Below, piece by piece: positions 1 through 64,000 of a stretch of DNA of 64,000 bases. The notes beneath the pieces were generated by a model. It had not been told where the DNA came from. It made no database searches and saw only the letters and a program-made list of their open reading frames with translations. Source of the stretch: Candidatus Komeilibacteria bacterium (lineage in GTDB: Bacteria > Patescibacteriota > Patescibacteriia > UBA1558 > 2-01-FULL-52-15); assembly GCA_043801745.1 (NCBI GenBank), contig JAZDLR010000022.1, positions 1,960 to 65,959 on the forward strand. The letters run 5' to 3'. How positions within the stretch are numbered: position 1 is the stretch's first letter; the number at the start of each line of letters is the position of its first letter. Made by a program: the position numbers and the translations under genes.

Positions 1-1475
1 TCAAAAGCTAACTTGTTAAGGATGTTGGTAACTCGGGCGGCGTGTTTCTGAGATACGCAAAAAACTATTGATTTTCCAAATAATGGAACATTTTGTTTCT
101 GCGCAATTGGATCGAAAAGGCCATTATCAATAAACGCCTTACACATGGCAATATTCGTTTCCTCATTGAAAAATTTTCGCTCATAATCACGGCCTTCAAA
201 TACTTCGTCAATAGCTTCACCCTCGTCAGTAGTTTTGTGCACGGCTAATCCTTGCTCGGAGAACAATTGAGTTGTGATCTCAGTTCGAGCATCGACAATA
301 ACCGGATTTACTAAGTAGCCATCTTTGACACCCGCAATTAGATCATAGCGAAATGTCGGCTCACCTGATTCACAGCCAAAGGTTTTATAGGTGCTTAATA
401 AAACCCTACGCTCATACTCTCGTTGTGTGTCAGCCCCTTCAGCATCAAATCCTTTTAGATAATCCTTTGGCGTGGCTGTCAGGCCAAGCTTATATCCAAT
501 AAAATATTCAAAGACCACACGGCTATTACCCCCGATCGAACGATGAGCTTCATCAGAAATAACCAACTCAAAATCTGTTGGCGAAAATTCCTTTCTATAC
601 CTATCACCCGCGAGAAACGTTTGGACGGTCGAAACCACAATACTGGCTGTTTGCCAGGAGTCACGATTATCTTTATAAATGACACAACGAAAATCATGTC
701 CCAGTTGTTGAACAAAGGCCTTGTGTGCCTGATCTTCTAATTCTAGTCGGTCAACTAAAAATAAAACGCGGCGAGCGTTTCCCGTTTTAAGAAATAATTT
801 GATCAACGCCGCCGAAACCAAAGTCTTGCCTGTGCCAGTAGCCATTTCAAAAAGGAATCTCTGATTACCTTGAGCCGCAGATTTCTGCAAACTTTTTATG
901 GCCTTTATCTGATATGGCCTTAGTTGCTTCAAATTATTATTGCGCAAAAACTCTGATCTAGTATTCTCGTCCTGATACGCTGGATCTTTGGCAAAGCTAG
1001 GCATCTGTGAAGCCACAATGTAATTCTCATCAACCTCTGTATCCGCTAACTCATCTGTATTGGGTACATAAGCCTCATATTGTGTTATAGATTCAGGAGT
1101 GGGGAAACGCGATATTACATCTGGGTTGCCACGATTTGTATCCCAAAAATAATGAATATTGCCGTTCGACAATATAATAAATCGAGCGTCGGTATTACGT
1201 GCATAATTTCTGGCTTGCTCTTTAGCAGAAAGTGGATCAACTGATTCTTTTTTTGCTTCGACAACCACTAAGGGTCGCCCATCTTTATCTAATAACAAAA
1301 AATCAATAAAACCGTGTTTCTCATTTTCAAAATCGTCACCTAATTCTGAATACTTAATACCCGGCTCTAACTGAATATTGGCTTTACCTTCTTTACTATC
1401 TTCAAAGCGCCAGCCCGACTCTTCAAGCAACTTATTTATCTTAATACGGGCTTTTGCTTCCTTTGGATTTGGCAT
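1..1475 (-). CDS. HsdR-like restriction R-subunit: N-terminal PD-(D/E)xK nuclease (HsdR_N-like) plus SF2 DEAD/DEAH helicase; C-terminus lies beyond window start (partial)
   Basis: Reverse frame from ATG at 1473-1475 reads MPNPKEAKARIKINKLLEESGWRF.. with GFIDFLLLD..VVVEAKK (nuclease-like), LRPYQIKAIKSL, FEMATGTGKT (Walker A), VISDEAHRS (motif II). No stop before position 1, so it is absent from the supplied ORF track. Hand translation only. Confidence 0.7.
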   Translation of the reverse strand, partial: MPNPKEAKARIKINKLLEESGWRFEDSKEGKANIQLEPGIKYSELGDDFENEKHGFIDFLLLDKDGRPLVVVEAKKESVDPLSAKEQARNYARNTDARFIILSNGNIHYFWDTNRGNPDVISRFPTPESITQYEAYVPNTDELADTEVDENYIVASQMPSFAKDPAYQDENTRSEFLRNNNLKQLRPYQIKAIKSLQKSAAQGNQRFLFEMATGTGKTLVSAALIKLFLKTGNARRVLFLVDRLELEDQAHKAFVQQLGHDFRCVIYKDNRDSWQTASIVVSTVQTFLAGDRYRKEFSPTDFELVISDEAHRSIGGNSRVVFEYFIGYKLGLTATPKDYLKGFDAEGADTQREYERRVLLSTYKTFGCESGEPTFRYDLIAGVKDGYLVNPVIVDARTEITTQLFSEQGLAVHKTTDEGEAIDEVFEGRDYERKFFNEETNIAMCKAFIDNGLFDPIAQKQNVPLFGKSIVFCVSQKHAARVTNILNKLAF

Positions 1476-1499
1476 GTCCCTATTTCATAAATTATTGGC

Positions 1500-1960
1500 C
1501 TAAATCTAGCCAATTTCTGCCCCAATCATCGCATATCCAAGAGGAAAGTTCAAGTTGGGAAGGTCGTGGTGGGCCACCTGCCTGGGTTTGAGGAAAGTGC
1601 GGCTTTCGAGCAAACCCGAAACCCTAAACACGAAACCCTAAAGAAATCCAAAACACCAAACACAAAATCCAAAACTCTTCGCCCAGCACGCCCCGCCAAA
1701 GGCGAGGCTCCGCAAATGCGGGCCGTGGGAGGCGGATCGGCTTTTATTGAATTATAAGGTGGGCGAAAACAAGTTCAAGGAGTAAGTGAAAGTGGGTTGA
1801 TGGGGCGGATGGGAGTAGATGGGGTTGGAGGGGTGATTGAAGATTGGGGCTTGGTCGTCCAGCTGAGCTGGATGAGCTCGATGGGGCTTGGGACTCGGTG
1901 CTGGGGGCTTGCCCGCTCTATTTGACAAACCCTTTTGGGTGGCATAATATATAGCCATAC
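1500..1960. repeat. Mosaic non-coding repeat module A1 upstream of the HsdR-like gene; shares blocks with 2700-3140
   Basis: Shared blocks with copy A2: tctgccccaatcatcgca.. (1516-1556 vs 2711-2751); aaggtgggcgaaaacaagttcaaggagtaagtgaaagtgggttgatggggcggatgggagtagatggggt (1756-1825 vs 2893-2962); ccagctgagct..gatggg.cttgggact (1860-1895 vs 3083-3110). Low-complexity A/C-rich tract 1617-1676. Confidence 0.7.
1517..1556 (-). promoter_or_regulatory. Conserved ~40-nt promoter-proximal element, copy 1 (about 40 nt 5' of the HsdR-like start)
   Basis: Minus-strand aacttgaactttcctcttggatatgcgatgattggggcaga contains TTGAAC then 17 nt then a weak -10-like GATGAT. A near-identical element sits at the same distance upstream of the DUF3800 gene. 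Confidence 0.35.
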
Positions 1961-2022
1961 AAGTAATTCCTCATACGTGGGCTTCCGGATGGTTGCTCAT
2001 AAACAGCGTATGGGGTTTTGTT

Positions 2023-2661
2023 TTAGCCAAAAAGTGAGCGTTCCTCTATAATCAAATCCCGGATAATCGCATAATAACTGTCGTCTCCCCGCTCGTATTT
2101 TCTGAAAACAGCCCAACAGACGAAATCGGCTACCTGCAGACATTTCTCGGCTTCCGGCGTGGCAATAATGACCTTGATGGCGCTTCTATGATTGCGGCTG
2201 ATCTGGCTTCTCAGATAATTCTGGAAATTTTCATTAAAAAATTTATTGGTTTCGCGGCGTGAAGCGATTAATTCTATGGGCTGGCCGCTGGTCACAATAT
2301 TCTGGGAATAAATTCTATCAAGCAGGATATTGGTCACGTAATTATACAGAACCTGTTTCTCGTCACGGAGCTTGGTATAAACCTTGGCTTTATCAAGATA
2401 AATAACCATAACCGAGCATTGATATTTGATTAACCGGCGCAAAACCCTCTTTCTGGTAATTGGCCGCTCCTTTACCGCATGCAAAACGCCCCGCTTTTTT
2501 CCTAAGATGCGGTGCAACTCAAAGCTGGTCTTCTGAATGATTTTCTCAATTGGCCGCTTGGAAGTAGGCACGAACAAAAAGGCAATAACAAAATATCTTG
2601 ATGAACCTTTTTTCTTGGAAAAACCCAAGTCGCCGCTTTCGTCCAGAAAAATATATGCCAT
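2023..2661 (-). CDS. DUF3800-like protein (conserved N-terminal DESG motif)
   Basis: ATG at 2659-2661 gives MAYIFLDESGDLGFSKKKGSSRYFVIAF.., the N-terminal DE motif typical of DUF3800. The track ORF extends to 2808, but that extension crosses a hairpin and the repeat, so the start is trimmed to the first ATG before the DESG motif. Confidence 0.6.
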   Translation of the reverse strand: MAYIFLDESGDLGFSKKKGSSRYFVIAFLFVPTSKRPIEKIIQKTSFELHRILGKKRGVLHAVKERPITRKRVLRRLIKYQCSVMVIYLDKAKVYTKLRDEKQVLYNYVTNILLDRIYSQNIVTSGQPIELIASRRETNKFFNENFQNYLRSQISRNHRSAIKVIIATPEAEKCLQVADFVCWAVFRKYERGDDSYYAIIRDLIIEERSLFG

Positions 2662-2678
2662 ATTTTTTAAATAAAATA

Positions 2679-2698
2679 AAACAGGGGGTTCCCTGTTT
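2679..2698 (-). promoter_or_regulatory. Perfect 8-bp stem-loop AAACAGGG-ggtt-CCCTGTTT, 17 nt upstream of the DUF3800 start
   Basis: Inverted repeat read directly. On the minus strand it is followed by TTTTATTTTATTT then ATG (terminator-like geometry immediately 5' of a start codon). Same motif at 4385-4407. Confidence 0.5.
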
Positions 2699-2699
2699 A

Positions 2700-3140
2700 A
2701 TTGACTTCTTTCTGCCCCAATCATCGCACATCTGAGGGGAATTTTCAAGTTTCTCGCCCGTCTCGCCGCATCGCGGACGAGCGGGCAAGTATCAAGTGCC
2801 TCCGCCAAAGGCGGATCGCCATTTATAGATTTTAAAGGTGGGCGAAAACACGAAACCCTTCGCCCAGAGGGCGATCGCCGTTAATAGATTTTAAAGGTGG
2901 GCGAAAACAAGTTCAAGGAGTAAGTGAAAGTGGGTTGATGGGGCGGATGGGAGTAGATGGGGTGGGAAAGCGACCATTAAGCTAAAGTTCTAAGCTCCCC
3001 GCCCGACTGCGAAGCGCAGCGAGGCGGGCGGGTAAGTTCGAAATCCTAAACAATATCGAAGTTCAAAATTCAAAGTTCAATCCAGCTGAGCTCGATGGGT
3101 CTTGGGACTTGATAGAGCCAGACAGCACCGAGTCTAAATA
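2700..3140. repeat. Mosaic non-coding repeat module A2 upstream of the DUF3800 gene
   Basis: See A1. Contains an internal ~57-bp tandem duplication (gatcgcc.tt.atagattttaaaggtgggcgaaaaca at 2812-2850 and 2869-2907) and a small inversion relative to A1 (actcggtgctg vs cagcaccgagt). Confidence 0.7.
2711..2751 (-). promoter_or_regulatory. Conserved promoter-proximal element, copy 2 (about 50 nt 5' of the DUF3800 start)
   Basis: Minus-strand aacttgaaaattcccctcagatgtgcgatgattggggcaga; about 85% identical to the 1517-1556 element. Confidence 0.35.
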
Positions 3141-3180
3141 AAAACGCCCCGAACAATTTGTTACGAGACGTTCTATTTAT

Positions 3181-3530
3181 TTGTTAACTGATCGCCAAAG
3201 CTTCTTTGATCTTTTGCACCACTACGTGGTCTTGCTCCAGTCGGGAAAGACGCTGTCTTACTTCCTGAAACTCACGCTGCATTTCCACTTTGGTTGGAAC
3301 CAGCTCGAAGCGTTTATATACCTCTTCAAATCGTTTATCCACACCGTCAAAGCCCTGCTTGATCATCAGGGCTAAATCGTCGTTGGTAACGTTATGATAA
3401 ATGTTTGGCTTAGGCATTGGGATAGGTTAAATTATTAAATTCTGGTAGTCACGTCCCCAATGGACGGGTCAAACCATATCCCTGTTTGAGTCATTCTCTC
3501 ACCTCAGAGAAAATTTGGCAACTGTTCATA
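3181..3530. repeat. Duplicated ~350-bp module (small-protein gene plus conserved leader), copy 1
   Basis: About 93% identical by eye to 5219-5570. The leader contains conserved hairpins TCAAAC-agggatatg-GTTTGA and CGTCC-attgg-GGACG on the minus strand. Confidence 0.8.
3184..3417 (-). CDS. Small 77-aa protein of unknown function (copy 1), predicted helical/coiled-coil C-terminus
   Basis: ATG at 3415-3417. MPKPNIYHNVTNDDLALMIKQGFDGVDKRFEEVYKRFELVPTKVEMQREFQEVRQRLSRLEQDHVVVQKIKEALAIS. The second intact copy is at 5222-5455 with 3 substitutions, which supports a real gene. Confidence 0.6.
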   Translation of the reverse strand: MPKPNIYHNVTNDDLALMIKQGFDGVDKRFEEVYKRFELVPTKVEMQREFQEVRQRLSRLEQDHVVVQKIKEALAIS

Positions 3531-3667
3531 AAACAACTGGCTCAGTGGATCGGGCGGGTTACTAATTTGATATATTTGTTCGTCTTGCTATGCTTACTTT
3601 GGCGCTTGGAGGGCTTGGCCCTATCACGGTCAATGTTTTCCAAACCGTAACCAAGTGCCACAAGAAC

Positions 3668-3689
3668 AGCCGAATGTCGGCTTTTTTTG
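3668..3689 (+). terminator. Rho-independent terminator-like hairpin AGCCG-aatgt-CGGCT followed by T7 on the plus strand
   Basis: Read directly. No annotated plus-strand gene upstream. Confidence 0.45.
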
Positions 3690-3707
3690 TTTATCATCAA
3701 ATACCAT

Positions 3708-3735
3708 TTGACAGCCGAAATAGGCATGCTAATAT
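3708..3735 (+). promoter_or_regulatory. Sigma70-like promoter TTGACA-16 nt-TAATAT (plus strand)
   Basis: TTGACA at 3708-3713, TAATAT at 3730-3735. Followed only by a 21-codon ORF (MKKTLIEVSLYRGLFYFLTHH) that includes the next terminator; this reads as sRNA-like. Confidence 0.4.
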
Positions 3736-3755
3736 ATAGTCATTACCATGAAAAA

Positions 3756-3798
3756 GACCCTTATAGAGGTTAGTCTCTATCGGGGGCTTTTTTATTTC
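3756..3798. terminator. Bidirectional intrinsic terminator (stem cccttatagag/ctctatcgggg; T-run on plus, and a T-run on minus after the NYN gene)
   Basis: Stem-loop plus CTTTTTTATTTCTT on the plus strand. The minus strand reads AAAAAAGCCCCCGATAGAG..CTCTATAAGGGTCTTTTT. It lies 73 nt downstream of the NYN stop. Confidence 0.55.
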
Positions 3799-3826
3799 TT
3801 GACACACCATTAGGTTGTGCTATCAT
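3799..3826 (+). promoter_or_regulatory. Sigma70-like promoter TTGACA-16 nt-TATCAT (extended -10 TGcTATCAT) directed antisense into the NYN gene 3' end
   Basis: TTGACA 3799-3804, TATCAT 3821-3826. Confidence 0.4.
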
Positions 3827-3870
3827 ATATATGAATACACATAGAAAGATACCTCTTAACGGTTCCGTCC

Positions 3871-4380
3871 TTAAGCGGTATTTTTCTTTTTATACTCAAG
3901 TTTATTTCGTAAATTATCTATAAAAGCGATCTTTTCTCTGGCTGTCCGCCTAAGCAAAGTCGAGCAAGTTTTGTAGTAAGGACTAAGAACCCGGGCCAAT
4001 TTATCAGCATTATATAGAAATTTGACAACTGAATAAAAGTCACCATCGCTGGTAATTAATATGACTTGATCAAAATTGCCTTCATAGAAATCAGTGATGA
4101 TCTGCAGAACCATGTCAGCATCAACATTCCCCTTATGATTTCCGTCTGGACCGATAATGACTGGCTTAAACTTCAAAATATATCCATCTTGCTGTAAGCG
4201 GGAATACAGATCCTGATTCTCCGGAATGTAACCAAGAAACAAATAGCATATTTTGACACCATATTTTTCCGCCAAATAGACCCGAAATTTTCGATAATCT
4301 AATTTCCAGCCCAGACTCTGGATTCCTAGATTTAGGTTCTGACCGTCAATATAGGCAAAATTATTAGCATTTTTTATCAT
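3871..4380 (-). CDS. NYN-domain (LabA/PIN-like) ribonuclease family protein
   Basis: ATG at 4378-4380. MIKNANNFAYIDGQNLNLG..KGNVDADMVL..ILITSDGDF, which are NYN/LabA-like acidic motifs. The track start at 4476 is a GTG whose extension crosses the hairpin. Confidence 0.65.
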   Translation of the reverse strand: MIKNANNFAYIDGQNLNLGIQSLGWKLDYRKFRVYLAEKYGVKICYLFLGYIPENQDLYSRLQQDGYILKFKPVIIGPDGNHKGNVDADMVLQIITDFYEGNFDQVILITSDGDFYSVVKFLYNADKLARVLSPYYKTCSTLLRRTAREKIAFIDNLRNKLEYKKKNTA

Positions 4381-4384
4381 AATA

Positions 4385-4407
4385 AAACAGGGCTTTCTTC
4401 CCTGTTT
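4385..4407 (-). promoter_or_regulatory. Stem-loop AAACAGGG-ctttctt-CCCTGTTT, 4 nt upstream of the NYN start
   Basis: Same stem sequence as 2679-2698. The left flank is also similar (attttttA..ATAA.A.AAACAGGG). Confidence 0.5.
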
Positions 4408-4481
4408 ATCTGTATCCGCATTATTGCACTTCTCCTCACAATTGGCAATATGTTCCAAAATGGAACCAGCTGCCACTCAAC

Positions 4482-5114
4482 TTAACTATCCGGAATTTCC
4501 GAATAGTTGCATTTTTTGCAACAGTTGAACACGCCGAACTCATCCCAGAGCCTATTATTCCTATCCCGCAGCCAATTTTGGGGATTCTGGCGGATATATT
4601 CCCGGATTTCAATTAGCGCATCTTCATGGCGAATGATGTGATCATAAAAAGACCGATGCCAAGCAAAATCAGGCAGGCCGGATTGATGGATTGATTTGGA
4701 GGAAATGGTTTTGAAGGCGCAGATGATTTTAGATAAAAGCATATGCTGGCGATAGATTTTATATCTTCTGCAGGCTGCGGTACGGACAACCCTAGGGTTG
4801 TCCGTACGAAATCTTTCGGACTGCCCGAAAAAATCATCTGCGCCCTGCCCCCGATCTTTTATAATTATTATTCCATGCACATGATTAGGCATAATAATGA
4901 AAGCATCTAAAGCAATATAGTGCCAGCGCCTAAGCCAAAGCCAGTTCCTCCTGGCAATCCAGCCGTATTTATTTAGCTGCATCCTGCCATTAATGACTTT
5001 ACCGAAGAAATTTTCATAATTAGCAGTATTGATCGTAATAAAATAATAGCCCGGCTGACTGTAATCATAGCCCTTAAGGCGATTGGCTTTTCTCTGGGGT
5101 AAATCAAGATACAT
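4482..5114 (-). CDS. tnpA: IS200/IS605-family (RAYT-like) HUH tyrosine transposase TnpA
   Basis: MYLDLPQRKANRLKGYDYSQPGYYFITINT..PNHVHGIIII (HUH motif), about 210 aa. The C-terminal 8 codons are encoded by a palindrome. Confidence 0.7.
   Translation of the reverse strand: MYLDLPQRKANRLKGYDYSQPGYYFITINTANYENFFGKVINGRMQLNKYGWIARRNWLWLRRWHYIALDAFIIMPNHVHGIIIIKDRGQGADDFFGQSERFRTDNPRVVRTAACRRYKIYRQHMLLSKIICAFKTISSKSIHQSGLPDFAWHRSFYDHIIRHEDALIEIREYIRQNPQNWLRDRNNRLWDEFGVFNCCKKCNYSEIPDS
4484..4508. repeat. Palindromic element AACTATCCGGAATTTCCGAATAGTT (copy 1 of 2; second copy at 9357-9381)
   Basis: Near-identical palindrome AACTATCCGAAATGTCCGGATAGTT at 9357-9381. Confidence 0.6.
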
Positions 5115-5215
5115 AAAAACAAGGATTCTTAGGTCCCTGCTTGCCCCGCCCCGCTCATAAGCGTTTCGCGCATTGAGCGGGCGGTGGTTTTCACCGCCAG
5201 AAAAGCGGCTTGTCT
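4484..5215 (-). mobile_element. Putative IS200/IS605-like element (tnpA only), bounded by subterminal hairpins; limits approximate
   Basis: Palindrome AACTATCCGGAATTTCCGAATAGTT at 4484-4508 overlaps the tnpA 3' end. Upstream hairpins CCCGCTCA..TGAGCGGG (5150-5181) and GGCGGTG-gtttt-CACCGCC (5180-5198). The ~0.7-kb size fits IS200. No TnpB. Confidence 0.35.
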
Positions 5216-5218
5216 AAC

Positions 5219-5570
5219 TTGTTAGCTGATCGCCAAAGCTTCTTTGATCTTTTGCACCACTACGTGGTCTTGCTCCAGGCGGGAAAGACGCTGTCTTACT
5301 TCCTGAAACTCACGCTGCATTTCCACTTTGGTTGGAACTAGCTCGAAGCGCTTGTATACCTCTCCAAATCGCTTATCCACACCGTCAAAGCCCTCCTTAA
5401 TCATAAGGGCTAAATCGTCGTTGGTAACGTTCTGATAAATGTTTGGCTTAGGCATTGGGATAGGTTTTAAATAATTAAATTTCGGCAGACGCGTCCCCAA
5501 TGGACGGATCAAACCATATCCCTGTTTGAACCATTTTCTCACTTCAAAGAAAGTTTGGCAATTGCTAAAT
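5219..5570. repeat. Duplicated ~350-bp module (small-protein gene plus conserved leader), copy 2
   Basis: See 3181-3530. Confidence 0.8.
5222..5455 (-). CDS. Small 77-aa protein of unknown function (copy 2)
   Basis: ATG at 5453-5455. MPKPNIYQNVTNDDLALMIKEGFDGVDKRFGEVYKRFELVPTKVEMQREFQEVRQRLSRLEQDHVVVQKIKEALAIS. The longer track ORF is an upstream extension. Confidence 0.6.
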   Translation of the reverse strand: MPKPNIYQNVTNDDLALMIKEGFDGVDKRFGEVYKRFELVPTKVEMQREFQEVRQRLSRLEQDHVVVQKIKEALAIS

Positions 5571-5578
5571 TACACCCC

Positions 5579-5607
5579 TTGACAAAATGCATATAATATG
5601 ATAATAT
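5579..5607 (+). promoter_or_regulatory. Consensus sigma70 promoter TTGACA-17 nt-TAATAT driving the G+C-rich protease gene
   Basis: TTGACA 5579-5584, TAATAT 5602-5607. The 5'UTR has two hairpins: GCCCAA-tt-TTGGGC, and CCCCC-ata-GGGGG which overlaps the SD AGGGGGG. Confidence 0.55.
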
Positions 5608-5676
5608 ACTATATTACCAGGTTGTTCATTTTTTTGCCCAATTTTGGGCTTTAACCCCCATAGGGGGGTAACAGTC

Positions 5677-6447
5677 GTGAAGCAGATCTGGTCGCGTTTC
5701 TTGGATGTTCTCCTGCTGGTTAGCACGAGCCTTTTTACCTGGTGGGCCATTAGGGCCATCATTACCCCCATGCTGCAGCACAACACACACCTGGCCCACT
5801 GGAACCCCAGTTTCCTGGCAACCATTGTGGTGGTGTCGGTGTTGGGCCATGAACTGGGCCATGCCTTTTTCATGGAACGCTATGGCCTGAGGACGCGGAT
5901 CTTTCTGCTCGTCTTCATTGGCGGCGCGGTCATCGATCCCAAGAAGATGGCCAAACTGTCGTGGAGCAAGCAGAGCAACATCCTGCTCGCAGGAGTTTGT
6001 GTTAACTTCCTGCTGGGTGTGATTGGTCTTCTGCTTGGACTGTTCGGCATCATCACCATCAGCACGGCCAGCATGTTCGCTCTGGTCAACGGAAGCATGA
6101 TCATCTGGAACTTGATACCCGTTGGACTGTTCGACGGAGGTCGCCTCGCCAAACTGCTCTTCAACAGCATTCCGGAACACGATGACCTCCGTGTCGCCCG
6201 GTACCTGAGTCGCGCTGTGCTGCCGGCTTTCATTGGGCTGTTCGCCTGCGCCGTGATCGACATGATCATCCCTATGACACTCATGGTCTGGGGATTTGGC
6301 TATCAGGCCACTCACGATGACCCCGAGGGCAGCTACAACCCTCTGGCCATGACCAGGGAGGACGTGAGCCGGCTGAGCTGGATCTACCTCTTACTGGTCT
6401 ACGGCGGTGCAGCCCTGCTGCTGCTCTTCGAACTGGTCAGGAAGTAA
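5677..6447 (+). CDS. Peptidase M50 / site-2-protease-family membrane zinc metalloprotease (minimal form)
   Basis: GTG start 8 nt after the SD AGGGGGG. HELGHAF (HExxH) in a TM helix and NLIPVGLFDGGR (the LDG motif of S2P). Multi-TM. G+C visibly higher than flanks. Confidence 0.65.
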   Translation: MKQIWSRFLDVLLLVSTSLFTWWAIRAIITPMLQHNTHLAHWNPSFLATIVVVSVLGHELGHAFFMERYGLRTRIFLLVFIGGAVIDPKKMAKLSWSKQSNILLAGVCVNFLLGVIGLLLGLFGIITISTASMFALVNGSMIIWNLIPVGLFDGGRLAKLLFNSIPEHDDLRVARYLSRAVLPAFIGLFACAVIDMIIPMTLMVWGFGYQATHDDPEGSYNPLAMTREDVSRLSWIYLLLVYGGAALLLLFELVRK

Positions 6448-6457
6448 GGCAACTTAG

Positions 6458-6510
6458 GAACCCGCGCTAGTATCATCCTCTGGATGAGAACGCGCGGGTT
6501 CATTTTTTTT
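6458..6510 (+). terminator. Long intrinsic terminator: GAACCCGCGC-tagta-TCATCC-tct-GGATGA-gaac-GCGCGGGTTC then T8
   Basis: 10-bp outer stem, 6-bp inner stem, T-run. Same architecture at 11148-11200. Confidence 0.7.
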
Positions 6511-6533
6511 ATTCAACAACGACTTGCCGACAT

Positions 6534-6857
6534 TTAGTGCGGAAAGCTAAACTCCCCGAGCAAAAACACGACAATAGTTATGAGGTAAATCAAAGCTAAA
6601 ATTTTCGCCACTGACCAGTCTTTATGTTTAATAACCGTATAGATGCCGAAAATTAATGACAGCGGACCGGATAAGGTAAAGATAATTGACAAAATATTAG
6701 CCAATACTTCTAGCCCGAAATTAGCTTCAATCACCTGCAGATTTCCCCTGATGGCCAAGGCAAAAATAAACTCGAAAATTAACGTGGCGGCCAGAGCCAG
6801 AGCGAACCAGATCGCCCACTGACCGGAACGGCTCTGGGGTTTAAAAGACAATTTCAT
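6534..6857 (-). CDS. Small hydrophobic membrane protein (about 3 TM), co-transcribed downstream of the CARDB protein
   Basis: ATG 6855-6857, 6 nt after the CARDB stop. Hydrophobic segments. Confidence 0.45.
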   Translation of the reverse strand: MKLSFKPQSRSGQWAIWFALALAATLIFEFIFALAIRGNLQVIEANFGLEVLANILSIIFTLSGPLSLIFGIYTVIKHKDWSVAKILALIYLITIVVFLLGEFSFPH

Positions 6858-6863
6858 AGTTTA

Positions 6864-9311
6864 TTACAGCTTGGGATAAACGGTGAAACGTTTAGTAGTT
6901 CTCTGAAAACAACTATTAATAAAAGATACTGACAGATTGTAGGAGGAATTTTTGACATCATATTTGTGCGTGGAAGTAAAATTATTACCACTATCTAAGG
7001 CCGGATGAGTATCTACCTGCCCCCAGGCAACGATAATAGGATCAAAGTAACGCGGCCCGGTACAGCCCGGGTAAGTACCCCAATAATCCATATGGCCACT
7101 AACTGTATAGGTTGCTAGACCGTCATTAGTCTCCGTGACTGTAATACTAGGATAACGGTCACCGGTTGGAGTTGTGGGCTCGGGCGTAACTACCGGATTC
7201 ACCGGTGTCACAGGCGGTGTAACCGGAGGCGTAACAACCGGCTCTGGTTCGGGTACGATTATGGTCGGCGGAGTAACTACTGGTACATCTACTTGCGGGA
7301 TTACGGGAATAGTAATATCGGGTACAGGATTAAGCACACCACCCGGAACATCAACACTGGGATTATTGGATCCGGTGTTATTATCGAAAATATAAGACAC
7401 TGGTGGGTGTTCTTGGATAAACTTCACTCTACCGGGTATCGGAGATGCTAAAGAATTATTATTCTCATTGCTTTCCCTAATCTGTGACTGCGGCGCATCG
7501 CCCGTGCCGTCACCCACGTCAACCGTGGCCTTAAATTTGGTGGCATATTTATAGGAATCATTATTACCGCAGAAAACGTCTTTCTGCGTATAGCGCTTAT
7601 TGCGTCCCAGCGTGCCCATAGTTTCATAACATCCGCCCAAACGCTCACCGAAAATGTTATACCAATCATAAGCCACCCGACTGTTTCTACTCGTGCCTTC
7701 CGTACCTTTATTAATAATAGTTACTTCCGGATGCAGATCGCTGCCGCGGAAATTCATGCCTTCAATTTTCAGATCCGGCGCCGGTAGGTCAATCGTTTTC
7801 GAATTATTACTTTCATTAGATTCGTGAACCAAATTTGAAGCCAGAGGTTCATTGGGATCCTCTGACATATCTAAAGTAACGCGCAGTTTGACTGCTTGTT
7901 CAGCAAATTCTGCCGGACAGGCACGGGCCACGGCTGTAGATGTACGACCCACCCCAAGAGATGCGACTCCAGCTCCGGAACCACAAGTATTGATCACACG
8001 ATTGTTGCTGTCCAGCCATTCAGAAACCAAGTTAAACCTCGGCGCTGTATCAGCTCTACCAGAGTTAATGAAATTAACATTACCAATGCGTTCGCCTCGT
8101 TCATTACGGGCCAGAGAAATTGACGTTATCCGCAAATCTGACAAAGGAATGGTCACTGTCTTAGAATTATTACTTTCATTAGACTCGTGAACTAGATTTG
8201 AAGCCAAAGGTTCATTGGGATCCTCTGACATATCTAAAGTAACGCGCAGTTTAACTGCTTGTTCGGCAAATTCAGGCGGACAGGCACGGGCCACGGCTGT
8301 AGATGTACGAGCTACGCCCAGCGGCTCCACACCAGCGCCAGAACCGCAAGTATTGATCACCCGGCCGTTACTTTCTAGCCATTCTGAAACCAAATTAAAT
8401 CTTGGTGAGGTAGAAAATCTGCCGGCATTAATGAAATTAACATTACCAATGCGTTCGCCTCGTTCATTTCGGGCCAGAACAATTGACGTTATCCGCAAAT
8501 CCGGCAAGGGAATACTGACTGTTTTCGAATTATTACTTTCATTGGACTCATGAACCAGATTTGAAGACTCCGGTTCATCCGGGTTCTCAGACCTGTCCAC
8601 AATCACCCGTAACTTAACAGCTTGTTCAGCGAATTCAGCCGGACAGGCACGGGCTACAGCAGTTGAAATCTCACCAAAACCCAAAGATTCTACTGCCGCG
8701 CCAGAACCGCAAGTATTGATCACCCGGCCGTTACTATCTAGCCATTCTGAAACCAGGTTAAAAAATGAAGGCGTAGAACCACGACCGGTGTTTACTATAA
8801 TTACATTACCAATGCGTTCACCCTGACTATTGCGAGCTAAAGTAAGTGAAGATATTTTCAAATCCGGCAAAGGAATGGTCACTGTCTTGGAATTATTACT
8901 TTCATTGGACTCGTGAACCAGATTAGTAGCCAAAGGATCATCGCTCTCATCTTTATCTATCGTCACGCGCAGTTTAACTGCCCGTTCAGCAAATTCAGGC
9001 GGACAGGCCCGAGCCACAGCTGTAGTTACCCTGGCAATACCCAAGGGTTCAACCGCGGCCCCAGAATCACAAGTATTGATCACCTGGCCGTTACTATCTA
9101 ACCACTCCGACATTAAATTAAACCTCGGACCAGTGGCGGCTCGACCGGCATTAATGATTACGACATTACCGATGCGTTCAGCTTGTGAGTTACGGGCAAT
9201 AGTAATGCTAAGAACCTGCAAATCTGGCAAATTTTCTGCTGCCGCCGGCGTCAGATTAGGCACTAATAAAAAAAATACCCAGAGCAGCGCGATTAGAAGT
9301 TTATATTTCAT
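6864..9311 (-). CDS. Secreted cell-surface protein: signal peptide, 5 tandem CARDB-like repeats (~121 aa each, ..NLVHESNESNNSKT..), Pro/Thr/Val-rich linker, C-terminal Cys-containing domain
   Basis: MKYKLLIALLWVFFLLVPNLTPAAA signal peptide. Repeats LPDL.V.SI.IARN..ERIGNV..IN.GR..T.PRFNL.SEWLDSNG.VINTCGSGA.VE.LG...T.TAVARACP.EFAE.AVKLRV. A PVVTPPVTPPVTP linker. Confidence 0.6.
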   Translation of the reverse strand: MKYKLLIALLWVFFLLVPNLTPAAAENLPDLQVLSITIARNSQAERIGNVVIINAGRAATGPRFNLMSEWLDSNGQVINTCDSGAAVEPLGIARVTTAVARACPPEFAERAVKLRVTIDKDESDDPLATNLVHESNESNNSKTVTIPLPDLKISSLTLARNSQGERIGNVIIVNTGRGSTPSFFNLVSEWLDSNGRVINTCGSGAAVESLGFGEISTAVARACPAEFAEQAVKLRVIVDRSENPDEPESSNLVHESNESNNSKTVSIPLPDLRITSIVLARNERGERIGNVNFINAGRFSTSPRFNLVSEWLESNGRVINTCGSGAGVEPLGVARTSTAVARACPPEFAEQAVKLRVTLDMSEDPNEPLASNLVHESNESNNSKTVTIPLSDLRITSISLARNERGERIGNVNFINSGRADTAPRFNLVSEWLDSNNRVINTCGSGAGVASLGVGRTSTAVARACPAEFAEQAVKLRVTLDMSEDPNEPLASNLVHESNESNNSKTIDLPAPDLKIEGMNFRGSDLHPEVTIINKGTEGTSRNSRVAYDWYNIFGERLGGCYETMGTLGRNKRYTQKDVFCGNNDSYKYATKFKATVDVGDGTGDAPQSQIRESNENNNSLASPIPGRVKFIQEHPPVSYIFDNNTGSNNPSVDVPGGVLNPVPDITIPVIPQVDVPVVTPPTIIVPEPEPVVTPPVTPPVTPVNPVVTPEPTTPTGDRYPSITVTETNDGLATYTVSGHMDYWGTYPGCTGPRYFDPIIVAWGQVDTHPALDSGNNFTSTHKYDVKNSSYNLSVSFINSCFQRTTKRFTVYPKL
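7630..9230. repeat. Intragenic tandem DNA repeat, period about 363 bp, about 4.5 copies, roughly 90% inter-copy identity
   Basis: Near-identical antisense ORFs 7852-8190 and 8215-8553 lie 363 bp apart. Repeated ESNESNNSKT-encoding units. Confidence 0.8.
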
Positions 9312-9356
9312 GCAAATATGGTTAATTAATTACGCGATAATTATAGCATAATTAAA

Positions 9357-9390
9357 ACTATCCGAAATGTCCGGATAGTTGTTTTTGAAC
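9357..9390. terminator. Palindrome AACTATCCG-aaatgtc-CGGATAGTT flanked by T-runs on both strands (bidirectional terminator-like); copy 2 of the tnpA-end palindrome
   Basis: Plus strand: stem plus GTTTTTG. Minus strand: stem plus TTTAATTAT. Lies between the 9412-9666 gene and the CARDB promoter. Confidence 0.5.
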
Positions 9391-9411
9391 AGCAGTGTCC
9401 TCCCGTGCCGG

Positions 9412-9666
9412 TTATTTAACCAACTTGTTATAAACCCAGGCAAAAAAACCAAAATGGCAGAAACCTTCAATGAAGCCCCAGATCACAGCCATAATCACTC
9501 CAAACCAACTCACCGAATAGCCATAGGCACTATAAAATTGCGCCAGCAAATCCGCAAAGGGCCTAAGACCGGGAATCCCAATTAGGGCAGCGATTGTCAC
9601 TAAGCCAAAGCACAGGGCACCATAAATGCCCGCGGCTAAGGCGAATTTGAGAGTATTAAGTTTCAT
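9412..9666 (-). CDS. Small membrane protein (2-3 TM), unknown function
   Basis: ATG 9664-9666. Hydrophobic segments. Confidence 0.4.
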   Translation of the reverse strand: MKLNTLKFALAAGIYGALCFGLVTIAALIGIPGLRPFADLLAQFYSAYGYSVSWFGVIMAVIWGFIEGFCHFGFFAWVYNKLVK

Positions 9667-9724
9667 ATCTTATGTTAGCTATTTAGATGCTAATTATAGC
9701 TTATTTTAGCGTTTATAGTTACCT

Positions 9725-9753
9725 CTTGACAAGGACATCAATATATGCTATTA
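9725..9753 (+). promoter_or_regulatory. Consensus sigma70 promoter TTGACA-17 nt-TATTAT for the G+C-rich two-gene cassette
   Basis: TTGACA 9725-9730, TATTAT 9748-9753. An about 75-nt 5'UTR ends in the SD GGAGGAG, 6 nt before the ATG. Confidence 0.6.
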
Positions 9754-9833
9754 TGATTTAATACTTAAGTCCTTTGAAATTCGGCTAATCACAGCCTTTT
9801 CAATGTTCACCATCCTACCCTACGGAGGAGTCA

Positions 9834-10766
9834 ATGAACTACGTGGAATTTGTTCGGACCAACAACGGTTTTGCCCAGGCCAAGTTGCAGAAGGCCGCTC
9901 TCGACATCGCCCAGCTGCTTGACAACAACGAGCTGCTGCCGGTGAATGGAAAGGACGGCTATACGCGCGAACGCCAGGCAAAGCTGCGCAGTCAGGTCTT
10001 CGATGACTTTTGCGTCGTCTGCTTCCGGGTCGGTGTGGCTGTCCCCGACCTCGAGCCCGCTCTCTACGAGGGCATGATCGAGGCACCCAAGAAGGAGCAG
10101 CTGGAGAAATTCACTGCTCTGAAGCGCCAAGTGTTCCAGCGCTTGCGCGGCCAGAACAGCCGCCAGGCCAAGGAAGCGCGCGCTCTGGTGCGCGCCATGT
10201 GCGTGTTGGCTAACTACCTGGAGGACAACTCCTTCAGCGGCGCCAAGCTGGACAACATGCTCGGCGTGCTGAACCAGCGCATCGTTGGACTCGGTCTGAA
10301 ACCGGTCCGCGACGACTACACCACCCGCGAGGTGCGCGTAAGGTTGGACGGGTCTGATCCCGGCAAGCCGACAACCGTCGTGGTTGTTGACGACTCCAGT
10401 GAGGAGCTCATCAAGACCGCACTGGCTCTGGCTGGCTGGCCCAACCTGCAGGTGGTTCTGTACCGGCAGCGACTTGAGGGCGAAGCCTACGGCCTCCGGG
10501 GTGAAAGAAAGACACAGGAGTTGAACCGGGCGGCGCAGGAGATCATGGCTTTTAACCCGGCAGTGATCCTAATGGACATGGGTCTTGCTGGTTTCGAGGG
10601 TACTGAGCTGGTTCGCCAGCTGCAGAGCCTGAGCAACAACATCCAGTACATTGCCAACACCGGCGGAACTCCTGATGAGCTTTACTCGGTCGGAGCGCTG
10701 GAGAACTGCGAAAAGGGACGAAACATGGCCGGCATGCGCCAGGCCATGAGAAATCTGGCTGCCTAA
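9834..10766 (+). CDS. Protein with a novel ~190-aa N-terminal domain fused to a C-terminal CheY-like receiver (REC) domain; no recognisable output domain
   Basis: C-terminus TTVVVVDDSSEELIK..AVILMDMGLAGFEGTELVRQLQ..YIANTG resembles the receiver acidic pocket and phospho-Asp region. The N-terminal 190 aa match nothing I recognise. High G+C codon usage. Confidence 0.5.
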   Translation: MNYVEFVRTNNGFAQAKLQKAALDIAQLLDNNELLPVNGKDGYTRERQAKLRSQVFDDFCVVCFRVGVAVPDLEPALYEGMIEAPKKEQLEKFTALKRQVFQRLRGQNSRQAKEARALVRAMCVLANYLEDNSFSGAKLDNMLGVLNQRIVGLGLKPVRDDYTTREVRVRLDGSDPGKPTTVVVVDDSSEELIKTALALAGWPNLQVVLYRQRLEGEAYGLRGERKTQELNRAAQEIMAFNPAVILMDMGLAGFEGTELVRQLQSLSNNIQYIANTGGTPDELYSVGALENCEKGRNMAGMRQAMRNLAA

Positions 10767-10805
10767 CCAAGGCCAGCCTCGGACTTTAGCGGAAAGGAGC
10801 TACAC

Positions 10806-11129
10806 ATGTTCTTGCTGTACGTAGTCCTCATTCTGGCGGGCTGGGGACTGGCTGGCGTGGCCGCCAACTACCTCCACGACTTTCTGCTCGGCAAAGGTAA
10901 GCCGGCAGGTTACGGCTGCTGTGAGGACTGGGACAAGGCTTGGGCTCAGTACCAGCACGACCGCGATCAGCGCGAAATTGCGCTGGTTGCACTGGGTCCG
11001 TTCGGCATTCTGCTCATTCTGGCGATCTGGCTGTTCTTCCAGATGATCAAGATCGCCTTCCAGGCCGTCTGCGCCGCCGTCGTTTTTCTGCGGCGCGTGT
11101 TCATCAAGCCGAGCCTGATGGCGCTCTAA
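10806..11129 (+). CDS. Small membrane protein (2 TM) with a Cys-pair-containing loop; second gene of the cassette
   Basis: SD AAAGGAG 7 nt upstream of the ATG. MFLLYVVLILAGWGLAGVAANYL..GPFGILLILAIWLFF hydrophobic segments. Confidence 0.45.
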   Translation: MFLLYVVLILAGWGLAGVAANYLHDFLLGKGKPAGYGCCEDWDKAWAQYQHDRDQREIALVALGPFGILLILAIWLFFQMIKIAFQAVCAAVVFLRRVFIKPSLMAL

Positions 11130-11147
11130 CACTGAGTGTCAACAACA

Positions 11148-11200
11148 GAACCCGCACTAGTATCATCCATCGGATGAGAACGTGCGGGTTCTTCTTTTTT
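11148..11200 (+). terminator. Long intrinsic terminator GAACCCGCAC-tagta-TCATCC-atc-GGATGA-gaac-GTGCGGGTTC then TTCTTTTTT
   Basis: Same design as 6458-6510, with a compensatory G:C to A:T change in the outer stem. Confidence 0.7.
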
Positions 11201-11217
11201 ACAAAAAAATATTACCC

Positions 11218-11892
11218 TTATGAACCGTAGCGCTGCAGCAGCTCTTCGCGGCTAATCGAGGCCAGAGCAGTATCACGCAGATCAATATCGTGGCTCTCAC
11301 CCTTTTCCTCGTCAGTTAACTGCCGCACAGTAAAACCCAGACGTTCCAGTAATGAACCACGACTGGCCACAATCCAGGAAATGCCAACTATATACTTGAT
11401 ATCCGGACTATTCTTAACAATAACAGCCAACTCCTTTAATCCTGACTTGATTAGATTGACCTTTTCTACTGCCGGCGTGGTCTCATTCGGCGCCACGTGT
11501 AAATATATAGTATCTCCATCAATACCGTAAGCGAGCAGCTGGTTAATGACCATAAAATCCTCGCGCTGCTGGAATTCTCTGCGCGCCACAACATCCCACC
11601 GTTTAGGATAATTTTTCTTTACAATCAGCAGAGGCTCTAGTATTTTAAAAACTGCGGCCACAAAATCATCTTTATTCTCTAAGCTCGCGCAAGTGGCAAA
11701 TTCAGCGGCCAGTTCCTCGGGCGAAATAATTAAAAGTTCGGCAAATCCTGTGAGCCGCTTTTGAATTTCCTTGATTGCTCCGGCCGCGCCTCCTTCTGAG
11801 TCATAACTGTCAGCAATTGATAATTTAACTCTTTGGGCCAGTTCTGCGTCATAGACCGGAGATTCTACTGGTTGTTCGGGCATTGATTCCAT
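11218..11892 (-). CDS. Hypothetical protein (224 aa)
   Basis: ATG start, 224-aa ORF. No recognised motifs. Confidence 0.35.
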   Translation of the reverse strand: MESMPEQPVESPVYDAELAQRVKLSIADSYDSEGGAAGAIKEIQKRLTGFAELLIISPEELAAEFATCASLENKDDFVAAVFKILEPLLIVKKNYPKRWDVVARREFQQREDFMVINQLLAYGIDGDTIYLHVAPNETTPAVEKVNLIKSGLKELAVIVKNSPDIKYIVGISWIVASRGSLLERLGFTVRQLTDEEKGESHDIDLRDTALASISREELLQRYGS

Positions 11893-11909
11893 AATAGCTA
11901 TTAAATAAC

Positions 11910-12467
11910 TTATTGAAGAAAAAATAGTTCCTTAATTTTATCAGCCTGAATCTTATCGTGACCGGCCAGTAATTTAGTATAGGCTACTTTAGCTGCTTGC
12001 TGTACCTCGGCAGACTGTATAACTTCAGGTGGAAAACTATATTTTTCCAAAATATCCTGCACCGTGTAGACGTCTTTGATATAATTTAAGGCTGATATTA
12101 AAGCCTCCAGAACAGCTTGCTGCAATTCACTGGCACTAAGCGGAAAGTCCTGTAACATTTCGTCATTAATATGATCATAACCATTAGACAAATTATAGAC
12201 AAATTGCTCGATTATAGCCTGACGGACTTCTTGGCTTTGCATAACCTCCGGCAATAGTTTACTTTTCAACCTAGCGGCTAAATCCGCTTTTCCGGCTTTA
12301 AGTTGGCTGAGTAATTCCTCCTTATAGCCTTTCTGCTCCTCAGTTAAACTGTCAGCGTCAAGTTGCTGTTCTGCACTGTCATAATCCAAGGCTTCTCCAG
12401 TTTCAACTTTCTGACTCAAAGTACTAGCTTCGTCTTGAGCTTTTTCCCAGGTATATTTTTCTATCAT
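11910..12467 (-). CDS. Hypothetical acidic protein (185 aa)
   Basis: ORF in an apparent operon with the flanking minus-strand genes. Confidence 0.35.
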   Translation of the reverse strand: MIEKYTWEKAQDEASTLSQKVETGEALDYDSAEQQLDADSLTEEQKGYKEELLSQLKAGKADLAARLKSKLLPEVMQSQEVRQAIIEQFVYNLSNGYDHINDEMLQDFPLSASELQQAVLEALISALNYIKDVYTVQDILEKYSFPPEVIQSAEVQQAAKVAYTKLLAGHDKIQADKIKELFFLQ

Positions 12468-12478
12468 TGGTCTAGCTG

Positions 12479-13105
12479 TTAGTTATTGACGTCCACAATT
12501 TCCATAGCATCATCTTTGATGTGGACATATTGATTATTCGTGAGTAGAAGTAATGGTACTTGGTTATCACGATAGACGATCTTCAATCGTTCATTCAAAT
12601 ACCTATCTTTAAAATTTTCAGAACCCCAATGAGGCAGAATAGTAAAATTCACAAAGTTATAACAGATTTGGTTTTCCAAATCAGCCGCTTCACTGGCAAA
12701 GTAATCCGGCAATTTCGGACCAGCGATTATCGAGCCAGCACTTGTTCCGATGTAGATTTTTCCTTTGTTGCGTATTAGATCCTTAATTACCGCTAAAAAT
12801 CCTGATTTTTGTGACTGCTCTAACAAATAGACAGTGTCTCCGCCACACATATAAATATAGGCAAATCCTTGGAGATCGTCGGCTAACTGTTTTTCCGCTT
12901 TCCCGGTAATAGTATAGTCAGTCACCTCGAATCCAGCTGTCACCAGCGCCTGCCGATCATTCTTAAGCCAGGTCATATCGCTCCGCTCCCATTTGGGCTC
13001 TGCGGCTGTATCAATAAAAACCAACTTATTTGACACGGGAAGATCAACTCTCTTGGCAATATCGTGGGCTACCGCATGAATTGACGAGGTAAGAAATAGT
13101 TCCAT
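12479..13105 (-). CDS. Peptidase S51 (dipeptidase E/cyanophycinase-like) family protein
   Basis: FIDTA.., CGGDTVYLL, IYIGTSAGSII (Ser nucleophile context). Confidence 0.6.
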   Translation of the reverse strand: MELFLTSSIHAVAHDIAKRVDLPVSNKLVFIDTAAEPKWERSDMTWLKNDRQALVTAGFEVTDYTITGKAEKQLADDLQGFAYIYMCGGDTVYLLEQSQKSGFLAVIKDLIRNKGKIYIGTSAGSIIAGPKLPDYFASEAADLENQICYNFVNFTILPHWGSENFKDRYLNERLKIVYRDNQVPLLLLTNNQYVHIKDDAMEIVDVNN

Positions 13106-13299
13106 ATTAGTAGCAGGTTAATTTAGGCATTAATAATTTCCTCCAGACTTTCTCGCATCATCGCCGGATGGTCGTTTTTATTTTCACTCGTCAGGTACAG
13201 GACATGAACAAATCGCCTACTATTCAGGGCAAGCTTATACTAAGTACTTTAGCACGGGCTTGCCATGAACCGGAGCGAACGCAGTGAGCGACTGGTTCA

Positions 13300-13373
13300 T
13301 GGCTCGGGGACATGGATTCGAACCATGATTGACGGCTCCAAAGGCCGCTGTCCTACCATTAGACGATCCCCGA
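13300..13373 (-). tRNA. tRNA-Gln (anticodon UUG) with genomically encoded CCA
   Basis: Hand fold: acceptor TCGGGGA/TCCCCGA, D-arm GTCTAATGGTAGGAC, anticodon stem GCGGC/GCCGT with loop CTTTGGA, T-arm CATGG-TTCGAAT-CCATG, discriminator G, CCA. Confidence 0.75.
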
Positions 13374-13526
13374 ATAGAATTCTAGAGATCAGCCGCGCCG
13401 AATCCGCCGGCTGGCGGAGTAGGCGGGCGATCCCCGAATAATTTATGACGTAGCAACTATAATATTTTATTAGCTAATTGTCAAAAATAGACGCCGCACC
13501 AGTCTTATGCTTTAATTATACTAATT

Positions 13527-14414
13527 ATGACTGAAGCTACCTTAGAGTACCGCGTTGGTCACCGGGAAAAGCCCGGCGATACTGCTATCCGTTTAATTAA
13601 ACAATTTGCCACCCAAACCAATGACCGTTTAGGTGGCAACATGCTTGATTGGGAAGGGCGTTTACGTTTGGATCAATTTACCTCAGGTGACGACTACGAT
13701 CCGGATGAAGTAATCCATGATATGGATCATTGCCGCCGCAAAGAACTACTACATACCGGACTGGATGTAGCCAGCGTCCGCGAATTTAAAATCAAACAGC
13801 AGGGCATTAATACTGCCGGATTGACTGAATCACAACTGACTGAACAGCTATTGGAAAAAGAACAACTTAACCGCTACAAACACCAAGGCAGTCAGGCAGA
13901 AGTCGTTATTCCTTTGATTATGCAGCGGGCTTTGGGTGACCGTTTTGTGATTGTCCGCACCAGTACTTACGACGATTATGAAGCCGGCGTGGATCATCTG
14001 ATTATTGACCGTGAATCCGGTCAGGTGATTTGCGGCATTGATGAAGTTCTCAGTGAGGCCGCGACAGGAAAGGAAAAATTTAAAATTGAACGGGCGGAAA
14101 AGAAAGCTCAACGTGGTGGCACAACGATTAGATATGGATTGACCTTTGACAACGGGCAATTAGTCAAGAAAGAGCTGGATCATTTACTGACCATGATTTT
14201 ACCTATTAGCACCACCGACTTAGCAGCCTCACTGCAGGAATTAGGCCAGAACGTTCCGGCCGCTGCTTGCCGGCGGATCTATGATTCGCTGCGTACAGCC
14301 TTATCAGAACAACTACAACATCTGGGCACATTAAATTTATCACCAGCTATGAATCAGAAAGTCACCGAGTTCAAAACTTTGCTCAAACAATTTCCTTCAG
14401 CTACAGCTACCTAA
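13527..14414 (+). CDS. Hypothetical protein (295 aa)
   Basis: ATG start. No recognised motifs. Confidence 0.35.
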   Translation: MTEATLEYRVGHREKPGDTAIRLIKQFATQTNDRLGGNMLDWEGRLRLDQFTSGDDYDPDEVIHDMDHCRRKELLHTGLDVASVREFKIKQQGINTAGLTESQLTEQLLEKEQLNRYKHQGSQAEVVIPLIMQRALGDRFVIVRTSTYDDYEAGVDHLIIDRESGQVICGIDEVLSEAATGKEKFKIERAEKKAQRGGTTIRYGLTFDNGQLVKKELDHLLTMILPISTTDLAASLQELGQNVPAAACRRIYDSLRTALSEQLQHLGTLNLSPAMNQKVTEFKTLLKQFPSATAT

Positions 14415-14421
14415 AGATCAG

Positions 14422-15003
14422 ATGCTGCCTCTCAATTCTCAGCACTATCAACTGATCAAAGACTTAACCTGGGACGAGGTTTTTGAAATTTGGCGTGAAA
14501 ACGAGGAAACCAATCCGGCCTGGATCAATCACTGGCAAAGCAAGGGTTTTAAGTCCTGGCAGCAGTGGCGCCAGACCATGGCTGAACCCTGGGAATGTAG
14601 TCAGCGCCAGTGGTATCTTTATAAAGTCAATAATCCCCTAGTAGTCGCTCCCCAGTGGCGCGGCGGACCGTTCCGTACCTGGCGTAAATTTTTCTACCGT
14701 AATCAAAACTTTGCCACCTTTCACGACATTATTACCGGACCTCATATTGACCAACATCCGGGCTACCAAAAAATGTTAAGTTTATTTGACAATTTTCCCG
14801 GCAACACCACCATGACAGCTTTGCTGACCAATCAGGGCCCGGTTATTATTGAAGGCATGCACCGAGGCTGCGCTCTGGCTCTGGCTGCACTCAATAATAA
14901 AAAACTTAATACCAAAATATATTTGACCATAGCTTCGGCCCAGGGTGAAGAATTAGCTTTGTCCGGTCAAAAACCTGAAGACAGCGGAATTACACTAAAA
15001 TAA
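14422..15003 (+). CDS. Hypothetical Trp-rich protein (193 aa)
   Basis: ATG start, 8 nt after the upstream gene. Confidence 0.35.
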   Translation: MLPLNSQHYQLIKDLTWDEVFEIWRENEETNPAWINHWQSKGFKSWQQWRQTMAEPWECSQRQWYLYKVNNPLVVAPQWRGGPFRTWRKFFYRNQNFATFHDIITGPHIDQHPGYQKMLSLFDNFPGNTTMTALLTNQGPVIIEGMHRGCALALAALNNKKLNTKIYLTIASAQGEELALSGQKPEDSGITLK

Positions 15004-15047
15004 GGCCGCGCTGGCCCTTATAACCTAATTCAACAAGGCCTAACAGC

Positions 15048-16685
15048 CTATTTTTGTTTCTTGGCCGCTCTTAATAGTCCTACAAACAAAGGATGCGGCT
15101 TCATTGGCCGTGATTGAAATTCCGGATGAAACTGTGAAGCAATAAAATAGGGATGAACTGATGTCGGTAATTCAATAATTTCCACCAGATCATTATCAGG
15201 ACAAATTCCTGAAAAAATTAAGCCCGCTTTAGCTATAATTTTGCGGTATTGATTATTAAACTCATAACGGTGACGATGACGCTCGCTGATCCGCCGCGAA
15301 CCGTACAATTTGCGGGCCAAAGTACCTTCTTTCAACACGCAGTCGTAGGAACCCAAACGCATAGAATTGCCAAAATTACTTTCGGCCAAATTTTTTGCCT
15401 GTTTATCATTAACGTGAATCACCGCGTCTTTCGCTTGAGGATCAATTTCCACCGTGTCAGCTTTCTTAATGTTGGCAACATTTCTGGCAAATTCCACCGA
15501 AGCCAGCTGCATACCGTAACATAAACCTAAATAGGGAATTTTCTTCTTACGGCAATATTCAATGGCCTTAATAATGCCATTAATGCCCCGCGAACCAAAT
15601 CCACCCGGAACAATCACTGCATCAAGAGAATCTAAAGCCCTCAGGGAGGCCTTTGGCTTCTCAAATTCAGCCGAATCAATCCAGTGCAGTTCCGGTTTCA
15701 CTCCCACAGCTCCGCCGGCGTGTTTAATCGCCTCAATTACCGAAATATACACATCTGACAATACATAAGAACCGGAATAAAAATATTTACCCACAATTCC
15801 CACCCGCACTTTAGTTTTGGCGTGTTTAATCTGAGACAACATCCGGCGCCATTCAACCAAATCTTTCTTCTTGGTCTTCAAGCCAAATTTATCTAGAATC
15901 TTGTTACCTAATTGTTGTTTTTCAAAATTTACCGGCACATCGTAAATACTGGCCACATCCGGCGCCGAAATAGCGTCATCAGCATTGATATTGCAGAAAG
16001 TGGCAATTTTTTCCCGCCGTTTGCGGTCTAAAGGATGACTGGCACGACAAATAATAAAGTCAGCCTGAATACCCGCGCTATTCAGTGTGCGCGAAGCATA
16101 TTGCGTGGGCTTGGTTTTCATTTCTCCCACCTTGGCCGGAATCGGTAAATAACTAACCAGAATAAATAACACATCCCGGGGCGCTTTCAGCTTCATCATA
16201 CGAGCTGCTTCCAGAAAAATCAGATTTTGATATTCACCGATAGTACCCCCGACTTCCACAATGGTAAAGTCCGATTTGGCCAGACGTGAAGCGCGTTTGA
16301 CGCGCTGAATAATCTCATTCGGAACGTCCGGCACCACTTCCACGCATTTACCTTCATAACCCAAATTTCGCTCCCGTTGGATGACTGTCGAATAAACGCG
16401 GCCAGTCGTCATATAATTGGCGCACGGAATATCGACATTTAAAAAACGCTCATAATTACCAATATCCTGATCAGTCTCGTCCCCATCAATGGTAACGAAA
16501 ACCTCGCCATGCACCGTGGGATTCATCGTGCCGGCATCAACATTGACGTAAGGGTCAATTTTGATGGCCGTAACGCGGTAGCCTTTGCTTTGTAAAATTT
16601 TACCAATAGAAGCTGTGGTAATACCCTTACCAACCCCAGACATTACTCCGCCGACGACAAAAATGTATTTAGTATTAGTGGCCAT
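15048..16685 (-). CDS. pyrG: CTP synthase
   Basis: N-terminus KYIFVVGGVMSGVGKGI..; 545 aa. C-terminal glutamine amidotransferase domain with GLCYGMQ. Confidence 0.9.
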   Translation of the reverse strand: MATNTKYIFVVGGVMSGVGKGITTASIGKILQSKGYRVTAIKIDPYVNVDAGTMNPTVHGEVFVTIDGDETDQDIGNYERFLNVDIPCANYMTTGRVYSTVIQRERNLGYEGKCVEVVPDVPNEIIQRVKRASRLAKSDFTIVEVGGTIGEYQNLIFLEAARMMKLKAPRDVLFILVSYLPIPAKVGEMKTKPTQYASRTLNSAGIQADFIICRASHPLDRKRREKIATFCNINADDAISAPDVASIYDVPVNFEKQQLGNKILDKFGLKTKKKDLVEWRRMLSQIKHAKTKVRVGIVGKYFYSGSYVLSDVYISVIEAIKHAGGAVGVKPELHWIDSAEFEKPKASLRALDSLDAVIVPGGFGSRGINGIIKAIEYCRKKKIPYLGLCYGMQLASVEFARNVANIKKADTVEIDPQAKDAVIHVNDKQAKNLAESNFGNSMRLGSYDCVLKEGTLARKLYGSRRISERHRHRYEFNNQYRKIIAKAGLIFSGICPDNDLVEIIELPTSVHPYFIASQFHPEFQSRPMKPHPLFVGLLRAAKKQK

Positions 16686-17106
16686 GAGCTTCGGCTTTAA
16701 CTATTACGGTTAATATTGCTCGTTCCTGGCCATTTTTTATTGGCAGCTGAAAATGACCACTATGTTTTAAGGCTTTAAAATCAATTAGCTGCTTTTCCTG
16801 CAAATCAATGCCCAATTGCAGTTTAACCTGCTGAATGATTTCAGCCGCATTAATTCCGGCGTAAAGGTTTTTGGCACCGGTAACCTTAGCTGCTAAAGAA
16901 ATCGTCGCTCCGTTTAAACCCTTGATTGCCACAGTACTGACCGGAGCTATCACTGATTCACTAACAATCGGTGCTACAAAGGAATCCCCCACTGCCTGAG
17001 CTAATTTCTGCGGCAACAAAAAATTGGCCGCAAAACCATCGCGGACAATCTTGACTTCTCCTTTTTGACCAACATTGGGTATATGTTGCAGGAGCACTAC
17101 TTTCAT
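16675..17106 (-). CDS. rplI: 50S ribosomal protein L9
   Basis: MKVVLLQHIPNVGQKGEVKIVRDGFAANFLLPQKLA.. matches the L9 N-domain. 143 aa. Confidence 0.8.
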   Translation of the reverse strand: MKVVLLQHIPNVGQKGEVKIVRDGFAANFLLPQKLAQAVGDSFVAPIVSESVIAPVSTVAIKGLNGATISLAAKVTGAKNLYAGINAAEIIQQVKLQLGIDLQEKQLIDFKALKHSGHFQLPIKNGQERAILTVIVKAEAHGH

Positions 17107-18356
17107 GGCTGCTTTTGCTTAATTAGTTCCAGGGCTTTATCTAACTGCGGATCTTTATTGGCCTGCACATCGGCGTCAGTAAAAGGAACAACCACGTCCG
17201 GCTGAATGCCCTGATCCTGAATTGACCGGCCTTTCGGCGTCAGCCACTTAGCCACGGTGATTTTTACCGCTGAACCGTCGGGCAATTGTTCCAGATTCTG
17301 CACTGAACCCTTACCATAGGACTTTTCACCCACCACTGTAGCTAAGCCGTAATCTTGCAATGCACCAGCCAGAATTTCTGAAGCCGAAGCTGAACCGCCA
17401 TTAATCAGAACAACGGTGGGCACCTCCGGGGCGCGAACAAATTTGCGGGCCGCATAAGTAGTGTCTTTACCAGCGTCAATAAACGATTCCTTAACTACCA
17501 CGTCACCCTCTTTGACCCAGGCGCTGGCAATAGCCACCGCCTGATCCAGAAAACCACCGGGATTATTACGCAGATCAATAATTAGACCCTTAGGATTTTT
17601 CTTAGTAATGTCATTAAGCGCCGAAATAAATTTCTTCTCCACATCCTGATTGAAGCTGATTATACGAATAGTAGCGATATTACTGGCGTCAACCGAAGAA
17701 GAAATCACCGGAATATCAATCGTATCACGCTGGACAGTAATTTTCTCCGGCTTACTATTAGTAGAATCCTTATGAATTACCAGTAGCACAACTGAAGTAC
17801 CTTTGGGTCCACGTATTTTTGCCACCGCCTCATCAATATTCAGATTCTGAGCCGAGACATCATCAATGCTTAAAATTATGTCTCCCGCTTTTATTCCCGC
17901 CTTGGCCGCTGGACTGCCCGGCAAAGGCGCTACTACAACCAGATTACCGTCTTTGGCGCTAATTTCTGCTCCAATACCGTCAAAACTGCCATTCAAATCC
18001 TGAGAAAACTCCTGATTCTCCTGGGGAGCTAAAAATAAAGTGTGTGGGTCTCCCACAGCATCGACCATGCCCCTGATGGCGCCATAATATAGCTTTTGCT
18101 CATCCAGCTGGGAGCGGTCAACATATTCACCTTTCAGTAAATCCCAAACTTTCCAGAAAACAGAAAAATCCACAGCGTGTTCCTGTGCCAGTTGCTCGCT
18201 ACTCTGCCGAAACTGCCAAGGATCAAAAATTTTACTCCCCGCCTGTCCGTCTGATAAAGCCAAAAAATAACCAGCTAAAAAAGCCACAGCCACAACCACT
18301 AGCCAGCCCAGGCGATAACCCGGCCGCGGTCCTGATGAAATAGAAGTTGGTGCCAT
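17103..18356 (-). CDS. ctpA: C-terminal processing peptidase (S41 family) with PDZ domain
   Basis: PDZ GSPAAKAGIKAGDIIL. S41 core LIIDLRNNPGGFL and GGSASASEILAGALQ. Confidence 0.8.
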   Translation of the reverse strand: MAPTSISSGPRPGYRLGWLVVVAVAFLAGYFLALSDGQAGSKIFDPWQFRQSSEQLAQEHAVDFSVFWKVWDLLKGEYVDRSQLDEQKLYYGAIRGMVDAVGDPHTLFLAPQENQEFSQDLNGSFDGIGAEISAKDGNLVVVAPLPGSPAAKAGIKAGDIILSIDDVSAQNLNIDEAVAKIRGPKGTSVVLLVIHKDSTNSKPEKITVQRDTIDIPVISSSVDASNIATIRIISFNQDVEKKFISALNDITKKNPKGLIIDLRNNPGGFLDQAVAIASAWVKEGDVVVKESFIDAGKDTTYAARKFVRAPEVPTVVLINGGSASASEILAGALQDYGLATVVGEKSYGKGSVQNLEQLPDGSAVKITVAKWLTPKGRSIQDQGIQPDVVVPFTDADVQANKDPQLDKALELIKQKQP

Positions 18357-18412
18357 AATAAAATAATTACTTCGGTAGTATAACGTAATTTGTGCCCATA
18401 AGCAAAGAACAA

Positions 18413-19705
18413 TTAATCTCTTTTGATATTGGCACCTAGAGCCAACAAACGCTGATCAATAGCCTCGTAACCGCGGTCCACCTGACTAATATTAGTAATA
18501 GTGCTTTCACCCTGAGCAATCAGCGCCGCAATAATTAAAGTTGCTCCGGCGCGCAAATCATAGCTGGTAATTTCCTTGCCATAGAGCGGAGTTGGTCCGA
18601 CAATAGTGACGCGGTGAACATCCAGCAAAGTCATATCGGCTCCCATTTTCTGTAACTCCTGCACGTACTTCATACGGCCGTCATACATCCAATCATAAAT
18701 TAAACTGACTCCGCGGGCCTGTGTCAGCAGTACGGCCATTGGTTGTAGCAAATCAGGACTAAAGCCCGGTGCCGGCATGTCGTGCAATTTAACCAAGGGC
18801 AACAGTTCATCCGTCTGGCGAGTCAGCACGGAAAATAATTCATAATGATGTGAAGGATCCCAACCTTCAGATCGTAGTTCAAATTTCATACCAACTTCAC
18901 GGAATTTTTCTAATTCTAAATACAAAAATTCCCGCGGTAAATGCTTAATAGTAATAGCCGAATTACTGGCTCCGGCCATAATCATAAAAGTCCCGGCTTC
19001 TACCGGATCGGGCACAATGTGATAAGTAGAACCTTGAAGTTTACTACTGCCTTTAACCTTGAGTACCGCCGAACCAATGCCTTCAACCTGCGCTCCCAGT
19101 GATTGTAAAAACCAACATAAATCCTGAACCTGGTGATCCGAACCGGCAGCAATGCGTATTTCCAAGGGCTGGTCACTACCAGCCGCAGCCAACAATAATA
19201 ACTCTGTGGCTGTCACGCTAAACTCGCTGAGAATAACCCGCTCCGGCTGCTTCTGATCGCGGACAATATGCATCAGACGCTCTTCGTTCGTAATAGTGCA
19301 ACCAAATTGCTGGAGCGCACCCAAATGAGCGTCTAACGGCCGCGAACCAATTTGACAACCACCCGGCGTAGAAATTGTGATTTCCCGGAACCGGGCGACC
19401 AATGAACCGATAAGAATAATAGAAGCACGGATACGCTTAACTAAGGTTATATCCAATTTCCGCGGATCCAGCGAGTCATTATTGATAGTCAGTGAATGCT
19501 CGTCAGTCCAGCTGATCTTTGATCCCATACTGGCCAGCAGTTCAATCATAGTTAAGACATCACCAATTCTGGGGACATTATGCAGTTGACAGTCACCGGA
19601 AACTAGCACTGTAGCCGCTAAAATGGCCAAAGCCGAGTTTTTGGCCCCTCGGACCTCAATCTCACCCCGCAGGCGTTGATCGCCTTGAATAATGAAGGAA
19701 TCCAT
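18413..19705 (-). CDS. murA: UDP-N-acetylglucosamine 1-carboxyvinyltransferase
   Basis: MDSFIIQGDQRLRGEIEVRGAKNSALAILAA.. The start is trimmed to the ATG at 19703-19705 (the track start is an upstream TTG). Confidence 0.85.
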   Translation of the reverse strand: MDSFIIQGDQRLRGEIEVRGAKNSALAILAATVLVSGDCQLHNVPRIGDVLTMIELLASMGSKISWTDEHSLTINNDSLDPRKLDITLVKRIRASIILIGSLVARFREITISTPGGCQIGSRPLDAHLGALQQFGCTITNEERLMHIVRDQKQPERVILSEFSVTATELLLLAAAGSDQPLEIRIAAGSDHQVQDLCWFLQSLGAQVEGIGSAVLKVKGSSKLQGSTYHIVPDPVEAGTFMIMAGASNSAITIKHLPREFLYLELEKFREVGMKFELRSEGWDPSHHYELFSVLTRQTDELLPLVKLHDMPAPGFSPDLLQPMAVLLTQARGVSLIYDWMYDGRMKYVQELQKMGADMTLLDVHRVTIVGPTPLYGKEITSYDLRAGATLIIAALIAQGESTITNISQVDRGYEAIDQRLLALGANIKRD

Positions 19706-19767
19706 TGTAGTATGCGTCAATTAGGTTTATGATTGGTAGTATAATGCAGTCTACATAATAGCTCAAG

Positions 19768-21036
19768 ATGACCATTACGCAACGCCGAATTGTCTACAGT
19801 CTTTTCTTCCTGCTTTTTTTTATTATCTCGCCCCTGATCGTGCTTTACGCCACGGGCTACCGGCTAGATCTGACCTCGGGAAGTATCAGTAAAGTGGGCG
19901 CTTTATATATTAAGACCTACCCCTCAGGCGCCAAAGTCTACCGCAATAATCTATACACTAAGCGGAAAACTCCCACGCAAATAGTTAACATACCCAGCGG
20001 CTTACAAACTATTAGCGTGATCAAAGATGGCTATCAGCCCTGGACAAAAGAACTGCGGATTGAAGCCGGAAAAACCACCTTCGTCGAAGACATTGTTTTA
20101 TTCCGTGAAACATTTACCAGCGAAAAGTTAGGCGCCGGCGGTTCCCAACTAGTCTTATCACCCGACAGGGAACTGGCAGCCTATGCTGACAATAACAATA
20201 AGTTAGCTATCGTTAACCTGACTGCCGGCACTATTGATACCAGTATTATTCTGCCGGCGGCAAGTCGCATCAAGCGTTGGTCACAAGATCACAGCCGCCT
20301 AGCTTACCAGACGCGCGAACAATGGAATATTGTGGATATTGGCAGTCAAAAGGTTTGGCCCTTAGCCAACTACATTAAGGGTCCAATTTCCAACTTACAT
20401 TTCGGCAGCACTGGCGATGATATCTGGGTTCAAGCCGGCAGTAGTTTATGGCGACTCAATTTGCTAACTGGAAAAAAGCAGATCGCTGCTAACGAAACCA
20501 AAGATTTTTACATCACTGCCGACTCGCTGGTGCAATTATCTTCCGACAACCATCTGCTGCTGGCCAAAATCACCACTAACAGTCAACAGGTCTACGCTCT
20601 GCCCGCCGGCGATTATCAATATATTGCTGATTTCCGCAATGATGTGGTTTTACTGCAGGGCAACAATCAATTTTTTATCTGGAGTAATGAGCAGTTGCGG
20701 GACACTATTAGCGCCACCCAATTTGACTGGCGCAAAAATAAAATTATCTTAACCAATGGCTACGACATCTGGCGCTATGACACGGCCGATCAGTCCACAA
20801 CTCTGCTAGACCGCACCGGTTCACAGCCGCAGCTTATTCGCTGGCATCCCAGTGAAAGCTATATTACCGAAGTAGTGGGCGGCCAGATTCAAATAATTGA
20901 ATTAGACAACCGCGGTGAGAAACGCCACCTGATCACTATTGCCCCCTTATCCCAGGGCGATTATACTTTTGACCCCAAAGGCGAAAAAATCTATATCCTC
21001 ACGGACAAAGATTTTCAGCAGTTAACTATTCAGTAG
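19768..21036 (+). CDS. PEGA-domain membrane-anchored protein with a C-terminal beta-propeller-like region
   Basis: N-terminal TM, then YPSGAKVYRNN..IVNIPSGLQTISVIKDGYQPW (PEGA-like). Confidence 0.5.
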   Translation: MTITQRRIVYSLFFLLFFIISPLIVLYATGYRLDLTSGSISKVGALYIKTYPSGAKVYRNNLYTKRKTPTQIVNIPSGLQTISVIKDGYQPWTKELRIEAGKTTFVEDIVLFRETFTSEKLGAGGSQLVLSPDRELAAYADNNNKLAIVNLTAGTIDTSIILPAASRIKRWSQDHSRLAYQTREQWNIVDIGSQKVWPLANYIKGPISNLHFGSTGDDIWVQAGSSLWRLNLLTGKKQIAANETKDFYITADSLVQLSSDNHLLLAKITTNSQQVYALPAGDYQYIADFRNDVVLLQGNNQFFIWSNEQLRDTISATQFDWRKNKIILTNGYDIWRYDTADQSTTLLDRTGSQPQLIRWHPSESYITEVVGGQIQIIELDNRGEKRHLITIAPLSQGDYTFDPKGEKIYILTDKDFQQLTIQ

Positions 21037-21763
21037 TCCCGTTGCCACGGCGCAAACGGGCAATCAGATTAGAAGCCTCCAGTAAGGCGTCAAAAGTCCC
21101 GGTATCCAGCCAATGACCCTCAAAAATTTGTAGTTCCAAAGATCCTTCCCGCAGATAGAGATTATTAATATCCGTAACTTCCAACTCGTTTCTGGCCGAA
21201 GGCTTGAGCGACTTGGCTTTGGCCACCACAGTGGAATCATAGACGTATAATCCGGTAACAGCCAAATTACTTTTGGGCTCTGCCGGTTTTTCGCTAATTG
21301 CTACTACTTTCTTATCAGGACCAAACTCAACTACGCCGAACCGCTTGGGGTCAGTCACTTCTTTGGCAAATATCCGGCCACCCGAGGTAAAACTGGTAAT
21401 CGCATGCCGAATTTGCTCCTCATGACCTATAAACAAATTATCGCCCAGGATCATTGTCACCGGATCATTGTCAATAAAGTTTTCGGCAATTATAAAGGCT
21501 TGCGCTAATCCTTCGGGACGGTCCTGTACCTCATAGGAAATTTTTACACCCCAATCCCGACCGCTACCCAACAGTCTGACAAAATTGCCAATATTCTGCG
21601 GATCAGAAATAACTAGTATTTCTTTAATACCAGCCGCGATTAGGGTTTGCAGCGGATAATAAATCATTGGCCGATCAAAAATCGGCAACAGCTGCTTACT
21701 GGTAATTTTGGTCAGCGGATACAGGCGCGTACCAGCGCCCCCGGCTAAAATAATTCCTCTCAT
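21026..21763 (-). CDS. rfbA: Glucose-1-phosphate thymidylyltransferase (short form)
   Basis: MRGIILAGGAGTRLYPLTKITSKQLLPIFDRPMIYYPL. Confidence 0.75.
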   Translation of the reverse strand: MRGIILAGGAGTRLYPLTKITSKQLLPIFDRPMIYYPLQTLIAAGIKEILVISDPQNIGNFVRLLGSGRDWGVKISYEVQDRPEGLAQAFIIAENFIDNDPVTMILGDNLFIGHEEQIRHAITSFTSGGRIFAKEVTDPKRFGVVEFGPDKKVVAISEKPAEPKSNLAVTGLYVYDSTVVAKAKSLKPSARNELEVTDINNLYLREGSLELQIFEGHWLDTGTFDALLEASNLIARLRRGNGTTE

Positions 21764-21767
21764 TCGT

Positions 21768-22745
21768 TTATTGTTTATAGGCTCCCGACACTATAGCGCG
21801 CCACCAATTCTGCTGCTCCCGATACCAATCAATGGTGGCTTTCAGCCCTGATTCGAAATCATATTCCGGTTGCCAGCCTAATGTCAAGTTGCTGGCACTA
21901 CTGTCAATAGCATAACGCCAATCATGGCCCGGACGGTCAGTAACAAATTCTAGTACGTCATCTGTCACGCCCATCAGCGCTACAACCTTACGCGCCAGGT
22001 CAATATTACTCAACTCCTGACCGCCACCGAAAAGATAGGTCTGTCCCACTTGTCCTTTTTGTAAAACCAGCTCTATACCCCGTATATGATCTAGTACATG
22101 CAGCCAATCCCGCACGTTACTACCATCGCCGTAAATGGGAACTTTCTTAGACTGCAAAATATTAGTAATCATCAGCGGTAAAAATTTTTCCGGGAACTGA
22201 TAAGGACCGTAATTATTACTACAATTACTAATGGTTATAGGTAAGCCATAAGTATAATAATAAGCGCGCACTAAATGATCAGCAGCGGCCTTAGAAGCCG
22301 AATACGGACTATGCGGGTCATAGGGGCTATGTAAATTAAAAGTCCCTTGAGCCGAAAGACTGCCAAAAACTTCATCGGTGGAAACGTGATGAAATCTCTT
22401 GACTCCCAGCTCTTTGGCGGCCGCCAATAAAATACCCGTACCGACCACATTGGTCTGTAAAAAAGGCAGAGCATTTTTAATAGAGTTGTCGACGTGCGAC
22501 TCAGCCGCAAAATGAACAACTACGTCAACACCCGACATCGCCCGACCCACTGCTGCCGCATCAGTTATGTCTCCCAGAATAAAACTATAGTTGGCCAGGG
22601 ACTCAATTGCAGATAAATTGGCTTTATTACCGGCGTAAGTGAGAGCATCAAGATTTACAATCTGATCGGCCGGATGCTGACGCAGCCAATAGTGAATAAA
22701 ATTGCTGCCGATAAATCCGGCTCCGCCGGTTACCAGGAGTTTCAT
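21768..22745 (-). CDS. rfbB: dTDP-glucose 4,6-dehydratase
   Basis: MKLLVTGGAGFIGSNF.., YSASKAA (YxxxK), 325 aa. Confidence 0.8.
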   Translation of the reverse strand: MKLLVTGGAGFIGSNFIHYWLRQHPADQIVNLDALTYAGNKANLSAIESLANYSFILGDITDAAAVGRAMSGVDVVVHFAAESHVDNSIKNALPFLQTNVVGTGILLAAAKELGVKRFHHVSTDEVFGSLSAQGTFNLHSPYDPHSPYSASKAAADHLVRAYYYTYGLPITISNCSNNYGPYQFPEKFLPLMITNILQSKKVPIYGDGSNVRDWLHVLDHIRGIELVLQKGQVGQTYLFGGGQELSNIDLARKVVALMGVTDDVLEFVTDRPGHDWRYAIDSSASNLTLGWQPEYDFESGLKATIDWYREQQNWWRAIVSGAYKQ

Positions 22746-23140
22746 GACCTTAAGACATTCTTGATGGAGTCAGCCATAATAACGTCAGCGCCTTCCTGGT
22801 AAGCAGTTGTCGGCCAACCTTTAAACCCATCATTAAAATAACGCGGAATTAAATGAATATGAAAATGCGGCACGTCTGTGCCAACCACATTTACGACAAC
22901 GAAGTCAGCGCCGGTGGCCAATTTGATGGCTGGTAATAATTTCTTGGCTTTAATAAACAGCTGAGCTAATAAAGTATCCGGAGTTTCCGCCAATTGCGCG
23001 TGATGCTGCTTGGGTATTAATAAAACATGTCCCGGATGCACTGGCTTAATATCCAGAAAGGCTAAAGCTTGCTCATCTTCATAAACCTTGTTGGCCGGAA
23101 TAGTGCCGGACACAATGGAACAAAATAGGCAATCAGTCAT
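22742..23140 (-). CDS. HIT-family (histidine triad) hydrolase
   Basis: HVHFHIHLIP triad. 132 aa. Confidence 0.75.
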   Translation of the reverse strand: MTDCLFCSIVSGTIPANKVYEDEQALAFLDIKPVHPGHVLLIPKQHHAQLAETPDTLLAQLFIKAKKLLPAIKLATGADFVVVNVVGTDVPHFHIHLIPRYFNDGFKGWPTTAYQEGADVIMADSIKNVLRS

Positions 23141-23531
23141 TGTTCTGCGGTTTTTTAATGATTAATCTGATAACTGTCAATATAATAATAACCGCTACAG
23201 TCGGCCACCACAACCAGTTTGGCAGTACTGCTAAACGGATAATAATTTTATCAACAACCATAACGGCCGCCAGAAACCAGAACAAATAATACCAGCGCCA
23301 CCAACCACTTAGGCGCTGCTCCTCTACAACCAACCCGGCCACCACTACAATAACTATTGTCAGCAACACCATCAGATTGAGATCGGCTATATTACTAATA
23401 ATGCCGGGCTTGAGCCATTCCAGGCCAGCTGCCAGAACAGTGGTCAAACTACAGCTGACAGCTGCCTCCAAGGCCAATTGACGGAATTTAGGCTGATTTA
23501 ACCAAAGCATATAATTCTTGTTGTAGAGCAC
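23133..23531 (-). CDS. Small integral membrane protein
   Basis: Hydrophobic helices. In-operon overlap with neighbours. Confidence 0.4.
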   Translation of the reverse strand: MLYNKNYMLWLNQPKFRQLALEAAVSCSLTTVLAAGLEWLKPGIISNIADLNLMVLLTIVIVVVAGLVVEEQRLSGWWRWYYLFWFLAAVMVVDKIIIRLAVLPNWLWWPTVAVIIILTVIRLIIKKPQNND

Positions 23532-24054
23532 GCCAAACGGCTGATACCGAAGTTAGCGGCTGTTTATACAGACTAACGGTCAGCGCCTCAATAGTTAATT
23601 TATTTACCGACTGATCATAATTAGACAGTGACAACATAAAACGCAATGAGCGCTGTTCCACGGCAGCTGATGCTGGATCAAAAGTAACGCTAGCGCGACC
23701 ACTACTATCAGCCTGCAAAGTCTGTAAATAATAGTTCCAACCGGCAGTATCTTGCACTTGTAATCCCAGCTGGACCACTGATGGCTGCGGTTGTTGGTAA
23801 CGGATCGCCACAGTTACTTTATCGTACTTCTGCGGATAGCGTACCCGCCAATATACAGGTTCAGCCAAGACGTCCAGGCCACCGGCTGACGCAGTTAAAC
23901 GGCCAACCGGATACAAGCGAGAAATTTGCGGACTCTCCTGTTGCCAATCATAAGTAATAACTCGTACTCCCGATAGATTTAAATCATACAGCACGACTAG
24001 TGCAAAAAATACCAGAGGGATGGCAGCAATGATCCAGCGTAATACTCTAATCAT
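23488..24054 (-). CDS. Membrane-anchored hypothetical protein (N-terminal TM plus extracytoplasmic domain)
   Basis: N-terminal hydrophobic helix. 188 aa. Confidence 0.4.
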   Translation of the reverse strand: MIRVLRWIIAAIPLVFFALVVLYDLNLSGVRVITYDWQQESPQISRLYPVGRLTASAGGLDVLAEPVYWRVRYPQKYDKVTVAIRYQQPQPSVVQLGLQVQDTAGWNYYLQTLQADSSGRASVTFDPASAAVEQRSLRFMLSLSNYDQSVNKLTIEALTVSLYKQPLTSVSAVWRALQQELYALVKSA

Positions 24055-25633
24055 GGATTAATTCCAATTGATATAAGCCCAAATTTTCCGCCTCAAAAAG
24101 CGGCGGACCCAAACGTAGACCATAGTTATTCCATTGCTGATTAAAATAGTCCCGACGTTCACTTGTAACCTGCGGATTTAGAAAATAGACCGGCCAACCA
24201 GCGCGCACTAAAGCCGCCGTTGCTTCCAAATAGCCGCTATCGCCCTGAGGTGTTACAACCGCATAGGTTGGCCATAAATATTTATCCGCCTTCTGGGTCA
24301 TAATTATGGAGTCAGCCGGTATGATTGCTTTGACACGTTCCAAAGTTCTAGTATAAACCTGCAAGTCCCGCCTCTGCTGCCACCACCCCTCCTGCGGCTC
24401 CAGCATCACCCGCTGAAATGAGAACAAACCCAAAGTCAAAACAATACTGACGATAAATAATTTCTGATACCGCGGTAACAATTGCCGGCTTAAGCCAATA
24501 ATAGCCCAAGCAACATAAGGAGCCAATAAAATATAGAGCGGTAATAAATAACGCACATACGAGGTGCCAATAGTCACGGCTCCGGGCTCGGGATTATCTT
24601 GTAGGGCCCAGCTGCCGTAATAGCACAATAGAAAAATCCCCACAAAAAGTGTTAACCAACCATAACGACGATGCCGTTGCTCTTTAAAATTATGCCGTAA
24701 AGACAAAGCGCCGACCAAAGCTAACAGCAAAAAGGGGAACTGCCACCAGACAACATATTGCTCAACCACCCAAAGTATCAACCGCGGATGAAAACCAAAA
24801 GGGAAAAGTAGAGCCGAAACAAGATAAAAAATGCTAGTTGGACCAGTCGAAATTATCTGATTGCCACCGCCCCAAAGTACCGACCAGTGATCCACCACCG
24901 CCAGTAAGGCAACCAGCACGACAGGAATCACGCCTAAGGCTGCCAATAAAATATATTTGGCGAACAACCGCCGCCATTCAATGACAATAAAAGTAGCGAC
25001 AGCAGCTAATATCCAGACCGATTCCGAAGGTCTGACGATTATCGCCCCGGACAGAGTGACTCCCAGCAAAGCGTAATCCCACCAGCGGCGGCGCTGGGAA
25101 ATTTGGTATAAATAATAACTGGCCATCAGCAACAAACTAACAAACAATACGTTGGGCAATAAGCTGCGTTGAGTATAATAAAGCCAGGCCGGATGAAACA
25201 TGGCCACCAAAACTGACCACCAAGCCATTTGGGGCGAAAAAACTTTCTTGATCAACCAATAAAAATGCAGCAAACCTAATAAGGCGAAGAGCAAGGTCCA
25301 ATATGGTAGTAGCACCGTGGAAGTTAAACTACTTAAGAAACCATAGAAAGCAATTAGTCCGACAAATCCGGCCGGTAATAAATATCCGCCCCTGACAACC
25401 GCGCTGCGCGGTGTAACATATTCGCCGGCCACCGGTATGGTCACCGGCAAACCCAGCGGCTGACCCGTAGCCAAACGATAGGCAAAATGATAGTTAATAG
25501 TGGCATCGGGCGATTCAAAAATCTTGGCCGGCCCCCCATTCCAAATTAATATCAGCTGAAGAACAACAAAAATGCCAAAAATCACAAATAGGCCATATTG
25601 TGTCAAGAGTTGAATCTTAAGCTGGTGCCACAT
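24047..25633 (-). CDS. Polytopic membrane protein, possible GT-C-type glycosyltransferase or polymerase
   Basis: More than 10 predicted TM helices. Context in the glycan locus. Confidence 0.4.
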   Translation of the reverse strand: MWHQLKIQLLTQYGLFVIFGIFVVLQLILIWNGGPAKIFESPDATINYHFAYRLATGQPLGLPVTIPVAGEYVTPRSAVVRGGYLLPAGFVGLIAFYGFLSSLTSTVLLPYWTLLFALLGLLHFYWLIKKVFSPQMAWWSVLVAMFHPAWLYYTQRSLLPNVLFVSLLLMASYYLYQISQRRRWWDYALLGVTLSGAIIVRPSESVWILAAVATFIVIEWRRLFAKYILLAALGVIPVVLVALLAVVDHWSVLWGGGNQIISTGPTSIFYLVSALLFPFGFHPRLILWVVEQYVVWWQFPFLLLALVGALSLRHNFKEQRHRRYGWLTLFVGIFLLCYYGSWALQDNPEPGAVTIGTSYVRYLLPLYILLAPYVAWAIIGLSRQLLPRYQKLFIVSIVLTLGLFSFQRVMLEPQEGWWQQRRDLQVYTRTLERVKAIIPADSIIMTQKADKYLWPTYAVVTPQGDSGYLEATAALVRAGWPVYFLNPQVTSERRDYFNQQWNNYGLRLGPPLFEAENLGLYQLELIHD

Positions 25634-25837
25634 ATTATCAGTATACCCCGTGAGATAACTGATTTACAAGTTAATAATATCTTGGGCAGGTTGAGCAGAA
25701 AAACCTTTTTTTGTCGCAAATAAATCCTGCTTGTGTCTATATTTTATTAATTACCTTTTGTCCGGGAAAAATTGTGAAATTATTGGCACTTTTCTCTAAC
25801 AGGATAAATATGTTACACTGGGCGCATTGACAATACC

Positions 25838-27904
25838 ATGAAATTTCTGCTTATTTCCGCTGTATTATTTCTTCTGCTTATTATTCCCTGGCCCTGGACC
25901 GGCCTTCAGCTCCTGGTTACCGTCCTTTATTTGGCCGGTCTGAGTTATCTCTTAGGCTGCAAATATTCACCTACTAATGAGTTAATTTTTCGTTTAGCTC
26001 TAGGTTTATTATTAGTATTGTCATTAATAATGGTCGGCAGTACTATTTTTTTCTATCTGGCCAGCTTAAACTACTGGACTTTACTACTGACTGCAGCTTT
26101 GCCGCCGCTGGCACTGCTTTGGCCCTATCAGGCAAAAATAAAAAAAATTATTGAGCCTAGTAATTTAAAGACCCTACTCCTGCCACTAGTACAGCTTTTT
26201 CTAGGACTTGGTCTACTCTGGGTACTGCAACAACACGCCACGACTGAGCCAATTCAATCTCCCTGGCAAATTTTGCCTGCCTCAATCTGGCCAATCTATA
26301 CTGCTACTTGTTTACTCAGTCTAATTATCGCCACCAGCAGGAAAACTTCAGCCTGGATAAAAATCCTGTCGGCCAGCTGGCAATTATTTATGAGCATCAG
26401 CCTGGTTCTCTGGGTGTATTCTTTGGGCTTTGGTTTTGATCCTTTTATTCATCAGGCCACGGAAAAAATTATTGTGGCTACCGGGACTATCAGTCCCCGG
26501 CCGCTATATTACATTGGCTATTATGGCTTAGTTGTCTGGTTACATTACTGGAGTCAAATTTCCTTATCACTGATTGATAGTTGGCTCTTACCCTGCCTGA
26601 CCGCGCTATTGTTGCCGGCAACAATATATTTTAGCTTCCGCTGTAACTTCCGCAGCGAACCCCGCGCGCTAGCAGTTTTGCCTTTATTTTTTTTGCTACT
26701 ACCTTATCCTTTTTTTATTCAGTCAACGCCTCAAGGGTTATCTCTGCTCTGGAGTCTGCTGATTATTTTACTTAGTTTTTTTTATATTCAGCGTCAGCAA
26801 CTGCCGGCTGTCATAATCTTGTTACTGGCTATCGGCGCTTTAACACTGCATCCACTTTCCGGCATCCCGATGATATTTTACACTGCCATGCTGATTGTCT
26901 ATCACCGCTCTTGGGAAGCGTCTAAATTGCTGCGCTGGCTGCGTTTAACGGTCTATGGTTTATTGGCTGCCCTGGCAGCACTGGCCCTGCCGCTGGTTTT
27001 CACTCTGCAATCACAGCTGACGCCGCTAAATACTAACTCTTTATCTTCTGACGGAACCGGCGGGGTTTCCCTTTGGCAACTTCCGGCTTATTACCGCTTT
27101 ATCCGCTGGGACGACTTACTTTATCTATTTTCAGCTAATAGTAAATTACTGTTTATTTTGCTGGCGTTGCTGGGTTTCTGGTACGTTATCAAGCGCCACC
27201 GGGCTCATTATTTTATAAATTATTTAATTACTTATCTGGTAGTGATTGTTAATTATCTACTATTAAGCTGGTTTATTCCTTTTGATTGGCTGTTACCTTA
27301 TGAGCGTCAATCCTATCCTGAACGAATACTGACGTTAAGTTATTTCTTTCTCTGGCCTTTAGCCTTTATCACTTTCTATTGGCTGACGAAAAAAATACTA
27401 CGGTCGCCGCGGCTAATGCAAATGATCATTGGATTTTTCCTGGCCCTAACTATGACCATTAGCTGGTATCTTAGCTATCCCCGCTGGGATTATTATGCAC
27501 AAAATAAAGGCTTCAATACTAGCAGACATGATCTGGCGGCTGTTACCTGGATTCAAGCCCGAGCTGGTCAGGAATCCTATGTTGTGTTAGCCAATCAGGC
27601 GGTTTCGGCCGCGGCCATACAAACCTTAGGTTTTCAACCCTATTACCGCGGGCACTATCTCTATCCAATTCCGACTGGCGATCCACTGTATCAATCTTAT
27701 CTGGACGCGGTTTATAACCGTCAACCACTAACTAGTGTTTGTCAGGATGTTCAAGCTCTAACGGGAGTTTCCCAAGTGTATCTCGTGGTCAACGATTATT
27801 GGTCAGACTTCCCTGCCACGATTGAAAGATTAAAAAAAACCGCCACCTTGGCTGCGGTAATTGACGGCGGACGAAGCTATATTTTTATTTTGCCGGCAGG
27901 TTAA
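25838..27904 (+). CDS. Large polytopic membrane protein (688 aa), possible glycan polymerase/GT-C
   Basis: Many TM helices. Divergently transcribed from the 24047-25633 gene. Confidence 0.4.
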   Translation: MKFLLISAVLFLLLIIPWPWTGLQLLVTVLYLAGLSYLLGCKYSPTNELIFRLALGLLLVLSLIMVGSTIFFYLASLNYWTLLLTAALPPLALLWPYQAKIKKIIEPSNLKTLLLPLVQLFLGLGLLWVLQQHATTEPIQSPWQILPASIWPIYTATCLLSLIIATSRKTSAWIKILSASWQLFMSISLVLWVYSLGFGFDPFIHQATEKIIVATGTISPRPLYYIGYYGLVVWLHYWSQISLSLIDSWLLPCLTALLLPATIYFSFRCNFRSEPRALAVLPLFFLLLPYPFFIQSTPQGLSLLWSLLIILLSFFYIQRQQLPAVIILLLAIGALTLHPLSGIPMIFYTAMLIVYHRSWEASKLLRWLRLTVYGLLAALAALALPLVFTLQSQLTPLNTNSLSSDGTGGVSLWQLPAYYRFIRWDDLLYLFSANSKLLFILLALLGFWYVIKRHRAHYFINYLITYLVVIVNYLLLSWFIPFDWLLPYERQSYPERILTLSYFFLWPLAFITFYWLTKKILRSPRLMQMIIGFFLALTMTISWYLSYPRWDYYAQNKGFNTSRHDLAAVTWIQARAGQESYVVLANQAVSAAAIQTLGFQPYYRGHYLYPIPTGDPLYQSYLDAVYNRQPLTSVCQDVQALTGVSQVYLVVNDYWSDFPATIERLKKTATLAAVIDGGRSYIFILPAG

Positions 27905-29093
27905 TACAGTCCAACAGCCGTTGCAGATAATTTTTAACGGTAAAGCCAGCGACTGATTGCTGACAGGCTGTTGTCATGGCGCCGATATTTCCCCGACTGT
28001 CAGCCAACTTATTGATCAGTAGGTCTAATTGCCTCCAATTTCCGGCTTCAAAAATCCAGCCATTAAAATCAGGCTTTATTAATTCAGCGGCACCGCCAAT
28101 ATCTGAAGATATCACCGGGATACCCAGGCTTAAAGCTTCCAGAGTGACTGTCGGTGAATTCTCATAACAGGTTGAAGGCATAACTAAGATATCGGTGTGA
28201 GTCAAAATTTCCAACAAATCCTGACGACTACGCCAACCATAAAACTGTATCCGCTCATCTTGCCCGGCCAGTTCCAAAGCTTGATTTAATTTTGGTCCTA
28301 AACCAACTACCCGCAGTCGGACATCGGTCCGCTGTAAGCGGTGAACTAAATCAACTAGCTGCAGAATCCCTTTAGCTTCAGTGATTTGCCCAACGTAGGC
28401 CAAACGCAACTCAGCCGCCGTACTGCGCGTCAGGGCGCGATCGGGGAAATCCACTGGATTGCGCACGACCTGCAAGCATTCAGTCCGGGGGAAAAATCCC
28501 CGTTGCTGATAAAAATTAAGTAGGAATTGTGAGGGTGAAATGACCATTTTAGGTGATCCCAGCAAACGCCGCATCAAACGGGGATAACCCAACAAATTTA
28601 CCAAACGCTGCTGCCAATTATTTTCCTGACCTCTGATGATAATGCCCGAAGGATTATACAACTGCACATCATGAACCGTATGAATGTGAATAATGCCGTG
28701 CCGGCGCAATAAATAAGGGATCAAAAAGCCGATACCCATAAGATTATGAGTAATCACCATGTCGGGTTTTTCTTTAGCTATAACCGAACGGACTGCTAAA
28801 TAGGAATGTAAATTAAAAATATCCAGCAAGTGCCAAACCAAACGTATAATGGCCGGATAAGCGTAATCATTCAGGTAATAATAAAGATTCCAGGGATAAA
28901 AGCGGTAGACTTTGACGCCGCGCGTTTCGCGCGCCCTAGGCCACCAGGAAGACCAACCGGACGGCGGTTGAGTAGAAATAACAAAAACGTGATGCAGGTT
29001 ATCTTTCAAACCTTCGGCTAAGGTGCTGGCAATAATTTCAGCGCCACCACGGACAAAAGGCGGATAGAGATTGGAAATAATGCCTATTTTCAT
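27885..29093 (-). CDS. Glycosyltransferase family 4 (GT-B)
   Basis: C-terminal EALSLGIPVISSDIGGAAELI (EX7E-type motif). Confidence 0.7.
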   Translation of the reverse strand: MKIGIISNLYPPFVRGGAEIIASTLAEGLKDNLHHVFVISTQPPSGWSSWWPRARETRGVKVYRFYPWNLYYYLNDYAYPAIIRLVWHLLDIFNLHSYLAVRSVIAKEKPDMVITHNLMGIGFLIPYLLRRHGIIHIHTVHDVQLYNPSGIIIRGQENNWQQRLVNLLGYPRLMRRLLGSPKMVISPSQFLLNFYQQRGFFPRTECLQVVRNPVDFPDRALTRSTAAELRLAYVGQITEAKGILQLVDLVHRLQRTDVRLRVVGLGPKLNQALELAGQDERIQFYGWRSRQDLLEILTHTDILVMPSTCYENSPTVTLEALSLGIPVISSDIGGAAELIKPDFNGWIFEAGNWRQLDLLINKLADSRGNIGAMTTACQQSVAGFTVKNYLQRLLDCINLPAK

Positions 29094-30229
29094 ACAAATT
29101 CGTTATACACCTGTTCCAGCTTGCGGCCAACGACCCCCCAATCGTAAGTAGTCACCACTTTCTGCCGCCCAGCCTCACCGAACTTAGTGCACATTTGAGG
29201 ATTTCTTAGTAACCAGTCCATATACCTGGCCAAAGTGCCGACGTCTTTCGGTTTGACCAGAAAGCCATTGACCTTTTTTTCAATTAAACTCCGGACCCCG
29301 GGCAAATCGGAAGCAATCACCGCAATACCCGAAGCCATAGCTTCTAATAAAACCAAACCAAAAGCCTCCGAGCCGTCAATGGAAGGCAGAACCACAATAT
29401 CAGCCACGTTATAATACAGCGGCAACTGGTCATTGGCCACAAAACCGGTAAAAATAACTTTTTTCTCCAAACCAAAATTTTGCACTAAGCTAAAATAGCT
29501 GGACAACAAATCACCCGTACCCACAATCACTAAGCGGTAATCATCATGAGAAGCGACCATTTGAAACGCTTTGATCAAATAAGTAATACCCTTAAAATAA
29601 TGAGCCCGGTCTAAAGCGCCGATAAACAGAACAATACGTTTATTTTGCAAACCATGGCGGTCTAATAAACCTTTATCCTTGCGGCGGGGTCTAAAGGTAT
29701 CAGCATCAACGCCAAAAGGTATTTCCCGGAATTTCTGCGGCTCGCAGACTAAACGATTATGCAGTTGAGAGCGGAGCGCATAATCCAGCGACGAAACCAC
29801 GATGGCATCCGCACGGGTCAACACGCGCGGCATAATTTCTGCCGTATGCCAACGAAAAAATTTTTCCGACAGACCCTGACCATGGACATCCATATGGTAA
29901 TGGATGACTAAGGGCGCTTCACTGAAAAAATCCCGTAAATAAATTATTTCCGCCCCGCCGAAAAATGGATAATGTAAATCAATAATATCAAAACCTCTTA
30001 ACTGCCAAAGTAATTGCGGCAAGAAAGCGGCATTGCCATAACGGACCCAGGGCCGTAAACGCCGCACGCTAAAGGGATAAGTTTGATCCAACGTTGGTTT
30101 GGAACTGTACGGCGTAAAAACCGTAACAGCATGTCCCAGTCGGGACAACTGCCAACTCAAATGATAAACAACATTACCCATACCGGCTAAATAGGGCGGA
30201 AAAGTTGATACGATGTGCGCAATCTTCAT
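29090..30229 (-). CDS. Glycosyltransferase family 4
   Basis: LEAMASGIAVIASDLPGVRSLI. Start trimmed to the ATG MKIAHIVS. Confidence 0.7.
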   Translation of the reverse strand: MKIAHIVSTFPPYLAGMGNVVYHLSWQLSRLGHAVTVFTPYSSKPTLDQTYPFSVRRLRPWVRYGNAAFLPQLLWQLRGFDIIDLHYPFFGGAEIIYLRDFFSEAPLVIHYHMDVHGQGLSEKFFRWHTAEIMPRVLTRADAIVVSSLDYALRSQLHNRLVCEPQKFREIPFGVDADTFRPRRKDKGLLDRHGLQNKRIVLFIGALDRAHYFKGITYLIKAFQMVASHDDYRLVIVGTGDLLSSYFSLVQNFGLEKKVIFTGFVANDQLPLYYNVADIVVLPSIDGSEAFGLVLLEAMASGIAVIASDLPGVRSLIEKKVNGFLVKPKDVGTLARYMDWLLRNPQMCTKFGEAGRQKVVTTYDWGVVGRKLEQVYNEFV

Positions 30230-30231
30230 CC

Positions 30232-31290
30232 CTACCAATAGATAATTAGTAAAACCAACCGGCGATACCAGGCGAAAACCGGATTAGCAACGTATCGTAG
30301 CAACCAGGGAGCTAAAGGTTGGAATAATATTTGTCCGGTGAACTCCTGCAACATAACCCGATCGCTGACTTTGCGCTGGCGACCCAATTGCCGCCGTTGT
30401 CGCCAGAGCTTGCCCCACTGCGATCCGGAAAATAACCAAGAATAACTTTTCAATTTAGCCTTTAGCCACTGCCGCTTCCAAGCGAAGAATAACTGACCCA
30501 GCTCCATTACCAGCCAGGCCGGAAATAATAGAACCAAAGTCCCTAAGCGATAATTTTTGGCTCCGACCCATAAACGGTTACGTTCAAAATAGAAGATCTG
30601 GCGCAGGCTGCGCTGAAACTCGTACTGATGATAAACTACGGCGCTAGGTACTAAATAGTTGCGATAACCCGCCAAACGCAAGCGCCAGCCCAAATCTAAA
30701 TCCTCGTGATACATAAACATTTCCGGATCAAACAAGCCACTACCCAACTGTTCAATTACTTCCGGCCGCAACAAGACTGCAGCGCCAGTACAATAATTTA
30801 TTGACCTCGGCGCTACGGCAATCTGCTGATCCGGCCAGCCGTTACCCTCAGTGTAGCCGAAACCTAAATAGTGAATGCGGTTACCCAGTGAATTAATCAA
30901 ACTCTGGTCCGGCCAGAGCAATAATTTAGGCTGCACCGCAGCCGCATCGCTATGCTGCTCCAAAAAATCGACTAATTGGGTCAAGACCCGGTCAGTCAGA
31001 TAAGCATCCTGATTTAATAAAAAAATGTAATCAGCTTGACCCTGTTTAATTATAGCCTCCCAACCCAACTGATTACCGCCGGCAAAGCCCAGATTAGTTT
31101 TCGCTTGAATTAGCCGCACCTGCGGATAGTGCTGCCGGATATAATCAACCGATGTATCAGTTGAATTATTATCAACCACATAGACTAGCCGTTCAATATC
31201 CGGCTGCAGAGTTGTAAAAACAGCCGACAAGCACTGGGGCAAATAGGCTAGACCGTTATAATTGACGATCAGTAGGGCGACGGTTTTCAT
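30232..31290 (-). CDS. Glycosyltransferase family 2 (rhamnosyltransferase-like)
   Basis: LLIVNYNGLAYL..VVDNNSTD. Start trimmed to the ATG. Confidence 0.65.
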   Translation of the reverse strand: MKTVALLIVNYNGLAYLPQCLSAVFTTLQPDIERLVYVVDNNSTDTSVDYIRQHYPQVRLIQAKTNLGFAGGNQLGWEAIIKQGQADYIFLLNQDAYLTDRVLTQLVDFLEQHSDAAAVQPKLLLWPDQSLINSLGNRIHYLGFGYTEGNGWPDQQIAVAPRSINYCTGAAVLLRPEVIEQLGSGLFDPEMFMYHEDLDLGWRLRLAGYRNYLVPSAVVYHQYEFQRSLRQIFYFERNRLWVGAKNYRLGTLVLLFPAWLVMELGQLFFAWKRQWLKAKLKSYSWLFSGSQWGKLWRQRRQLGRQRKVSDRVMLQEFTGQILFQPLAPWLLRYVANPVFAWYRRLVLLIIYW

Positions 31291-31606
31291 GGTCACGCAA
31301 AGCCAGCTCCCGAGTTAAGGTAGTTATTGATCGGTCTAAGGAGTCAAGACGAACAAACAGACGAAACACAGCATACAACAAAACAATGATGGCACCATAA
31401 GTGACTACATCGGCGCCTCGTCCAATATGTAGTAAATCAGCCAAACGGTTCGTCAACTCCGGCCACCAGAAAACAACAGCTACAGCCAGCCAAATAATGG
31501 TCCAGATCCAAGCTAAGCCCAAAGAGATTCTAACCACCCGGCGGCGGCGCCAGATAGCTACTAACGCCAGTAGAGTAATTAAGGAAACCAACAGTGATAA
31601 AGCCAT
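31256..31606 (-). CDS. Small 2-TM membrane protein (DUF2304-like, commonly paired with a GT2)
   Basis: Two hydrophobic helices plus a charged tail. Position immediately upstream of a GT2. Confidence 0.4.
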   Translation of the reverse strand: MALSLLVSLITLLALVAIWRRRRVVRISLGLAWIWTIIWLAVAVVFWWPELTNRLADLLHIGRGADVVTYGAIIVLLYAVFRLFVRLDSLDRSITTLTRELALRDHENRRPTDRQL

Positions 31607-31612
31607 AAATTG

Positions 31613-32287
31613 TTATTTAATTAATCTCTGCTTAAGTAAATCCCCAATAATACGCAAGCCGCCAACCAGACCCTGTCCATAATCATAATAGCGGATTGTG
31701 ACCGGAACTTCCTGATAGCGCCAACCGTGACGCTTAATTTGCATGATTATTTCTGAGGCGTGAGCCATGCGGTCCTGACGGATATCTAGTCGCGCGGCAG
31801 CAGTCGCTCTAAAAGCGCGGAAACCGTTGTGAACATCCGTTAAGCGTAAACCGGAGGTTAAATGTTGAAAAATCAAAGCTGGTTTTTGCAGCAAATATTT
31901 TTTTGTCCAGGGTATATTGTTGACCTGTAAAAAGCGTGAACCCAGCACCAGGTCTAATTCCTCGTTTTGCTGCAAAGGAGCGATCATGGCGGCAATATCA
32001 TTAGGATCCATCTGACCGTCAGCATCAAAATGTACAATAATTTCTGCACCCTGCTGTAAAGCATAGCGCATCCCCGTCAGCAGAGCCGCGCCCTGGCCGC
32101 GATTAAGCGGATGACTTATAACCGTGGTAAACTCCCGGGCAATCTCAGCCGTAGCATCGCCGGAACCATCATCAACCACTACAACTTGATAAGGTAATGT
32201 TCGCAACTGCTCCAAAACCGCCCGCAACCTCCGGTCAGCCACGTTATAAGCCGGTATAACAATATAGATTGAGCTAGTGTTTTCCAT
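31613..32287 (-). CDS. Glycosyltransferase family 2 (polyprenyl-phosphate glycosyltransferase-like)
   Basis: IVIPAYNVADR..VVVVDDGSGDATAEI. Confidence 0.7.
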   Translation of the reverse strand: MENTSSIYIVIPAYNVADRRLRAVLEQLRTLPYQVVVVDDGSGDATAEIAREFTTVISHPLNRGQGAALLTGMRYALQQGAEIIVHFDADGQMDPNDIAAMIAPLQQNEELDLVLGSRFLQVNNIPWTKKYLLQKPALIFQHLTSGLRLTDVHNGFRAFRATAAARLDIRQDRMAHASEIIMQIKRHGWRYQEVPVTIRYYDYGQGLVGGLRIIGDLLKQRLIK

Positions 32288-33416
32288 GAACCTGATTTAG
32301 CACGTTTTGTGTTTGCGCCAGAACTACTTCGGGTGTAAAAGCCGACAAACTGGCCACTCTGTTAGCATTAACAGTTTGTGCCAGTGATTGATCAGTCAGG
32401 GCTCGGACCAAAGCGTCAACCATAGCCGGCCGGTCGCCAATAGTCACCAATAAACCATTCTGACCCGAAGTAATAATTTCAGCATTACCGCCAACAGCTG
32501 TGGCCACAGGTATTAAACCGGCATTCAAAGCCTCCAGCAGCACGTGTGACAATCCCTCATAGGTGCTATTGAGAACAAAAACCCGGGCCGTAGCTAGGCG
32601 CTGCAAGACTTGGTCGTGTGACAATTGACCCAAAACCTCAATAGTAGGGCTAACTTGCGCTGCCTTGACCTGGACTGCTTCCAGCTCCGGACCGTCGCCG
32701 ATCAAGCACAAACGAGCCTCTGGCATCCGGACTAAGACCTCGGGCCAATAACTAATCAACTGCTGGTACTGCTTCCAGGGTACCATACGGCCCACTGACA
32801 CAATTAGCGGCTGCCGTTCTAACCCGGCCACAACCTTCGGCTCAACCGGAGTAAAAGCATTAAAAATAACGGCTATGTCCGCCTCGGCCACTTTCCAACT
32901 TTTAACAATCCCGGCCAAATACTGACTGGGCACTATTACTTTGTCCGCGCGGCGTACCACCCACTGCTGCAATAAACGCATAATTCTTATTCGAACGGGC
33001 AGATTCAGAGCGGTTGAAAACTGCTCTAAAGAATCACGATAACCATATTGCACACCAGCCTGTTCCCAGGCATAATCTCCGGTAACTTTTACGGCCACCG
33101 GTATACCCCACATACCGCCCAGTATTATTGACTGCCAACCGCCGGCAATAGGATTCTGCGCATAAATAACCCCTGCGCCTTGGCAGACACGCCAAAGAGC
33201 CAAAAAATAACGCCAGTGACTGATGATTTTGGAACCGCGCTTTACCCGGATTACAGTAAAAGCAGCGTGAGTTTCGGGAATAATTTCCTCCGAAAAACAG
33301 ACAACTGTTACTTGCTGTCCGTGATTGGCTAACCAACTAGCTAATTTATTACTGAAAATGGCTGGACCGCCGACATCAGGCGGAAAAATACCGGCAGCAA
33401 TAATTACGCGGCTCAT
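32274..33416 (-). CDS. Glycosyltransferase family 4
   Basis: EGLSHVLLEALNAGLIPVATAVGGNAEII. ATGA overlap with the upstream gene. Confidence 0.65.
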   Translation of the reverse strand: MSRVIIAAGIFPPDVGGPAIFSNKLASWLANHGQQVTVVCFSEEIIPETHAAFTVIRVKRGSKIISHWRYFLALWRVCQGAGVIYAQNPIAGGWQSIILGGMWGIPVAVKVTGDYAWEQAGVQYGYRDSLEQFSTALNLPVRIRIMRLLQQWVVRRADKVIVPSQYLAGIVKSWKVAEADIAVIFNAFTPVEPKVVAGLERQPLIVSVGRMVPWKQYQQLISYWPEVLVRMPEARLCLIGDGPELEAVQVKAAQVSPTIEVLGQLSHDQVLQRLATARVFVLNSTYEGLSHVLLEALNAGLIPVATAVGGNAEIITSGQNGLLVTIGDRPAMVDALVRALTDQSLAQTVNANRVASLSAFTPEVVLAQTQNVLNQVHGKH

Positions 33417-34327
33417 AAAGATTGCTTCTGCCAATTATAAGTGCGACGCAATCCTTCATTTAAATTCACCCGCGGCTCCCAGAGTAACTGCTGCCGGGCT
33501 TTCTGAGCGCTGTAAACAAAACGTTTGACTTCTCCTACAATAGGCTCACTATGACGTCTGATAATTTCTTTCTCGTGCAGGGTCTCCAACATTTTTACCA
33601 GATCCATAATCGAGGTTTCCTGATTCGTGCCGAGATTATAAATACCTTCGCGCTCTAAACCTTGAACCAAACCAGTAACCATGTCATCAACGTAGGTATA
33701 ATCTCTGGTCTGCTGACCGTCACCATTGACGACAAATTCCTGACCTTTCAAAGCACAATTAATGAGCAGACTGATGACCCCGGCTTCTCCGGCCGGATCC
33801 TGCCTGGGACCATAGACATTAGCAAAACGGAAAATAGTAACTGGTAAACCGTGAGTCAGTTGATAGAAAAGTAAATAATGTTCCAGGGTCTTTTTGGTAA
33901 TACCGTAAGGATTTATGGGGTGGGTCTGATCACCTTCTTCGGGACGTAAAGTATGCTCCCCGTAAACAGCCGCAGAGGAAGAAAAAATAAGGCGCGGTTT
34001 TCTGGCAGCTGCCGCCTGTAATAACCGCAAGCTGCCAATAACGTTAATCTGCGCGTCGGCAATTGGATCAGCTAAAGCCAGACGTAAATTTTTCTGCGCC
34101 GCCAAATGGTAGATAACCTCCGGCTCAAACTCCTCAATGCACTGCTTGAGGTCAGCGGTCAAAAGATCAATATTGTAGAAAACCGCTTCTGGGGGCACAT
34201 ATTCCCGCTTACCGGTGGACAAATTATCCAAAACAGCCACTTGGTGGCCAAGGGCTAGTAAACGCTCAACAAGATGAGATCCAATGAATCCGGCGCCTCC
34301 GGTGACTAATATTCGCATAATTCTCAA
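33413..34327 (-). CDS. NAD-dependent epimerase/dehydratase (UDP-hexose 4-epimerase-like SDR)
   Basis: ILVTGGAGFIGSHL, YGITK (YxxxK). Confidence 0.7.
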   Translation of the reverse strand: MRIMRILVTGGAGFIGSHLVERLLALGHQVAVLDNLSTGKREYVPPEAVFYNIDLLTADLKQCIEEFEPEVIYHLAAQKNLRLALADPIADAQINVIGSLRLLQAAAARKPRLIFSSSAAVYGEHTLRPEEGDQTHPINPYGITKKTLEHYLLFYQLTHGLPVTIFRFANVYGPRQDPAGEAGVISLLINCALKGQEFVVNGDGQQTRDYTYVDDMVTGLVQGLEREGIYNLGTNQETSIMDLVKMLETLHEKEIIRRHSEPIVGEVKRFVYSAQKARQQLLWEPRVNLNEGLRRTYNWQKQSL

Positions 34328-34387
34328 TAAAAATCGGGCTCGTAATCCAATACTATACGAAACCCGAAAAAAATCAACCTGTCAAAG

Positions 34388-35428
34388 CTATTCTTTTCTA
34401 TCTCCTATCACACCATAAGAAACGTTAAGCGTCAAGGAAGAACGAGCATAGGCAATAGTCTCCGCCAATCCCTGATCTAAACTGACCAAAGGAAACCAAC
34501 CTAGTTTATCCTTGGCCAAGGCTATGTCCGGCAAAGCCTGGCGATGGGTAAAAGCCAAACTCTCGGCAAAGCTAATTTCTGAATGAGATTTGGTCAGTTC
34601 AACAATCTTCTGAGCAACTTCCAACAAAGTATGAAAAGAGTCGCCACCAAGATTAACCGGATCAGTTATAGCACCGTGCATCAAAGCCACTAAACCCTCG
34701 ACCATATCTTTCACATAGCAAAGTGATGAGCCGGTAGTTTCGGCACCATGAATCACAATCGGCTGATTGCGCAAGGCGTTATTAATAAAATCCGGGACAT
34801 TACGGCCACTGGAAAGCATCATGCGCGGACCGTAAGCTGTAAACACGCGGGCAATACGCGTCGGCATTTTATAATGATCACGCCAGCTGCTGACTAATGT
34901 TTCGGCAAACCTTTTACCCTCATTGTAACAGGCCCGCGGCCCGATAAAACTGACATTGCCTAGATAATTTTCATTAATCATGTCCGCTTCATCCGGTGGC
35001 CGGCCGTAAACCGCCGAGGATGAAACCAACAGATACTTAGCATTGTACTGACGCGCTAATTCCAAACTATTAATCACGCCTAGTGAATTAGCCTTAGCCG
35101 TTTCTATCGGCAGTTTAGTAAAGTCCTCCGGCGATGTGGGGCAAGCCAAATTATAAATCTCCTGAATCCCCTGAGCCTTGACTTTAAATTTCTTCAATTC
35201 CGGCAAGTCATCCAGTTCCAACTTTTCAGTAATATCATGGCGGATAAATTCGAAGCTGGGAAATTCCAGCATCATCTTAATATTCTCCACATCGGAGGTA
35301 ATAAAATTATCCACGCAGATAACCTGATCCCCGCGCTTAAGCAAAAATTCACATAAATGCGAGCCCAAAAAACCGGCCCCGCCCAGGACTAGGATATTTT
35401 TCCTCTCAATAGGATAACGTACTGTCAT
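34388..35428 (-). CDS. UDP-glucuronate decarboxylase (UXS)-like extended SDR
   Basis: VLGGAGFLGSHL; YNLACPTSP..; SSSAVYG..; CYNEGKRFAE matches the UXS family core. Confidence 0.6.
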   Translation of the reverse strand: MTVRYPIERKNILVLGGAGFLGSHLCEFLLKRGDQVICVDNFITSDVENIKMMLEFPSFEFIRHDITEKLELDDLPELKKFKVKAQGIQEIYNLACPTSPEDFTKLPIETAKANSLGVINSLELARQYNAKYLLVSSSAVYGRPPDEADMINENYLGNVSFIGPRACYNEGKRFAETLVSSWRDHYKMPTRIARVFTAYGPRMMLSSGRNVPDFINNALRNQPIVIHGAETTGSSLCYVKDMVEGLVALMHGAITDPVNLGGDSFHTLLEVAQKIVELTKSHSEISFAESLAFTHRQALPDIALAKDKLGWFPLVSLDQGLAETIAYARSSLTLNVSYGVIGDRKE

Positions 35429-36126
35429 AGTTTATAGCGATGGGTCCAATAGTTATATTGTACACTAAAAACTGCCAGCAGAGTAGTGATATAGGACCAG
35501 GGCTTAACTTTGGAAGCAAAATTGTTAACCCAGCGGACCGGCAGCTCGGAAATAACCAGGCCTTTTTTACGAGCCAGAAATAACAGCTCAAAATCAAAAG
35601 CCCAATCATCCCTGGTCTGCAACTGAAACAAAACCCGACAGCTGGAGCGGAACATTTTAAAGCCGCATTGCGTATCACTTATGCCCGGTACCAACAAGAG
35701 CCGGATCAGGCCATTGCCGAGACGTCCCAGCGTACGCTTGAGCCAGGGTTGTGCTACTAGAACATTAGCCTGAGCTATCTGACGTGAACCAATAACAATG
35801 TCAGCCCGGTCTAAAGCTGACAAAAACGCCGGCAAATGGTCAATGTCCGTGGAATTGTCAGCATCAGTAAATAAAATCACCTGACCCTGTGCCGCTAGAA
35901 CGCCACTACGCACGGCTGCTCCTTTACCACGGTGTGGTAAAGGCAAAAGTTTAACCGGCTGAAAGGTAGATACCAGTTGGGCCGTGGAATCGAGGGAACC
36001 GTCATCGGCAACAATAATCTCAAAATTACCGGCATAATGCTGATCCAAAAAACTAACCACACGTCGTAATGTGGTGGCAATAACTGAGGCCTCATTATAG
36101 GCAGGTATGACAACACTAAGCAACAT
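35425..36126 (-). CDS. Glycosyltransferase family 2 (polyprenol-phosphate sugar transferase, ArnC/DPM1-like)
   Basis: VVIPAYNEASVI..IIVADDGSLDST. Confidence 0.7.
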   Translation of the reverse strand: MLLSVVIPAYNEASVIATTLRRVVSFLDQHYAGNFEIIVADDGSLDSTAQLVSTFQPVKLLPLPHRGKGAAVRSGVLAAQGQVILFTDADNSTDIDHLPAFLSALDRADIVIGSRQIAQANVLVAQPWLKRTLGRLGNGLIRLLLVPGISDTQCGFKMFRSSCRVLFQLQTRDDWAFDFELLFLARKKGLVISELPVRWVNNFASKVKPWSYITTLLAVFSVQYNYWTHRYKL

Positions 36127-36129
36127 AGA

Positions 36130-36570
36130 TTAACGGAAAGTCCAAATCTTATTAAGAGAAAAATTCCATAACATGACAATGATGGCAATTATAAATTTTG
36201 CCAATAAATCGTTCCAGCTCCAACCACTAACAAAAATAAATAGTAAGACGGAAGTTAAAAACAGACCAACAATATTTACTGACAAAAACTTAAAATACTG
36301 CTGTCCCAATGGCTGACTAACCGCTGTCCGGAAAGTCCAGCGTTTATTCCAGTAAAAACTCCAAGCAGCCGAAATCAAGAAAGATAAAATATTGGCCAGC
36401 AAATAATAGAGGCCAGTTAATCTAGTCAATACAACGTATACCAGCATGTCAACTATGAAGCTGGAGACACCAATTAACGCAAACTTTGTCAGTTGTGCTA
36501 AAATCGGCCAGCGCCGAAATAAGAAGAAATTCACCCACCAACGATGTATTTGTGTGTACCAGGACTTCAT
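36130..36570 (-). CDS. GtrA-family membrane protein
   Basis: 4 TM helices; C-terminal WNFSLNKIWTF typical of GtrA. ATGA overlap with the S8 gene stop. Confidence 0.6.
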   Translation of the reverse strand: MKSWYTQIHRWWVNFFLFRRWPILAQLTKFALIGVSSFIVDMLVYVVLTRLTGLYYLLANILSFLISAAWSFYWNKRWTFRTAVSQPLGQQYFKFLSVNIVGLFLTSVLLFIFVSGWSWNDLLAKFIIAIIVMLWNFSLNKIWTFR

Positions 36571-38591
36571 TGACCCAATAAGCTTAACGACCAACCACGG
36601 CTGTTGACTAATTTGGCTGCCAAGCGGTTCAGAATCTGACCATTGTAGTCATAGGTATCAAGGCTGGTTACTGACCGCTCGGCCGGGAAAACTACCAGGT
36701 CAGCCAAACCATCACCCGTGGTATCACCAGCCAAAAAATTCACGCGGTAGGATTTGGGTTTTAATTGCGGAAACATTGGCCAGGTATTTTTTTGTTTGCC
36801 AGTGCCAGCAAAAATACGGATATTAGTTTTATTGCCGCTAAAATCAGCCACAATGATATCCGGACTTAAATCATGATCCAAATCACCGACGGTCAGAGCA
36901 TAACCACCCCGGGAATTAGAATCAAAAGCCATAAACTGCGCTTTGACTTTACCCTGACCATCGAAGATCCGAACATGCGGTCCGCCCTGTTGGCGAGGCA
37001 TAGTTACAATATCAGCAACACCGTCGGCATCAACATCACCAATAGCAACTAAGCTACCGCCACGGAAACGGTGATCATAAGCTAGGAACTCACCTTTTTT
37101 ATTACCCCGACTGTCAAAAACGCGGACTGTACTGGCAGCTCCGCCGTTAGGCACTACCACAATCTCATTAACGCCGTCAGCATCAACATCACCAATAGCA
37201 ATATTATAGCCGGTCCGCCATTTACCCTCGTAAGCCATAAATTGCCCCTTGAGAACGCCCCGAGCGCTAAAAATACGTATATGCGGACCACCATTACTAT
37301 AAGGAGCGGTCACAATCTCCACTTGCCCGTCACCATCGACGTCACCGCTGGCCACATTAACTCCACCAGAAAATAACGGCGCATAAGCCAGAAATGACGA
37401 TTGCACGACTCCTTGGCGATCAACGAATGATAATTCTGGCCGGCCCGACAGAGGCGCCACGGCGAATACTTCTGAATTCTGCTGAGCCAAACGGTCAGCT
37501 ACCTTGAGAGCCGCTCCCATATTCAGTAGGCCGGCACCCACAGCCTGCGGGTTAGAGGGATTAGATGACTGCACATTAACGGCATTAGCGGTAATGATGT
37601 TATAAATCGTATCCAGAATCAACTTGGGCGCAATACGTTTGATGTTAGCTATAGTTGCCGCAACCATCGGAGCCGCCACCGAAGTACCAGTCCAACCACC
37701 ACTGTAATTCTGAGAAAATTGCGTGCTACCGGGAATAATCGGCGCTGTAGAAAAAATTCCGGTTCCAGGAGCAGAAATATCGACACACTGCGAACCGTAA
37801 TTAGAAAATGAACTGAGGGTATTATTATCGTCCACCGCAGCGACCCCCATAACCTGGTTAGCTCCCGAGGCATCACACACTGGATAGCGGGGAGAAGTAT
37901 TTAAATCAATACCATAGACTTCCTCGTTACCAGAGGCAGCCACGACCGCCACCCCGTGTGAGTTGGCTCGGGCTATGGCATCAGTCAGACGTGGATCTAA
38001 AACCTTTCCCACCAAACTCAAATTAATTACAGCGGCACGATTATCTACGGCATAATCAATGGCCTGAGATAGCACCAGGGTATTACCGGAACCGCTACTA
38101 TCCAGAGCCTTAATGGGCATAATCTTAACCTGGGGAGCCAAACCAGAAATACCAATACCATTATCAAAACCAGCAGCGATAATACCAGCCACAATCGTGC
38201 CATGACTAACTGCGTCACCATTCAAAGCTGACGATAGTGTTGGTTCGGGATCATTATTACCACTGATAAAATTCCAGCCATGGACATCATCAATATAACT
38301 GTTGTTATCATCATCAATACCATTGCCAGGTATCTCATTTTTATTCGTCCAGATAGAATTCAGTAAATCAGGATGATTTAAATCAACTCCGGTATCCAAG
38401 ACAGCAACGATAATCTCCCCGGTGCTGGGGCGTTTCAGTACATAATCCCAACCCTCAAAAGCATTAATACGCTGCAGATAACTCTGCTGCGGTAATTGCG
38501 GATCATTGGGAATATAAGCGTAAGCAGCTGGTGCAATTAACCAGCTACCAATAATAATACTACCTAACAAAACGAAGATTTTTTTGTGCAT
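36567..38591 (-). CDS. Secreted subtilisin-like serine protease (S8) with C-terminal FG-GAP/VCBS-like repeats
   Basis: Signal peptide. VAVLDTGVDLNHPDL (Asp), HGTIVAGIIAA (His), GTSVAAPMVAA (Ser). Repeated GDVDGDG..EIV motifs. Confidence 0.75.
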   Translation of the reverse strand: MHKKIFVLLGSIIIGSWLIAPAAYAYIPNDPQLPQQSYLQRINAFEGWDYVLKRPSTGEIIVAVLDTGVDLNHPDLLNSIWTNKNEIPGNGIDDDNNSYIDDVHGWNFISGNNDPEPTLSSALNGDAVSHGTIVAGIIAAGFDNGIGISGLAPQVKIMPIKALDSSGSGNTLVLSQAIDYAVDNRAAVINLSLVGKVLDPRLTDAIARANSHGVAVVAASGNEEVYGIDLNTSPRYPVCDASGANQVMGVAAVDDNNTLSSFSNYGSQCVDISAPGTGIFSTAPIIPGSTQFSQNYSGGWTGTSVAAPMVAATIANIKRIAPKLILDTIYNIITANAVNVQSSNPSNPQAVGAGLLNMGAALKVADRLAQQNSEVFAVAPLSGRPELSFVDRQGVVQSSFLAYAPLFSGGVNVASGDVDGDGQVEIVTAPYSNGGPHIRIFSARGVLKGQFMAYEGKWRTGYNIAIGDVDADGVNEIVVVPNGGAASTVRVFDSRGNKKGEFLAYDHRFRGGSLVAIGDVDADGVADIVTMPRQQGGPHVRIFDGQGKVKAQFMAFDSNSRGGYALTVGDLDHDLSPDIIVADFSGNKTNIRIFAGTGKQKNTWPMFPQLKPKSYRVNFLAGDTTGDGLADLVVFPAERSVTSLDTYDYNGQILNRLAAKLVNSRGWSLSLLGQ

Positions 38592-38682
38592 CAAAATATT
38601 GTCAATTATACTAGAGTTAGGCCGGTTAATCAAATCTCATTTGACAAATATTTGGTTTCATTTTATATTATGGATGACCTTT

Positions 38683-40062
38683 ATGATTACTGCCAAAAAA
38701 ATACTACTTTTTCTGGGGGATATTATTCTGCTTTACGTAGCTCTATGGCTGACCCTGCTGCTACGCTACCAAGATCATTACTCCCCCCGATTATACCAAG
38801 AGCATCTTTTGCCCTTCACTTTAGTATTTTTTATTTGGATTACCATTTTCTTTATTAACGATTTATATAGTGTCCATTCATCGCAAAATGATTTCCGCTT
38901 TTACGGTTACTTATTACAAAATCAGTTCATCAATACTATACTGGGCTTTGCTTTTTTCTACGTCGTGCCTTCAGATTTTACCCACCTCAGACCACAGACG
39001 GTATTACTCATCCTAGTCATCGTCTATACTATTCTATTTTTACTCTGGCGGCGATTATTTTATTTCGTCAGCAGTAATTCTCGCTTAGCCAATTCAGTAC
39101 TATTTATCGGTGTTGACAAAGAGGTGACAAATTTAATCAATGAAATGCAGCGCAAGCCGCAGCTAGGATACAAAGCAGTGGCTCTTATCAATATTGCTAA
39201 TTATCCTTTGCCGGTTTCCTTGGCCACCATTGGCCAAAAAAGAGATTTAATCAATTTACGCCACTATATTGTTGACAATCATATTGCCACTGTTGTCACG
39301 GCGATTGATCAAAAAAACAGCGCTCAGGTTTCCAAATATTTATTTGATACCTTAGATCTTAAATTGCGCTATTATTCTTTTCCGGATTTTTACGAAGCCA
39401 TTACCGGCAAAGTTCCGGTTACCTCTCTGGAAAAAACCTGGTTTCTGGAGAACTTGACTCAAGGCAGAAAAAAAACTTATGAGGTCATCAAACGATTAGA
39501 AGACATTTTTCTGTCCCTGATTTTAGCCATTGTCACCTCGCCCATTTCACTTCTTCTGATACTAATAATCAAGCTGGAATCACCGGGTCCGATATTCTAC
39601 ACCCAGATCCGTACCGGTAGGGGCGGAAAAATCTTTAGGGCGATTAAATTCCGCTCTATGCGCCACAACGCCGAAAGCGCCGGCCAAGCTGTCTGGGCCA
39701 GCAAACAAGATCCCCGCATTACCCGCATTGGCCGCCTAATACGCACCAGCCGTTTAGACGAGATTCCCCAGGTAATTAATATTTTGCGTAGTGAGATGAG
39801 TTTTGTCGGACCGCGTCCCGAACGACCGGAATTTATTAAAATATTAGGTGAACAAATTCCTTATTATAATGAACGATTGTTAGTTAAACCTGGCCTGACC
39901 GGCTGGGCTCAAATCAATTATCCTTATGGCGATTCCATCGAAGACGCTCTGGTTAAACTGCAATTCGACCTATTTTATATCAAGAACCGCTCCTTTACCC
40001 TTGACGCCTCAATTATACTCAAAACCATTAATACGGTGCTAAACCGTTCCCTGGGACAATAA
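38683..40062 (+). CDS. Polyprenyl-phosphate sugar phosphotransferase (bacterial sugar transferase, WbaP/WcaJ-like initiating enzyme)
   Basis: C-terminal domain PGPIFYTQIRTGRGGKIFRAIKFRSM..MSFVGPRPERPEF. Start trimmed to the ATG at 38683. Confidence 0.75.
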   Translation: MITAKKILLFLGDIILLYVALWLTLLLRYQDHYSPRLYQEHLLPFTLVFFIWITIFFINDLYSVHSSQNDFRFYGYLLQNQFINTILGFAFFYVVPSDFTHLRPQTVLLILVIVYTILFLLWRRLFYFVSSNSRLANSVLFIGVDKEVTNLINEMQRKPQLGYKAVALINIANYPLPVSLATIGQKRDLINLRHYIVDNHIATVVTAIDQKNSAQVSKYLFDTLDLKLRYYSFPDFYEAITGKVPVTSLEKTWFLENLTQGRKKTYEVIKRLEDIFLSLILAIVTSPISLLLILIIKLESPGPIFYTQIRTGRGGKIFRAIKFRSMRHNAESAGQAVWASKQDPRITRIGRLIRTSRLDEIPQVINILRSEMSFVGPRPERPEFIKILGEQIPYYNERLLVKPGLTGWAQINYPYGDSIEDALVKLQFDLFYIKNRSFTLDASIILKTINTVLNRSLGQ

Positions 40063-41324
40063 TGACCCGTCTACAGCAGCAGGCCTATAGACTTTTACGC
40101 TGGAGCGAACGCCATACCAAAACTGATATGATCTATTTGGCGCGCGGTGGCTTCTGGCTGTTGGCCGGTCAAGTTGGCGGTGCCTTATTATCCTTGGGTG
40201 TAGCCGTAGTTTTAGCACACGCTTTATCCAGAGAAACCTACGGCGACTATAAATATATTTTGTCGGTTCTATCGCTTCTGACCATAACTAGTTTGCAGGG
40301 CCTAAGTCCGGCCATTACCCGTTCAGTAGCTCAGGGCAACGAAGGCGGTTTGACCCAAGCTTTAGTCTTAAGAATTAAATGGGGCCTCTTAGGATTAGGT
40401 ATTGGTATCCTTGGGGCAATTTATTCTTATTGGCAACACAATCAGACTCTGACACTGACCTATGCAGTTATTGCCCTAGCCGCGCCACTATTTGATAGTC
40501 TGAAAATTTACGATGCTTTCTTACGTGGAAAGAAATTATTTCAACCTTCCTCAATCCTGCAATTTATCAGTAAAGCCATCACTTCAGCCGCCCTGGTACT
40601 GACAGTTTTGATTAGCAAAAATTTAACCATCATTATCGCCAGCTACTGTCTGATTTTCATTATCTGTGAATTATTAATTTATCGCTACGTCAAAAATAAA
40701 TATGTTCAGAATTCTTACACTGATCCCGCAACTGCCAGTTATGGAAAACATCTCAGTCTCAACGCCCTGGTTGGAACCGCAGCCGCCTATTTAGATAAAC
40801 TGTTAGTCTATTATCTGCTAGGCCCAGTGCCTCTGGCAGTCTATTCTTATGCCATTGCTATACCCGAACAGCTCAAAGCCGGGCAAAAAGCTTTGGACCT
40901 ACTAATTTTCCCCAAGTTTGCCGCTAACCAAGCTGACGAAATTCAGGCCGGTATTGTTGGGAAATTTTGGCGCTTATTTCTACTTTACGCCACTTTGGCC
41001 GCGGCCTATATTATAGCCGCGCCCTGGCTATTTCAGTGGCTCTTTCCGCAATATAATGACGCCGTAATCTATTCTCAATTATTTGCCCTATCAATCGTGG
41101 GCGCGGCAATAAACCCCGCCTTTACCTACTTGCAAGCCAAGAAAAAAATTAAGGCTCAATACCTTAATAATACCCTCACCGCTGTATTCCAAATTGCTAT
41201 CATGATAGTAATGATTATCCAGTGGGGCTTGCTGGGCCTAATTATTGCCCGCATCATCACCCGCTTTGTCAGCGCCGGATTAAATTTATTCTTCTATCAC
41301 TACAGTAAGTCATCACTTGACTAA
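40062..41324 (+). CDS. Polysaccharide flippase-like (MOP/Wzx family) membrane protein
   Basis: About 12 TM helices. ATG overlaps the upstream stop (TAATG). Confidence 0.5.
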   Translation: MTRLQQQAYRLLRWSERHTKTDMIYLARGGFWLLAGQVGGALLSLGVAVVLAHALSRETYGDYKYILSVLSLLTITSLQGLSPAITRSVAQGNEGGLTQALVLRIKWGLLGLGIGILGAIYSYWQHNQTLTLTYAVIALAAPLFDSLKIYDAFLRGKKLFQPSSILQFISKAITSAALVLTVLISKNLTIIIASYCLIFIICELLIYRYVKNKYVQNSYTDPATASYGKHLSLNALVGTAAAYLDKLLVYYLLGPVPLAVYSYAIAIPEQLKAGQKALDLLIFPKFAANQADEIQAGIVGKFWRLFLLYATLAAAYIIAAPWLFQWLFPQYNDAVIYSQLFALSIVGAAINPAFTYLQAKKKIKAQYLNNTLTAVFQIAIMIVMIIQWGLLGLIIARIITRFVSAGLNLFFYHYSKSSLD

Positions 41325-41349
41325 CTCTTCTAGCGTCCAAATACTTTTA

Positions 41350-42465
41350 CTATTTAGACAAAAGTTGCTGATAAAGATCGAGCCACTGTTTACCAATAAC
41401 TGACCAATCATGCTGCTGAGCGTAACGATAACCGGCCTCACCCAAAGTAGTAGCTAAGTCGGGATTTTCCAGCAACCGTAAAATTGCCTGACTCGTTGCC
41501 TCGGGGTCGTTTTCAGGCACAATCAATCCTGTCTGACCATCAATTACCGCGTCAGGGACGCCTCCTGAGCGGGCGGCAATTATTGGTTTTCTGCAAGCTG
41601 AAGCTTCCAGATAAACAATACCGAAGCCCTCAAAATTTCCCCGGGTCAGACGAGCAGTATGAATATAGATATCACTGGCCTGAAAAATCCCAACCATTTC
41701 TTGGCCTGATCGCTCGCCCATAAAGGTCACAAATTCCTCCAGACCTTGATCAGCCACTATTTGCTTCAGTGTAGCCTGCTGATCACCCAGACCAACAATT
41801 AAATAGTGCCAATCGGTCCGCTGTTGCTTCACCAAAGCTAAAGCCCGCAAAACAATGTCTTGACCTTTGCGGCGCCGCAAAGCCCCGACTGTCAATAATA
41901 ACTTCTTACCTGGGTACACCTGGCGGATAGCGGCTGTATCCCGGGGAGTAGTAAATCTAGCAAAATTAACGCCATTATGTATAATGCGGACCGGCCTGGA
42001 CACGGAACACAAATTCAGAATGGAATCCCGAGTATAGGCACTGGTAGCAACTAAAGCGTCAGCCGCACGGTAAGCGCTTTTTACAAAAAAACTTTCTGGC
42101 CACAAAGTAAGGGGTTTAACGGCGTAGGTTCCTTGGGCCCCAATCACCAGTTTAGCGTTCTTCCGATTAGCAAGTTTCTGTGCCAACAGAGCATAAGGAA
42201 ATTCAAATAACGAGTGAATAATATCGGGCTGCCCGGGATAATTAAAAAAAAGATATTTCAAAAGTTGCCGACTTTTTAAGCGGAATATGTAGTCGGGTAA
42301 AACGTAGTCAATATTATATGTTGCGGCAGTATTGGCTCTTTTTTGTGATTTCGGCAGGAGCAATGTAAAGTCAAGTTTATCGGAGAAATAACAACACAAC
42401 TCGTGCGTAATATTTCCATAGCCGTTAGTAACAGAATTGGTCGAAGAAAGAAGTAGAACCTTCAT
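41350..42465 (-). CDS. Glycosyltransferase family 4
   Basis: MKVLLLSS.. and EGFGIVYLEASACRKPIIAARSGGVPDAV. Confidence 0.65.
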   Translation of the reverse strand: MKVLLLSSTNSVTNGYGNITHELCCYFSDKLDFTLLLPKSQKRANTAATYNIDYVLPDYIFRLKSRQLLKYLFFNYPGQPDIIHSLFEFPYALLAQKLANRKNAKLVIGAQGTYAVKPLTLWPESFFVKSAYRAADALVATSAYTRDSILNLCSVSRPVRIIHNGVNFARFTTPRDTAAIRQVYPGKKLLLTVGALRRRKGQDIVLRALALVKQQRTDWHYLIVGLGDQQATLKQIVADQGLEEFVTFMGERSGQEMVGIFQASDIYIHTARLTRGNFEGFGIVYLEASACRKPIIAARSGGVPDAVIDGQTGLIVPENDPEATSQAILRLLENPDLATTLGEAGYRYAQQHDWSVIGKQWLDLYQQLLSK

Positions 42466-42484
42466 GAATAAATTCTGACTGATT

Positions 42485-44254
42485 TTATTGCAGATTAACG
42501 CTGCTGATCTTCTTAGAGGTAAAAGCATTAGAAAATTCCACAGACAATATATTACCCAAAGCCGCCGTAATGTTCGGGCTGACGGTGCCGGACGGTTGAT
42601 AGATTCGTTGCCAGACAGCGGAATTATCTGCTACCAACCAGACCTTGCGGCTGGAATACTTGGGCTTCATATATAGAGCATCGCTCATATCCCGGGCAGC
42701 TAAGATTAACAGATCAGGCTTAATTGTATAGCTGCCCTGGCTGCAGTCCATATTTTTTACAACTTTATCCCCGGCATCATAAAGTCCGTCATTATTACTG
42801 TCAGCAACTAATTTGAGATGAGCAACACAGCTATCCAATAAATTGACAGTCAACTTATCCAGTCTAACCGAGCTGAAACCGCTGGTACCCAAGTCCAAAG
42901 AAATCTGGAGCTGTCCGGGTGTGTAACCGGTCGTTATAGAAGCAGTAGCATTTTTAAAATTATTTTTTAAAAATGCAATTTTATCCCGTAATTCTGCCCG
43001 ATACATTTTAATATAGCCTAGATAGCGCCAATCACTATCAACTTTCAACCAGTCCTTCAGAAAATCGATTCGGGTCAGATTATCTAAACGGTCATACTCC
43101 GCTAAATCATCCGTTAAATTATTATTGTTATCTAGGTAATCCCACAAGACCTCGTTCCGTTGCTGCAAAAATTCCGGATTGGCCAATATCCTATTAGTTA
43201 ACTTATTACTCTTATATTCCAGCAGAGCCGGAGGAGTAACGCTCAGAGAAACATCCCAAGGAAAAAACACAAATTTCTTTAGCTTCGAATCAAAATACAT
43301 TCTGATATTAGGACCCGTAGCGTGAGAACTGGTATTTAATACCTGCAAAATCTGCCAGCGGTAAAAGGAATCCATGTCCACCAGCTGCGGAATAGTGGCC
43401 GCAAAATCCTTATCGGACAGATTATTAACAGCATCAAGCAAGGCCTGAAGGTCAGACTTATTAGTGGCATCACGGCTCGGGTCTTGAGAAATCTTAGACC
43501 AAGCATCAGTAGAATCAAAATAATCAGTCAACCGGGCGGGAAAATCAACCGTATCAACTCCTGTATAAAAATTAACTTGCCCGTCAATTCCCTGCCGCTC
43601 CAATAAATCCGCATTGAAATCTTCTACCTGCCAGTAAACTCCTTGTCTCGCGCCATTAACAAAAAAATTGACAAACTTAGTTTGAGGAGCAGGTAAACCC
43701 AACTTTTTAGCTCTAAAATTGGAAATTTCCTCAACAAAGTATTTGCGGTCATCCGGGATAATTAAAGCAATTTTTTGATAGCCGTCAAAATAATCATCAT
43801 CAGGAAATTTAATCAGCCAGGATTTCTTAGCGTCGCGCCAATGATTATCTGTGCCGCCACGATAACGCACTTTAGTTGTAGTAGCTTCATAACCGGTAGC
43901 CGTAAAAACAGCCTTTTCAGTCTTTTTATATTGCTCACCCAATAAATTATCAGCATAGCCAGCGGGTAAATTATGATTTAAGGCATACCAATGATTGACA
44001 CTAATCTTGAGATCATAGCTCTCCAGCTGGGAAGGTAAAAAATAAACGGGCAAAAAGAAAATATTGGATAACTTCCTCACCAACTGAATCTCGGCATGGT
44101 AGTAGCGGTAAATGCCCACGCGGCCCAAACGGACAAAACTCCCAACAACCGGCACAACAATAATTATTATTCCCAGAGCCAGCCACAAAATTATCCGGCC
44201 TATTCGATATCGCTGACTCGGAGACAAAAACATAATTTTAAAAAAATTTCTCAT
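42485..44254 (-). CDS. CotH-like (atypical kinase fold) secreted protein
   Basis: N-terminal TM/signal. Central YQKIALIIPDDRKYFVEEISNFRAKKLGLPAPQTKFVNFFVNGARQGVYWQVEDF resembles the CotH core. Confidence 0.45.
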   Translation of the reverse strand: MRNFFKIMFLSPSQRYRIGRIILWLALGIIIIVVPVVGSFVRLGRVGIYRYYHAEIQLVRKLSNIFFLPVYFLPSQLESYDLKISVNHWYALNHNLPAGYADNLLGEQYKKTEKAVFTATGYEATTTKVRYRGGTDNHWRDAKKSWLIKFPDDDYFDGYQKIALIIPDDRKYFVEEISNFRAKKLGLPAPQTKFVNFFVNGARQGVYWQVEDFNADLLERQGIDGQVNFYTGVDTVDFPARLTDYFDSTDAWSKISQDPSRDATNKSDLQALLDAVNNLSDKDFAATIPQLVDMDSFYRWQILQVLNTSSHATGPNIRMYFDSKLKKFVFFPWDVSLSVTPPALLEYKSNKLTNRILANPEFLQQRNEVLWDYLDNNNNLTDDLAEYDRLDNLTRIDFLKDWLKVDSDWRYLGYIKMYRAELRDKIAFLKNNFKNATASITTGYTPGQLQISLDLGTSGFSSVRLDKLTVNLLDSCVAHLKLVADSNNDGLYDAGDKVVKNMDCSQGSYTIKPDLLILAARDMSDALYMKPKYSSRKVWLVADNSAVWQRIYQPSGTVSPNITAALGNILSVEFSNAFTSKKISSVNLQ

Positions 44255-46005
44255 GGTTGAAAACGATAAATCTTAATGCCATTAATCTCGGAAATCGCCT
44301 GTAGCCAGGGATATTGGTCCAAATTCCACTGTTGATCGCTCTGCTTATCCCACAGAGCGTAATCAAGACGATATTGCTGGAAAAATTGACGGCTGTCAAC
44401 TTTCTGCAACCATGTCAAATAGTCAGCTTTAACTTGATCTAGCTGAGCTTGAGTAAAACACCCCTCCTTACAAGCCCCGGTCTTTAATTGATAGCGGCCA
44501 AAAAGATACTCATAAACATCTTTATTTTTCTGACTGACAAAACTATCAATATTTCTATCGTTGGCTCCGGCCAAATACAGATTGGCATACAGCCGATCGC
44601 GGAAACGCTCCATAGGAACCAGGTAAAATTCACCCCAGCGTGATAAGTAACTATTGTCGTGGGTGTAAATAGGCAGATCAACGTTCAATTGTCCATGAGC
44701 TAAAACCACATCATCTGGAGAAGAATTTTTTTCAAGCCACTGATAGACTGCAGCGTAGCGCTGCGAATCCAAAGCTAATGCCTTATTTTTCTCATAACCC
44801 AGATATTGTCTGGTCACACCATTAGCGAAAACCAGTAGCAAAATAATAACTGTAATAAGGTAACGTAAAAAAAGGCTGCGGCCGGAGATAATCCTATATA
44901 AACACCAATAAACAAAGAAGATGGTTAAGGGAGCAATGTAATACCAGTGCCAGTGGCCCGGATAAAACCGCAGCCCGGTTATAACCTGTTGGTTAATCAA
45001 AAAAAACAGGGCAGCAAACTGACAAAGAAACCAATAAAACAGCCAATCTTTAGAGCGCCGCCCGTAAAAAGCCAGCAAGACGACAAAATCAAGAAATAAA
45101 ATATTACTCCAAATAAACTGATGAGAGGAATAAAAACCGTAACGCTTCTGTAACAGTGGATAAATTGGATCGGAAATAGATCGGAAAAAATTATACCAAT
45201 AGGGAAGAGAAATAATTAAAGCCCCGCCCAACAGCCAAAACATTTTTTTACGTGGCAAAGACAGATGAGTAACAGACGGGAAAAAGCTGGCCAGCAGCAA
45301 TAATACAATCAGACCAAACGCCAACATCCAAGAATAGATATAGGTATAAAACATCAGACCCAAAAATAATACCGCCACAAAATACTGACTATTTTTATGA
45401 GATTTTAGCCAGGAATAAAAAAAATACAGCCAGAAAAAAAATATCAACGAGCTCATTTGCGGATTAATAGGGCGGCTATAATCCACAATGGTGTTCAAGC
45501 CGGAAAAGTCGGCTCTCAATATGCCCAGAACACCGCCCGGACTTAATATAAAATTCGACGCCAAAATAACTGTTGCCGGGGCAACTAAAGACAACGAACG
45601 GCTGCGACTGATCAGATAAAACAGGCCGTATAAAACTAAAAATAACAGCGCAGGAAAAACAAATTTGCCTATGGTGACAATCTGCATTGCTGTCACTCCG
45701 AGTATTCTGGCTAACGTACCTTCAATAATTTCCATCAGCGGCGGCTGCGCATAGGGCTTAGCCTTATATTCAGAGAGGTCGGGGCTGGCAATATTCCAAT
45801 GTCCGTCATAAGCTTCTCTCACCCGGATAATATAGTATTCTTCCGTGTCAGTTCCGGTCATGTCAATCCCCCGATAGCTACTGCCGGCTTCCTGTAGCAA
45901 TAACAATTGCGGCATCAAAGTCACTAGACCAATGCCAAAAGCGATAATCAGTGCTGACCAATGTTGCTTACAGCGCGCTAGCAATATGGAGAAAACAGCT
46001 TGCAT
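44251..46005 (-). CDS. Large polytopic membrane protein (584 aa), unknown; possibly polymerase-like
   Basis: Many TM helices. Confidence 0.35.
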   Translation of the reverse strand: MQAVFSILLARCKQHWSALIIAFGIGLVTLMPQLLLLQEAGSSYRGIDMTGTDTEEYYIIRVREAYDGHWNIASPDLSEYKAKPYAQPPLMEIIEGTLARILGVTAMQIVTIGKFVFPALLFLVLYGLFYLISRSRSLSLVAPATVILASNFILSPGGVLGILRADFSGLNTIVDYSRPINPQMSSLIFFFWLYFFYSWLKSHKNSQYFVAVLFLGLMFYTYIYSWMLAFGLIVLLLLASFFPSVTHLSLPRKKMFWLLGGALIISLPYWYNFFRSISDPIYPLLQKRYGFYSSHQFIWSNILFLDFVVLLAFYGRRSKDWLFYWFLCQFAALFFLINQQVITGLRFYPGHWHWYYIAPLTIFFVYWCLYRIISGRSLFLRYLITVIILLLVFANGVTRQYLGYEKNKALALDSQRYAAVYQWLEKNSSPDDVVLAHGQLNVDLPIYTHDNSYLSRWGEFYLVPMERFRDRLYANLYLAGANDRNIDSFVSQKNKDVYEYLFGRYQLKTGACKEGCFTQAQLDQVKADYLTWLQKVDSRQFFQQYRLDYALWDKQSDQQWNLDQYPWLQAISEINGIKIYRFQP

Positions 46006-46007
46006 TT

Positions 46008-46379
46008 CTATTTAATTTGAAACAGAAAAAATAGTCCGACCAAAATTAGAGCTATGCCCAGAAACTGAACTGGCGCAATAGCCTCTTTAAAAAAGAAGAG
46101 CGATCCTAAAATTATCAAGATATAAACGCCGCTAAGAGATGAGTAGGCTACGGATAATTTAATTCGGGATAAAACATAGAGCCAACAAACGAAAGCCAGG
46201 CCGTAACAAACAACTGTTGACCAGAAGTATAGGTTACGGATTAAAAAAAGAAATAAACTGCCTAAGGCTTGCCACTGCAGTTCAAAGGAACCAAATGAGC
46301 TCATCAGCTTTTTCAACAGTAATTGAGCGCTGGCCGCTAAAAATACATCTATAATAAGCAATAAATAGGTGAATAACAT
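46008..46379 (-). CDS. Small 4-TM EamA/SMR-like transporter (ArnE/ArnF-like)
   Basis: 123 aa, four hydrophobic helices. Confidence 0.4.
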   Translation of the reverse strand: MLFTYLLLIIDVFLAASAQLLLKKLMSSFGSFELQWQALGSLFLFLIRNLYFWSTVVCYGLAFVCWLYVLSRIKLSVAYSSLSGVYILIILGSLFFFKEAIAPVQFLGIALILVGLFFLFQIK

Positions 46380-46433
46380 TACTTTATATTAAATAATAAG
46401 CGGTAAAAAAAATTCTTATCACAACTGACACTA

Positions 46434-47030
46434 TTACTTATCTAGAATGAAAACCTGGTAGGGACAAATTCCGCTCCACATAGAAAATGAACTGACCAGC
46501 TTTAGGTCCGGCGGCAACAGCCTCTGATACTCCTCTGCTGATCTAATATACTTACCCTCGTCGAAATTATGCATCAAGGTCGTCAACCAATATTTTTTAG
46601 CAACGCGCAAATCCTCCATTAATATCACCCGGCCACCGATTTTCACTACTCTCTTAATCTCGGACAATATCGCCCTACTAAGTGTATCATCTAAATGATG
46701 CAGCACGCCAATCATCAGAACCTTATCGAAACTCTGATCCGAAAAGGTCAATTGCGTAGCGTCACCGACCATAAATTGATAGGGCTGCTTTCTTTTAGCA
46801 TAAGCAATATAGTCAGGATTTATGTCCAAACCAAGATACTGCTCGGGCGGAAATAAACGGGAAAACTCTCCGGTGCCGCAGCCAATATCCAAAATACTGC
46901 CGCTAATCTCCCGGCTCCAATATTTGGCAATGACTGCTTTCTCGCCCGCGAAATTATTTTCTAGAATCCGGCGGCTGACCTCAAAAAAATACGGCCACCG
47001 GGCCAACAAGGATGTAATTTTACTGGCCAC
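46434..47030 (-). CDS. Class I SAM-dependent methyltransferase
   Basis: ILDIGCGTGEF (motif I), ..VLMIGVLHH. Confidence 0.65.
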   Translation of the reverse strand: MASKITSLLARWPYFFEVSRRILENNFAGEKAVIAKYWSREISGSILDIGCGTGEFSRLFPPEQYLGLDINPDYIAYAKRKQPYQFMVGDATQLTFSDQSFDKVLMIGVLHHLDDTLSRAILSEIKRVVKIGGRVILMEDLRVAKKYWLTTLMHNFDEGKYIRSAEEYQRLLPPDLKLVSSFSMWSGICPYQVFILDK

Positions 47031-47766
47031 TTCGTTTCTTCTTTACGACAATATTAACCCACAATCCGGCTAACTGCCATAAGGACCGAGCTACCCGCGG
47101 AAAATTGAAAAACTGTGATTGACCATAAATCCTATGATAATGAGAAACACCAACCTCGGCAAAACGAAATCCGGCGTCTTGAATTCTTTTTACCAACTCC
47201 ACACAGACTGTGCCCGTATGACTTTCTAACTTAACTACGTCGAATATCTTGCGGCGCATCAAACGGAAATCACAATCAACATCTCGAATTTTCAGTCCAA
47301 ACATTAGACTGACAAAAAAATGATAAATCTTACCGATTATCAAACGGTACCAGGGATCGTTACGCTTAATTTTAAAGCCGTTAACAATATCAATATCGTC
47401 CGTCAAAGCTGCGTATAGCAAAGGTAATTCCTTAACATCATACTGACCGTCGCCGTCAGTATAAAAAACTAAATCCTTAGTGGCGGCAGCAATACCGCTT
47501 TGGATAGCCGCGCCATAACCGCGATTATGATCGTGGAAAACCAAACGTAACATTTGATATTGGCTTTGTAATTCCCGTAAAAAATCCCTACTGCCGTCGG
47601 TAGAACCGTCGTCAATTACGATAATCTCATACTCATCAGTAAGTTTATCAAGTACCCCTTTGGCATCAATCACCAAACTTCCAATAGTTCCCTTATCGTT
47701 ATAACAAGGGAAAAATACGGAAATTGAAGGTCGAACAGACAACTGCATATTAGTATTCAATGTCAT
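47020..47766 (-). CDS. Glycosyltransferase family 2
   Basis: FFPCYND..EIIVIDDGSTDGS..YTDGDGQYD. Confidence 0.7.
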   Translation of the reverse strand: MTLNTNMQLSVRPSISVFFPCYNDKGTIGSLVIDAKGVLDKLTDEYEIIVIDDGSTDGSRDFLRELQSQYQMLRLVFHDHNRGYGAAIQSGIAAATKDLVFYTDGDGQYDVKELPLLYAALTDDIDIVNGFKIKRNDPWYRLIIGKIYHFFVSLMFGLKIRDVDCDFRLMRRKIFDVVKLESHTGTVCVELVKRIQDAGFRFAEVGVSHYHRIYGQSQFFNFPRVARSLWQLAGLWVNIVVKKKRSGQ

Positions 47767-48445
47767 TCTTGGCCGAAATTAAACTTACTTCTGAAATTCC
47801 AGTTACCCGACTCAATTCTGCTAAGAAGGCGTCACTTTGATTTTCTGACAGGAAGCGGACATTAAAGCTTAATTCTAATATCCGGCCGTGATCAACCGTA
47901 TTAATATTCAATAAATCCTTGACTTTGAGATACTTGTTAAAAATATCCCGATAAACATCCTGTGAAGTCTGGGAAGAATCCAAATGAAAAGTCACTATAT
48001 AGTCGTACTTCTTAATTGAGCCCAAATTGAATCTGTGCATCAAATATATAACTAAAATAACCAGAACTGTGGAAACTCCGGCAATAGCATAACTTCTGGT
48101 ACCAACGGCCATACCTAAGGCTAGAGCTAAAAACAAATAAATCATATCCCGAGCATCTTTGATGGCAGTGCGGAAACGGATGATAGAAAAAGCACCAAAA
48201 GCACCAAAAGCCCGAGTCAAACTGTCACCAATTACCATCATAATCATCGCAATGATGACTGTGCTCAAAACTAAAGCAGTGACAAAAGATTGTGAATAAG
48301 ACAACCCTTTATGAGTCTTGCGGTAGACCCAAGCTATTAAAAGCCCTAAGGCTGAAGCAATAACTATATTCAAAATAATCCCTGGGATTTCTAAACTCTG
48401 GGCGTATAAGGCTGTAGGTATAATCGGTGATGTTGACTGTGCCAT
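47750..48445 (-). CDS. DUF4956-like membrane protein
   Basis: TM helices plus FGAFSIIRFRTAIKD motif. Adjacent to a VTC-domain gene, a recurrent pairing. Confidence 0.45.
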   Translation of the reverse strand: MAQSTSPIIPTALYAQSLEIPGIILNIVIASALGLLIAWVYRKTHKGLSYSQSFVTALVLSTVIIAMIMMVIGDSLTRAFGAFGAFSIIRFRTAIKDARDMIYLFLALALGMAVGTRSYAIAGVSTVLVILVIYLMHRFNLGSIKKYDYIVTFHLDSSQTSQDVYRDIFNKYLKVKDLLNINTVDHGRILELSFNVRFLSENQSDAFLAELSRVTGISEVSLISAKNDIEY

Positions 48446-48466
48446 AGATATTATTAGAGCTAATGA

Positions 48467-49279
48467 TTAAGGTCTTGATGAATAAGTTTCTAAGCGGTTG
48501 ACAGCCTGCGTCCGTTCAACCGAGTAACAATACTTGGAATAAGGCAAAGCCGTTAATTTATATTTCTGAATAATCGCGTAAAACCAAGCAGGTACTATAT
48601 TATTGTATTTGACTTCCAAAATTATCAGACCCGGATACAAAGGTTTCATTGCTGTTCTGGTGCTATCTAAATCTCTGGCACTGGCGGCACAAATATCGCT
48701 ATCAAAAGTCACGCGGAAATCTTTTAAAACTTTCCCCTGCAAAGCTTTACGCCGGTAAGAAACGATGAGTTCGGGTTGCATAGAATTATACTCTTTTAAC
48801 CAAACAAATTCCTCCAAAACAGCCCGCTGCTCCGGTTTTAACCGCTGCTGCAGTGCTTGATAACCTCGGCGTTTAAGTAGGCCCCGGGCCTCATCAGCCG
48901 TCAGCCGCAACCGGTCTTTTAAAATCACCATACCCAGACGCCGCTTAATTTCTAAATAAATCGGGGTGGTATCACTTATTGTCGGTTCGTAAAAGCGCAG
49001 ACGCAGCTTCTTACGGTAATTCAGACCAGCCAGCTTTTCAAAGTAACAAGCTTTACCGATATTGTCCAAATATAGACTGCTAATCAAATAGTCCTTGGTG
49101 GGACAGAGCTCAGAAAATGGATCCCAAACCATATAATCTCTCAACTCCGGCATTATCTTCTCGGCCGTACCACGCGGCAGCTGATATTTAAACTCATAGC
49201 GGCGGAAGTGGTTCGGCGGAATAATTGAATCCATAGTAAGTAGAGTATATAATCTTGATTCAGAGTTCAATTTAAGCAA
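48467..49279 (-). CDS. VTC-domain (polyphosphate-polymerase-like / CYTH-like) protein
   Basis: RYEFKYQLP.. N-terminal signature, ..YLEIKRR. Confidence 0.45.
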   Translation of the reverse strand: MLKLNSESRLYTLLTMDSIIPPNHFRRYEFKYQLPRGTAEKIMPELRDYMVWDPFSELCPTKDYLISSLYLDNIGKACYFEKLAGLNYRKKLRLRFYEPTISDTTPIYLEIKRRLGMVILKDRLRLTADEARGLLKRRGYQALQQRLKPEQRAVLEEFVWLKEYNSMQPELIVSYRRKALQGKVLKDFRVTFDSDICAASARDLDSTRTAMKPLYPGLIILEVKYNNIVPAWFYAIIQKYKLTALPYSKYCYSVERTQAVNRLETYSSRP

Positions 49280-49375
49280 TAAAAGACCTTTTTGTCAATT
49301 CTAATGACCGGCCAACTCCTGGCTACTATTTTACCTTTAGCTTGAGGTCCGGTTACAAGCCACAGCTATTAAAAA

Positions 49376-50119
49376 CTACTTGGTATTCTTTCGGGACAAG
49401 AAAATAATAGATAATCCACAGGGAAACGAGATCCGGCTTATTAACTTAGATTCTAACCAGAGCCAAAAATACAACAAGCTATTAAGGCTGGGACGAATAA
49501 TAAAATACGATTGTTCCGAATTGAGATTTTTTCTCAGACGTTCGCTCAGCCGTACTAGCAAAGCTAGGGGAAATAAAAAGAAATTAATATAACTGGATCG
49601 GATAACGGTGAAACCAGCTTGCTGCAATTTATCTATCAACTCAGGTTTAGTAAAACGACGCTTAGTCCAAACTAAACGATCGTGTTCACTTCGCAACCAG
49701 TTGTAGGCGGCTTCGCGCAACAATAAGTGACCGCCGGGTACGAGTACACGTTGCAGCTCGCGCAGAGCCCGGTTGTCATCCTCAATACCCTGATGATATA
49801 GAACATCCGAACATAACACCAAGTCAAAACTATTATCAGGAAAGGGCAGATGATTAATATCGGCTACCATAACATCAGCTATACCCCGCTTAGCCGCCAG
49901 CTCAATTGCCTGGGTCGAAAGATCGACGCCGGTTATTTGTCCGAAAGGTAAAAGTAAGGAAAACATGCCGCCGGTAGCACAACCGGCATCCAAAATTTTT
50001 AGACCACTCTGAACCGGTAAATATTGTCTTAAAACTTTGGTGGTAATTTTCCGCATGCCTTTGTGCCACCAAAACCCATCTTCACGTTCCGACATGCCAC
50101 GATAGACTTCAGACTCCAT
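49376..50119 (-). CDS. Class I SAM-dependent methyltransferase
   Basis: [10 protein letters not shown].., LREAAYNW. Confidence 0.6.
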
Positions 50120-51224
50120 GCTTAAAAGAATTACAGACAGTAATTATTTTCGCTATCTCTTCTTCCGTCAGGCTAGGATAGAGCGGTAAACTAATGACAG
50201 TCCGGTGAATCTGTTCACTAATAGGATAACTCAACTGTGACCATTCACGGAAAGCCGGCTGCTTGTGCGGCGGAACCGGATAATGAATCAAAGTTTCAAT
50301 ACCGTTGGCTAATAAATGTTGGCCGAAAGCTTCTCTCTGCTCTGTGCGTACAACAAATAAATGCCAGACATGCGACTCTTCGCTAGCAGACGCAGGCAGA
50401 ATCAATCCGGGATTATTTATTCCCGCTAAATATTTATGGGCAATTTCCCGCCGTCTAGCATTCTCTTGATCTAAATATTTTAGCTTAACCGATAAAACCG
50501 CGGCTTGCAATTCATCCAGACGGCTATTAACTCCCTTGTAGTTATTATGATATTTTTTGTGACTGCCGTAATTCGCTAAAGCGCGAACAACCTCGGCTAA
50601 GTGGTCATCATTAGTTGTTACTGCGCCCGCATCTCCTAAGGCACCTAAATTTTTTGACGGGTAAAAACTAAAGCCACTAGCATCTCCGAGGTTACCGGTC
50701 TTCTTTCCCTGATATACGGCGCCGTGAGCCTGGGCTGAATCTTCAATAATTTTTAAGCCATGCCTATCGGCTATCTCTTTCATTTTAGCGGAATAACCAA
50801 CCTGACCATAAAGATGAACTACCATTATAGCCTTGGTTTTGGGGGTAATACTGGCTTCTAATAACTGAGGATCAATATTAAAAGTATTTATGTCCGGTTC
50901 AACCAAGACCGGCCGTAAAGCATTTTCTGTAATGGCTAGAATACTGGCAATATAAGTATTGGACGGAACAATAATCTCGTCACCTTCGTGAAAAATTCCT
51001 AATTCCTTATAAGCGCGCATGATTAAAGTGAGCGCATCCAAACCATTACCCGTACCAATGGTGTGCTTAACACCACAATATTTTGCGAATTCAGTTTCCA
51101 AAGTCCTTAATTTATTACCCAGAATAAACCAGCCCGAAGCAAAAACCTCGGTCATAGCATCGAGTAACTCCTGACGGTGCAAATCATTCAGCTTCTTTAA
51201 ATCTAAAAACGGAATCATTATCAA
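50109..51224 (-). CDS. DegT/DnrJ/EryC1/StrS-family PLP-dependent sugar aminotransferase
   Basis: ..[17 protein letters not shown].. (Lys-PLP region). 371 aa. Confidence 0.75.
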
Positions 51225-51257
51225 GTTATCAATAAGAAATGAGGTAACGCCAATAAA

Positions 51258-52514
51258 TTAGTCCACCACCTTGAATTCCGGTAGGGGCAAAACGAATTTT
51301 GATTTAACGCCCTTTTTACGCCAGCTGTCCATAATGAAGTCACCATAATGCCAAGCCAAGATCAAAATGTAATCTGGCTGTTCTTCAAGGATTATTTTAT
51401 TATCAACAATAGGAATATGAGTGCCAGGTAAATATTTTCCTACCTTTTCTGAACCCGGCAGCTGAGCAATGTAGGGCAAAAGATTCTTATCTAAACCGTA
51501 ATAATTAACTAACACAGCGCCACGGCCCGGGCAAGAATCAGCCACAAACCGTAATCCTTTCTTTTGAGCGTCGTGTACTAATTCCATCAGCCGGCTGCGG
51601 TTGTCAGCCACCCTGGCACGCCATTTGGCCCAAGTCTCGGGTTTAAATAACCCGGCCCTTTCTTCCTCAGCCAATAATTCCCCTACCCGTGAACTAGTCG
51701 GCTGAACCCCTTGACGCGCCACGTAAACGCGAATATTACCGCCGTAGCGGGAAGCCCGCTGGACATCGAATACTTCCATACCATAGTAAGGGAACAAGGT
51801 AACCAGAGCTTTCAGGCTGTAAGTGCGGATATGTTCATGGTATATTCCTTCGAACTGATTTCTTTCCAAAACATCCAACAAGTACTGACTCTCGGTAATA
51901 AAGATCCCGTCTTTATCCAATAACTGATTCAATCCGCGCATTACTTCGCCCAGAGGAGCCATATGCGCAAAAACATTAGTCATGGTAATTATTTTGGCCT
52001 GACCATAATCTTTGACAATATCGAGAGCTAATTTTTCCGTAAAAAATTCCTGGATAGTTTCTATATTATTTTCCGCTACGGCAATTTTAGCGATATTAGT
52101 CGGCTCAACACCCAAAGTGCGCATACCATTCCGTTTAAATCCGGTCAATAAAGTGCCATCATTAGAGCCAATATCGACACACAGCGACTGTGGGGGGATG
52201 GTAAATCTCTGAATAATATCGTCGGCAAAAGCGCGTTGATAAACTCTTAATGGCTCAGATATACCGCTGCGGTAAGGATAGTCAGCCGGATAAATAATAG
52301 AACCGTCAACGACAAAATCCAGCTGGGCCAGACCGGAGTCAGGACAGATCATCAAGCGCAAGGGGTAGGTTATTTCCGGCTGATTCAACATCTCCGGACT
52401 AAGCAAAGCATCGCAAGGTGGTTGGTGACCGAGATCAATAGCCTCAAATAAATTTGTGGAGCCGGTAATTTGACAATAATCTAATCTGCCTGGGGCCACA
52501 TCATGTTCAATCAT
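51258..52514 (-). CDS. NDP-hexose C-methyltransferase-like (TylCIII/NovU-type: N-terminal Cys-rich Zn-binding domain plus SAM MTase)
   Basis: N-terminal C..C..PPC motif, central SAM-binding region. Family assignment from memory. Confidence 0.45.
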   Translation of the reverse strand: MIEHDVAPGRLDYCQITGSTNLFEAIDLGHQPPCDALLSPEMLNQPEITYPLRLMICPDSGLAQLDFVVDGSIIYPADYPYRSGISEPLRVYQRAFADDIIQRFTIPPQSLCVDIGSNDGTLLTGFKRNGMRTLGVEPTNIAKIAVAENNIETIQEFFTEKLALDIVKDYGQAKIITMTNVFAHMAPLGEVMRGLNQLLDKDGIFITESQYLLDVLERNQFEGIYHEHIRTYSLKALVTLFPYYGMEVFDVQRASRYGGNIRVYVARQGVQPTSSRVGELLAEEERAGLFKPETWAKWRARVADNRSRLMELVHDAQKKGLRFVADSCPGRGAVLVNYYGLDKNLLPYIAQLPGSEKVGKYLPGTHIPIVDNKIILEEQPDYILILAWHYGDFIMDSWRKKGVKSKFVLPLPEFKVVD

Positions 52515-52602
52515 AAATCAATAGCAATTAGCTGTTTAAATAAAACACTGAAATTATAGTATATTGCGCCAAATTGTCAATGTTTAAGCGCCGAATTGAC
52601 GA

Positions 52603-53724
52603 TTAAACATTTAGAAAATTCCGAATAATGCTTTCCGCCCTATTACTCCACGAATATCCTGACGCTGCCCTCCGGTACTGGTGACTAATATCTCTGGTAG
52701 CTAAACCGACAGCAGCCACAAAAGAAGAGGCCTGATCAGGCTGAAAATAAAATACGCCCGCCTGTTCAGCCATAATAGAACGCAGAGATTCTACGTCGGC
52801 TGCCACCAGCGGCTTAGCCGTACTTAAATATTCGTACAATTTTAGCGGCGAGGTGTAGCGCCCGGAAGAACGGTAACGGCCGCTATTAGGAATAATTAAA
52901 ATGTCAGCCGCCTGCAAAACATCAGGAATTTGCTGGTGCGGCAGCCAGCCTAGCCACTGCACTTTAGCTAATTGATCCTGATAAAGTTGATCTGTCCACT
53001 GTTTAATTTCGGCCGTACTACCCCCGGCAATAACCAGCAAAAAATCCGCAGGTAATAATGACAATGATTCCATCATGACCGCCAATCCCTTTTCGCGGCT
53101 CAGACTGCCGGTATAAACCAGAAGTTTTTTTTCAGCCGGCAGCCGAAAAAGGCGGCGGCACTCCTCTGATGTTTTCTGAGAAGGAAACAATTCCAAATCA
53201 ACACCGTCCGGCGCCAGCAGCACCCGCTTTTCAGCTATACCCAATTGTTTCAGCTCGCTAACCAAAGCCTGACTGATGGCGACGAAAAATATGGGACGTC
53301 GAAAAAAAAGTTTATGCCACCATTTTAACTTACGGGGAAATTGATGAATTTCAAAAATTACCCTTCGGCCGGTGAAACTCAGGATATAGGCCGAAAAGGG
53401 ATCGCGTGAATATATTGCCGTATCCGCCGGGCAACGAACCAAAGAAAACCAGACGCCTATCATAAAAGTTAATGACTGCAGCCAAAATCCCAGAACCGGA
53501 ATCATACCCACCAGATCAACACAAGGAATATTGCGGATAGAAAAAAGCGGCTTCAGGTTATAAAACGAACCAATGGCTTCCGGCTGACTAAAGCGTCTCC
53601 GGGGCAAAACCAAAGTCACGGCCATCCCTTGCTGCGCTAAGGCCTGACACATAGCCACAGTTTGAATGCCATGCGCGCGGCTGGAAGGCAAACGATAATT
53701 AGCAATATACCAAAGTTTTAACAT
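52603..53724 (-). CDS. Glycosyltransferase family 4
   Basis: GT-B fold. C-terminal LKLYEYLSTAKPLVAADVESLRSIM. Confidence 0.55.
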   Translation of the reverse strand: MLKLWYIANYRLPSSRAHGIQTVAMCQALAQQGMAVTLVLPRRRFSQPEAIGSFYNLKPLFSIRNIPCVDLVGMIPVLGFWLQSLTFMIGVWFSLVRCPADTAIYSRDPFSAYILSFTGRRVIFEIHQFPRKLKWWHKLFFRRPIFFVAISQALVSELKQLGIAEKRVLLAPDGVDLELFPSQKTSEECRRLFRLPAEKKLLVYTGSLSREKGLAVMMESLSLLPADFLLVIAGGSTAEIKQWTDQLYQDQLAKVQWLGWLPHQQIPDVLQAADILIIPNSGRYRSSGRYTSPLKLYEYLSTAKPLVAADVESLRSIMAEQAGVFYFQPDQASSFVAAVGLATRDISHQYRRAASGYSWSNRAESIIRNFLNV

Positions 53725-53738
53725 TTTACATCGCGTCC

Positions 53739-54383
53739 TTATTGCAACTTCAACTGTACCCGCGCAAACTGAATTTTTAATACACCCCAGTCCTTCCTAA
53801 AGCAATCTTGAATCGGCAATACTTCAACCATAAATTTATTCCTATCAATGGCATCAACCACCAGCTTAGCGCCTTCTGTCATATCGCCCTTGCAACCCTC
53901 AGCCCAATAATCATCAAAAATCACTACCGTTTTCTCGTTCATGGCTTGCTGCGCATATAACCAATCATTAGCTACCGTCTCGTGAGAATGTCCGCCGTCA
54001 ATAAAAATAAGATCCATCTTCGGTAGAGAGGCGACAGTCTGAGGCAAAGTCTTTTGCGTAAACCCCTGATAAAGCTCGATCTTGGCTCCGGTTAACGCCA
54101 ACTTGGCTTGCACTTCAGCCTTGGACGGCGGCATCTTGGATATTTCCTTATCAAAGACTTCGGGATTCATCTCTTCAAACAGGTCATAGCCGTAATACTC
54201 CACCGCCGGGCTAAATTTCTGAGCTAACCTAATCATAGCCAGGGCTCGCTGGCCATTCCAAGTGCCAATTTCCATAAGACGTGTAGCGTGATTTCTCTTA
54301 ATTGTTTGAAAAAGATACTGATAACGCTGCGCCCCCAAAGAACGGCCTAAAAGTTTCTTAATAATGTTCTTAATTGTTCCCAT
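53739..54383 (-). CDS. Class I SAM-dependent methyltransferase (Methyltransf_24/CmcI-like)
   Basis: LMEIGTWNGQ.., LIFIDGGHSHE. Start trimmed to MGTIKN to avoid overlap with gmd. Confidence 0.55.
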   Translation of the reverse strand: MGTIKNIIKKLLGRSLGAQRYQYLFQTIKRNHATRLMEIGTWNGQRALAMIRLAQKFSPAVEYYGYDLFEEMNPEVFDKEISKMPPSKAEVQAKLALTGAKIELYQGFTQKTLPQTVASLPKMDLIFIDGGHSHETVANDWLYAQQAMNEKTVVIFDDYWAEGCKGDMTEGAKLVVDAIDRNKFMVEVLPIQDCFRKDWGVLKIQFARVQLKLQ

Positions 54384-54399
54384 TGATCTGTAATATCGC

Positions 54400-55389
54400 T
54401 TAATAACTTTTCTTAGATTCCTGCAGCCTGGCCAGATCAGCATCAACCATCATTTTGACCAACTGCTCAAAATGAACTTTTGGTTCCCAATGCAATTCTT
54501 TCCTGGCCTTAGAAGCATCGCCGCGTAAATGATAGACTTCGGCCGGCCGCAAAAATTGTTTATCCAGCTTAACATATTTCTTCCAATCCAAGTCCAAATA
54601 ACCAAAGGCGACTTCCACAAACTCCTGAACCGTATGCGGTTCACCGGTAGCAATGACGTAATCTTGGGGCACTTCTTGCTGCATCATCAGCCACATAGCC
54701 TCCACATAATCGCCCGCAAACCCCCAATCCCGCTTGGCTTCAAGATTACCCAGGAGTAATTCCTGACCCAATCCCAATTTAATTCGCGCAGCAGCGTCAG
54801 TAATTTTGCGGGTAACGAATTCCAGTCCCCGACGCGGAGATTCATGGTTAAACAGAATACCCGAAACAGTAAACATATTGTACGACTCCCGGTAGTTAAT
54901 AGTAATCCAATGAGCATACAGCTTAGCCACACCATAGGGACTGCGCGGATAAAAAGGAGTTGTTTCTTTCTGTGGCACCTCTTGTACCTTTCCGAACATC
55001 TCAGAAGAAGAAGCCTGATAAAATTTTACTTTAGGGTTCACTTGGCGCACGGCTTCTAATAGATTAGTAACTCCTAACCCCGTTACGTAGCCAGTATAAA
55101 CCGGCTGTTTCCAGGACTCGGCCACAAACGACTGCGCCGCTAAATTATATATTTCTTCCGCTTCAGAATAGCGTACGGCATTAACCAGGGAGCCAAAATC
55201 TGACAAATCACCGGATATCAATTCTATCTGATCAAGAATAGGTTTAATATTTCCGTAGCTCTTTTGACTGCTTCTCCGCTCCAAACCATACACCTTATAA
55301 CCTTTGGTCAATAAGAGCTCCGCTAAATACGAACCGTCCTGACCAGTAATGCCGGTAATTAAAGCTTTTTTTTGCTTAGTAGTATTCAT
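54400..55389 (-). CDS. gmd: GDP-mannose 4,6-dehydratase
   Basis: [35 protein letters not shown]. Confidence 0.85.
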
Positions 55390-55410
55390 ACAAATAAATA
55401 TAAAGGCAAA

Positions 55411-55965
55411 TTATTTTTTTCCCTGATAATATACAGCGCTATGAATCGGGCTACCTTGCGAAAGAAAATAACCGCTTTCCACTTCAGCAAAATCCTTCAT
55501 CCACTCCCGCAAACCCAGCTGGGTTACCCGCCAATAATCCTGGGGTGAGGGATGAAAGGGTTGACAAAAGGGGACTTCAATCCAAATCTCGCCACCCGGC
55601 TTCAACACACGCCGTAGCTCGGCAATGGCACGCCCGGGGTCGGGAACATGTTCTAACACCGCCGCACAAACCACCACATCAAAGACCTCATCCGGAAACT
55701 CCAGGTTCATTATATCATAGTGAAAATCAATATAATCAGACTTATCATATAAATCAACACTAACCCAAGCAGGCGAAAATTTCTGTTTGCGTACACCAAT
55801 TTGTAAACCTTTTCGCTCCTTAAAACGTTCAACCAATTTATAGAATGAGGCGTCTCTAGCTGAACGGTCATCCTTGATTAATCTAGAAAAAGTCTGACGG
55901 TATAAATGAAAGTACCATCCACTGGGAAAATATTTAATAATAATTTGTTTAATTGTCTTCAGCAT
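55411..55965 (-). CDS. Class I SAM-dependent methyltransferase (Methyltransf_11-like)
   Basis: VVVCAAVLEHVPDPGRAIAELRRVLKPGGEIWIEVPF. Paralogue of the 58156-58770 gene. Confidence 0.6.
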   Translation of the reverse strand: MLKTIKQIIIKYFPSGWYFHLYRQTFSRLIKDDRSARDASFYKLVERFKERKGLQIGVRKQKFSPAWVSVDLYDKSDYIDFHYDIMNLEFPDEVFDVVVCAAVLEHVPDPGRAIAELRRVLKPGGEIWIEVPFCQPFHPSPQDYWRVTQLGLREWMKDFAEVESGYFLSQGSPIHSAVYYQGKK

Positions 55966-55985
55966 CTTATTTAATAATACAATAA

Positions 55986-57107
55986 TTATATCCGCTCCTC
56001 ATAAGCGCCGCTTAATTCGTGATATATTTTTTCATAGCCCTGACGCATCATACTCCAATCCAGCTGCTGACTAAAGGTCCGCGAGTTCAGGCTTAAGGTT
56101 TGCTTGAGTTCGGAATTAGTCAAAATTTTCCGCACCGCGGCTTTAGCTGACTCCGGATCAGCTGGTGACACCAAATAGCCGTTAAAATCCTGCTGCAGAG
56201 CATCCTCGGCTCCGCTGTCTGTCGCTCCAATAACTGGTAAACCAAAACAGGCCGCTTCCACATAAACTAAACCAAAACCCTCAATATCGAAATTGTCATT
56301 TTGCGGCAGTAGCAGAAATAACTCGGCCGCCGAATACAGCTTAGCCAATTCTTGATCACTAATATTGTTTAAAATGATAACGGCATCTTCTAAATTGTAA
56401 TCCCTAATATAGGCCTGCATTTTTTGCCAATACTCTCCGCCGCCGCTACCGACAATAACATATTTTAATAAAGGAAACTCCTCCCTCAGCCGAACAAAAA
56501 CTTGCAAACTCTGCAAATACCCCTTGCGTGGCTTGAGCCGGCCAACGGATAATATAAAAGGCGATAACTTGGCATATTCATTGGGCTGACCGGAGATAGA
56601 CGCGGCTAAAGAAAGAAAATGGATCCGGTCAATACCCGGCCTGATGATTTCTACCTGCAAACCCGGAACTTTTTTAACAATCTCTCGGGCAGTAAAAGAA
56701 CTAATAGCAATAACTCTCTCCGCCCGTCGATATACCCCAGATAAAAGCCAACGGGACCAGTAAGATTGCAGCGGCTTAACTGAACCACTACCCACAACGG
56801 TGATAATAATCGGCTTATGCAATCCCCAGGCTAATATAGCGGCCAATAAACCGTAAGGTAAACCGTCAAAAACGTGGATCAAATCGCAGCGACGAATAAG
56901 CGAGCGTAATTGAAAAAACTTACCGAGGATAACCAATTTATTGGTTCCGATGACCAGACAATTCTCGTCGGCGCCAACAGCAGATTTAACCAAAATAGTC
57001 TGCTGCAAATCCGGCACCGCCAATTTTAATTGGCTAATCAGTTCACGACTAAAGCGACCGCCGCCATTTTTATAATCAAGATTATCAGTCAAATAAACTA
57101 CTTTCAT
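55986..57107 (-). CDS. Glycosyltransferase family 4
   Basis: EGFGLVYVEAACFGLPVIGATDSGAEDAL. Confidence 0.65.
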   Translation of the reverse strand: MKVVYLTDNLDYKNGGGRFSRELISQLKLAVPDLQQTILVKSAVGADENCLVIGTNKLVILGKFFQLRSLIRRCDLIHVFDGLPYGLLAAILAWGLHKPIIITVVGSGSVKPLQSYWSRWLLSGVYRRAERVIAISSFTAREIVKKVPGLQVEIIRPGIDRIHFLSLAASISGQPNEYAKLSPFILSVGRLKPRKGYLQSLQVFVRLREEFPLLKYVIVGSGGGEYWQKMQAYIRDYNLEDAVIILNNISDQELAKLYSAAELFLLLPQNDNFDIEGFGLVYVEAACFGLPVIGATDSGAEDALQQDFNGYLVSPADPESAKAAVRKILTNSELKQTLSLNSRTFSQQLDWSMMRQGYEKIYHELSGAYEERI

Positions 57108-58159
57108 AATTGTTTATATTGCTGTACAACTTTAGTTATTAACGCATCAATATTATGCTCATTAACAATCAATTCTCTTAACTTGCTCTGAAGTAATAAG
57201 CGATCCTCTGCCGACAACTGCAGGATTATTTCGGCCTTATTCAGCAGATCCGCATAGCTCTCAGCAAATAAATTTTCGTTAATATTATGGAAAAAATTTC
57301 GATAGGCGGTGTTGGTGGTTATAACGATTGTGCCACAGGCCATGGCTTCCAACACGACTTTATCTAAGCTGCCTGTCCGACTACAATTAACGAATAAGTC
57401 AGCGCCAGAATAAACCGCCGGTAATTCAATATTAGGCACCGCGGCAATAAATTCGACAAAATCAGCTAAACCCTCCTGCTTAATCTTCTGCTCTAACCCA
57501 CGTAAATACTGATCGTCTCCCGGCCGTGAAGTCTGCCCAACTAAGCGTAAGCGGACCTGCGGATATCCCAACTGGTGCAAATCTTTCACGAGATCGATTA
57601 ACCACTCTAGATTTTTACTCGGCGTTGTCCGCCCAACAGTTACTAGCGTAAATAATTGACCGGGCGTTTTTGGTTTAAAGCTGAATAATTCAGTATCAAT
57701 ACCCTGATGTAATACCAGCATTTTTTTCGAGGCCAAACGGAATCCTTCAGCTGATGAAGTAGCCACGACATTGACCAGACGTTCCATTAAACGCACTTTC
57801 CAGCTGACGGCGCCATGCGCATACCAGCTGATTAATTTTTTTTGAAATAGTCTAGCCCAGGGTGCGATCAAAATGGCGTATTCCGGATTCTGATGCGTCC
57901 AGACGCCATCAATGTGCGGCACAATCTTACCGGCTAATAACTGAAACCGCCAAAATTCCCGCCAGCGATTTTTGCCACACTCCTTACCCAGAGAATAAAC
58001 CTGACAGTTGGCCGGTAAATCGGAAATATCTCCCCTTTCTAAACAAATGACATCTAACTGATCAACTAACCGAGCAATCTTTTTCACCCATTGATAACTA
58101 AAGCCCGCTAAAGCGTCCTGTCGGTCAATTTTTCTGGTAATATACAGCAATTTCATCAC
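57104..58159 (-). CDS. Glycosyltransferase family 4
   Basis: GSLDKVVLEAMACGTIVITTNT. Confidence 0.6.
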   Translation of the reverse strand: MMKLLYITRKIDRQDALAGFSYQWVKKIARLVDQLDVICLERGDISDLPANCQVYSLGKECGKNRWREFWRFQLLAGKIVPHIDGVWTHQNPEYAILIAPWARLFQKKLISWYAHGAVSWKVRLMERLVNVVATSSAEGFRLASKKMLVLHQGIDTELFSFKPKTPGQLFTLVTVGRTTPSKNLEWLIDLVKDLHQLGYPQVRLRLVGQTSRPGDDQYLRGLEQKIKQEGLADFVEFIAAVPNIELPAVYSGADLFVNCSRTGSLDKVVLEAMACGTIVITTNTAYRNFFHNINENLFAESYADLLNKAEIILQLSAEDRLLLQSKLRELIVNEHNIDALITKVVQQYKQL

Positions 58160-58770
58160 TTCGTAAGAAAAATATTATAGCCGCTGGTCTGATTGGTGCT
58201 AGTTTTATGTAGCCACCTATCTAATAACCGCGTCAGTCCGCGTGTCAGACGCGATAACTTAACCGGATACAATTTATTAACCGTTTCCAGGGCGCCGCGC
58301 ACATTAACTGATTCAAAACCGGAAAATTCGCGTAATAAATAGCGCGCACCCTCAATCGTGTAGCGATAAAAATCCCCATAATAACCTGGCAGAGGATGAT
58401 AATAATAGAGAAACGGCAAATATATATAGGCGTAACCCCCGGGTTTAAGTACACGATGAATTTCTCGCGCGGCTTTCTGCGGTTCTTCCACGTGCTCTAA
58501 AACAGCAATACAAATGACCGCCTCAACTGAATTATCAGCTAAAGGTAACTGATGGATATCGCCGACAATATCCGGATGAAAATCAGCCACCTTGTCCACT
58601 ATTTTATAATTCACGCTGTTAATTTTATCTTTTAACCATAAACGCTGTTGCTCGCACCGATTACCCTGACCTGGCTGAATTCTTAATCCTCCGCCAATAT
58701 CAATAATATCTTTTTTTTCTTCAAAAATTTTGGTTAACTTTTCAACTTCAAATTTTTCCCAGGGTGTCAT
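58156..58770 (-). CDS. Class I SAM-dependent methyltransferase (Methyltransf_11-like)
   Basis: AVICIAVLEHVEEPQKAAREIHRVLKPGGYAYIYLPF. Confidence 0.6.
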   Translation of the reverse strand: MTPWEKFEVEKLTKIFEEKKDIIDIGGGLRIQPGQGNRCEQQRLWLKDKINSVNYKIVDKVADFHPDIVGDIHQLPLADNSVEAVICIAVLEHVEEPQKAAREIHRVLKPGGYAYIYLPFLYYYHPLPGYYGDFYRYTIEGARYLLREFSGFESVNVRGALETVNKLYPVKLSRLTRGLTRLLDRWLHKTSTNQTSGYNIFLTK

Positions 58771-59909
58771 GACAAATTATTTTCAGCTAGCTTTTGCCAC
58801 AAATTAATTATTTCAGAAATATTTCTCTCCCGGTCAAAGCGTTGTCGATACTGTCGCGCCGCCATCTGACCAAGACGATCACGTTCAGTTTTATCCGTTA
58901 AAAGCCTGTCAATAACTTCTACGGTTGATGACAAATCATTAAGTGGCACAACAACTCCTGTCTGACCGTCTTCAATGATTGTCCCGGCACCCAGTGTAGC
59001 CGACGCCACCGTTGCCACGCCGGCCGCGCCAGCTTCAATAATAACCTTGCCAAAGCTCTCATTAGTAGATAGCAGTAGCAATAAATAGGCCTGTTGATAA
59101 TAATCCACTAACTGCTCCGGCGTTTTATCGCCCTGGAAAAATACCACCCCATCTAAACCCAGCCGGTGGCTTTGACGTTTGATATCTTCCTCCAGCGGTC
59201 CTGATCCAATGATAGAAAGGTTGAAATCCTGCCTTTTCTGCCGTAATTCAGCCATAACCCGCAGCATAAAATCTAAATTTTTAGCTGCCACTAAACGCCC
59301 GACAAAAAGTAAAGTCTTAACAGCGCTTTCCGGCTTATTAATTACTGCGGAAAAACGTTCAACATCAACCGGCGTGTTAATAACAACAATTTTGTCAGCC
59401 GCCACACCCAGCTGCCGCACAGCTGCTACCAACCGATCAGAAACTACGCGGACAATATCCGCACGCGGCAGTACCCGGGATTGAATCCGGGCAAAGAGCT
59501 GGTTTTTCCAGGATTCAGCTAACCACTGACGATTACCGATAAAGTCACCGTGCAGATGAACCTCCAAGGGCAGCTGAAACTTTTTCTTCAGCCACCAGCC
59601 CAACAAACCGGTAGCGTGCGGATCTTGCGTATCGATCAGATCATAAGGCCGTTGGCGCAAAAGTCGGGCAGCAATCTTCCAACCAGTAAATAATTTGTTT
59701 ACCGCGCCAGGACCAGTAGAATAAACTGCGGCATTGGCAGCCAACGCACTTACAGTACGCTCCCTACCGCCCAGAACAACAATATCCAAACGAGCAACAC
59801 GCGCGGCGTATGCTTGATGCCGTTGACGCACATCACTGGCTGACCGCTCAATCAGTAATCCGTCATCCAGACTGATCATTAATATTGATAATTGATCGGC
59901 TGGTTTCAT
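58767..59909 (-). CDS. Glycosyltransferase family 4
   Basis: ESFGKVIIEAGAAGVATVASATLGAGTII. Confidence 0.65.
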   Translation of the reverse strand: MKPADQLSILMISLDDGLLIERSASDVRQRHQAYAARVARLDIVVLGGRERTVSALAANAAVYSTGPGAVNKLFTGWKIAARLLRQRPYDLIDTQDPHATGLLGWWLKKKFQLPLEVHLHGDFIGNRQWLAESWKNQLFARIQSRVLPRADIVRVVSDRLVAAVRQLGVAADKIVVINTPVDVERFSAVINKPESAVKTLLFVGRLVAAKNLDFMLRVMAELRQKRQDFNLSIIGSGPLEEDIKRQSHRLGLDGVVFFQGDKTPEQLVDYYQQAYLLLLLSTNESFGKVIIEAGAAGVATVASATLGAGTIIEDGQTGVVVPLNDLSSTVEVIDRLLTDKTERDRLGQMAARQYRQRFDRERNISEIINLWQKLAENNLS

Positions 59910-59910
59910 T

Positions 59911-61062
59911 TTAAGCCAAACAGCTAATAAATAATTTGTTCATGGCAACAGCGATTGTATTCCAATCATATTGAGCTCGGACTAACTGCTGGCCAGTAGT
60001 TTGAATGTGCCGATACAACTGCTGATCACAATAATAGCGTTGCAGTGCCTGGGCAATAGATAGAGGTTGACGCACCTGACAAACTAAACCGGTTTCACCA
60101 TCACGCAAAAAATCAACAATACCCCCAACCGGGGTAGCTATGATCGGCAAACCAAAAGCCATAGCTTCTAAAAATGAATTACCTAAGCCCTCAGATAAAG
60201 AAGGCCGGCAGAAGACATCGGCCGCTGCCAAATACTTAGGCATTTCCCGATGATCAATCTGACCAATAAAGGCAACGTATTGCGCGACACCTTTCTTAAC
60301 AGCCAAAGCTTCTAAAATTCTCTGGTCCGAGCCGGCACCGACAATTAATAAACGAGCCGGCACGCCCAACTTATAACGCGCGCAGTTGATGGCTTTGATC
60401 AAATCATCAATGGCATTCTTATAGACCAGACGACTAGTAGTAATAACCACAAACTCCTCATCAGCAATGGTTAGTTGATGACGGAAATCCCGGCACTGGG
60501 CAACAGAAAAGGAGTTAGTAAAAACGTCCAGATCAACACCGTTGGGTATAACAGCAATTTCTTTCTTTCTATGTCCAAATTTTTTAGCGCGACGGGCCAG
60601 ACTCTGACTAATAGCCTGCAAACGGACAGCCCGTTTATACATTGAACGGTAAATTGGCAGCCAAAACCAAACCCGTATCCAGATAAAAAAATCCGAGTCG
60701 CCACTTTGCTCGGTCAAGACATAGGGCACACGCGAACGCCAACGAAAAAGCCAGGCCGCTAATCCGGCGTAATTAGCCATCATGGCCCAAGCCAGATCAA
60801 ACTTCTGAAATGACTGCAATTGATAAGCGCGACGGGCGGCCCGGAAAGCATAAAGATACTTGTCCCAGATATTCCCCTGCCCCAGACGGATAACCTTAAT
60901 ACGACCCAACATCTCCTCCTTGGGCAGCTCCGGTTTAAGTTTAGCTGTCAGTAAAACAGCATCAAAATCAGTTATGCGGTCGGCGATTTCCTTGATAGCC
61001 ACCTCAGCTCCACCAACAAATGGATAGTAAGTCAAGGAAAATATCAGTAATCTTTTAGCCAT
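59911..61062 (-). CDS. Glycosyltransferase family 4
   Basis: EGLGNSFLEAMAFGLPIIATPVGGIVDFL. Confidence 0.65.
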   Translation of the reverse strand: MAKRLLIFSLTYYPFVGGAEVAIKEIADRITDFDAVLLTAKLKPELPKEEMLGRIKVIRLGQGNIWDKYLYAFRAARRAYQLQSFQKFDLAWAMMANYAGLAAWLFRWRSRVPYVLTEQSGDSDFFIWIRVWFWLPIYRSMYKRAVRLQAISQSLARRAKKFGHRKKEIAVIPNGVDLDVFTNSFSVAQCRDFRHQLTIADEEFVVITTSRLVYKNAIDDLIKAINCARYKLGVPARLLIVGAGSDQRILEALAVKKGVAQYVAFIGQIDHREMPKYLAAADVFCRPSLSEGLGNSFLEAMAFGLPIIATPVGGIVDFLRDGETGLVCQVRQPLSIAQALQRYYCDQQLYRHIQTTGQQLVRAQYDWNTIAVAMNKLFISCLA

Positions 61063-61193
61063 AGTTAGCCAATTTTTTGGCTTATTGAGATATTAGTATA
61101 CCGTATGACTATGCCAGATTATCCGTCATTTATCAAGCTTTTTTGTCTATACAAAAGGCCAACTATTTGTTAGAGTAAAAAACGAATATCTCT

Positions 61194-62354
61194 ATGATTA
61201 GCGGAAAAAAAATATTATACGTCATTACCCAGAGCAAATATGGCGGGGCACAAAAATACGTCCTGGATCTAGCTAAGGCTTTTACGTCTCACAACTCAGT
61301 AAGCGTGGCTGTTGGTGAGCTGAACGACCAGGACCAGACTTTTTTTCAACCTTTAGCTGATCAGCCTACTATTCAGGTACACCGTCTAATTTCTCTGCAG
61401 CGGGGAATTAATTTACTCAAGAACTGGCAAAGCGTCTGGGAATTAAAAAAACTTTATAAAACTATTGAACCAGACTTAGTTCACATTAACAGCTCTATGG
61501 CTGGTTTTACCGCCAGCTTAGCCGCCCATTGGTACAACCGAACTGCCGTAAAAAAAATTAAAGTAGTTTACACCGCTCATGGTTTTGTTTTCGATGAACC
61601 ACTGCCGGTCTTGGTTCGCCAGCTATATATTTTTATTGAACGCCTGGGCGCTCGCTGGAAAGACGCCATCATTACGGTCTCCGACCAATCAAAATTAAGC
61701 GGCGTCAAACATGGCCTAGCACTTAGCAATAAATTCACTACTATTCATAACGGAATCAGCCTGACGCCGGAAAATTTTTTTAGCCGTGAGCAGGCACGCC
61801 TCAAATTGCATCTTCCGCCCGACGCTTTAGTGGTCGGCAGCATTTCCTCCTGCTATCCAACTAAAGGCTTACGCTATCTGATTGAAGCCGCTTATCAGCT
61901 AGCACGACCGGAAGTTCAATTCATTATTATCGGCGGTGGTCCGGAAAAAGATTACCTGCAGGAATTAATCGGGAGACTAAAATTAACCAAGCAATTTTAC
62001 CTGGCGGGCGCTAAAGCCGAAGCCTGGCGCTATTTACCAGCCTTTGATCTTTTCGTTTTACCTTCAGTCAAAGAAGGACACCCCTATGCCATCTTAGAAG
62101 CTGGTCTGACTCCTCTACCGGTGATCGCCTCTAATGTTGGCGGCATACCCGAAATTATTAATCACGACCATAATGGCTGGCTAGTGCCGCCCGCCGATGC
62201 CGTATCTTTAGCTGCTGCCATAACCAAAGCTTTAGAACAACCAGCCGAACGAACACGTATAGCCCTAGCTTTACAACAAACCGTCCAAAGAGAATTTTCA
62301 CTCTCGGCTATGATTACTAAGACCGACCAGGTCTACCAGCGACTATTGATCTAG
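61194..62354 (+). CDS. Glycosyltransferase family 4
   Basis: EGHPYAILEAGLTPLPVIASNVGGIPEII. Confidence 0.65.
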   Translation: MISGKKILYVITQSKYGGAQKYVLDLAKAFTSHNSVSVAVGELNDQDQTFFQPLADQPTIQVHRLISLQRGINLLKNWQSVWELKKLYKTIEPDLVHINSSMAGFTASLAAHWYNRTAVKKIKVVYTAHGFVFDEPLPVLVRQLYIFIERLGARWKDAIITVSDQSKLSGVKHGLALSNKFTTIHNGISLTPENFFSREQARLKLHLPPDALVVGSISSCYPTKGLRYLIEAAYQLARPEVQFIIIGGGPEKDYLQELIGRLKLTKQFYLAGAKAEAWRYLPAFDLFVLPSVKEGHPYAILEAGLTPLPVIASNVGGIPEIINHDHNGWLVPPADAVSLAAAITKALEQPAERTRIALALQQTVQREFSLSAMITKTDQVYQRLLI

Positions 62355-64000
62355 GGCTGAAGACTGGGGAAATAGGGTATCAGCGCCGGCAATAAACTGG
62401 GATAATTATTTACCGCTTGTTGAGCACTGATCTCAGCTTTTTCCGTCTTCCCTTGTCCTAGCAGTAACAAGGCTGTTAACAGGGCAACATCGGCAGGCGA
62501 CTTTTGTCGTTGTTTTAAGATTTCTAGGTGTTTAGCTGCTAAATCATAGCTGCTAGTTCGTAAATCATATTGCGTTACAGCCAACAAATCAGCATACGGG
62601 GCAGTGACCAAATGCTGATTAAAATAATCATTGGCCTCCTTTAACCAACCCAGGTTAAGTAATTGCTTATAGTATTGAATATGAGTATCAAAAATTTCCG
62701 GCCGACGTTCGGCTACTTGCTGGAATAAATCCAAACCCGCCTGCTCCTGTCCGGAAGCTAGGCGTAATTGACCGGCAATGTAAAGAAATTGGGTCCGCTC
62801 CGGATTGTCACGAAGCAAAATTTCTGCCAGCTTCAAACCCCGCTCCCAATAAACGCTATCTATCCGGCCTGCCAGTAAATAAAAATTTGCCAGTTCAACG
62901 TAATTTACCGTGTCCCCAGGCTTCTTGCTGATATTTTTTAGCATAACGGATTCAGCATAAGCTATCTGTTGTTTTAGTGCTGCCACCTCCAAGGGTGAGC
63001 CGCGGGCAATTAAATCACTAACCAACAAAACATACTGATAACGCAGCTCGGATTTACCCAGCGTCGGCGCTGCAGCTGCGTCATACCTAATAGACTCCAA
63101 TTTCTCCGCCGTAATCAACTGCCAGTCAGAACGGACCGACATTAGACTGGTGGTGAAGCGGTAGTTAGCCAAAAGGTTCTGAACAAAAAAATTATAGATA
63201 AATAAGGCAGCGATCAAACATAACACAGAAAAAAATACTGGGCGTCTAAATGGCGTCTGTAGTGGCAAGCCATACTTGTCAACTTTATCTGAAAGTTCCG
63301 TCTCACGGCTCCAGATATAAGCCAGAAGAACGAAGAAGATCAGTTGATTATTGATCGTGTCAAAATAGAAAATACTTTGAATTTGATAAACCAAGGCTCC
63401 AGCTGCCAGAATGACCCAGGCTGTTCTTTCAGCCGGTTTCTGCCGCCACAAACGCAGCCAAGAACGAAGCAACAATAACCATAGTACTAAATATAATAAC
63501 AGTGCCACCAAACCGCCTTCCACCAAATGCTGAATAAAAATATTATGCGCTTTATCATACCAGATCGGCGAAACACCAGAGCGAAATATGCGGTCATCAT
63601 AATGCTGATTAAAGGCAAGGGAAAAATTTTCCGGACCCCAACCCAATATTGGCTTAGCCCGGAAAGCCTGCCAGCTAATATCCCAAACAACCAAACGGTC
63701 ATAAAATGAGTTATAGGGCTGTAAATCGTCCTTAGATAGGGTGAGTGACTGCCAATTGACAAATATCAGCCCAAGGCCCAAACAAGCCAACAGTATTATG
63801 GCCAAAATCAATCTCTGCTTAACTGATACCAGTCTTCGGCTCTGCTGCCAGGCGGCAATGATAAATAAAACCACCAAACCAAAGGCTGTAGCAACAACGG
63901 CGATGCGGGCTCCCGAAAGCCACAAAGCTGCTAATTGCAGCAACAATAGACTGCCGACGGCCAACCAACGTTGCCAAGATTTTTTATCTAAGCGATACCG
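62351..64000 (-). CDS. O-antigen-ligase-like (Wzy_C) membrane protein fused to C-terminal TPR repeats; 5' end beyond window (partial)
   Basis: The reading frame stays open from 63964 to 64000 (the track 'M' is a TTG). TM region plus WDISWQAFRAKPILGWGPENF (ligase loop), then TPR-like helical repeats. Confidence 0.55.
   Translation of the reverse strand, partial: RYRLDKKSWQRWLAVGSLLLLQLAALWLSGARIAVVATAFGLVVLFIIAAWQQSRRLVSVKQRLILAIILLACLGLGLIFVNWQSLTLSKDDLQPYNSFYDRLVVWDISWQAFRAKPILGWGPENFSLAFNQHYDDRIFRSGVSPIWYDKAHNIFIQHLVEGGLVALLLYLVLWLLLLRSWLRLWRQKPAERTAWVILAAGALVYQIQSIFYFDTINNQLIFFVLLAYIWSRETELSDKVDKYGLPLQTPFRRPVFFSVLCLIAALFIYNFFVQNLLANYRFTTSLMSVRSDWQLITAEKLESIRYDAAAAPTLGKSELRYQYVLLVSDLIARGSPLEVAALKQQIAYAESVMLKNISKKPGDTVNYVELANFYLLAGRIDSVYWERGLKLAEILLRDNPERTQFLYIAGQLRLASGQEQAGLDLFQQVAERRPEIFDTHIQYYKQLLNLGWLKEANDYFNQHLVTAPYADLLAVTQYDLRTSSYDLAAKHLEILKQRQKSPADVALLTALLLLGQGKTEKAEISAQQAVNNYPSLLPALIPYFPSLQP

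Follow-up and report, generated by a model that had tools for sequence, protein, structure and literature searches.

Positions 1-5600 of the window, the 64,000-nucleotide stretch of a Candidatus Komeilibacteria (CPR) chromosome that was analysed, are best read as a small defence islet built from independent units. Judged from sequence, its two small nuclease genes, DUF3800 and NYN, would form autonomous nuclease-plus-small RNA, toxin-antitoxin-like defence modules in a restriction-modification (R-M)-rich islet, a reading to which we give a probability of roughly 0.5. The units would be an R-subunit-like gene, the DUF3800 gene with a 70-nt small RNA (sRNA), the NYN gene with an sRNA of ~59 nt and an orphan NYN-type sRNA, a RAYT-like gene and a duplicated 77-aa gene. 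The first-pass annotation had claimed five minus-strand genes in 5.6 kb, and all five are present where it had them and on that strand: a partial EcoAI-like HsdR, DUF3800, NYN, a RAYT/IS200-like HUH protein and the 77-aa gene (Table 1). It had described the spacers as repeat modules of ~500 bp with hairpins; local repeats are indeed present, but they are narrower than claimed, and the spacers also contain three or more small RNA genes with promoters, running convergently towards the DUF3800 and NYN genes, which it had overlooked.

Table 1. Features of the islet, in window coordinates.
Feature	Position	Strand	Basis
HsdR-like protein, N-terminal 491 aa, type I R-subunit-like	3..1475	-	Pfam, NCBIfam, PADLOC
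43-nt promoter-like box copy 1, upstream of hsdR	1514..1556	-	86% identity to 2709-2751; sequence reading
101-nt repeat copy 1	1729..1829		90% identity to 2867-2967
Promoter of DUF3800-associated RNA: TTGACA, 17-nt spacer, TAATAT	1922..1950	+	promoter scan, 10/12 matches
70-nt structured small RNA, convergent on DUF3800, abutting stop codon	1956..2025	+	covariance model, covariation
DUF3800 gene, 212 aa + stop	2023..2661 (2026-2661 without stop)	-	PF12686
DUF3800 5' region: hairpin AAACAGGGAACCCCCTGTTT (2679-2698) and 43-nt promoter-like box copy 2 (2709-2751)	2679..2751	-	
46-nt unit (two copies) and 101-nt repeat copy 2 (2867-2967)	2805..2967		repeat and promoter scans
Duplicated segment copy 1: 77-aa coiled-coil gene (3184-3417 with stop, 3187-3417 without), promoter, 5' UTR hairpin	3181..3524	-	
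Distal sRNA (RNA ~3742-3797)	3708..3797	+	promoter TTGACA 3708-3713, TAATAT 3730-3735; terminator scan
Proximal sRNA, convergent on NYN (RNA ~3833-3891)	3799..3891	+	promoter TTGACA 3799-3804, TATCAT 3821-3826
NYN (LabA-like) nuclease, 169 aa + stop	3871..4380 (3874-4380 without stop)	-	PF01936, PADLOC
RAYT/IS200-like HUH protein, 210 aa	4482..5114 (4485-5114 without stop)	-	Pfam, NCBIfam, motifs
Duplicated segment copy 2: second 77-aa gene (5222-5455 with stop, 5225-5455 without), promoter, 5' UTR	5219..5564	-	

Profile searches upheld the DUF3800, NYN and HSDR_N calls. The DUF3800 protein, of RNase H2-like fold, matched PF12686 at 6.7e-15 (56.5 bits, cut-off 21), and the NYN protein matched PF01936 at 8.6e-13 and the PADLOC NYN profile at 3.7e-08. 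The HsdR-like gene is partial because the start of the window cuts it off; its product joins a PD-(D/E)xK nuclease, whose D...EAK motif is readable in FIDFLLLDKDGRPLVVVEAKK, to an SF2 motor, with Pfam matches to ResIII (7.5e-38), HSDR_N_2 (5.5e-10) and HSDR_N (4.2e-08), to the NCBIfam EcoAI-family R subunit (6.3e-55; 186.9 bits against a cut-off of 550, with 491 residues in the window) and to PADLOC REase_I (1.2e-51). As had been reported, Pfam searches find no methyltransferase or specificity gene (hsdM/hsdS) beside it within the window, the next genes encoding an M50 peptidase and a CARDB-repeat protein. The weakest of the five calls is the HUH protein, named earlier as an IS200-type TnpA: its HVH and Y motifs are visible, but both family scores are sub-threshold (Pfam Y1_Tnp, 19.8 bits against 23; NCBIfam REP-associated tyrosine transposase, 3.4e-13 and 49.7 bits against 80). 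The gene carries an in-frame 22-aa insertion with a perfect 28-nt palindrome (4780-4807), and its product is probably domesticated.

The RNA gene that meets the DUF3800 gene was characterised by a covariance model, which gave a single match in the 64 kb (84.7 bits, E 2.7e-20). Across 80 DUF3800 loci, the closest relatives only, from several phyla, the RNA was present in 80/80, always on the opposite strand and always directly after the stop codon, a count that is partly by construction because 74 of the 80 loci trained the model; no extra copy occurred in 1.2 Mb. Its promoter keeps its position, with at least 9/12 matches in 54 of 69 homologous loci and a modal spacer of 17, and the gene includes a U-tract. 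In the 15-pair core of the four-helix fold, 99.5% of tested cells were paired, 160 of them compensatory; none of 500 shuffles reached the observed level, and sliding the partners by 1-3 columns left 29-50% of cells paired. RNAalifold independently added a 6-bp closing helix, which covaries too. Canonical pairs filled 98.1% of cells on the window plus strand against 81.1% on the DUF3800 strand, an excess due to 282 G·U cells, which fixes the transcribed strand. The folding z-score was -3.7. Loops and junctions are conserved (AAGUAA, UCCGGAU and GUAAAUAG), and nucleotide identity across phyla is 80-92%, against only 50-64% for the protein. Homology among the loci begins ~10 nt before the DUF3800 ATG and stops at the -35 box of the RNA, and therefore the conserved unit is the gene plus the RNA. 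No match to the RNA was found in Rfam 15, at E<=1 over window positions 1-7000 or E<=10 over 1900-2060.

The NYN gene is met in the same manner by a proximal sRNA that is antisense to roughly its last six codons. The homologues of the NYN protein (2150 at 62-79% identity, 169 aa) lie in unrelated contexts (peroxiredoxin/MFS, UvrD/YchF, AbiEii), and the proximal sRNA (z-score -6.1) is kept after NYN genes of 66-79% identity in four loci, with two compensatory pairs in an alignment of only 5 distinct sequences. Elsewhere, an RNA of the distal type (z-score -4.3) follows a 42%-identical NYN gene in two loci, its inner stem fully compensated, so the distal sRNA of the window is probably an orphan. 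Of 21 distinct NYN 3' ends, 14 have a convergent promoter, hairpin and U-run; among 1500 background ORF ends, 13 do. Every sRNA of the window has a sigma-70-type promoter and a short, conserved leader that is single-stranded; an A-rich 5' arm pairs with the U-tract of the terminator to give a closing helix, and each nuclease sRNA stops at the stop codon of its nuclease gene or runs across it, promoters and RNA ends being predictions. The closing helix with its U-tract resembles an ordinary bidirectional terminator.

Each nuclease-RNA pair would, on our reading of the sequence, act as a toxin-antitoxin or abortive-infection module in which the sRNA keeps the nuclease in check. For DUF3800 this restraint would most probably be exerted by binding of the RNA to the protein, and for NYN antisense pairing at the mRNA 3' end may add to it; upon infection, the short-lived RNA would be lost or titrated and the nuclease freed. 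We regard it as unlikely that the sRNAs are instead purely cis-antisense (type I-like) and bidirectional terminators that bind no protein, acting on the nuclease mRNA's 3' end either by forming a duplex that undergoes RNase III-type decay or by transcriptional interference. Transcription is convergent, the RNA ending at the DUF3800 stop codon or within the NYN coding end, the A-rich arm, hairpin and U-tract are like those of bidirectional terminators, and read-through of the nuclease mRNA would be wholly complementary to the RNA, all of which such a mechanism accommodates. However, antisense pairs co-evolve without fixed sequence, whereas the DUF3800 RNA is better conserved than its protein, with constant loops and junctions and with helices kept by covariation, and orphan RNAs with intact promoters persist where there is no target mRNA.

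These orphans also bear on whether the nuclease requires the RNA as cofactor, scaffold or substrate, the ribonucleoprotein being active only with it, rather than being inhibited by it. The strict gene-RNA linkage, the complex and conserved fold of the RNA, the RNase H-like fold that DUF3800 has in common with Argonaute/PIWI and the RuvC domains of guide-dependent nucleases, and the association of DUF3800 with many structured RNAs and CRISPR loci (PMC5737381, PMC10910872) all speak for such a role, which we nevertheless consider distinctly doubtful. The sequence of the RNA is nearly invariant, so a programmable guide is impossible, and well-preserved orphans, phage-contig copies included, would be hard to explain if the RNA were useless alone. 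In a metagenome sample collected from the RNA outwards, 87 of 112 copies had a convergent, adjacent DUF3800 gene and the remainder were orphans, often beside integrases; 17 orphans, genuine at 44-94 bits, were found in the first 80 loci (21 sources tested), and many retain the last 8-17 DUF3800 codons. Only two of 2.9 million viral contigs carried the RNA, and an orphan copy on a phage contig (75.9 bits, with its own promoter) lies beside endolysin and Holliday-junction resolvase genes. The protein is thus never without the RNA and the RNA is sometimes without the protein, the asymmetry predicted by an antitoxin role. That the protein was never seen alone fits inhibitor and cofactor models alike.

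At least six orphans adjoin tyrosine recombinase genes. Some of the orphans are therefore accounted for more readily by integrative elements whose attachment site is the DUF3800 3' end with the RNA gene than by selection for free antitoxin, and the copies on phage contigs may just as well be attP-type sequences. Genes for structured RNAs are well-known targets of integration. That the element is nothing but a DNA-level site, an integrase attachment site or conserved terminator rather than a functional RNA, is very improbable even though orphans retaining the DUF3800 3' end adjoin recombinases, since a DNA site would show neither strand-specific G·U pairing nor compensatory changes in four helices and would need no positionally conserved sigma-70 promoter aimed at it, and since genuine RNA genes can serve, and typically do serve, as attachment sites.

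The first-pass annotation had proposed that the five genes belong together as a single, previously uncharacterised system of defence or addiction, which an IS200/RAYT-type element carries or mobilises. The cluster is tight and on one strand, upstream repeats are common to two genes, all annotations are of defence or mobile type, and in five other loci NYN and DUF3800 genes are only a few kb apart; yet no conserved neighbouring protein family accompanies the 80 DUF3800 homologues, near which the 77-aa gene was found in 0/80, a RAYT-like gene in 1/80 and a NYN gene in two or three, and the NYN homologues have contexts of their own. This analysis has already largely refuted the single system, to which we attach very little probability. 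Of RAYT mobilisation there is likewise no sign, the family scores falling below curated cut-offs and REP-like repeats neither flanking the islet nor recurring in the window. A suspected defence setting was borne out for the DUF3800 subfamily, as the 145 immediate neighbours in the 80 loci were rich in R-M families (top Pfam matches ResIII 9, N6_Mtase 7, N6_N4_Mtase 6, HSDR_N 4, Eco57I 4 and AbiEii 2), whereas 145 comparison ORFs taken from the same loci at distances of 6 kb or more were housekeeping genes.

The repeats are local duplications of regulatory DNA, comprising the promoter boxes common to hsdR and DUF3800 and a 346-bp duplication. The two upstream regions have in common the 101-nt segment, the 43-nt box, three copies of the 46-nt unit and a 23-nt box, with no further recurrence across the 64 kb. 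Copy 1 of the 43-nt box reads TTGAAC-N17-TGcGATGAT and then TGGGGCAGAAA; a promoter scan placed a minus-strand TTGAAC-N16-TATAAT site inside copy 1 of the 101-nt repeat, and the region with copy 2 contains TTGAAC-N17-TAAAAT followed by the palindrome GGCGATCGCC. The 346-bp segments, 92% identical, account for the two copies of the 77-aa protein that had been noted earlier; a conserved 5' UTR hairpin precedes the gene, a homologue of which immediately precedes a type II R-M system.

Among known systems, the HsdR-like protein is closest to the R subunits of the EcoAI (IB) family, sharing with them an N-terminal PD-(D/E)xK domain and, after it, a ResIII/DEAD motor, and differs in its sub-cut-off score over the residues in the window and in having no visible hsdM/hsdS. 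Type I toxin-antitoxin systems with convergent, 3'-overlapping antisense RNAs, such as txpA/RatA and bsrG/SR4 of Bacillus subtilis, resemble the islet modules in their compact, self-contained loci, where an sRNA with its own promoter meets or overlaps the toxin gene 3' end. Here, however, the putative toxins are not small membrane peptides but RNase H-like and PIN-like enzymes 169-212 aa long, and the DUF3800 RNA stays clear of the coding region and is conserved in sequence and fold far beyond the needs of antisense pairing. In type III systems (ToxIN, CptIN, TenpIN), an RNA neutralises a nuclease toxin by binding, and phages can escape by carrying their own antitoxin RNA copy (pseudo-ToxI). 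The islet modules would share with them the RNA that binds and neutralises a nuclease, the abortive-infection role and the phage-borne antitoxin copies; in place of a tandem repeat array upstream of, and co-transcribed with, the toxin, they have a single convergent RNA gene with its own promoter, and the toxin folds are unrelated to ToxN.

In type VII retrons DUF3800 serves as effector, and it is also found with Cas12a2, Cas12a3 and Cas13 loci (PMC7736814, PMC10910872, PMC13594972, 10.64898/2026.08.25.746378). In a defence setting, those retrons (RT + msr/msd + DUF3800; Mestre et al. 2020, PMC7736814) likewise pair an RNase H2-like DUF3800 effector with a structured nucleic acid of its own. 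In contrast, the partner here is a plain 70-nt RNA, with no reverse transcriptase in or near the module, and the QxxD motif, absent from the retron-linked clade (PMC7736814), is kept in the window protein. The nearest counterparts are the DUF3800-I to DUF3800-XI motifs (Weinberg et al. 2017, PMC5737381; Rfam RF02969, RF02968 and related families), which are eleven unrelated structured non-coding RNAs beside DUF3800 genes, of unknown function, with a 3' terminator and UAA-containing conserved single strands in common with ours. By the Rfam 15 test the window RNA would be a twelfth DUF3800-linked structure class, at least two of the eleven motifs being confirmed in Rfam and likeness to motifs II-XI being ruled out as far as Rfam includes them. 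What is new is its fixed convergent position abutting the stop codon, its conserved promoter, its linkage to DUF3800 in every locus of the set, and its orphan and phage-borne copies.

The 65-110 nt that follow the stop codon of DUF3800 were found to be conserved at 80-92% DNA identity in nearly all of the 80 loci fetched for comparison (its closest relatives, 51-63% identical), which is more than the DUF3800 protein itself. In an alignment of this flank the opposite strand carries TTGACA and TATAAT as conserved boxes pointing at DUF3800, and the conserved 3' element is a predicted small RNA gene convergent on DUF3800. A fold was derived from 74 distinct RNA sequences, in which the closing helix P0 pairs a 5' ACAAG with the 3' U-tract around the inner helices P1 (9-10 bp), P2 (4 bp) and P3 (2 bp with a 4-5-nt loop), and the conserved single strands are AAGUAAnUCC, the UCCGGAU region and GUAAAUAG; three sequences carry an extra hairpin inserted in a junction. 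The 15-pair core is paired in 99.5% of cells, with nine pairs varying on both sides and 160 compensatory cells, a degree of pairing matched by none of 500 shuffles, and sliding the partners by 1-3 columns left 29-50% of cells paired. RNAalifold recovered the same core independently and added P0, which covaries at position 5-89 (AU 50, GC 16, GU 7) and at position 4-90 (AU 26, GC 18). A pseudoknot between the P3 loop (GGAU) and the AUCC before P1 was rejected, the loop variants, judged by eye, not covarying with the 5' segment.

Canonical pairs made up 98.1% of cells on the + strand of the window as against 81.1% on the DUF3800 strand, and the 282 G·U cells fix the + strand as the transcribed one. 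The folding energy was -22.4 kcal/mol (z -3.7) on the + strand and -11.4 (z -1.3) on the other. The position of the promoter is conserved as well: among 69 loci, 54 agree with the consensus at nine or more of its 12 sites, the most frequent spacer length is 17, and 9-10 nt separate the -10 box from AAGUAA.

Features of the accessory islet (window 1-5600), with the repeated elements upstream of two of its genes
Feature	Position	Strand	Remarks
HsdR-like gene	3-1475	-	translation begins MPNPKEAKARIKINKLLEESGWRF; runs off window start
-35 box, DUF3800 RNA	1922-1927	+	TTGACA
-10 box, DUF3800 RNA	1945-1950	+	TAATAT
DUF3800 RNA (predicted)	1956-2025	+	
DUF3800 gene	2026-2661	-	PF12686 56.5 bits (cut-off 21); full-length match, 1-149 of 149
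Distal NYN RNA (predicted)	promoter 3708-3735; RNA ~3742-3797	+	
Proximal NYN RNA (predicted)	promoter 3799-3826; RNA ~3833-3891	+	antisense to about the last six NYN codons
NYN/LabA-like gene	3874-4380	-	PF01936 49.5 bits (cut-off 24.2); PADLOC NYN 3.7e-08
HUH (RAYT-like) gene	4485-5114	-	HUH and catalytic Tyr motifs MPNHVHGII and RSFYDHII in translation
77-aa gene, two copies	inside 346-bp duplication	-	copies 92% identical
101-nt segment	upstream of hsdR and DUF3800		90% identical
43-nt box	40-50 nt before each start codon (hsdR, DUF3800)		TTGAAm-N17-TGcGATGAT then TGGGGCAGAAA
46-nt unit	hsdR and DUF3800 upstream regions		three copies
23-nt box	both upstream regions (hsdR, DUF3800)		

A covariance model of the DUF3800 RNA returned one match in the window (84.7 bits, E 2.7e-20; runner-up 11 bits). 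Each of the 80 DUF3800 loci likewise gave exactly one match, in every case convergent and directly against the stop codon, and these 1.2 Mb contained no extra copies; as 74 of the sequences had trained the model, it is this one-to-one relation and the absence of extra copies that are informative. The loci come from many CPR lineages and from MAGs labelled Nitrospirae, Ignavibacteria, Omnitrophota, Bacteroidota and Gammaproteobacteria. On the upstream side of DUF3800 nothing was conserved beyond about 10 nt, and no common promoter or 5' UTR was seen across the loci; with the RNA conserved downstream, what is kept as a unit is therefore ORF and RNA gene together, some 750 bp in all.

DUF3800-I and ten more mutually unrelated RNA motifs have been described near DUF3800 genes, several of them with terminators and with UAA subjectively common among them, and Weinberg et al., in 2017, gave no functional hypothesis (PMC5737381). 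Rfam 15 holds at least two of these eleven, DUF3800-I (RF02969) and DUF3800-IX (RF02968), the only ones confirmed there, and gave no match to the DUF3800 RNA at E<=1 on window 1-7000 or at E<=10 on 1900-2060; by this covariance-model test against Rfam, the predicted RNA is a new structure class. The one Rfam hit, to COG2908 RNA at 11 bits, is a chance match. DUF3800 itself has been described as RNase H-like and occurs in type VII retrons, in Cas12a2 and Cas12a3 loci and in the Cas13 CASK locus; no functional study of it was found in the literature searched.

The linkage was also approached from the RNA, by scanning metagenome contigs with a 22-nt degenerate core of it. DUF3800 was convergent at 87 of the 112 loci that had enough flank, mostly 28-82 nt from the pattern. 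Among the first 80 of these RNA-first loci (21 sources tested), 17 genuine orphans were identified, that is, copies of the RNA without its nuclease gene, scoring 44-94 bits. Many orphans keep the last 8-17 DUF3800 codons (..KIIEENPLFP and stop), after which a foreign gene follows: a tyrosine recombinase in loci L117, L118, L120, L130, L159 and L163, and elsewhere a YhcG-type PD-(D/E)xK nuclease, AbiEii-WYL, HepT or ORF6N. One orphan, L184, is an internal deletion that fuses LDESGDLGF.. to ..ENPLFP and stop.

In the six recombinase loci a remnant of about 13-17 DUF3800 codons is followed directly by the convergent recombinase gene, whose 3' end overlaps the remnant in a different reading frame. 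This arrangement suggests that integrative elements target the 3' end of the DUF3800-RNA module; the module end would thus also serve as an integration site, which would explain part of the orphan class and possibly accounts for the phage copies as well. Two real copies of the RNA were found on viral contigs, both without DUF3800. One of them (IMGVR_UViG_3300020576_004502, L087 2259-2328; 75.9 bits) has its own TTGACA/TAGAAT promoter and lies near genes for an endolysin, a transglycosylase and a Holliday-junction resolvase. A further match among the three from the first viral scan (L086) was a chance match, and two more viral scans added no further phage-borne copies.

A comparable layout was found at the NYN gene, which belongs to a tight group of 169-aa proteins across CPR (2150 homologues, 62-79% identity; eight relatives on viral contigs). 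Between NYN and the 77-aa gene, a 450-bp spacer contains two + strand units of promoter and terminator. Four other contexts have the proximal RNA behind an NYN gene of 66-79% identity, and two of its pairs show compensatory change (UA to CG in P1, AU to CG in P2). The distal RNA is of the type that follows a 42%-identical NYN gene in the homologous loci L104 and L201, the cognate of a different NYN subfamily, and its inner stem is fully exchanged relative to these (AUAGAG/CUCUAU as against GCGGGG/CCCCGC); standing in the window without its cognate gene, it looks like an orphan. A mechanical test, requiring a promoter of >=10/12, a hairpin and a U-run ending <=45 nt from the stop, all on the opposite strand, was positive for 14 of 21 distinct NYN 3' ends, 56 of 149 DUF3800 ends and 13 of 1500 background ORF ends. 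The test errs on the strict side, since the covariance model detects the RNA at all of the DUF3800 loci searched. The literature searched yielded no account of small RNAs linked to NYN. Two NYN paralogues occur in L104, each accompanied by a convergent small RNA of a separate type, and the NYN locus of Candidatus Jacksonbacteria-type contigs (L229-L238) has two tandem NYN genes of 125 aa and 174 aa.

Starting from what is demonstrated, namely the anatomy, the linkage, the fold and strand of the RNA, the defence-type neighbourhoods and the RNase H2-like fold, we favour an antitoxin-type model of the nuclease-RNA pairs, with a probability of about 0.5. Each pair would work in the manner of a toxin-antitoxin or abortive-infection module, the small RNA restraining its nuclease. 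The RNA is present at 81/81 protein loci, yet it survives without the protein, phage contigs included, which argues for an antitoxin role and leads to the prediction that the RNA behaves as an antitoxin. The promoter-equipped phage copy is a further argument for this model, and resembles the phage pseudo-antitoxins of type III systems; the effector role of DUF3800 in type VII retrons is another. The closing helix and U-tract of the DUF3800 RNA also resemble a bidirectional terminator.

In type I toxin-antitoxin systems an antisense RNA overlaps the toxin mRNA; here the NYN RNA covers about the last six codons, and the DUF3800 RNA only abuts the stop codon (transcript ends being predicted in both cases). 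As conservation of sequence and loops goes far past antisense needs, pointing to recognition by a protein, we regard pure antisense control by the small RNAs as unlikely. A little less likely still is that the RNA serves as an obligatory cofactor of the nuclease, a role compatible with its presence beside every DUF3800 gene and harder to square with the orphans. That the element after DUF3800 is a purely DNA-level site is very improbable given the strand-specific fold, its use as an integration site notwithstanding.

All five minus-strand genes that the first-pass annotation had placed in the first 5.6 kb are present, and its DUF3800, NYN and HsdR calls are supported by Pfam (PF12686, PF01936 and HSDR_N/ResIII). 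The HsdR-like protein combines an N-terminal PD-(D/E)xK nuclease domain, with a D...EAK motif in the sequence, and an SF2 ResIII/DEAD motor; it matches ResIII (7.5e-38), SWI2_SNF2, DEAD, HSDR_N_2 and HSDR_N. Its top NCBIfam model is the EcoAI-family R subunit (6.3e-55; 186.9 bits against a cut-off of 550, the protein being truncated by the window edge) and its top PADLOC model REase_I (1.2e-51), and no hsdM or hsdS adjoins it inside the window. In the 212-aa DUF3800 protein, D7 and E8 of the N-terminal DE motif (FLDESGD) and Q176 and D179 of the C-terminal QxxD motif (LQVADF) are invariant in 18 homologues, the motifs being as defined previously (PMC7736814); the protein has an RNase H-like (type 2) fold.

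The call of an IS200-type TnpA fared less well: HUH and Tyr motifs are visible, but the protein scores below the curated cut-offs for Y1_Tnp (19.8 bits, cut-off 23) and REP_Tyr_transpos (49.7 bits, cut-off 80). With these scores, and with no repeated hairpin family, REP arrays or REP-like repeats near the gene or anywhere else in the 64 kb, its proposed role as carrier or mobiliser was not borne out. The only palindrome found for this gene is a perfect one of 28 nt inside the ORF (GTACGGACAACCCTAGGGTTGTCCGTAC, window 4780-4807), situated in an in-frame insertion of 22 aa that is absent from a homologue of 40% identity (L055). The 77-aa family is tiny, with five close relatives; a profile search gave 883 matches whose common features were only generic coiled-coil and which reached the cut-off of no Pfam family. 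On two Logan contigs (L001 and L002; SRR8797213, SRR8797212) a 70-aa homologue is followed, after 80 nt, by a C-protein-controlled type II R-M cassette of C5 methylase, LlaMI/MvaI-like endonuclease, HTH controller and DpnI-like protein. The promoter and 5' UTR of the 77-aa gene are conserved (window 3418-3524 and 5456-5564; L001 380-480), with a motif CAAACAGGGAUAUGGUUU that is 100% conserved and then a hairpin in which window and Logan contigs differ by compensatory changes. Hairpins of the AAACAGGG type also lie immediately 5' of the DUF3800 and NYN start codons (2679-2698, 4385-4408).

Within 10 kb either side of DUF3800 in the 80 loci, the 77-aa gene was found in no case, the RAYT-like gene once and NYN two or three times, and all-against-all ORF clustering yielded no conserved protein partner; apparently 'conserved' clusters were spurious ORFs overlapping DUF3800 itself. 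Thus, although the five genes share a strand and a compact islet here, the earlier reading of them as one module does not hold, and a single five-gene system is most improbable. Immediate neighbours of DUF3800 (n=145) included ResIII (9), N6_Mtase (7), N6_N4_Mtase (6), HSDR_N (4) and Eco57I (4), besides MmeI, TaqI_C, Methylase_S and AbiEii, whereas 145 ORFs of these loci that lie 6 kb or more from it were housekeeping genes such as those for sigma factors, RecA and signal peptidase. This contrast between R-M-rich close neighbours and housekeeping ORFs at a distance makes the defence-island test positive for DUF3800, as had been proposed, and an R-subunit recurs as a neighbour of DUF3800 without being its constant partner. 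The defence or addiction reading of window 1-5600 is therefore partly right: a defence islet with addiction-like modules stands, while the functional unit and the part played by the RAYT-like gene had been misjudged.

The regions upstream of hsdR (1476-2022) and DUF3800 (2662-3183) have four elements in common, none of which occurs again in the 64 kb; a scan of 185,579 reference genomes with the 23-nt core of the 101-nt repeat gave no match. These repeats may be duplicated promoter or operator DNA. On its + strand the 101-nt repeat carries a G-quadruplex-like run of G-tracts, GGGTTGATGGGGCGGATGGGAGTAGATGGGG (window 1790-1830, 2928-2967), just upstream of a minus-strand promoter-like site, with a palindrome, GGCGATCGCC or GGCGGATCGCC, after the -10 box. 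Outside the islet the window is ordinary chromosome, encoding CTP synthase, a MurA-type EPSP-fold enzyme and a CtpA-like protease. Database entries from a Candidatus Komeilibacteria MAG, on a 131-kb contig, match the proteins at 100% identity, which makes the host a CPR bacterium. Two copies of a 54-nt hairpin with T-run (6458-6511 and 11148-11201; 87% identical, 4.7 kb apart) bracket a block that contains the gene for a CARDB-repeat protein and in which G+C rises over a stretch (53% at 10-12 kb). That gene (6864-9311, -) encodes an 815-aa secreted-looking protein with four tandem repeats of 121 aa (363 nt; 60-85% DNA identity) and a CARDB domain. GC skew is negative throughout the window (cumulative value down to -3.2) and the minus strand carries almost every gene, consistent with one replichore.

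The novelty of the islet lies in its spacers, which hold a predicted new class of DUF3800-associated RNA with unusually clean comparative evidence and a parallel NYN-RNA pairing that is apparently undescribed. DUF3800 is among the most often noted yet uncharacterised domains in prokaryotic immunity, and its module is self-contained, comprising a single RNase H2-like protein and a 70-nt RNA gene equipped with its own promoter; strict linkage in 80/80 loci from several phyla makes the question of its role directly testable. NYN genes with the same layout suggest a general design that would be invisible to protein-only defence finders such as PADLOC, and RNA-controlled nucleases would extend the sparse known immune repertoire of CPR bacteria. 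We suggest, tentatively, that the DUF3800 and NYN pairs of CPR and other bacteria may form a widespread undescribed class, in which the convergent RNA would act as a protein-binding antitoxin or infection sensor, and RNA copies on phages and integrative elements would disarm or exploit the module. If true, the purpose of the eleven enigmatic DUF3800 RNA motifs would also be explained.

The present RNA is like those motifs in adjoining DUF3800, in its terminator and in having UAA in both of its conserved junctions, and unlike them in being unmatched by the curated Rfam models, among which two of the eleven are confirmed. Type III toxin-antitoxin systems (ToxIN-like) have tandem repeats upstream of, and co-transcribed with, the toxin gene, whereas here the RNA is single-copy, convergent and driven by its own promoter. 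Differing from a type VII retron, the region has no RT-like ORF and DUF3800 no conserved neighbour in its 80 loci. In type VII retrons DUF3800 is likewise the effector, coupled there to another dedicated nucleic acid, and the proposed class of modules, if real, would be in effect the RT-less counterpart of a retron.

What the first reader, a model, noticed from the sequence alone, without database searches (positions are those of the whole stretch)
1500..3140. Two copies of a ~450-bp upstream module precede the HsdR-like and DUF3800 genes (shared promoter-proximal element plus G-tract block)
Seen in sequence: A1 (1500-1960) and A2 (2700-3140) share three ordered blocks. These are a 40-nt element 40-50 nt upstream of each start codon (TTGAA. 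~17 nt gatRtgcgatgatt), a ccgccaaaggcgg palindrome, and a 70-nt block ending in G-tracts GGG-N5-GGGG-N5-GGG-N7-GGGG(-N5-GGGG). The G-tracts have G-quadruplex potential on the plus (non-coding) strand. A2 also has an internal 57-bp tandem duplication and a short inversion.

Inference: a shared cis-regulatory leader could co-regulate both genes. Alternatively the module could be an ncRNA gene or a recombination-prone element.
Basis: seen in the sequence. Interest (0 to 1): 0.6.

Follow-up and report, generated by a model that had tools for sequence, protein, structure and literature searches.

The report
Repeats flanking an inserted DUF3800–small-RNA cassette

Summary
Observation confirmed. Window 1514-1903 (A1) and 2709-3134 (A2) share colinear blocks (43 nt at 86%, a 12-nt palindrome, 101 nt at 90% with about 70 identical bases, 23 nt at 96%). 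A2 also has a 59-bp internal duplication and a 12-nt inversion. The window's only two canonical G-quadruplex motifs lie in the shared block.

The blocks occur nowhere else: not in the window, three public collections, 160 DUF3800 loci or 3 hsdR-homologue loci. They do not fold better than shuffles, match no Rfam family and show no coding remnant.

Between the copies lies an ~0.8-kb unit: the DUF3800 gene (RNase HII-like fold) and a convergent ~67-nt small RNA gene (1958-2024, +) with a consensus promoter, covarying stems and a U-run abutting the DUF3800 stop. Its 23-nt loop is exact in at least 154 loci from several phyla, nearly always beside a DUF3800 orthologue. No Rfam family matches it.

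In about a third of loci the unit is bracketed by locus-specific direct repeats, such as 5' ends of murD or radC-like genes, promoters or terminators. A1/A2 is the longest example.

Best reading: a duplication scar of cassette insertion that incidentally gives DUF3800 a copy of hsdR's promoter-like elements. RNA function and insertion mechanism are inferred.

The parts
3..1475 (-). N-terminal 491 codons of an hsdR-like helicase/restriction subunit. The gene runs off the window start.
   Evidence: Pfam ResIII E 7.5e-38, plus HSDR_N_2 and HSDR_N. PADLOC REase_I E 1e-51. Homologues of about 853 aa at 78-83% identity in candidate phyla radiation (CPR) bacteria.
1514..1903 (.). A1: the downstream copy of the long direct repeat. 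It is the native-looking upstream region of the hsdR-like gene.
   Evidence: Colinear blastn matches to A2: 101 nt at 90%, 43 nt at 86%, 23 nt at 96%. No other copy in the window.
1525..1553 (-). Proximal promoter-like site of A1. The -35 TTGAAC is at 1553-1548, followed by a 17-nt spacer, then TG-C-GATGAT at 1530-1525. The repeat ends at 1514, close to the expected transcription start.
   Evidence: Read from the sequence. The A2 twin was scored by the scan. A consensus match only; not evidence of function.
1612..1675 (.). Degenerate 7-nt repeats (AAACCCG/CAAAACA). They are expanded in A1, while A2 has a single 14-nt unit at 2846-2859.
   Evidence: Tandem Repeats Finder (TRF); repeat family D4.
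1751..1778 (-). Distal promoter-like site inside the identical core block (TTGAAC-N16-TATAAT, 10 of 12).
   Evidence: The twin in A2 is at 2916-2888 (TTGAAC-N17-TAAAAT).
1794..1824 (+). Canonical G-quadruplex motif in A1, lying just upstream of the distal promoter-like site.
   Evidence: Regex and G4Hunter score of 1.9.
1922..1950 (+). Promoter of the small RNA gene (TTGACA-N17-TAATAT).
   Evidence: A -35/-10 pair is kept at the same distance from the RNA in most of the 41 loci listed, with unrelated spacer sequence.
1958..2024 (+). DUF3800-associated small RNA, convergent with the DUF3800 gene. It has stems P1 and P2, an invariant internal loop and a U-run. The U-run overlaps the DUF3800 stop codon by 2 nt.
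   Evidence: Covariance model R1: 92.9 bits, E 6e-24, the only hit in the window. On 62 sequences, 99.4% of cells are paired, 5 pairs show compensatory changes, and 0 of 500 shuffles reach this. RNAalifold agrees. Fold z-score -3.4. No Rfam match at E up to 10.
2023..2661 (-). DUF3800 gene (212 aa), RNase HII-like fold. Carries D7-E8 and Q176-x-x-D179.
   Evidence: Pfam DUF3800 E 6.7e-15. Translation. Invariant D7, E8 and Q176, and near-invariant D179, in 40 homologues. AlphaFold model pLDDT 88, pTM 0.87. Best PDB match is RNase HII 1EKE, E 1.8e-6, probability 1.0.
2662..2708 (-). Cassette-specific 5' leader of DUF3800. It contains a hairpin plus U-run (2698-2679) and has no counterpart in A1.
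   Evidence: Fold z-score -2.8.
2709..3134 (.). A2: the upstream copy of the long direct repeat. It includes the proximal promoter-like site (2748-2720), the palindrome (2802-2813), a 59-bp internal duplication (2805-2850 / 2864-2909), the core block (2867-2967), the distal block (3081-3109) and an inverted 12-mer (3123-3134).
2932..2962 (+). Canonical G-quadruplex motif in A2, a copy of the one in A1.
3140..3175 (-). Terminator-like hairpin plus U-run of the 77-aa gene. It marks the upstream limit of the intergenic region that was duplicated.
   Evidence: Sequence read. Weak terminator-type Rfam alignments at this position.
3181..3524 (.). B1: the downstream copy of a second long direct repeat. 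It holds the promoter-like site plus the whole 77-aa gene (3184-3417, minus strand).
   Evidence: 96% and 86% identity to 5219-5564.
3525..5218 (.). Second bracketed segment. It holds small RNA genes U2 (3739-3796, +) and U3 (3833-3890, +), an NYN nuclease gene (3871-4476, -) and a REP-associated tyrosine transposase (RAYT)-like gene (4482-5114, -).
   Evidence: Pfam NYN E 8.6e-13. PADLOC NYN. NCBIfam REP-associated tyrosine transposase E 3.4e-13, below the curated cut-off. Covariance model R2: 73 and 63 bits. Fold z-scores -4.0 and -4.7.
5219..5564 (.). B2: the upstream copy of the second direct repeat.

Best explanation
**What the two modules are.** A1 and A2 are the two diverged copies of one ~400-bp stretch: the intergenic region upstream of the hsdR-like gene. 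This stretch became duplicated when an ~0.8-kb cassette (window ~1904-2708) was placed about 40 nt upstream of the hsdR start.

**What the cassette holds.** It has a DUF3800 gene and a convergent small RNA gene.
- The DUF3800 protein is an RNase HII-like enzyme with an intact acidic motif.
- The small RNA gene has its own near-consensus promoter and terminator.
- The cassette has no convincing promoter for DUF3800.

**Consequence of the duplication.** The upstream repeat copy (A2) places the same two promoter-like elements that precede hsdR in front of DUF3800. The two genes therefore probably respond to the same signals. This is a by-product of how the cassette sits in the genome, not a dedicated regulatory module. 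The G-tract block, the palindrome and the heptamer repeats are passengers of the duplicated target DNA. The G-tracts lie at about -40 to -85 of the distal promoter-like site and could modulate it, but nothing here shows that they do.

**How the cassette probably works (inferred).**
- DUF3800 mRNA has no terminator of its own before the sRNA gene, so its 3' end should be complementary to the abundant sRNA.
- The RNA's loop is invariant across phyla, which suggests the RNA is also bound by a conserved partner, most simply the DUF3800 protein.
- I therefore favour a toxin/antitoxin-like or effector/RNA-cofactor pair of the kind found in defence islands. I do not favour a riboswitch or leader.

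**What is shown and what is inferred.**
- Shown: the repeats, the cassette limits, the RNA's conservation and covariation, its linkage to DUF3800, and the recurrence of flanking direct repeats.
- Inferred: the insertion event itself, promoter activity, and the RNA's function.
For: **Repeat structure and cassette limits in the window**
- The repeat ends 11 nt after the proximal -10 hexamer in both copies. The 38-47 nt between it and each ATG are unrelated.

**The conserved unit ends at the DUF3800 start and at the sRNA promoter**
- Sequences upstream of DUF3800 differ completely between loci.
- The sRNA stays 81-93% identical next to proteins that are only 50-64% identical.

**The sRNA**
- Its exact 23-nt loop was found in 34 species genomes and in at least 120 metagenome contigs.
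- 121 of 147 assessable loci have a DUF3800 orthologue ending within 80 nt of it.
- All 17 loci reached from the protein side (5 proteins) carry the RNA.

**Recurrent flanking direct repeats**
- 18 of 68 non-identical loci have them, against 6 of 203 shuffled locus pairs.
- Within 2.5 kb, 19 of 56 loci have direct flank repeats and 6 of 56 have inverted ones.
- The repeat content is locus-specific, and one copy is often a truncated gene piece. Examples: murD start plus 14 codons (L024), radC-like start (L013, L105), helicase start (L016), GtrA-like start (L106), hsdM-like 3' end (L126), a mazG-like promoter ending at its expected transcription start (L010), and terminator hairpins (L062, L127).

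**A second example in this window**
- The repeat pair B1/B2 brackets the NYN + sRNA + RAYT-like segment. It runs from a promoter-like -35 to just past a stop codon.

**The A blocks are unique and show no sign of RNA or coding function**
-.

**Support for the RNA/protein pairing**
- Intact sRNA genes sit next to deletion remnants of DUF3800 in L031, L089, L035, L041, L051, L123 and L047.
- The DUF3800 fold is RNase HII-like.
- The literature reports the DUF3800-ncRNA association and the RNase H-like fold (PMC5737381, PMC7736814, PMC10910872).
Against: - No empty site (the same locus without the cassette) was found, so insertion is inferred from architecture alone. The closest hsdR homologues are only 83% identical and have unrelated upstream DNA.
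- Two thirds of the loci show no flanking repeat.
- Repeat lengths vary from 18 to about 400 nt, and their distance from the conserved unit varies from 0 to about 350 nt. No single enzymatic mechanism is implied, and some repeats could have other origins, such as tandem paralogue arrays as in L001.
- A1 and A2 differ by several indels, yet share about 70 identical bases. This could mean selection or gene conversion on that block rather than neutral decay.
- Promoter calls are consensus matches only. A terminator-like hairpin lies between the proximal promoter-like site and the DUF3800 start.
- The sRNA loci were ascertained with an exact 23-mer, so invariance of that stretch within the set is by construction.
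- Taxon labels come from metagenome-assembled genome (MAG) records and may include mis-binned contigs.
Confidence: 0.65

Rival explanations
1. The module is a selected, shared cis-regulatory region. The promoters plus a G-quadruplex or protein-binding block are kept in two copies so that the restriction subunit and DUF3800 are co-regulated. The identity of the 70-nt block reflects purifying selection.
For: - Both copies keep two promoter-like sites in the same order.
- About 70 nt are identical while the neighbouring blocks are 86-90% identical.
- The window's only two canonical G4 motifs lie directly upstream of the distal promoter-like site.
- In L001, a 64-nt upstream element is 98% identical in front of two successive genes.
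Against: - Nothing similar lies upstream of DUF3800 orthologues in 160 loci or of hsdR homologues in 3 loci.
- In other genomes the equivalent repeats are truncated gene pieces or terminators, which cannot be regulatory modules.
- The two G4 motifs are one duplicated event, and shuffles give 0.4 per window.
- This reading is compatible with, rather than opposed to, an origin by duplication.
Confidence: 0.17
2. The modules are copies of a small non-autonomous mobile element (MITE- or REP-like), perhaps moved by the RAYT-like protein encoded at 4482-5114.
For: - A RAYT-like gene lies 1.3 kb away.
- The modules contain short GC-rich palindromes.
Against: - There are only two copies, both at this locus, in 64 kb.
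- There are no terminal inverted repeats. The only inverted pairs are 12 nt long.
- The core 23-mer gave no hit in 185,579 species genomes, in the metagenome collection or in viral contigs.
- The copies differ by large indels.
Confidence: 0.05
3. The shared blocks encode a structured RNA: a long 5' leader, a riboswitch-like element or a divergent ncRNA.
For: - The distal promoter-like site could give a 230-275-nt leader.
- A terminator-like hairpin follows it in A2, at 2872-2855.
Against: - Fold energies of the shared block are indistinguishable from shuffles on both strands.
- There are no Rfam matches beyond noise.
- No homologous sequence exists elsewhere to show covariation.
Confidence: 0.06
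4. The modules are remnants of a degraded protein-coding gene.
For: - ORFs of 42-68 codons cross the blocks.
- The 68-codon ORF had one hit at E 6e-9.
Against: - That hit is a 601-aa repeat protein matched in five short stretches at 30% identity. This is a repeat-driven match.
- No Pfam family scored below E 0.01 for six ORFs.
- The ORF is broken in A2.
Confidence: 0.03

Closest known systems
DUF3800-associated RNA motifs (DUF3800-I to -XI; Weinberg et al. 2017, PMC5737381)
   Same: It is a conserved, structured small RNA with a terminator at its 3' end, encoded next to a DUF3800 gene and not in its 5' UTR. UAA-containing loops recur (GUAAAU occurs twice), which the authors noted. Its function is unknown.
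   Different: No Rfam 15 family matches it, even at E up to 10. Meanwhile DUF3800-IX was detected elsewhere in the same loci, which serves as a positive control. I could not read the paper's supplementary files, so identity with one of the motifs not deposited in Rfam cannot be excluded. Its strictly convergent, stop-codon-abutting position and its spread in CPR bacteria are specific to it.
Type I toxin-antitoxin pairs with convergent antisense RNA (txpA/RatA and bsrG/SR4 of Bacillus subtilis; from general knowledge)
   Same: A strongly promoted small RNA is transcribed towards the 3' end of the partner gene, so the mRNA tail should pair with it. Orphan RNA genes survive loss of the protein gene.
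   Different: The partner is a 212-aa RNase HII-like enzyme, not a small membrane peptide. The RNA's loop is invariant across phyla, which simple antisense pairing does not require.
Type III toxin-antitoxin systems (ToxIN, AbiF-like; RNA antitoxin bound by a nuclease toxin)
   Same: A nuclease-fold protein is paired with a structured RNA in defence-island contexts. Sequence conservation of the RNA fits recognition by the protein.
   Different: The RNA is a single hairpin unit on the opposite strand, downstream of the gene. It is not an array of tandem repeats upstream on the same strand.
Integrated elements flanked by att-type direct repeats, and Campbell-type single-crossover insertions
   Same: Direct repeats of target sequence bracket the inserted unit. 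One copy of a target gene end is often truncated while the gene itself stays intact. A tyrosine integrase lies next to the sRNA in a subset of loci.
   Different: The repeats have no common core, differ in length from 18 to about 400 nt, and differ in sequence at every locus. No integrase lies in this part of the window.
Retron type VII and Cas12a2-linked DUF3800 proteins (PMC7736814, PMC10910872)
   Same: A DUF3800 domain with an RNase H-like fold works alongside a dedicated non-coding RNA in a defence setting.
   Different: No reverse transcriptase or Cas gene lies next to the cassette. The protein is a stand-alone 212-aa domain.

Membership tests
DUF3800-associated RNA motifs (Weinberg 2017) | Conserved secondary structure supported by covariation | tested here: met
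   18 pairs, 99.4% of cells paired. 5 pairs show compensatory change, for example AU:28 against GC:26 at the P1 closing pair. 0 of 500 shuffles reach this, and slid controls give 28-57% paired.
DUF3800-associated RNA motifs (Weinberg 2017) | Encoded next to a DUF3800 gene | tested here: met
   121 of 147 assessable loci. All 17 protein-ascertained loci.
DUF3800-associated RNA motifs (Weinberg 2017) | Matches one of the published motif models (Rfam DUF3800-I, -IX and others) | tested here: not met
   No Rfam family matched at E up to 10 on 1476-2060, nor at gathering score on 17 loci. DUF3800-IX was found elsewhere in L010. Motifs absent from Rfam could not be checked.
Bacterial small RNA gene (promoter, structured body, intrinsic terminator) | Sigma-70-type promoter at a fixed distance, and a stem followed by a U-run | tested here: met
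   TTGACA-N17-TAATAT at 1922-1950. A promoter is kept in position in most of the listed loci, with unrelated spacers. GGUUUUG(Y)UUU follows P1/P2 in nearly all the sequences. Transcription itself was not tested.
Type I toxin-antitoxin system | Toxin is a small hydrophobic peptide | tested here: not met
   The partner is a 212-aa soluble RNase HII-like protein.
Type III toxin-antitoxin system | Antitoxin is an array of tandem RNA repeats upstream of the toxin gene on the same strand | tested here: not met
   There is a single unit, on the opposite strand, downstream of the gene. No tandem array was found.
Toxin-antitoxin systems in general | Protein is toxic and the RNA neutralises it | not testable with these tools
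   The only indirect hint is orphan sRNA genes beside DUF3800 deletion remnants.
MITE / REP-type dispersed repeat (for A1/A2) | Many dispersed copies with terminal inverted repeats and short target duplications | tested here: not met
   Two copies only, both at this locus. No terminal inverted repeats. Absent from three public collections.
Canonical G-quadruplex motif | Four runs of at least 3 G separated by loops of 1-7 nt | tested here: met
   1794-1824 and 2932-2962 on the plus strand. G4Hunter scores 1.9-1.96. Folding in vitro or in vivo was not tested.
Transposon-type target-site duplication | Short duplication of fixed length directly abutting defined element ends | tested here: not met
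   Lengths range from 18 to about 400 nt. Offsets from the conserved unit are 0-139 nt on one side and 0-350 nt on the other.
Integron gene cassette with attC site | Integron integrase and attI nearby; a structured but sequence-variable attC downstream of each ORF | tested here: not met
   No integrase lies in this part of the window. The element downstream of the ORF is nearly invariant in sequence and has its own promoter and U-run, which fits an RNA gene.
RNase H-like superfamily (for the DUF3800 protein) | RNase H fold with conserved acidic residues | tested here: met
   Model pLDDT 88. Best PDB matches are RNase HII 1EKE and 3P83, E 1.8e-6 to 5e-4, TM about 0.5. D7, E8 and Q176 are invariant and D179 nearly invariant. 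Catalysis was not tested.

The most novel reading that the evidence does not exclude
The DUF3800 + small-RNA unit, and the analogous NYN + small-RNA unit next to it, would be a self-spreading cassette whose own RNase H-like protein and RNA take part in insertion. Insertion would occur at transcription-start or 5' regions of host genes and would create unusually long target duplications of about 40-400 bp. These duplications would hand the promoterless cassette a copy of the host promoter while keeping the host gene intact.
Probability: 0.12. Interest if true: 0.85.

Novelty: new variant of a known kind. Interest (0 to 1): 0.6.

Why it matters
**A long-standing puzzle.** DUF3800 proteins are a widespread RNase H-like family. 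Their constant company of unrelated structured RNAs has been unexplained since 2017.

**What this locus adds.**
- A very widespread RNA partner that no Rfam family matches. Its 23-nt loop is exact in at least 154 loci from CPR bacteria and from MAGs labelled Actinomycetota, Desulfobacterota, Omnitrophota, Bacteroidota and others.
- A fixed convergent geometry with the protein gene.
- Orphan RNA genes left behind after loss of the protein gene.
- Evidence that protein gene and RNA gene travel as one small cassette that is often bracketed by duplicated target DNA.

**Testable ideas that follow.**
- The protein and RNA may act as a toxin and RNA antidote, or as an RNA-protein effector.
- The cassette's mode of spread can be studied from its flanking repeats.

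**For genome annotation.** Long "regulatory repeats" in front of neighbouring defence genes can be insertion scars rather than dedicated control elements.

Tried and rejected
- **Cyanobacterial repeat idea.** GGCGATCGCC and CCCCAAT-like heptamers suggested HIP1/STRR repeats. GCGATCGC occurs once in 64 kb against 0.8 expected, and the organism is a Candidatus Komeilibacteria MAG. Rejected.
- **Rfam.** I searched the whole window at gathering score, three sub-regions at E up to 5-10, and 17 related loci. Nothing matched the modules or the small RNAs.
- **Diversity-generating retroelement.** The mismatches between copies are not adenine-specific and no reverse transcriptase gene was seen nearby. 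Rejected.
- **Search for the module elsewhere.**
  - The exact 23-mer of the module core gave 0 hits in genome, metagenome and viral collections.
  - The promoter-proximal 20-mer gave 0 hits in viral contigs.
- **Looking up window proteins by exact sequence.** This failed four times. The contig is not in that index, although the DUF3800 protein is in the protein collection.
- **Search for an empty site through hsdR homologues.** The best is 83% identical, and the upstream DNA is unrelated.
- **Coding-remnant test.** Negative.
- **Second small-RNA family (U2/U3).** A covariance model found no members beyond its seeds in 163 loci.
- **Supplementary text of Weinberg 2017.** Not held in the library.


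Full report
**1. Setting**

The window is a chromosomal contig of a Candidatus Komeilibacteria bacterium, a member of the candidate phyla radiation (CPR, Patescibacteria). The DUF3800 ORF is 100% identical to an NCBI MAG protein of that name.

All genes in the first 5.5 kb lie on the minus strand:
- an hsdR-like helicase/restriction subunit (3-1475);
- DUF3800 (2023-2661);
- a 77-aa ORF (3184-3417);
- an NYN nuclease (3871-4476);
- a REP-associated tyrosine transposase (RAYT)-like protein (4482-5114);
- a second copy of the 77-aa ORF (5222-5455).

The reported modules are the intergenic regions upstream of the hsdR-like gene (1476-2022) and of DUF3800 (2662-3183).

**2.

Repeat finding, pairwise alignment and blastn give colinear shared blocks:
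- 1514-1556 with 2709-2751: 43 nt, 86%;
- the 12-nt CCGCCAAAGGCG;
- 1729-1829 with 2867-2967: 101 nt, 90%, E 1e-36, about 70 identical bases;
- 1858-1895 with 3081-3109: 94-96%.

A2 carries a 59-bp internal duplication and a 12-nt inverted piece.

The G-tract pattern is exactly as described. These are the only two canonical G-quadruplex motifs in the 64-kb window, where shuffles give a mean of 0.4. They are copies of each other, so they count as one event.

**3. What the shared blocks are not**

- **Not a dispersed repeat.** They do not occur elsewhere in the window. The core 23-mer is absent from 185,579 species genomes, from the JGI metagenome collection and from IMG/VR.
- **Not conserved with the genes.** They have no similarity to 160 loci that carry DUF3800 orthologues, or to three loci with hsdR homologues.
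- **Not a structured RNA.** They do not fold better than shuffled sequence on either strand: z-scores are -1.2, +0.4, -0.1 and -1.95. They match no Rfam family.
- **Not a coding remnant.**

On the gene strand, each copy does contain two promoter-like sites in the same order:
- a distal site, TTGAAC-N16/17-TATAAT/TAAAAT, inside the identical block, with the C-rich (G-tract) stretch just upstream of it;
- a proximal site, TTGAAM-N17-GATGAT, with a TG extension.

**4. What lies between the copies**

Blastn of the intergenic regions against loci of DUF3800 homologues gave an unexpected result. Window 1938-2022, immediately 3' of DUF3800, is 81-93% identical to the DNA 3' of homologues whose proteins are only about 63% identical.

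This stretch is a small RNA gene on the plus strand:
- a near-consensus promoter, TTGACA-N17-TAATAT, at 1922-1950;
- a ~67-nt body;
- a U-run whose last two bases overlap the DUF3800 stop codon.

It does not occur in viral contigs. Most of the genomes are CPR lineages. Others are MAGs labelled Actinomycetota, Desulfobacterota, Omnitrophota, Bacteroidota, Victivallis and Pseudomonadales.

*Structure.* I aligned 62 distinct sequences.
- The two stems are 99% paired, and five pairs show compensatory changes. No shuffle and no slid control comes close. RNAalifold finds the same fold.
- Three different optional hairpins are inserted at one loop position.
- A promoter is kept at the same distance in most listed loci, with unrelated spacers.
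- A covariance model finds exactly one copy in the window (92.9 bits, 1958-2024) and one per related locus.

*Relation to Rfam.* No Rfam 15 family matches it, even at E up to 10. Rfam's DUF3800-IX was detected elsewhere in one of the same loci, which shows the search works for that class.

**5. Linkage to DUF3800**

- Of 147 assessable loci, 121 have a DUF3800 orthologue (50-64% identity) ending within 80 nt of the loop. It is always convergent with the RNA.
- All 17 loci reached from the protein side (five different proteins) have the RNA.
- Several of the 26 exceptions are intact RNA genes next to deletion remnants of DUF3800, with only the first and last few codons left. Others have a tyrosine integrase or an AbiEii-like gene at that position.

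The protein keeps the family's DE and QxxD motifs. It models confidently (pLDDT 88) as an RNase HII-like fold: best PDB match 1EKE, E 1.8e-6. This agrees with published predictions (PMC7736814, PMC10910872).

Weinberg et al. (PMC5737381) described 11 unrelated RNA motifs next to DUF3800 genes, several with terminators. Their function is unknown. This RNA belongs to that phenomenon.

**6. The cassette and its flanks**

Sequences upstream of the DUF3800 start are unrelated between loci. The conserved unit therefore runs from the start codon region to the sRNA promoter, about 0.8 kb.

*Frequency of flank repeats.*
- In 18 of 68 non-identical loci, the DNA just upstream of DUF3800 is repeated, in direct orientation, just beyond the sRNA promoter. 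In shuffled locus pairs this happens in 6 of 203.
- Within 2.5 kb, 19 of 56 loci have direct flank repeats and 6 of 56 have inverted ones.

*Content of the repeats.* They are locus-specific, and one copy is often a truncated piece of a neighbouring gene:
- the murD start with 14 codons, ending in a stop directly before the DUF3800 ATG (L024);
- a radC-like start (L013, L105);
- a helicase start (L016);
- a GtrA-like start (L106);
- an RHH-like gene start (L149);
- an NYN gene's upstream region (L067);
- the 3' end of an hsdM-like gene (L126);
- a mazG-like promoter that ends at its expected transcription start (L010);
- terminator hairpins (L062, L127).

Such scars cannot be regulatory modules. 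They are duplications of whatever lay at the insertion point.

*The window.* Window A1/A2 has the same geometry. The repeat begins 18 nt beyond the sRNA -35 (1903) and ends 11 nt after the proximal -10 (1514 and 2709). The cassette brings its own 47-nt leader. At about 400 bp, this is the longest example seen.

*A second case 0.4 kb away.* The repeat pair B1 (3181-3524) and B2 (5219-5564) runs from a promoter-like -35 to 6 nt past the stop of the 77-aa gene. It brackets a segment with the RAYT-like gene, the NYN gene and two more small RNA genes convergent with NYN. In L128 a NYN-sRNA pair and a DUF3800-sRNA pair sit side by side between two copies of a 134-aa gene.

**7. Mechanism**

*Shown.*
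- The repeats and the cassette limits.
- A structured, highly conserved RNA gene tied to an RNase HII-like gene.
- Recurrent direct repeats of target DNA around the pair.
- Presence of the pair in many lineages and in defence-type neighbourhoods: restriction-modification, MazE, SMODS and AbiEii genes.

*Inferred.*
- The pair was inserted upstream of hsdR with a duplication of the target region. Alternatively, it integrated by a single crossover carrying a homologous stretch.
- Because the cassette lacks a clear promoter for DUF3800, the upstream repeat copy supplies one. DUF3800 and hsdR would then share control signals.
- For the pair itself, I favour an RNA that holds the nuclease in check or serves as its cofactor:
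  - the geometry predicts a ~65-bp duplex between the sRNA and the DUF3800 mRNA tail, as in convergent type I toxin-antitoxin pairs;
  - the invariant loop argues for recognition by a conserved protein;
  - orphan RNA genes survive loss of the protein gene.
- It is not a member of type I systems, because the protein is not a small peptide. It is not a member of type III systems, because there is no tandem repeat array on the same strand.

*Unknown.* How the duplications arise. Their variable length and offset fit neither a classical transposase nor a site-specific integrase with a fixed core.

**8. Verdict**

- co-regulation is a plausible side effect;
- "recombination-prone element" is near the mark;
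- the ncRNA is real, but it is not in the shared blocks.

The G-quadruplex potential is real on paper, but it is a single duplicated occurrence with no comparative support.

The more interesting content of the interval is the DUF3800-small-RNA cassette and its repeat-bracketed architecture. This is a new variant within the known but unexplained association of DUF3800 genes with structured RNAs.

Noticed in passing
window 3708-3896 (+); also L128, L114, L084, L045, L159, L005, L071: There are two more small RNA genes: U2 (RNA 3739-3796) and U3 (RNA 3833-3890). Each has a near-consensus promoter, a hairpin with compensatory changes between loci, a shared loop GGUUnCGUCC and a U-run. U3's U-run abuts the stop of the NYN nuclease gene. 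The same RNA family is convergent with a 160-aa NYN gene in L128-type loci. No Rfam match.
   Followed up: partly
window 3181-3524 and 5219-5564: A second long direct repeat (96% and 86% identity) contains a promoter-like site and the complete 77-aa gene. It brackets the RAYT-like gene, the NYN gene and the U2 and U3 RNA genes. The architecture is the same as A1/A2 around DUF3800.
   Followed up: partly
L015, L019, L025, L029, L032, L040 and others (next to the sRNA -35): A perfect DnaA box (TTATCCACA) lies 50-70 nt beyond the sRNA loop, in either orientation, in 31 of 120 unique loci. None occurs in a control stretch 300-400 nt away. It is absent from the window copy.
   Followed up: partly
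L068, L069, L088, L116, L139, L153, L092, L052; remnant in L008-type loci: A tyrosine integrase gene ends about 50 nt from the sRNA loop, convergent with the RNA and in the place of DUF3800. In L008-type loci the integrase C-terminus directly precedes DUF3800. The sRNA gene might serve as an integration site, or the integrase might move the cassette.
   Followed up: no
L031, L089, L035, L041, L051, L123, L047: Intact sRNA genes lie next to DUF3800 deletion remnants, where only the first ~8 and/or last few codons are left.
   Followed up: partly
L169/L172 versus L170/L171/L173: Identical DUF3800 protein and sRNA, with the same upstream gene (SpoU methylase), but two different downstream contexts: a type III restriction-modification methylase, or radC-like plus DUF5655. 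Similarity breaks shortly after a duplicated radC-like 5' fragment.
   Followed up: partly
L010 1052-1120: Rfam DUF3800-IX RNA (50 bits) lies next to a second, divergent DUF3800 gene in the same locus as the new sRNA. Two different DUF3800-RNA pairs can therefore co-reside.
   Followed up: no
window 2679-2698 (-): A terminator-like hairpin plus U-run sits inside the 47-nt leader, 17 nt before the DUF3800 start codon (fold z-score -2.8). A comparable hairpin precedes the start codons in L001. Whether it attenuates transcription or affects translation is unknown.
   Followed up: no
window 6458-6511 and 11148-11201: Two 54-nt copies (87% identity) of a GC-rich hairpin followed by a T-run, probably related intrinsic terminators.
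   Followed up: no
window 7795-9180: Four tandem ~363-nt repeats (60-85% identity) lie inside the 815-aa CARDB-domain protein gene (6864-9311, minus strand).
   Followed up: no

Follow-up and report, generated by a model that had tools for sequence, protein, structure and literature searches.

RAYTs, reportedly described by Nunvar et al. in 2010 and by Bertels and Rainey in 2011 as REP-associated tyrosine transposases, are encoded by single-copy genes with adjacent palindromes. Pairing of a structured 5' UTR with the region where translation starts is familiar from the leader stem-loop of IS200 tnpA and from the ROSE and fourU RNA thermometers. Long direct repeats were found by Furuta, Abe and Kobayashi (2010; PMC2853133) to bracket horizontally acquired genes in restriction-rich regions, the criteria for such target duplication being direct repeats of more than 30 bp, an insert of less than 20 kb and no other mobile element. 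The locus considered here lies in a 64-kb stretch (the window, to which all positions refer; genes and cassette elements are on the reverse strand unless stated) of a metagenome-assembled genome of Komeilibacteria (Parcubacteria/CPR). Its direct repeats are probably paralogues of one small-gene cassette, autonomous and monocistronic, in a modular restriction and nuclease island, and we favour an ordinary paralogous duplication over either a transposon or a toxin-antitoxin pair.

The two copies, at 3181-3524 (copy A) and 5219-5564 (copy B), have the same orientation and are 92.2% identical over 346 aligned columns, with one 2-nt indel, as found by blastn, by repeat families (D2/D4) and by alignment. 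This agrees with the roughly 350 bp at about 93% given in the initial annotation, while the outer ends placed there at 3530 and 5570 lie about 6 nt beyond the homology. That homology ends sharply, at 3 nt before the -35 box on one side and 3 nt beyond the stop codon on the other; the repeated unit is therefore exactly one promoter-leader-ORF cassette, and the cassette itself could be the unit of movement. Past both boundaries the flanks are not significantly similar, with a local alignment score of 22 (18 +/- 2 for shuffles), and with the flanks at shuffle level a duplication that once extended past the -35 box is ruled out. No third copy of the protein or the leader was found in the window by tblastn and blastn, and the sequence around and between the copies is unique in it. 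Copy A is followed, outside the repeat, by a terminator-like hairpin with a U-run (3143-3172), read from the sequence and missed by the consensus scan; nothing comparable follows copy B.

With about 0.2 substitutions per neutral site between them, the two copies are the product of an old split, and both are kept by selection. The 77-aa ORFs, at 3184-3417 (A; MPKPNIYHNV...KIKEALAIS, identical to NCBI protein V1846_04600) and 5222-5455 (B; V1846_04615), have the three residue differences already noted (H8Q, Q21E and E31G) and eight synonymous ones, giving dS 0.188, dN 0.017 and omega 0.088 (Fisher p 2e-4), and this purifying selection bears out the earlier presumption that both small genes are intact and functional. 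An alternative 106-aa reading of ORF B from the GTG at 5542 is absent as a conserved frame in copy A. Within the promoter and UTR, one of the 50 positions assigned to the -35 box, the TGn-10 element, the 5' motif and stems P1 and P2 differs, against 14 of the remaining 56 (25% diverged; p 6e-4), and the promoter hexamers and stem nucleotides are nearly invariant between the copies. Either protein is present in NCBI on one contig only.

Some 100 nt before each gene had been taken as a conserved leader. Homologues do share its elements, but not all of it is leader, about 35 nt being a sigma-70-type promoter, TTGCCA-17-TGnGAnAAT; consensus scanning places TTGCCA, 17 nt and TGa-GAGAAT at 3493-3521 in copy A, and TTGCCA, 17 nt and TGa-GAAAAT at 5533-5561 in copy B. 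The layout of -35 box, 17 nt and TGn-GAnnAT is retained at L002, L007 and L009 (these labels, like L004, L011 and L053 below, denote loci of related genomes), where the protein is just 64-66% identical. More distant relatives have (C)AAAC(A/G)GGG 5-7 nt downstream of a TAAAAT/TATAAT box, which is consistent with the promoter assignment. An alternative promoter, GTGAGA ... TATGGT, overlapping hairpin 1, was rejected because its spacer varies among homologues (18 to 21 nt), whereas TTGnnA-17-TGnGAnnAT is fixed. Transcription of the cassettes is predicted to start so as to give a 5' UTR of 65-75 nt.

The UTR of copy A (3418-3487) begins with the invariant AAACAGGGAUAUGGUU, and the invariant AAACAGGGATATGGTT is common to L002, L007 and L009; that of copy B occupies 5456-5527. 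In MFE folds a closing stem, P1 (3472-3482 with 3419-3428 in A, 5512-5522 with 5457-5466 in B), joins the 5' end of the UTR to the bases immediately before the AUG, and is separated by an AU-rich bulge from a hairpin, P2 (3452-3466 in A, 5492-5506 in B). All six leaders folded independently have P1, P2 and the AU-rich bulge (z-scores -1.3 to -4.6); independent folds were used in place of column-based pair counts because in the MAFFT leader alignment P2 is misplaced and P1 is offset by one column from one group to another. The initial annotation had named two conserved hairpins, TCAAAC/GTTTGA and CGTCC/GGACG, both of which are found in both copies. The latter holds, since homologues form a stem there with different sequence, P2 having four different stem sequences at the same place (CGUCC/GGACG, GUCGGC/GCCGAU, UCUCGGCC/GGUCGAGG and ACUUGUUCC/GGAACAAGU). 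The former does not: it decays in L002, L007 and L009 without compensation, and the conserved closing stem (GGGAUAUGGUU with AACCUAUCCC or AGCUAUAUCCC) competes with it. In the 3' arm of P1, AACC gives way to AGCU with pairing kept; the 5' arm is invariant, and support for P1 therefore consists of one-sided changes only, in about four independent lineages.

Opening the start region costs 7.1-7.7 kcal/mol, the median for the window being 4.9, and ranks 13-15 of 55; start occlusion is therefore moderate, not exceptional. An SD-like motif occurs at 3 of the 56 gene starts in the window, and the anti-SD has been lost in part of the Parcubacteria (PMC9297842). Post-transcriptional control by the cassette leader is plausible. 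By pairing the mRNA 5' end with the 10-11 nt directly upstream of the AUG, P1 may, in a genome nearly without Shine-Dalgarno sites, temper initiation or shield the 5' end, and ribosomes would perhaps land at the AU-rich bulge. A conserved uORF from the invariant AUG in GAUAUGG was rejected because its length and frame differ among homologues (2 codons, 13 codons, or out-of-frame into the gene). The leaders match no Rfam family; only a tRNA passes in the window, and a permissive search of 2600-5700 was likewise empty. The pattern AAACAGGGATATGGTT, 30-60 nt and TATCCC has two matches in JGI metagenome contigs, neither adjoining a homologous gene, and the 16-mer of the leader alone has 18 in viral contigs, none with the 77-aa protein.

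The 77-aa protein is predicted to be a two-helix coiled coil, with helices at 12-39 and 43-73 of the ORF A product (AlphaFold2 pLDDT 84.8), and may act as an oligomeric coiled coil without an enzymatic or DNA-binding role. No family was reached in Pfam, NCBIfam, PADLOC or PHROG, DUF5798 of Pfam reaching 17.1 and 14.1 bits where the cut-off is 27, and the PDB gave neither a sequence nor a fold match. The family to which it belongs is widespread (883 clusters at 50% identity) and lacks a curated name. Neither the protein-based scan of viral contigs nor a tblastn search of plasmids and phages found a match.

Judged by its gene content, the locus is a hypervariable mosaic island carrying a type I restriction subunit, a DUF3800 gene, an NYN gene and a RAYT-like gene, its GC content ranging from 36 to 62%. 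The partial gene for the type I restriction enzyme R subunit (3-1475; Pfam ResIII 7.5e-38 and HSDR_N, PADLOC REase_I 1.2e-51), 1.7 kb from the cassette, marks it by homology as a restriction/defence region, and the DUF3800 gene (2023-2661; Pfam 1.3e-14) is bracketed by a second, mosaic pair of direct repeats at 1514-1895 and 2709-3109. As previously described, an NYN gene and a tnpA-type gene lie between the cassette copies. The NYN-domain nuclease gene (3871-4380, 169 aa from the ATG at 4380; Pfam NYN 8.6e-13, PADLOC NYN 3.6e-8) has a GC content of 36%, much below its surroundings. The single-copy gene for a RAYT-like Y1 (HUH) transposase (4482-5114) matches NCBIfam REP_Tyr_transpos at 3.4e-13 and 49.7 bits, under the family cut-off of 80, and Pfam Y1_Tnp at 19.8, under the cut-off of 23; the HUH and catalytic tyrosine motifs are conserved in its alignment. 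It contains a 28-nt perfect palindrome (4780-4807), and further palindromes adjoin it at 5117-5142, 5146-5184 and 4385-4407. Two tandem promoter-hairpin-terminator mini-units, found by promoter scan on the forward strand at 3708-3890, between the NYN gene and copy A, are transcribed away from A; L007 and L053 conserve them, promoter hexamers included. As sRNAs pairing with the cassette leader they were rejected, duplex energies being no better than for shuffles.

Related genomes have the same blocks in different orders, with one cassette copy or none. The NYN gene is part of a block common with L053 (window 3742-4410 matches L053 806-1482), which also has in common with the window the mini-units of that block, a block of M50 and hairpin, for which homology begins at 5579, and a tRNA; the small gene is absent from it. 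L007 has the mini-units and then a single small gene, and copy A, adjoining the mini-units here, is thus in the syntenic position. The M50 peptidase block has a divergent promoter, which is 15-17 nt away from the -35 box of copy B. A Ferric_reduct flank is common to L002, L004, L007 and L009, and everything else around the cassette differs.

The arrangement had been likened to a composite element, in which the cassettes would be the ends, the Y1 transposase would move a 2.4-kb unit and the leader hairpins would be its recognition sites. A Y1/HUH transposase homologue does lie between the repeats, the leader DNA is capable of forming hairpins, six of the eight window matches of AAACAGGG-type hairpins fall in 2679-5527 (2.2 expected for the whole window), and similar hairpins stand on either side of the RAYT-like gene, at 5117-5142 and 4385-4407. 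The repeats themselves, however, match no transposase family and hold only a promoter, a UTR and the coiled-coil ORF; there are no inverted repeats at 3181/3524 or 5219/5564, and the sequences outside the unit share nothing, so that there is no target-site duplication. The unit occurs once in the window, the NYN gene in L053 travels with a different block, and L002, L007 and L009 carry the leader without a nearby Y1 gene. Among 5.8 billion clusters the best non-self match of the RAYT-like protein is 53% identical, no dispersed REP family is present in the 64 kb, and the 16-nt leader motif with the stem pattern has just two unrelated metagenome matches, all of which makes such an element highly improbable. 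The comparison of the small protein to an antitoxin or regulator, duplicated so that each copy controls one neighbouring nuclease, fares little better and is very unlikely. The protein is small with its own promoter, nucleases adjoin it here (NYN and DUF3800), and homologues adjoin restriction-modification genes in L002, L007 and L011; but no partner gene is kept across seven independent contexts, the neighbours differed in each context examined, and members of the family also adjoin housekeeping genes such as those for RNase J and DHO dehydrogenase. The gene is monocistronic, in no two-gene operon, PADLOC gives no match, and by Pfam, NCBIfam and AlphaFold2 the protein is predicted to be a plain two-helix coiled coil, lacking HTH, RHH and any further DNA-binding domain.

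The metagenomic origin of the sequence raises the question of an assembly artefact, one locus written twice or two strains joined. This is barely conceivable given 27 differing positions and an indel between the copies, unique DNA between and outside them, neutral-site divergence of about 20%, far above strain-level variation, and differences shaped by selection (omega 0.09, stems spared). Rather unlikely is a further account, in which the repeats are the scar of a segment with the NYN and RAYT-like genes inserting at the small gene, either by long target duplication or as a circle that carried its own diverged allele and entered by a single, Campbell-type crossover. In its favour, a 1.7-kb insert stands between direct repeats of 345 bp, sizes that fit a target duplication, the NYN part of the insert has its low GC content, the surrounding island is restriction-rich, and long target duplications at restriction-modification genes, whose repeats span 46-423 bp, provide a precedent (PMC2853133). 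The neutral sites of the present copies differ by 19-25%, against 94-100% identity in the reported target duplications (PMC2853133), and the insertion would therefore be very old or from a diverged donor allele. Nor is the intervening DNA one unit: the NYN gene and mini-units occur without the RAYT-like gene in L053, and RAYT homologues have no NYN neighbours. The mini-units adjoin copy A and also the single small gene of L007, and that junction therefore predates any NYN-RAYT insertion. The insert has a transposase homologue inside it, and its genes are NYN and RAYT-like only, with restriction and modification genes absent, unlike in the target-duplication criterion. The candidate empty sites, L053 without the small gene and L007 with one copy at the mini-units, are both too distant relatives.

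On the paralogous-cassette reading, the cassette would consist of the sigma-70-type promoter (TTGCCA, 17 nt, extended -10), the 65-75-nt 5' UTR and the 77-aa ORF. We infer that copy A holds the position known from a related genome and that copy B, sitting between the RAYT-like gene and the M50 block, is the additional one, the NYN and RAYT-like genes being separate modules that would have come to lie between the copies by chance and not as transposon cargo. As a by-product, recombination of RecA type between the 345-bp direct repeats may delete or amplify the NYN-RAYT segment of 1.7 kb. It would be a long shot to regard the cassette as a portable "homology handle" of CPR defence islands and its leader as a new regulatory RNA; if true, this promoter-leader-ORF module would sit at the borders of exchangeable gene blocks, its direct copies would let the intervening block loop out as a circle, amplify, or swap between relatives, and the invariant 16-nt 5' motif and P1/P2 fold would set expression of the module in Shine-Dalgarno-free translation. 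The locus is a worked example of how discrete blocks that meet at promoters and terminators make up the variable restriction/nuclease islands of tiny CPR genomes. It also offers two leads, the small coiled-coil family and a compact 5' UTR structure showing stem covariation, from a lineage translating almost without Shine-Dalgarno sites, neither of which changes current understanding unless a function emerges.

Among known proteins, DUF5798, DUF7310, FlaC_arch and XhlA resemble the 77-aa protein in being short, highly charged and all-helical with heptad periodicity, but all their matches to it are under the Pfam gathering scores, and they have neither the N-terminal motif of the family, T-x-E-D-L-A-x-M-[IV]-K-x-G-F-D-G-V-D-K-R-F, nor its C-terminal [IV]-K-x-A-L-A-[IL]. 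The RAYT-like gene is like RAYT and IS200-type Y1 genes in its HUH and catalytic-tyrosine motifs, single copy and adjoining palindromes; the locus departs from a RAYT system in its lack of a dispersed REP family in the 64 kb and in the NCBIfam score under the family cut-off. The 345-bp repeats differ from REPs in that they encode a protein, occur only twice and exist elsewhere without a Y1 gene. The cassette UTR is like the IS200 tnpA leader and the ROSE and fourU elements in placing an AU-rich helix, with wobble pairs, a bulge and a second hairpin upstream, over the nucleotides directly before the AUG; unlike them, it hides no Shine-Dalgarno sequence, because the genome hardly uses such sites, its occlusion of the start is moderate, and it has no Rfam match. 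Compared with the repeats of Furuta et al. (PMC2853133), those described here are a complete functional gene cassette, diverged by 8% overall and about 20% at neutral sites, and they bracket NYN and RAYT-like genes in DNA that is not one unit, in place of a restriction-modification pair. Like those repeats, which range from tens of bp to about 420 bp, they are long stretches of host sequence in direct orientation around a few horizontally acquired genes in a restriction-rich region, with no transposase or integrase responsible and with the capacity for later deletion or amplification of what lies between.

The repeats at 3181-3524 (copy A) and 5219-5564 (copy B) are direct, with 92.2% identity over 346 aligned columns and one 2-nt indel, and they bracket an NYN-domain gene (3871-4380) and a Y1/RAYT-like transposase gene (4482-5114), bearing out the initial annotation, which had described roughly 93% repeats around NYN and tnpA. 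Each carries an intact 77-aa ORF on the minus strand (A, 3184-3417; B, 5222-5455); the proteins differ in exactly the three residues claimed (H8Q, Q21E, E31G), and the genes in eight further synonymous changes. The repeats run from 3 nt upstream of the -35 box to 3 nt after the stop codon, and no flank similarity was found outside both limits (local alignment score 22 vs. 18 +/- 2 for shuffles). Since co-duplicated flanks would still be alignable at 20% neutral divergence, the repeated unit is exactly promoter, UTR and ORF. DNA- and protein-level searches of the 64-kb window gave no third copy.

The proposed dN/dS comparison indicates that both genes are maintained, with dS 0.188, dN 0.017 and omega 0.088 by Nei-Gojobori (Fisher p 2e-4). 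The leaders were treated similarly, over 109 columns from the -35 box to the ATG, of which 50 positions were assigned to the -35 hexamer, the TGn-10, the 5' motif and two stems; these hold one A/B difference, vs. 14 in the other 56 (25%; p 6e-4). From the dS and the leader counts, the "93% identity" thus averages neutral sites, which have diverged by about 20%, with near-identical constrained sites. Judged from this pattern, the copies are old, or derive from diverged lineages, and both are maintained; such a pattern could not stem from an assembly artefact.

A consensus scan places promoter A at 3521-3493 (TTGCCA-17-GAGAAT) and promoter B at 5561-5533 (TTGCCA-17-GAAAAT), both on the minus strand with an upstream TG. 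Three related loci in other genomes (L002, L007 and L009) share this layout, with TTGTCT, TTGTCA or TTGCAA, 17 nt and TGn-GAAG[A/C]T, and AAACAGGGATATGGTT is invariant in them 5-8 nt after the -10. The more distant loci L011, L017 and L018 have a short leader and keep (C)AAAC(A/G)GGG 5-7 nt after a TAAAAT/TATAAT box; this placement supports the promoter assignment and would locate the conserved motif at the mRNA 5' end.

Six leaders folded separately give one architecture (z-scores -1.3, -2.6, -3.4, -4.6, -3.7 and -2.8), consisting of a closing stem P1, an internal hairpin P2 and, on the 3' side, an unpaired AU-rich stretch, UUUAAUAAUU. P1 pairs GGGAUA(U)GGUU with AACCUAUCCC in the window and with AGCUAUAUCCC in L002, L007 and L009, and ends 0-3 nt before the AUG; since its 5' arm is invariant, it is backed by one-sided changes only (G-C to G-U, U-A to U-G). 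Unrelated sequences make up P2 (CGUCC/GGACG, GUCGGC/GCCGAU, UCUCGGCC/GGUCGAGG and ACUUGUUCC/GGAACAAGU), and no other observation speaks as strongly for a structure under selection. Of the two hairpins first proposed as conserved, CGTCC/GGACG thus stands as P2; TCAAAC/GTTTGA is mutually exclusive with P1 and decays to 3-4 pairs in homologues with no compensation. The structured-leader reading is therefore supported in part, with its fold corrected. Rfam has no match for the leaders.

As to what the leader may do, the Komeilibacteria source lineage lies within the Parcubacteria group. Across the window, an SD-like motif precedes only 3 of 56 crude gene starts, including that of a foreign-looking 60%-GC gene (9834). 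The anti-SD motif has been lost in part of the Parcubacteria (PMC9297842). Initiation in this genome presumably relies on a start region that is open and AU-rich. P1 spans positions -1 to -11 before the AUG, a location that suggests initiation damping or 5'-end protection, and the AU-rich bulge would be the likely ribosome landing site. The computed energy needed to open -12..+5 is 7.1-7.7 kcal/mol for the small genes vs. a window median of 4.9 (rank 13-15 of 55), so that occlusion of the start region is above average, not exceptional.

V1846_04600 and V1846_04615, from a 131-kb contig of a Candidatus Komeilibacteria MAG, have the same sequences as the two 77-aa proteins. Near relatives are rare, namely the homologous proteins P0003 and P0004, which are 64-66% identical, and genes from L007 and L009. 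When 1.84 billion cluster representatives were searched with a profile, 883 proteins of 50-150 aa came up at E <= 0.001. Family members have the motif T-x-E-D-L-A-x-M-[IV]-K-x-G-F-D-G-V-D-K-R-F at the N-terminus, DKRFEQV heptads in variable number, and [IV]-K-x-A-L-A-[IL] at the C-terminus. Longer members (L008 5743-6201; L010 191-541; P0006, P0008) carry DLAxM[IV]KxGFD two or more times per chain, so the motif behaves as a duplicable module. Pfam, NCBIfam, PADLOC and PDB offer no family at threshold, and some relatives match PHROGs without assigned function. The AlphaFold2 model has two helices, 12-39 and 43-73 (pLDDT 84.8), and a PDB fold search with it found no match. Protein family and UTR fold are undescribed, and modest in scope.

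By blastn, L002, L004, L007, L009 and L053 represent the same variable locus in related genomes. L053 shares with the window the NYN gene with two mini transcription units (3742-4410 = L053 806-1482), an M50 peptidase with its terminal hairpin (5579-6500 = L053 9982-10898) and a tRNA (96% identity); tblastn found no small gene there. In L007 a single small gene comes after the mini-units, matching the arrangement at copy A; L007 differs from L009 by an insertion whose end falls at the small gene's -35 box. The shared blocks and this edge imply an island built of discrete blocks joined at promoter and terminator edges, and the cassette is one such block, present twice in the window. Copy A occupies the shared position; copy B meets the M50 block, 15-17 nt from the divergent M50 promoter. 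L007 and L009 are titled "uncultured Gammaproteobacteria" MAGs, yet have blocks 69-96% identical to the window, L002, L004 or L053 and equal GC (43-44%), and the label looks doubtful. A 44-nt hairpin, GAACCCGCGC...GCGCGGGTTC, with a T-run (6458-6511 and 11148-11201; L007 4166-4214; L053 10849-10903; 87-96% identity, three genomes) closes unrelated genes (the M50 peptidase gene, a 60%-GC gene and an esterase gene), and resembles a terminator module shared at block borders.

The mini-units lie in tandem on the plus strand (3708-3795 and 3799-3890), with counterparts at L007 5575-5775 (minus) and L053 760-965, and come after NYN in the window and L053 and after a Bro-N/RhuM-like gene in L007. In each, TTGACA is followed at 16 nt by a -10 box (TGn in the second) and then by about 55 nt that close with a strong hairpin and T-run (z -4.5). 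Three genomes keep the hexamers and hairpins, and one U-A to C-G change is compensatory; window and L007 are 80% identical here, above the 77-aa CDS. The units could represent small RNAs, or terminators that work in both directions.

Near-identical hairpins stand 2-17 nt before the ATG of three minus-strand genes (2679-2698, 4385-4407 and 5117-5142), as AAACAGGG..CCCTGTTT plus U-rich sequence ahead of a DUF3800 gene and NYN and as AAGCAGGGA..TCCTTGTTT ahead of the RAYT-like gene, and have an 8-mer in common with the small-gene UTR start; the window has 8 occurrences of AAACAGGG vs. 2.2 expected, 6 of them inside 2679-5527. A perfect 28-30-nt palindrome (4780-4807) lies in the variable segment of the RAYT-like ORF between the HUH and Tyr motifs, with related sequence (GTACGGACAACCC / GTAGGGACAGGTC) at the matching position of two distant homologues (L048 4265-4294; L049 about 4262-4289). 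GC-rich CCGCCC...GGGCGG palindromes, which may be REP-like elements, occur in the 64 kb only at 2999-3031 and 5146-5184 (0.09 expected), each shortly downstream of one small-gene copy, the second 30 nt upstream of the RAYT-like start.

GC content forms a mosaic of 36-62% across the leftmost 12 kb of the window, where a type I restriction R subunit is encoded at 3-1475. The DUF3800 gene (2023-2661) is flanked by its own mosaic direct repeats (1514-1895 and 2709-3109), which are non-coding, GC-rich and hairpin-rich, with a 100-nt block at 90% gapless identity and a 46-nt unit in three copies. Further right, an 815-aa minus-strand ORF (6864-9311) contains four tandem 360-nt repeats of 60-85% identity (7795-9180) and looks like a repetitive surface-type protein.

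The arrangement had been likened to a composite element or a duplicated regulator or antitoxin, and neither the transposon nor the antitoxin reading is supported. The RAYT-like protein does have its HUH and Tyr motifs, but its best non-self relative is 53% identical, no transposase or terminal inverted repeats were found in the 345-bp repeats, no NYN neighbour accompanies the RAYT homologues in L048-L052, the window holds no dispersed palindrome family, and the same leader occurs in other genomes without a nearby Y1 gene. Some small genes do lie by restriction-modification genes, namely a Dcm-type methylase, an LlaMI-like enzyme, an HTH gene and DpnI in L002, an endonuclease and Dcm at 1.8 kb in L007, and an N6_N4 methylase and DpnII in L011; other homologues adjoin housekeeping genes, and the contexts compared hold no conserved partner gene, which speaks against an antitoxin or regulator.

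The sequences point instead to a genuine, old duplication, by which an entire small-gene cassette is present twice in the modular restriction/nuclease island of this CPR bacterium. Among described arrangements the closest is the insertion with long target duplication seen around restriction-modification genes (PMC2853133), though the divergence of the copies and the non-unitary DNA between them tell against a single recent event of that type.
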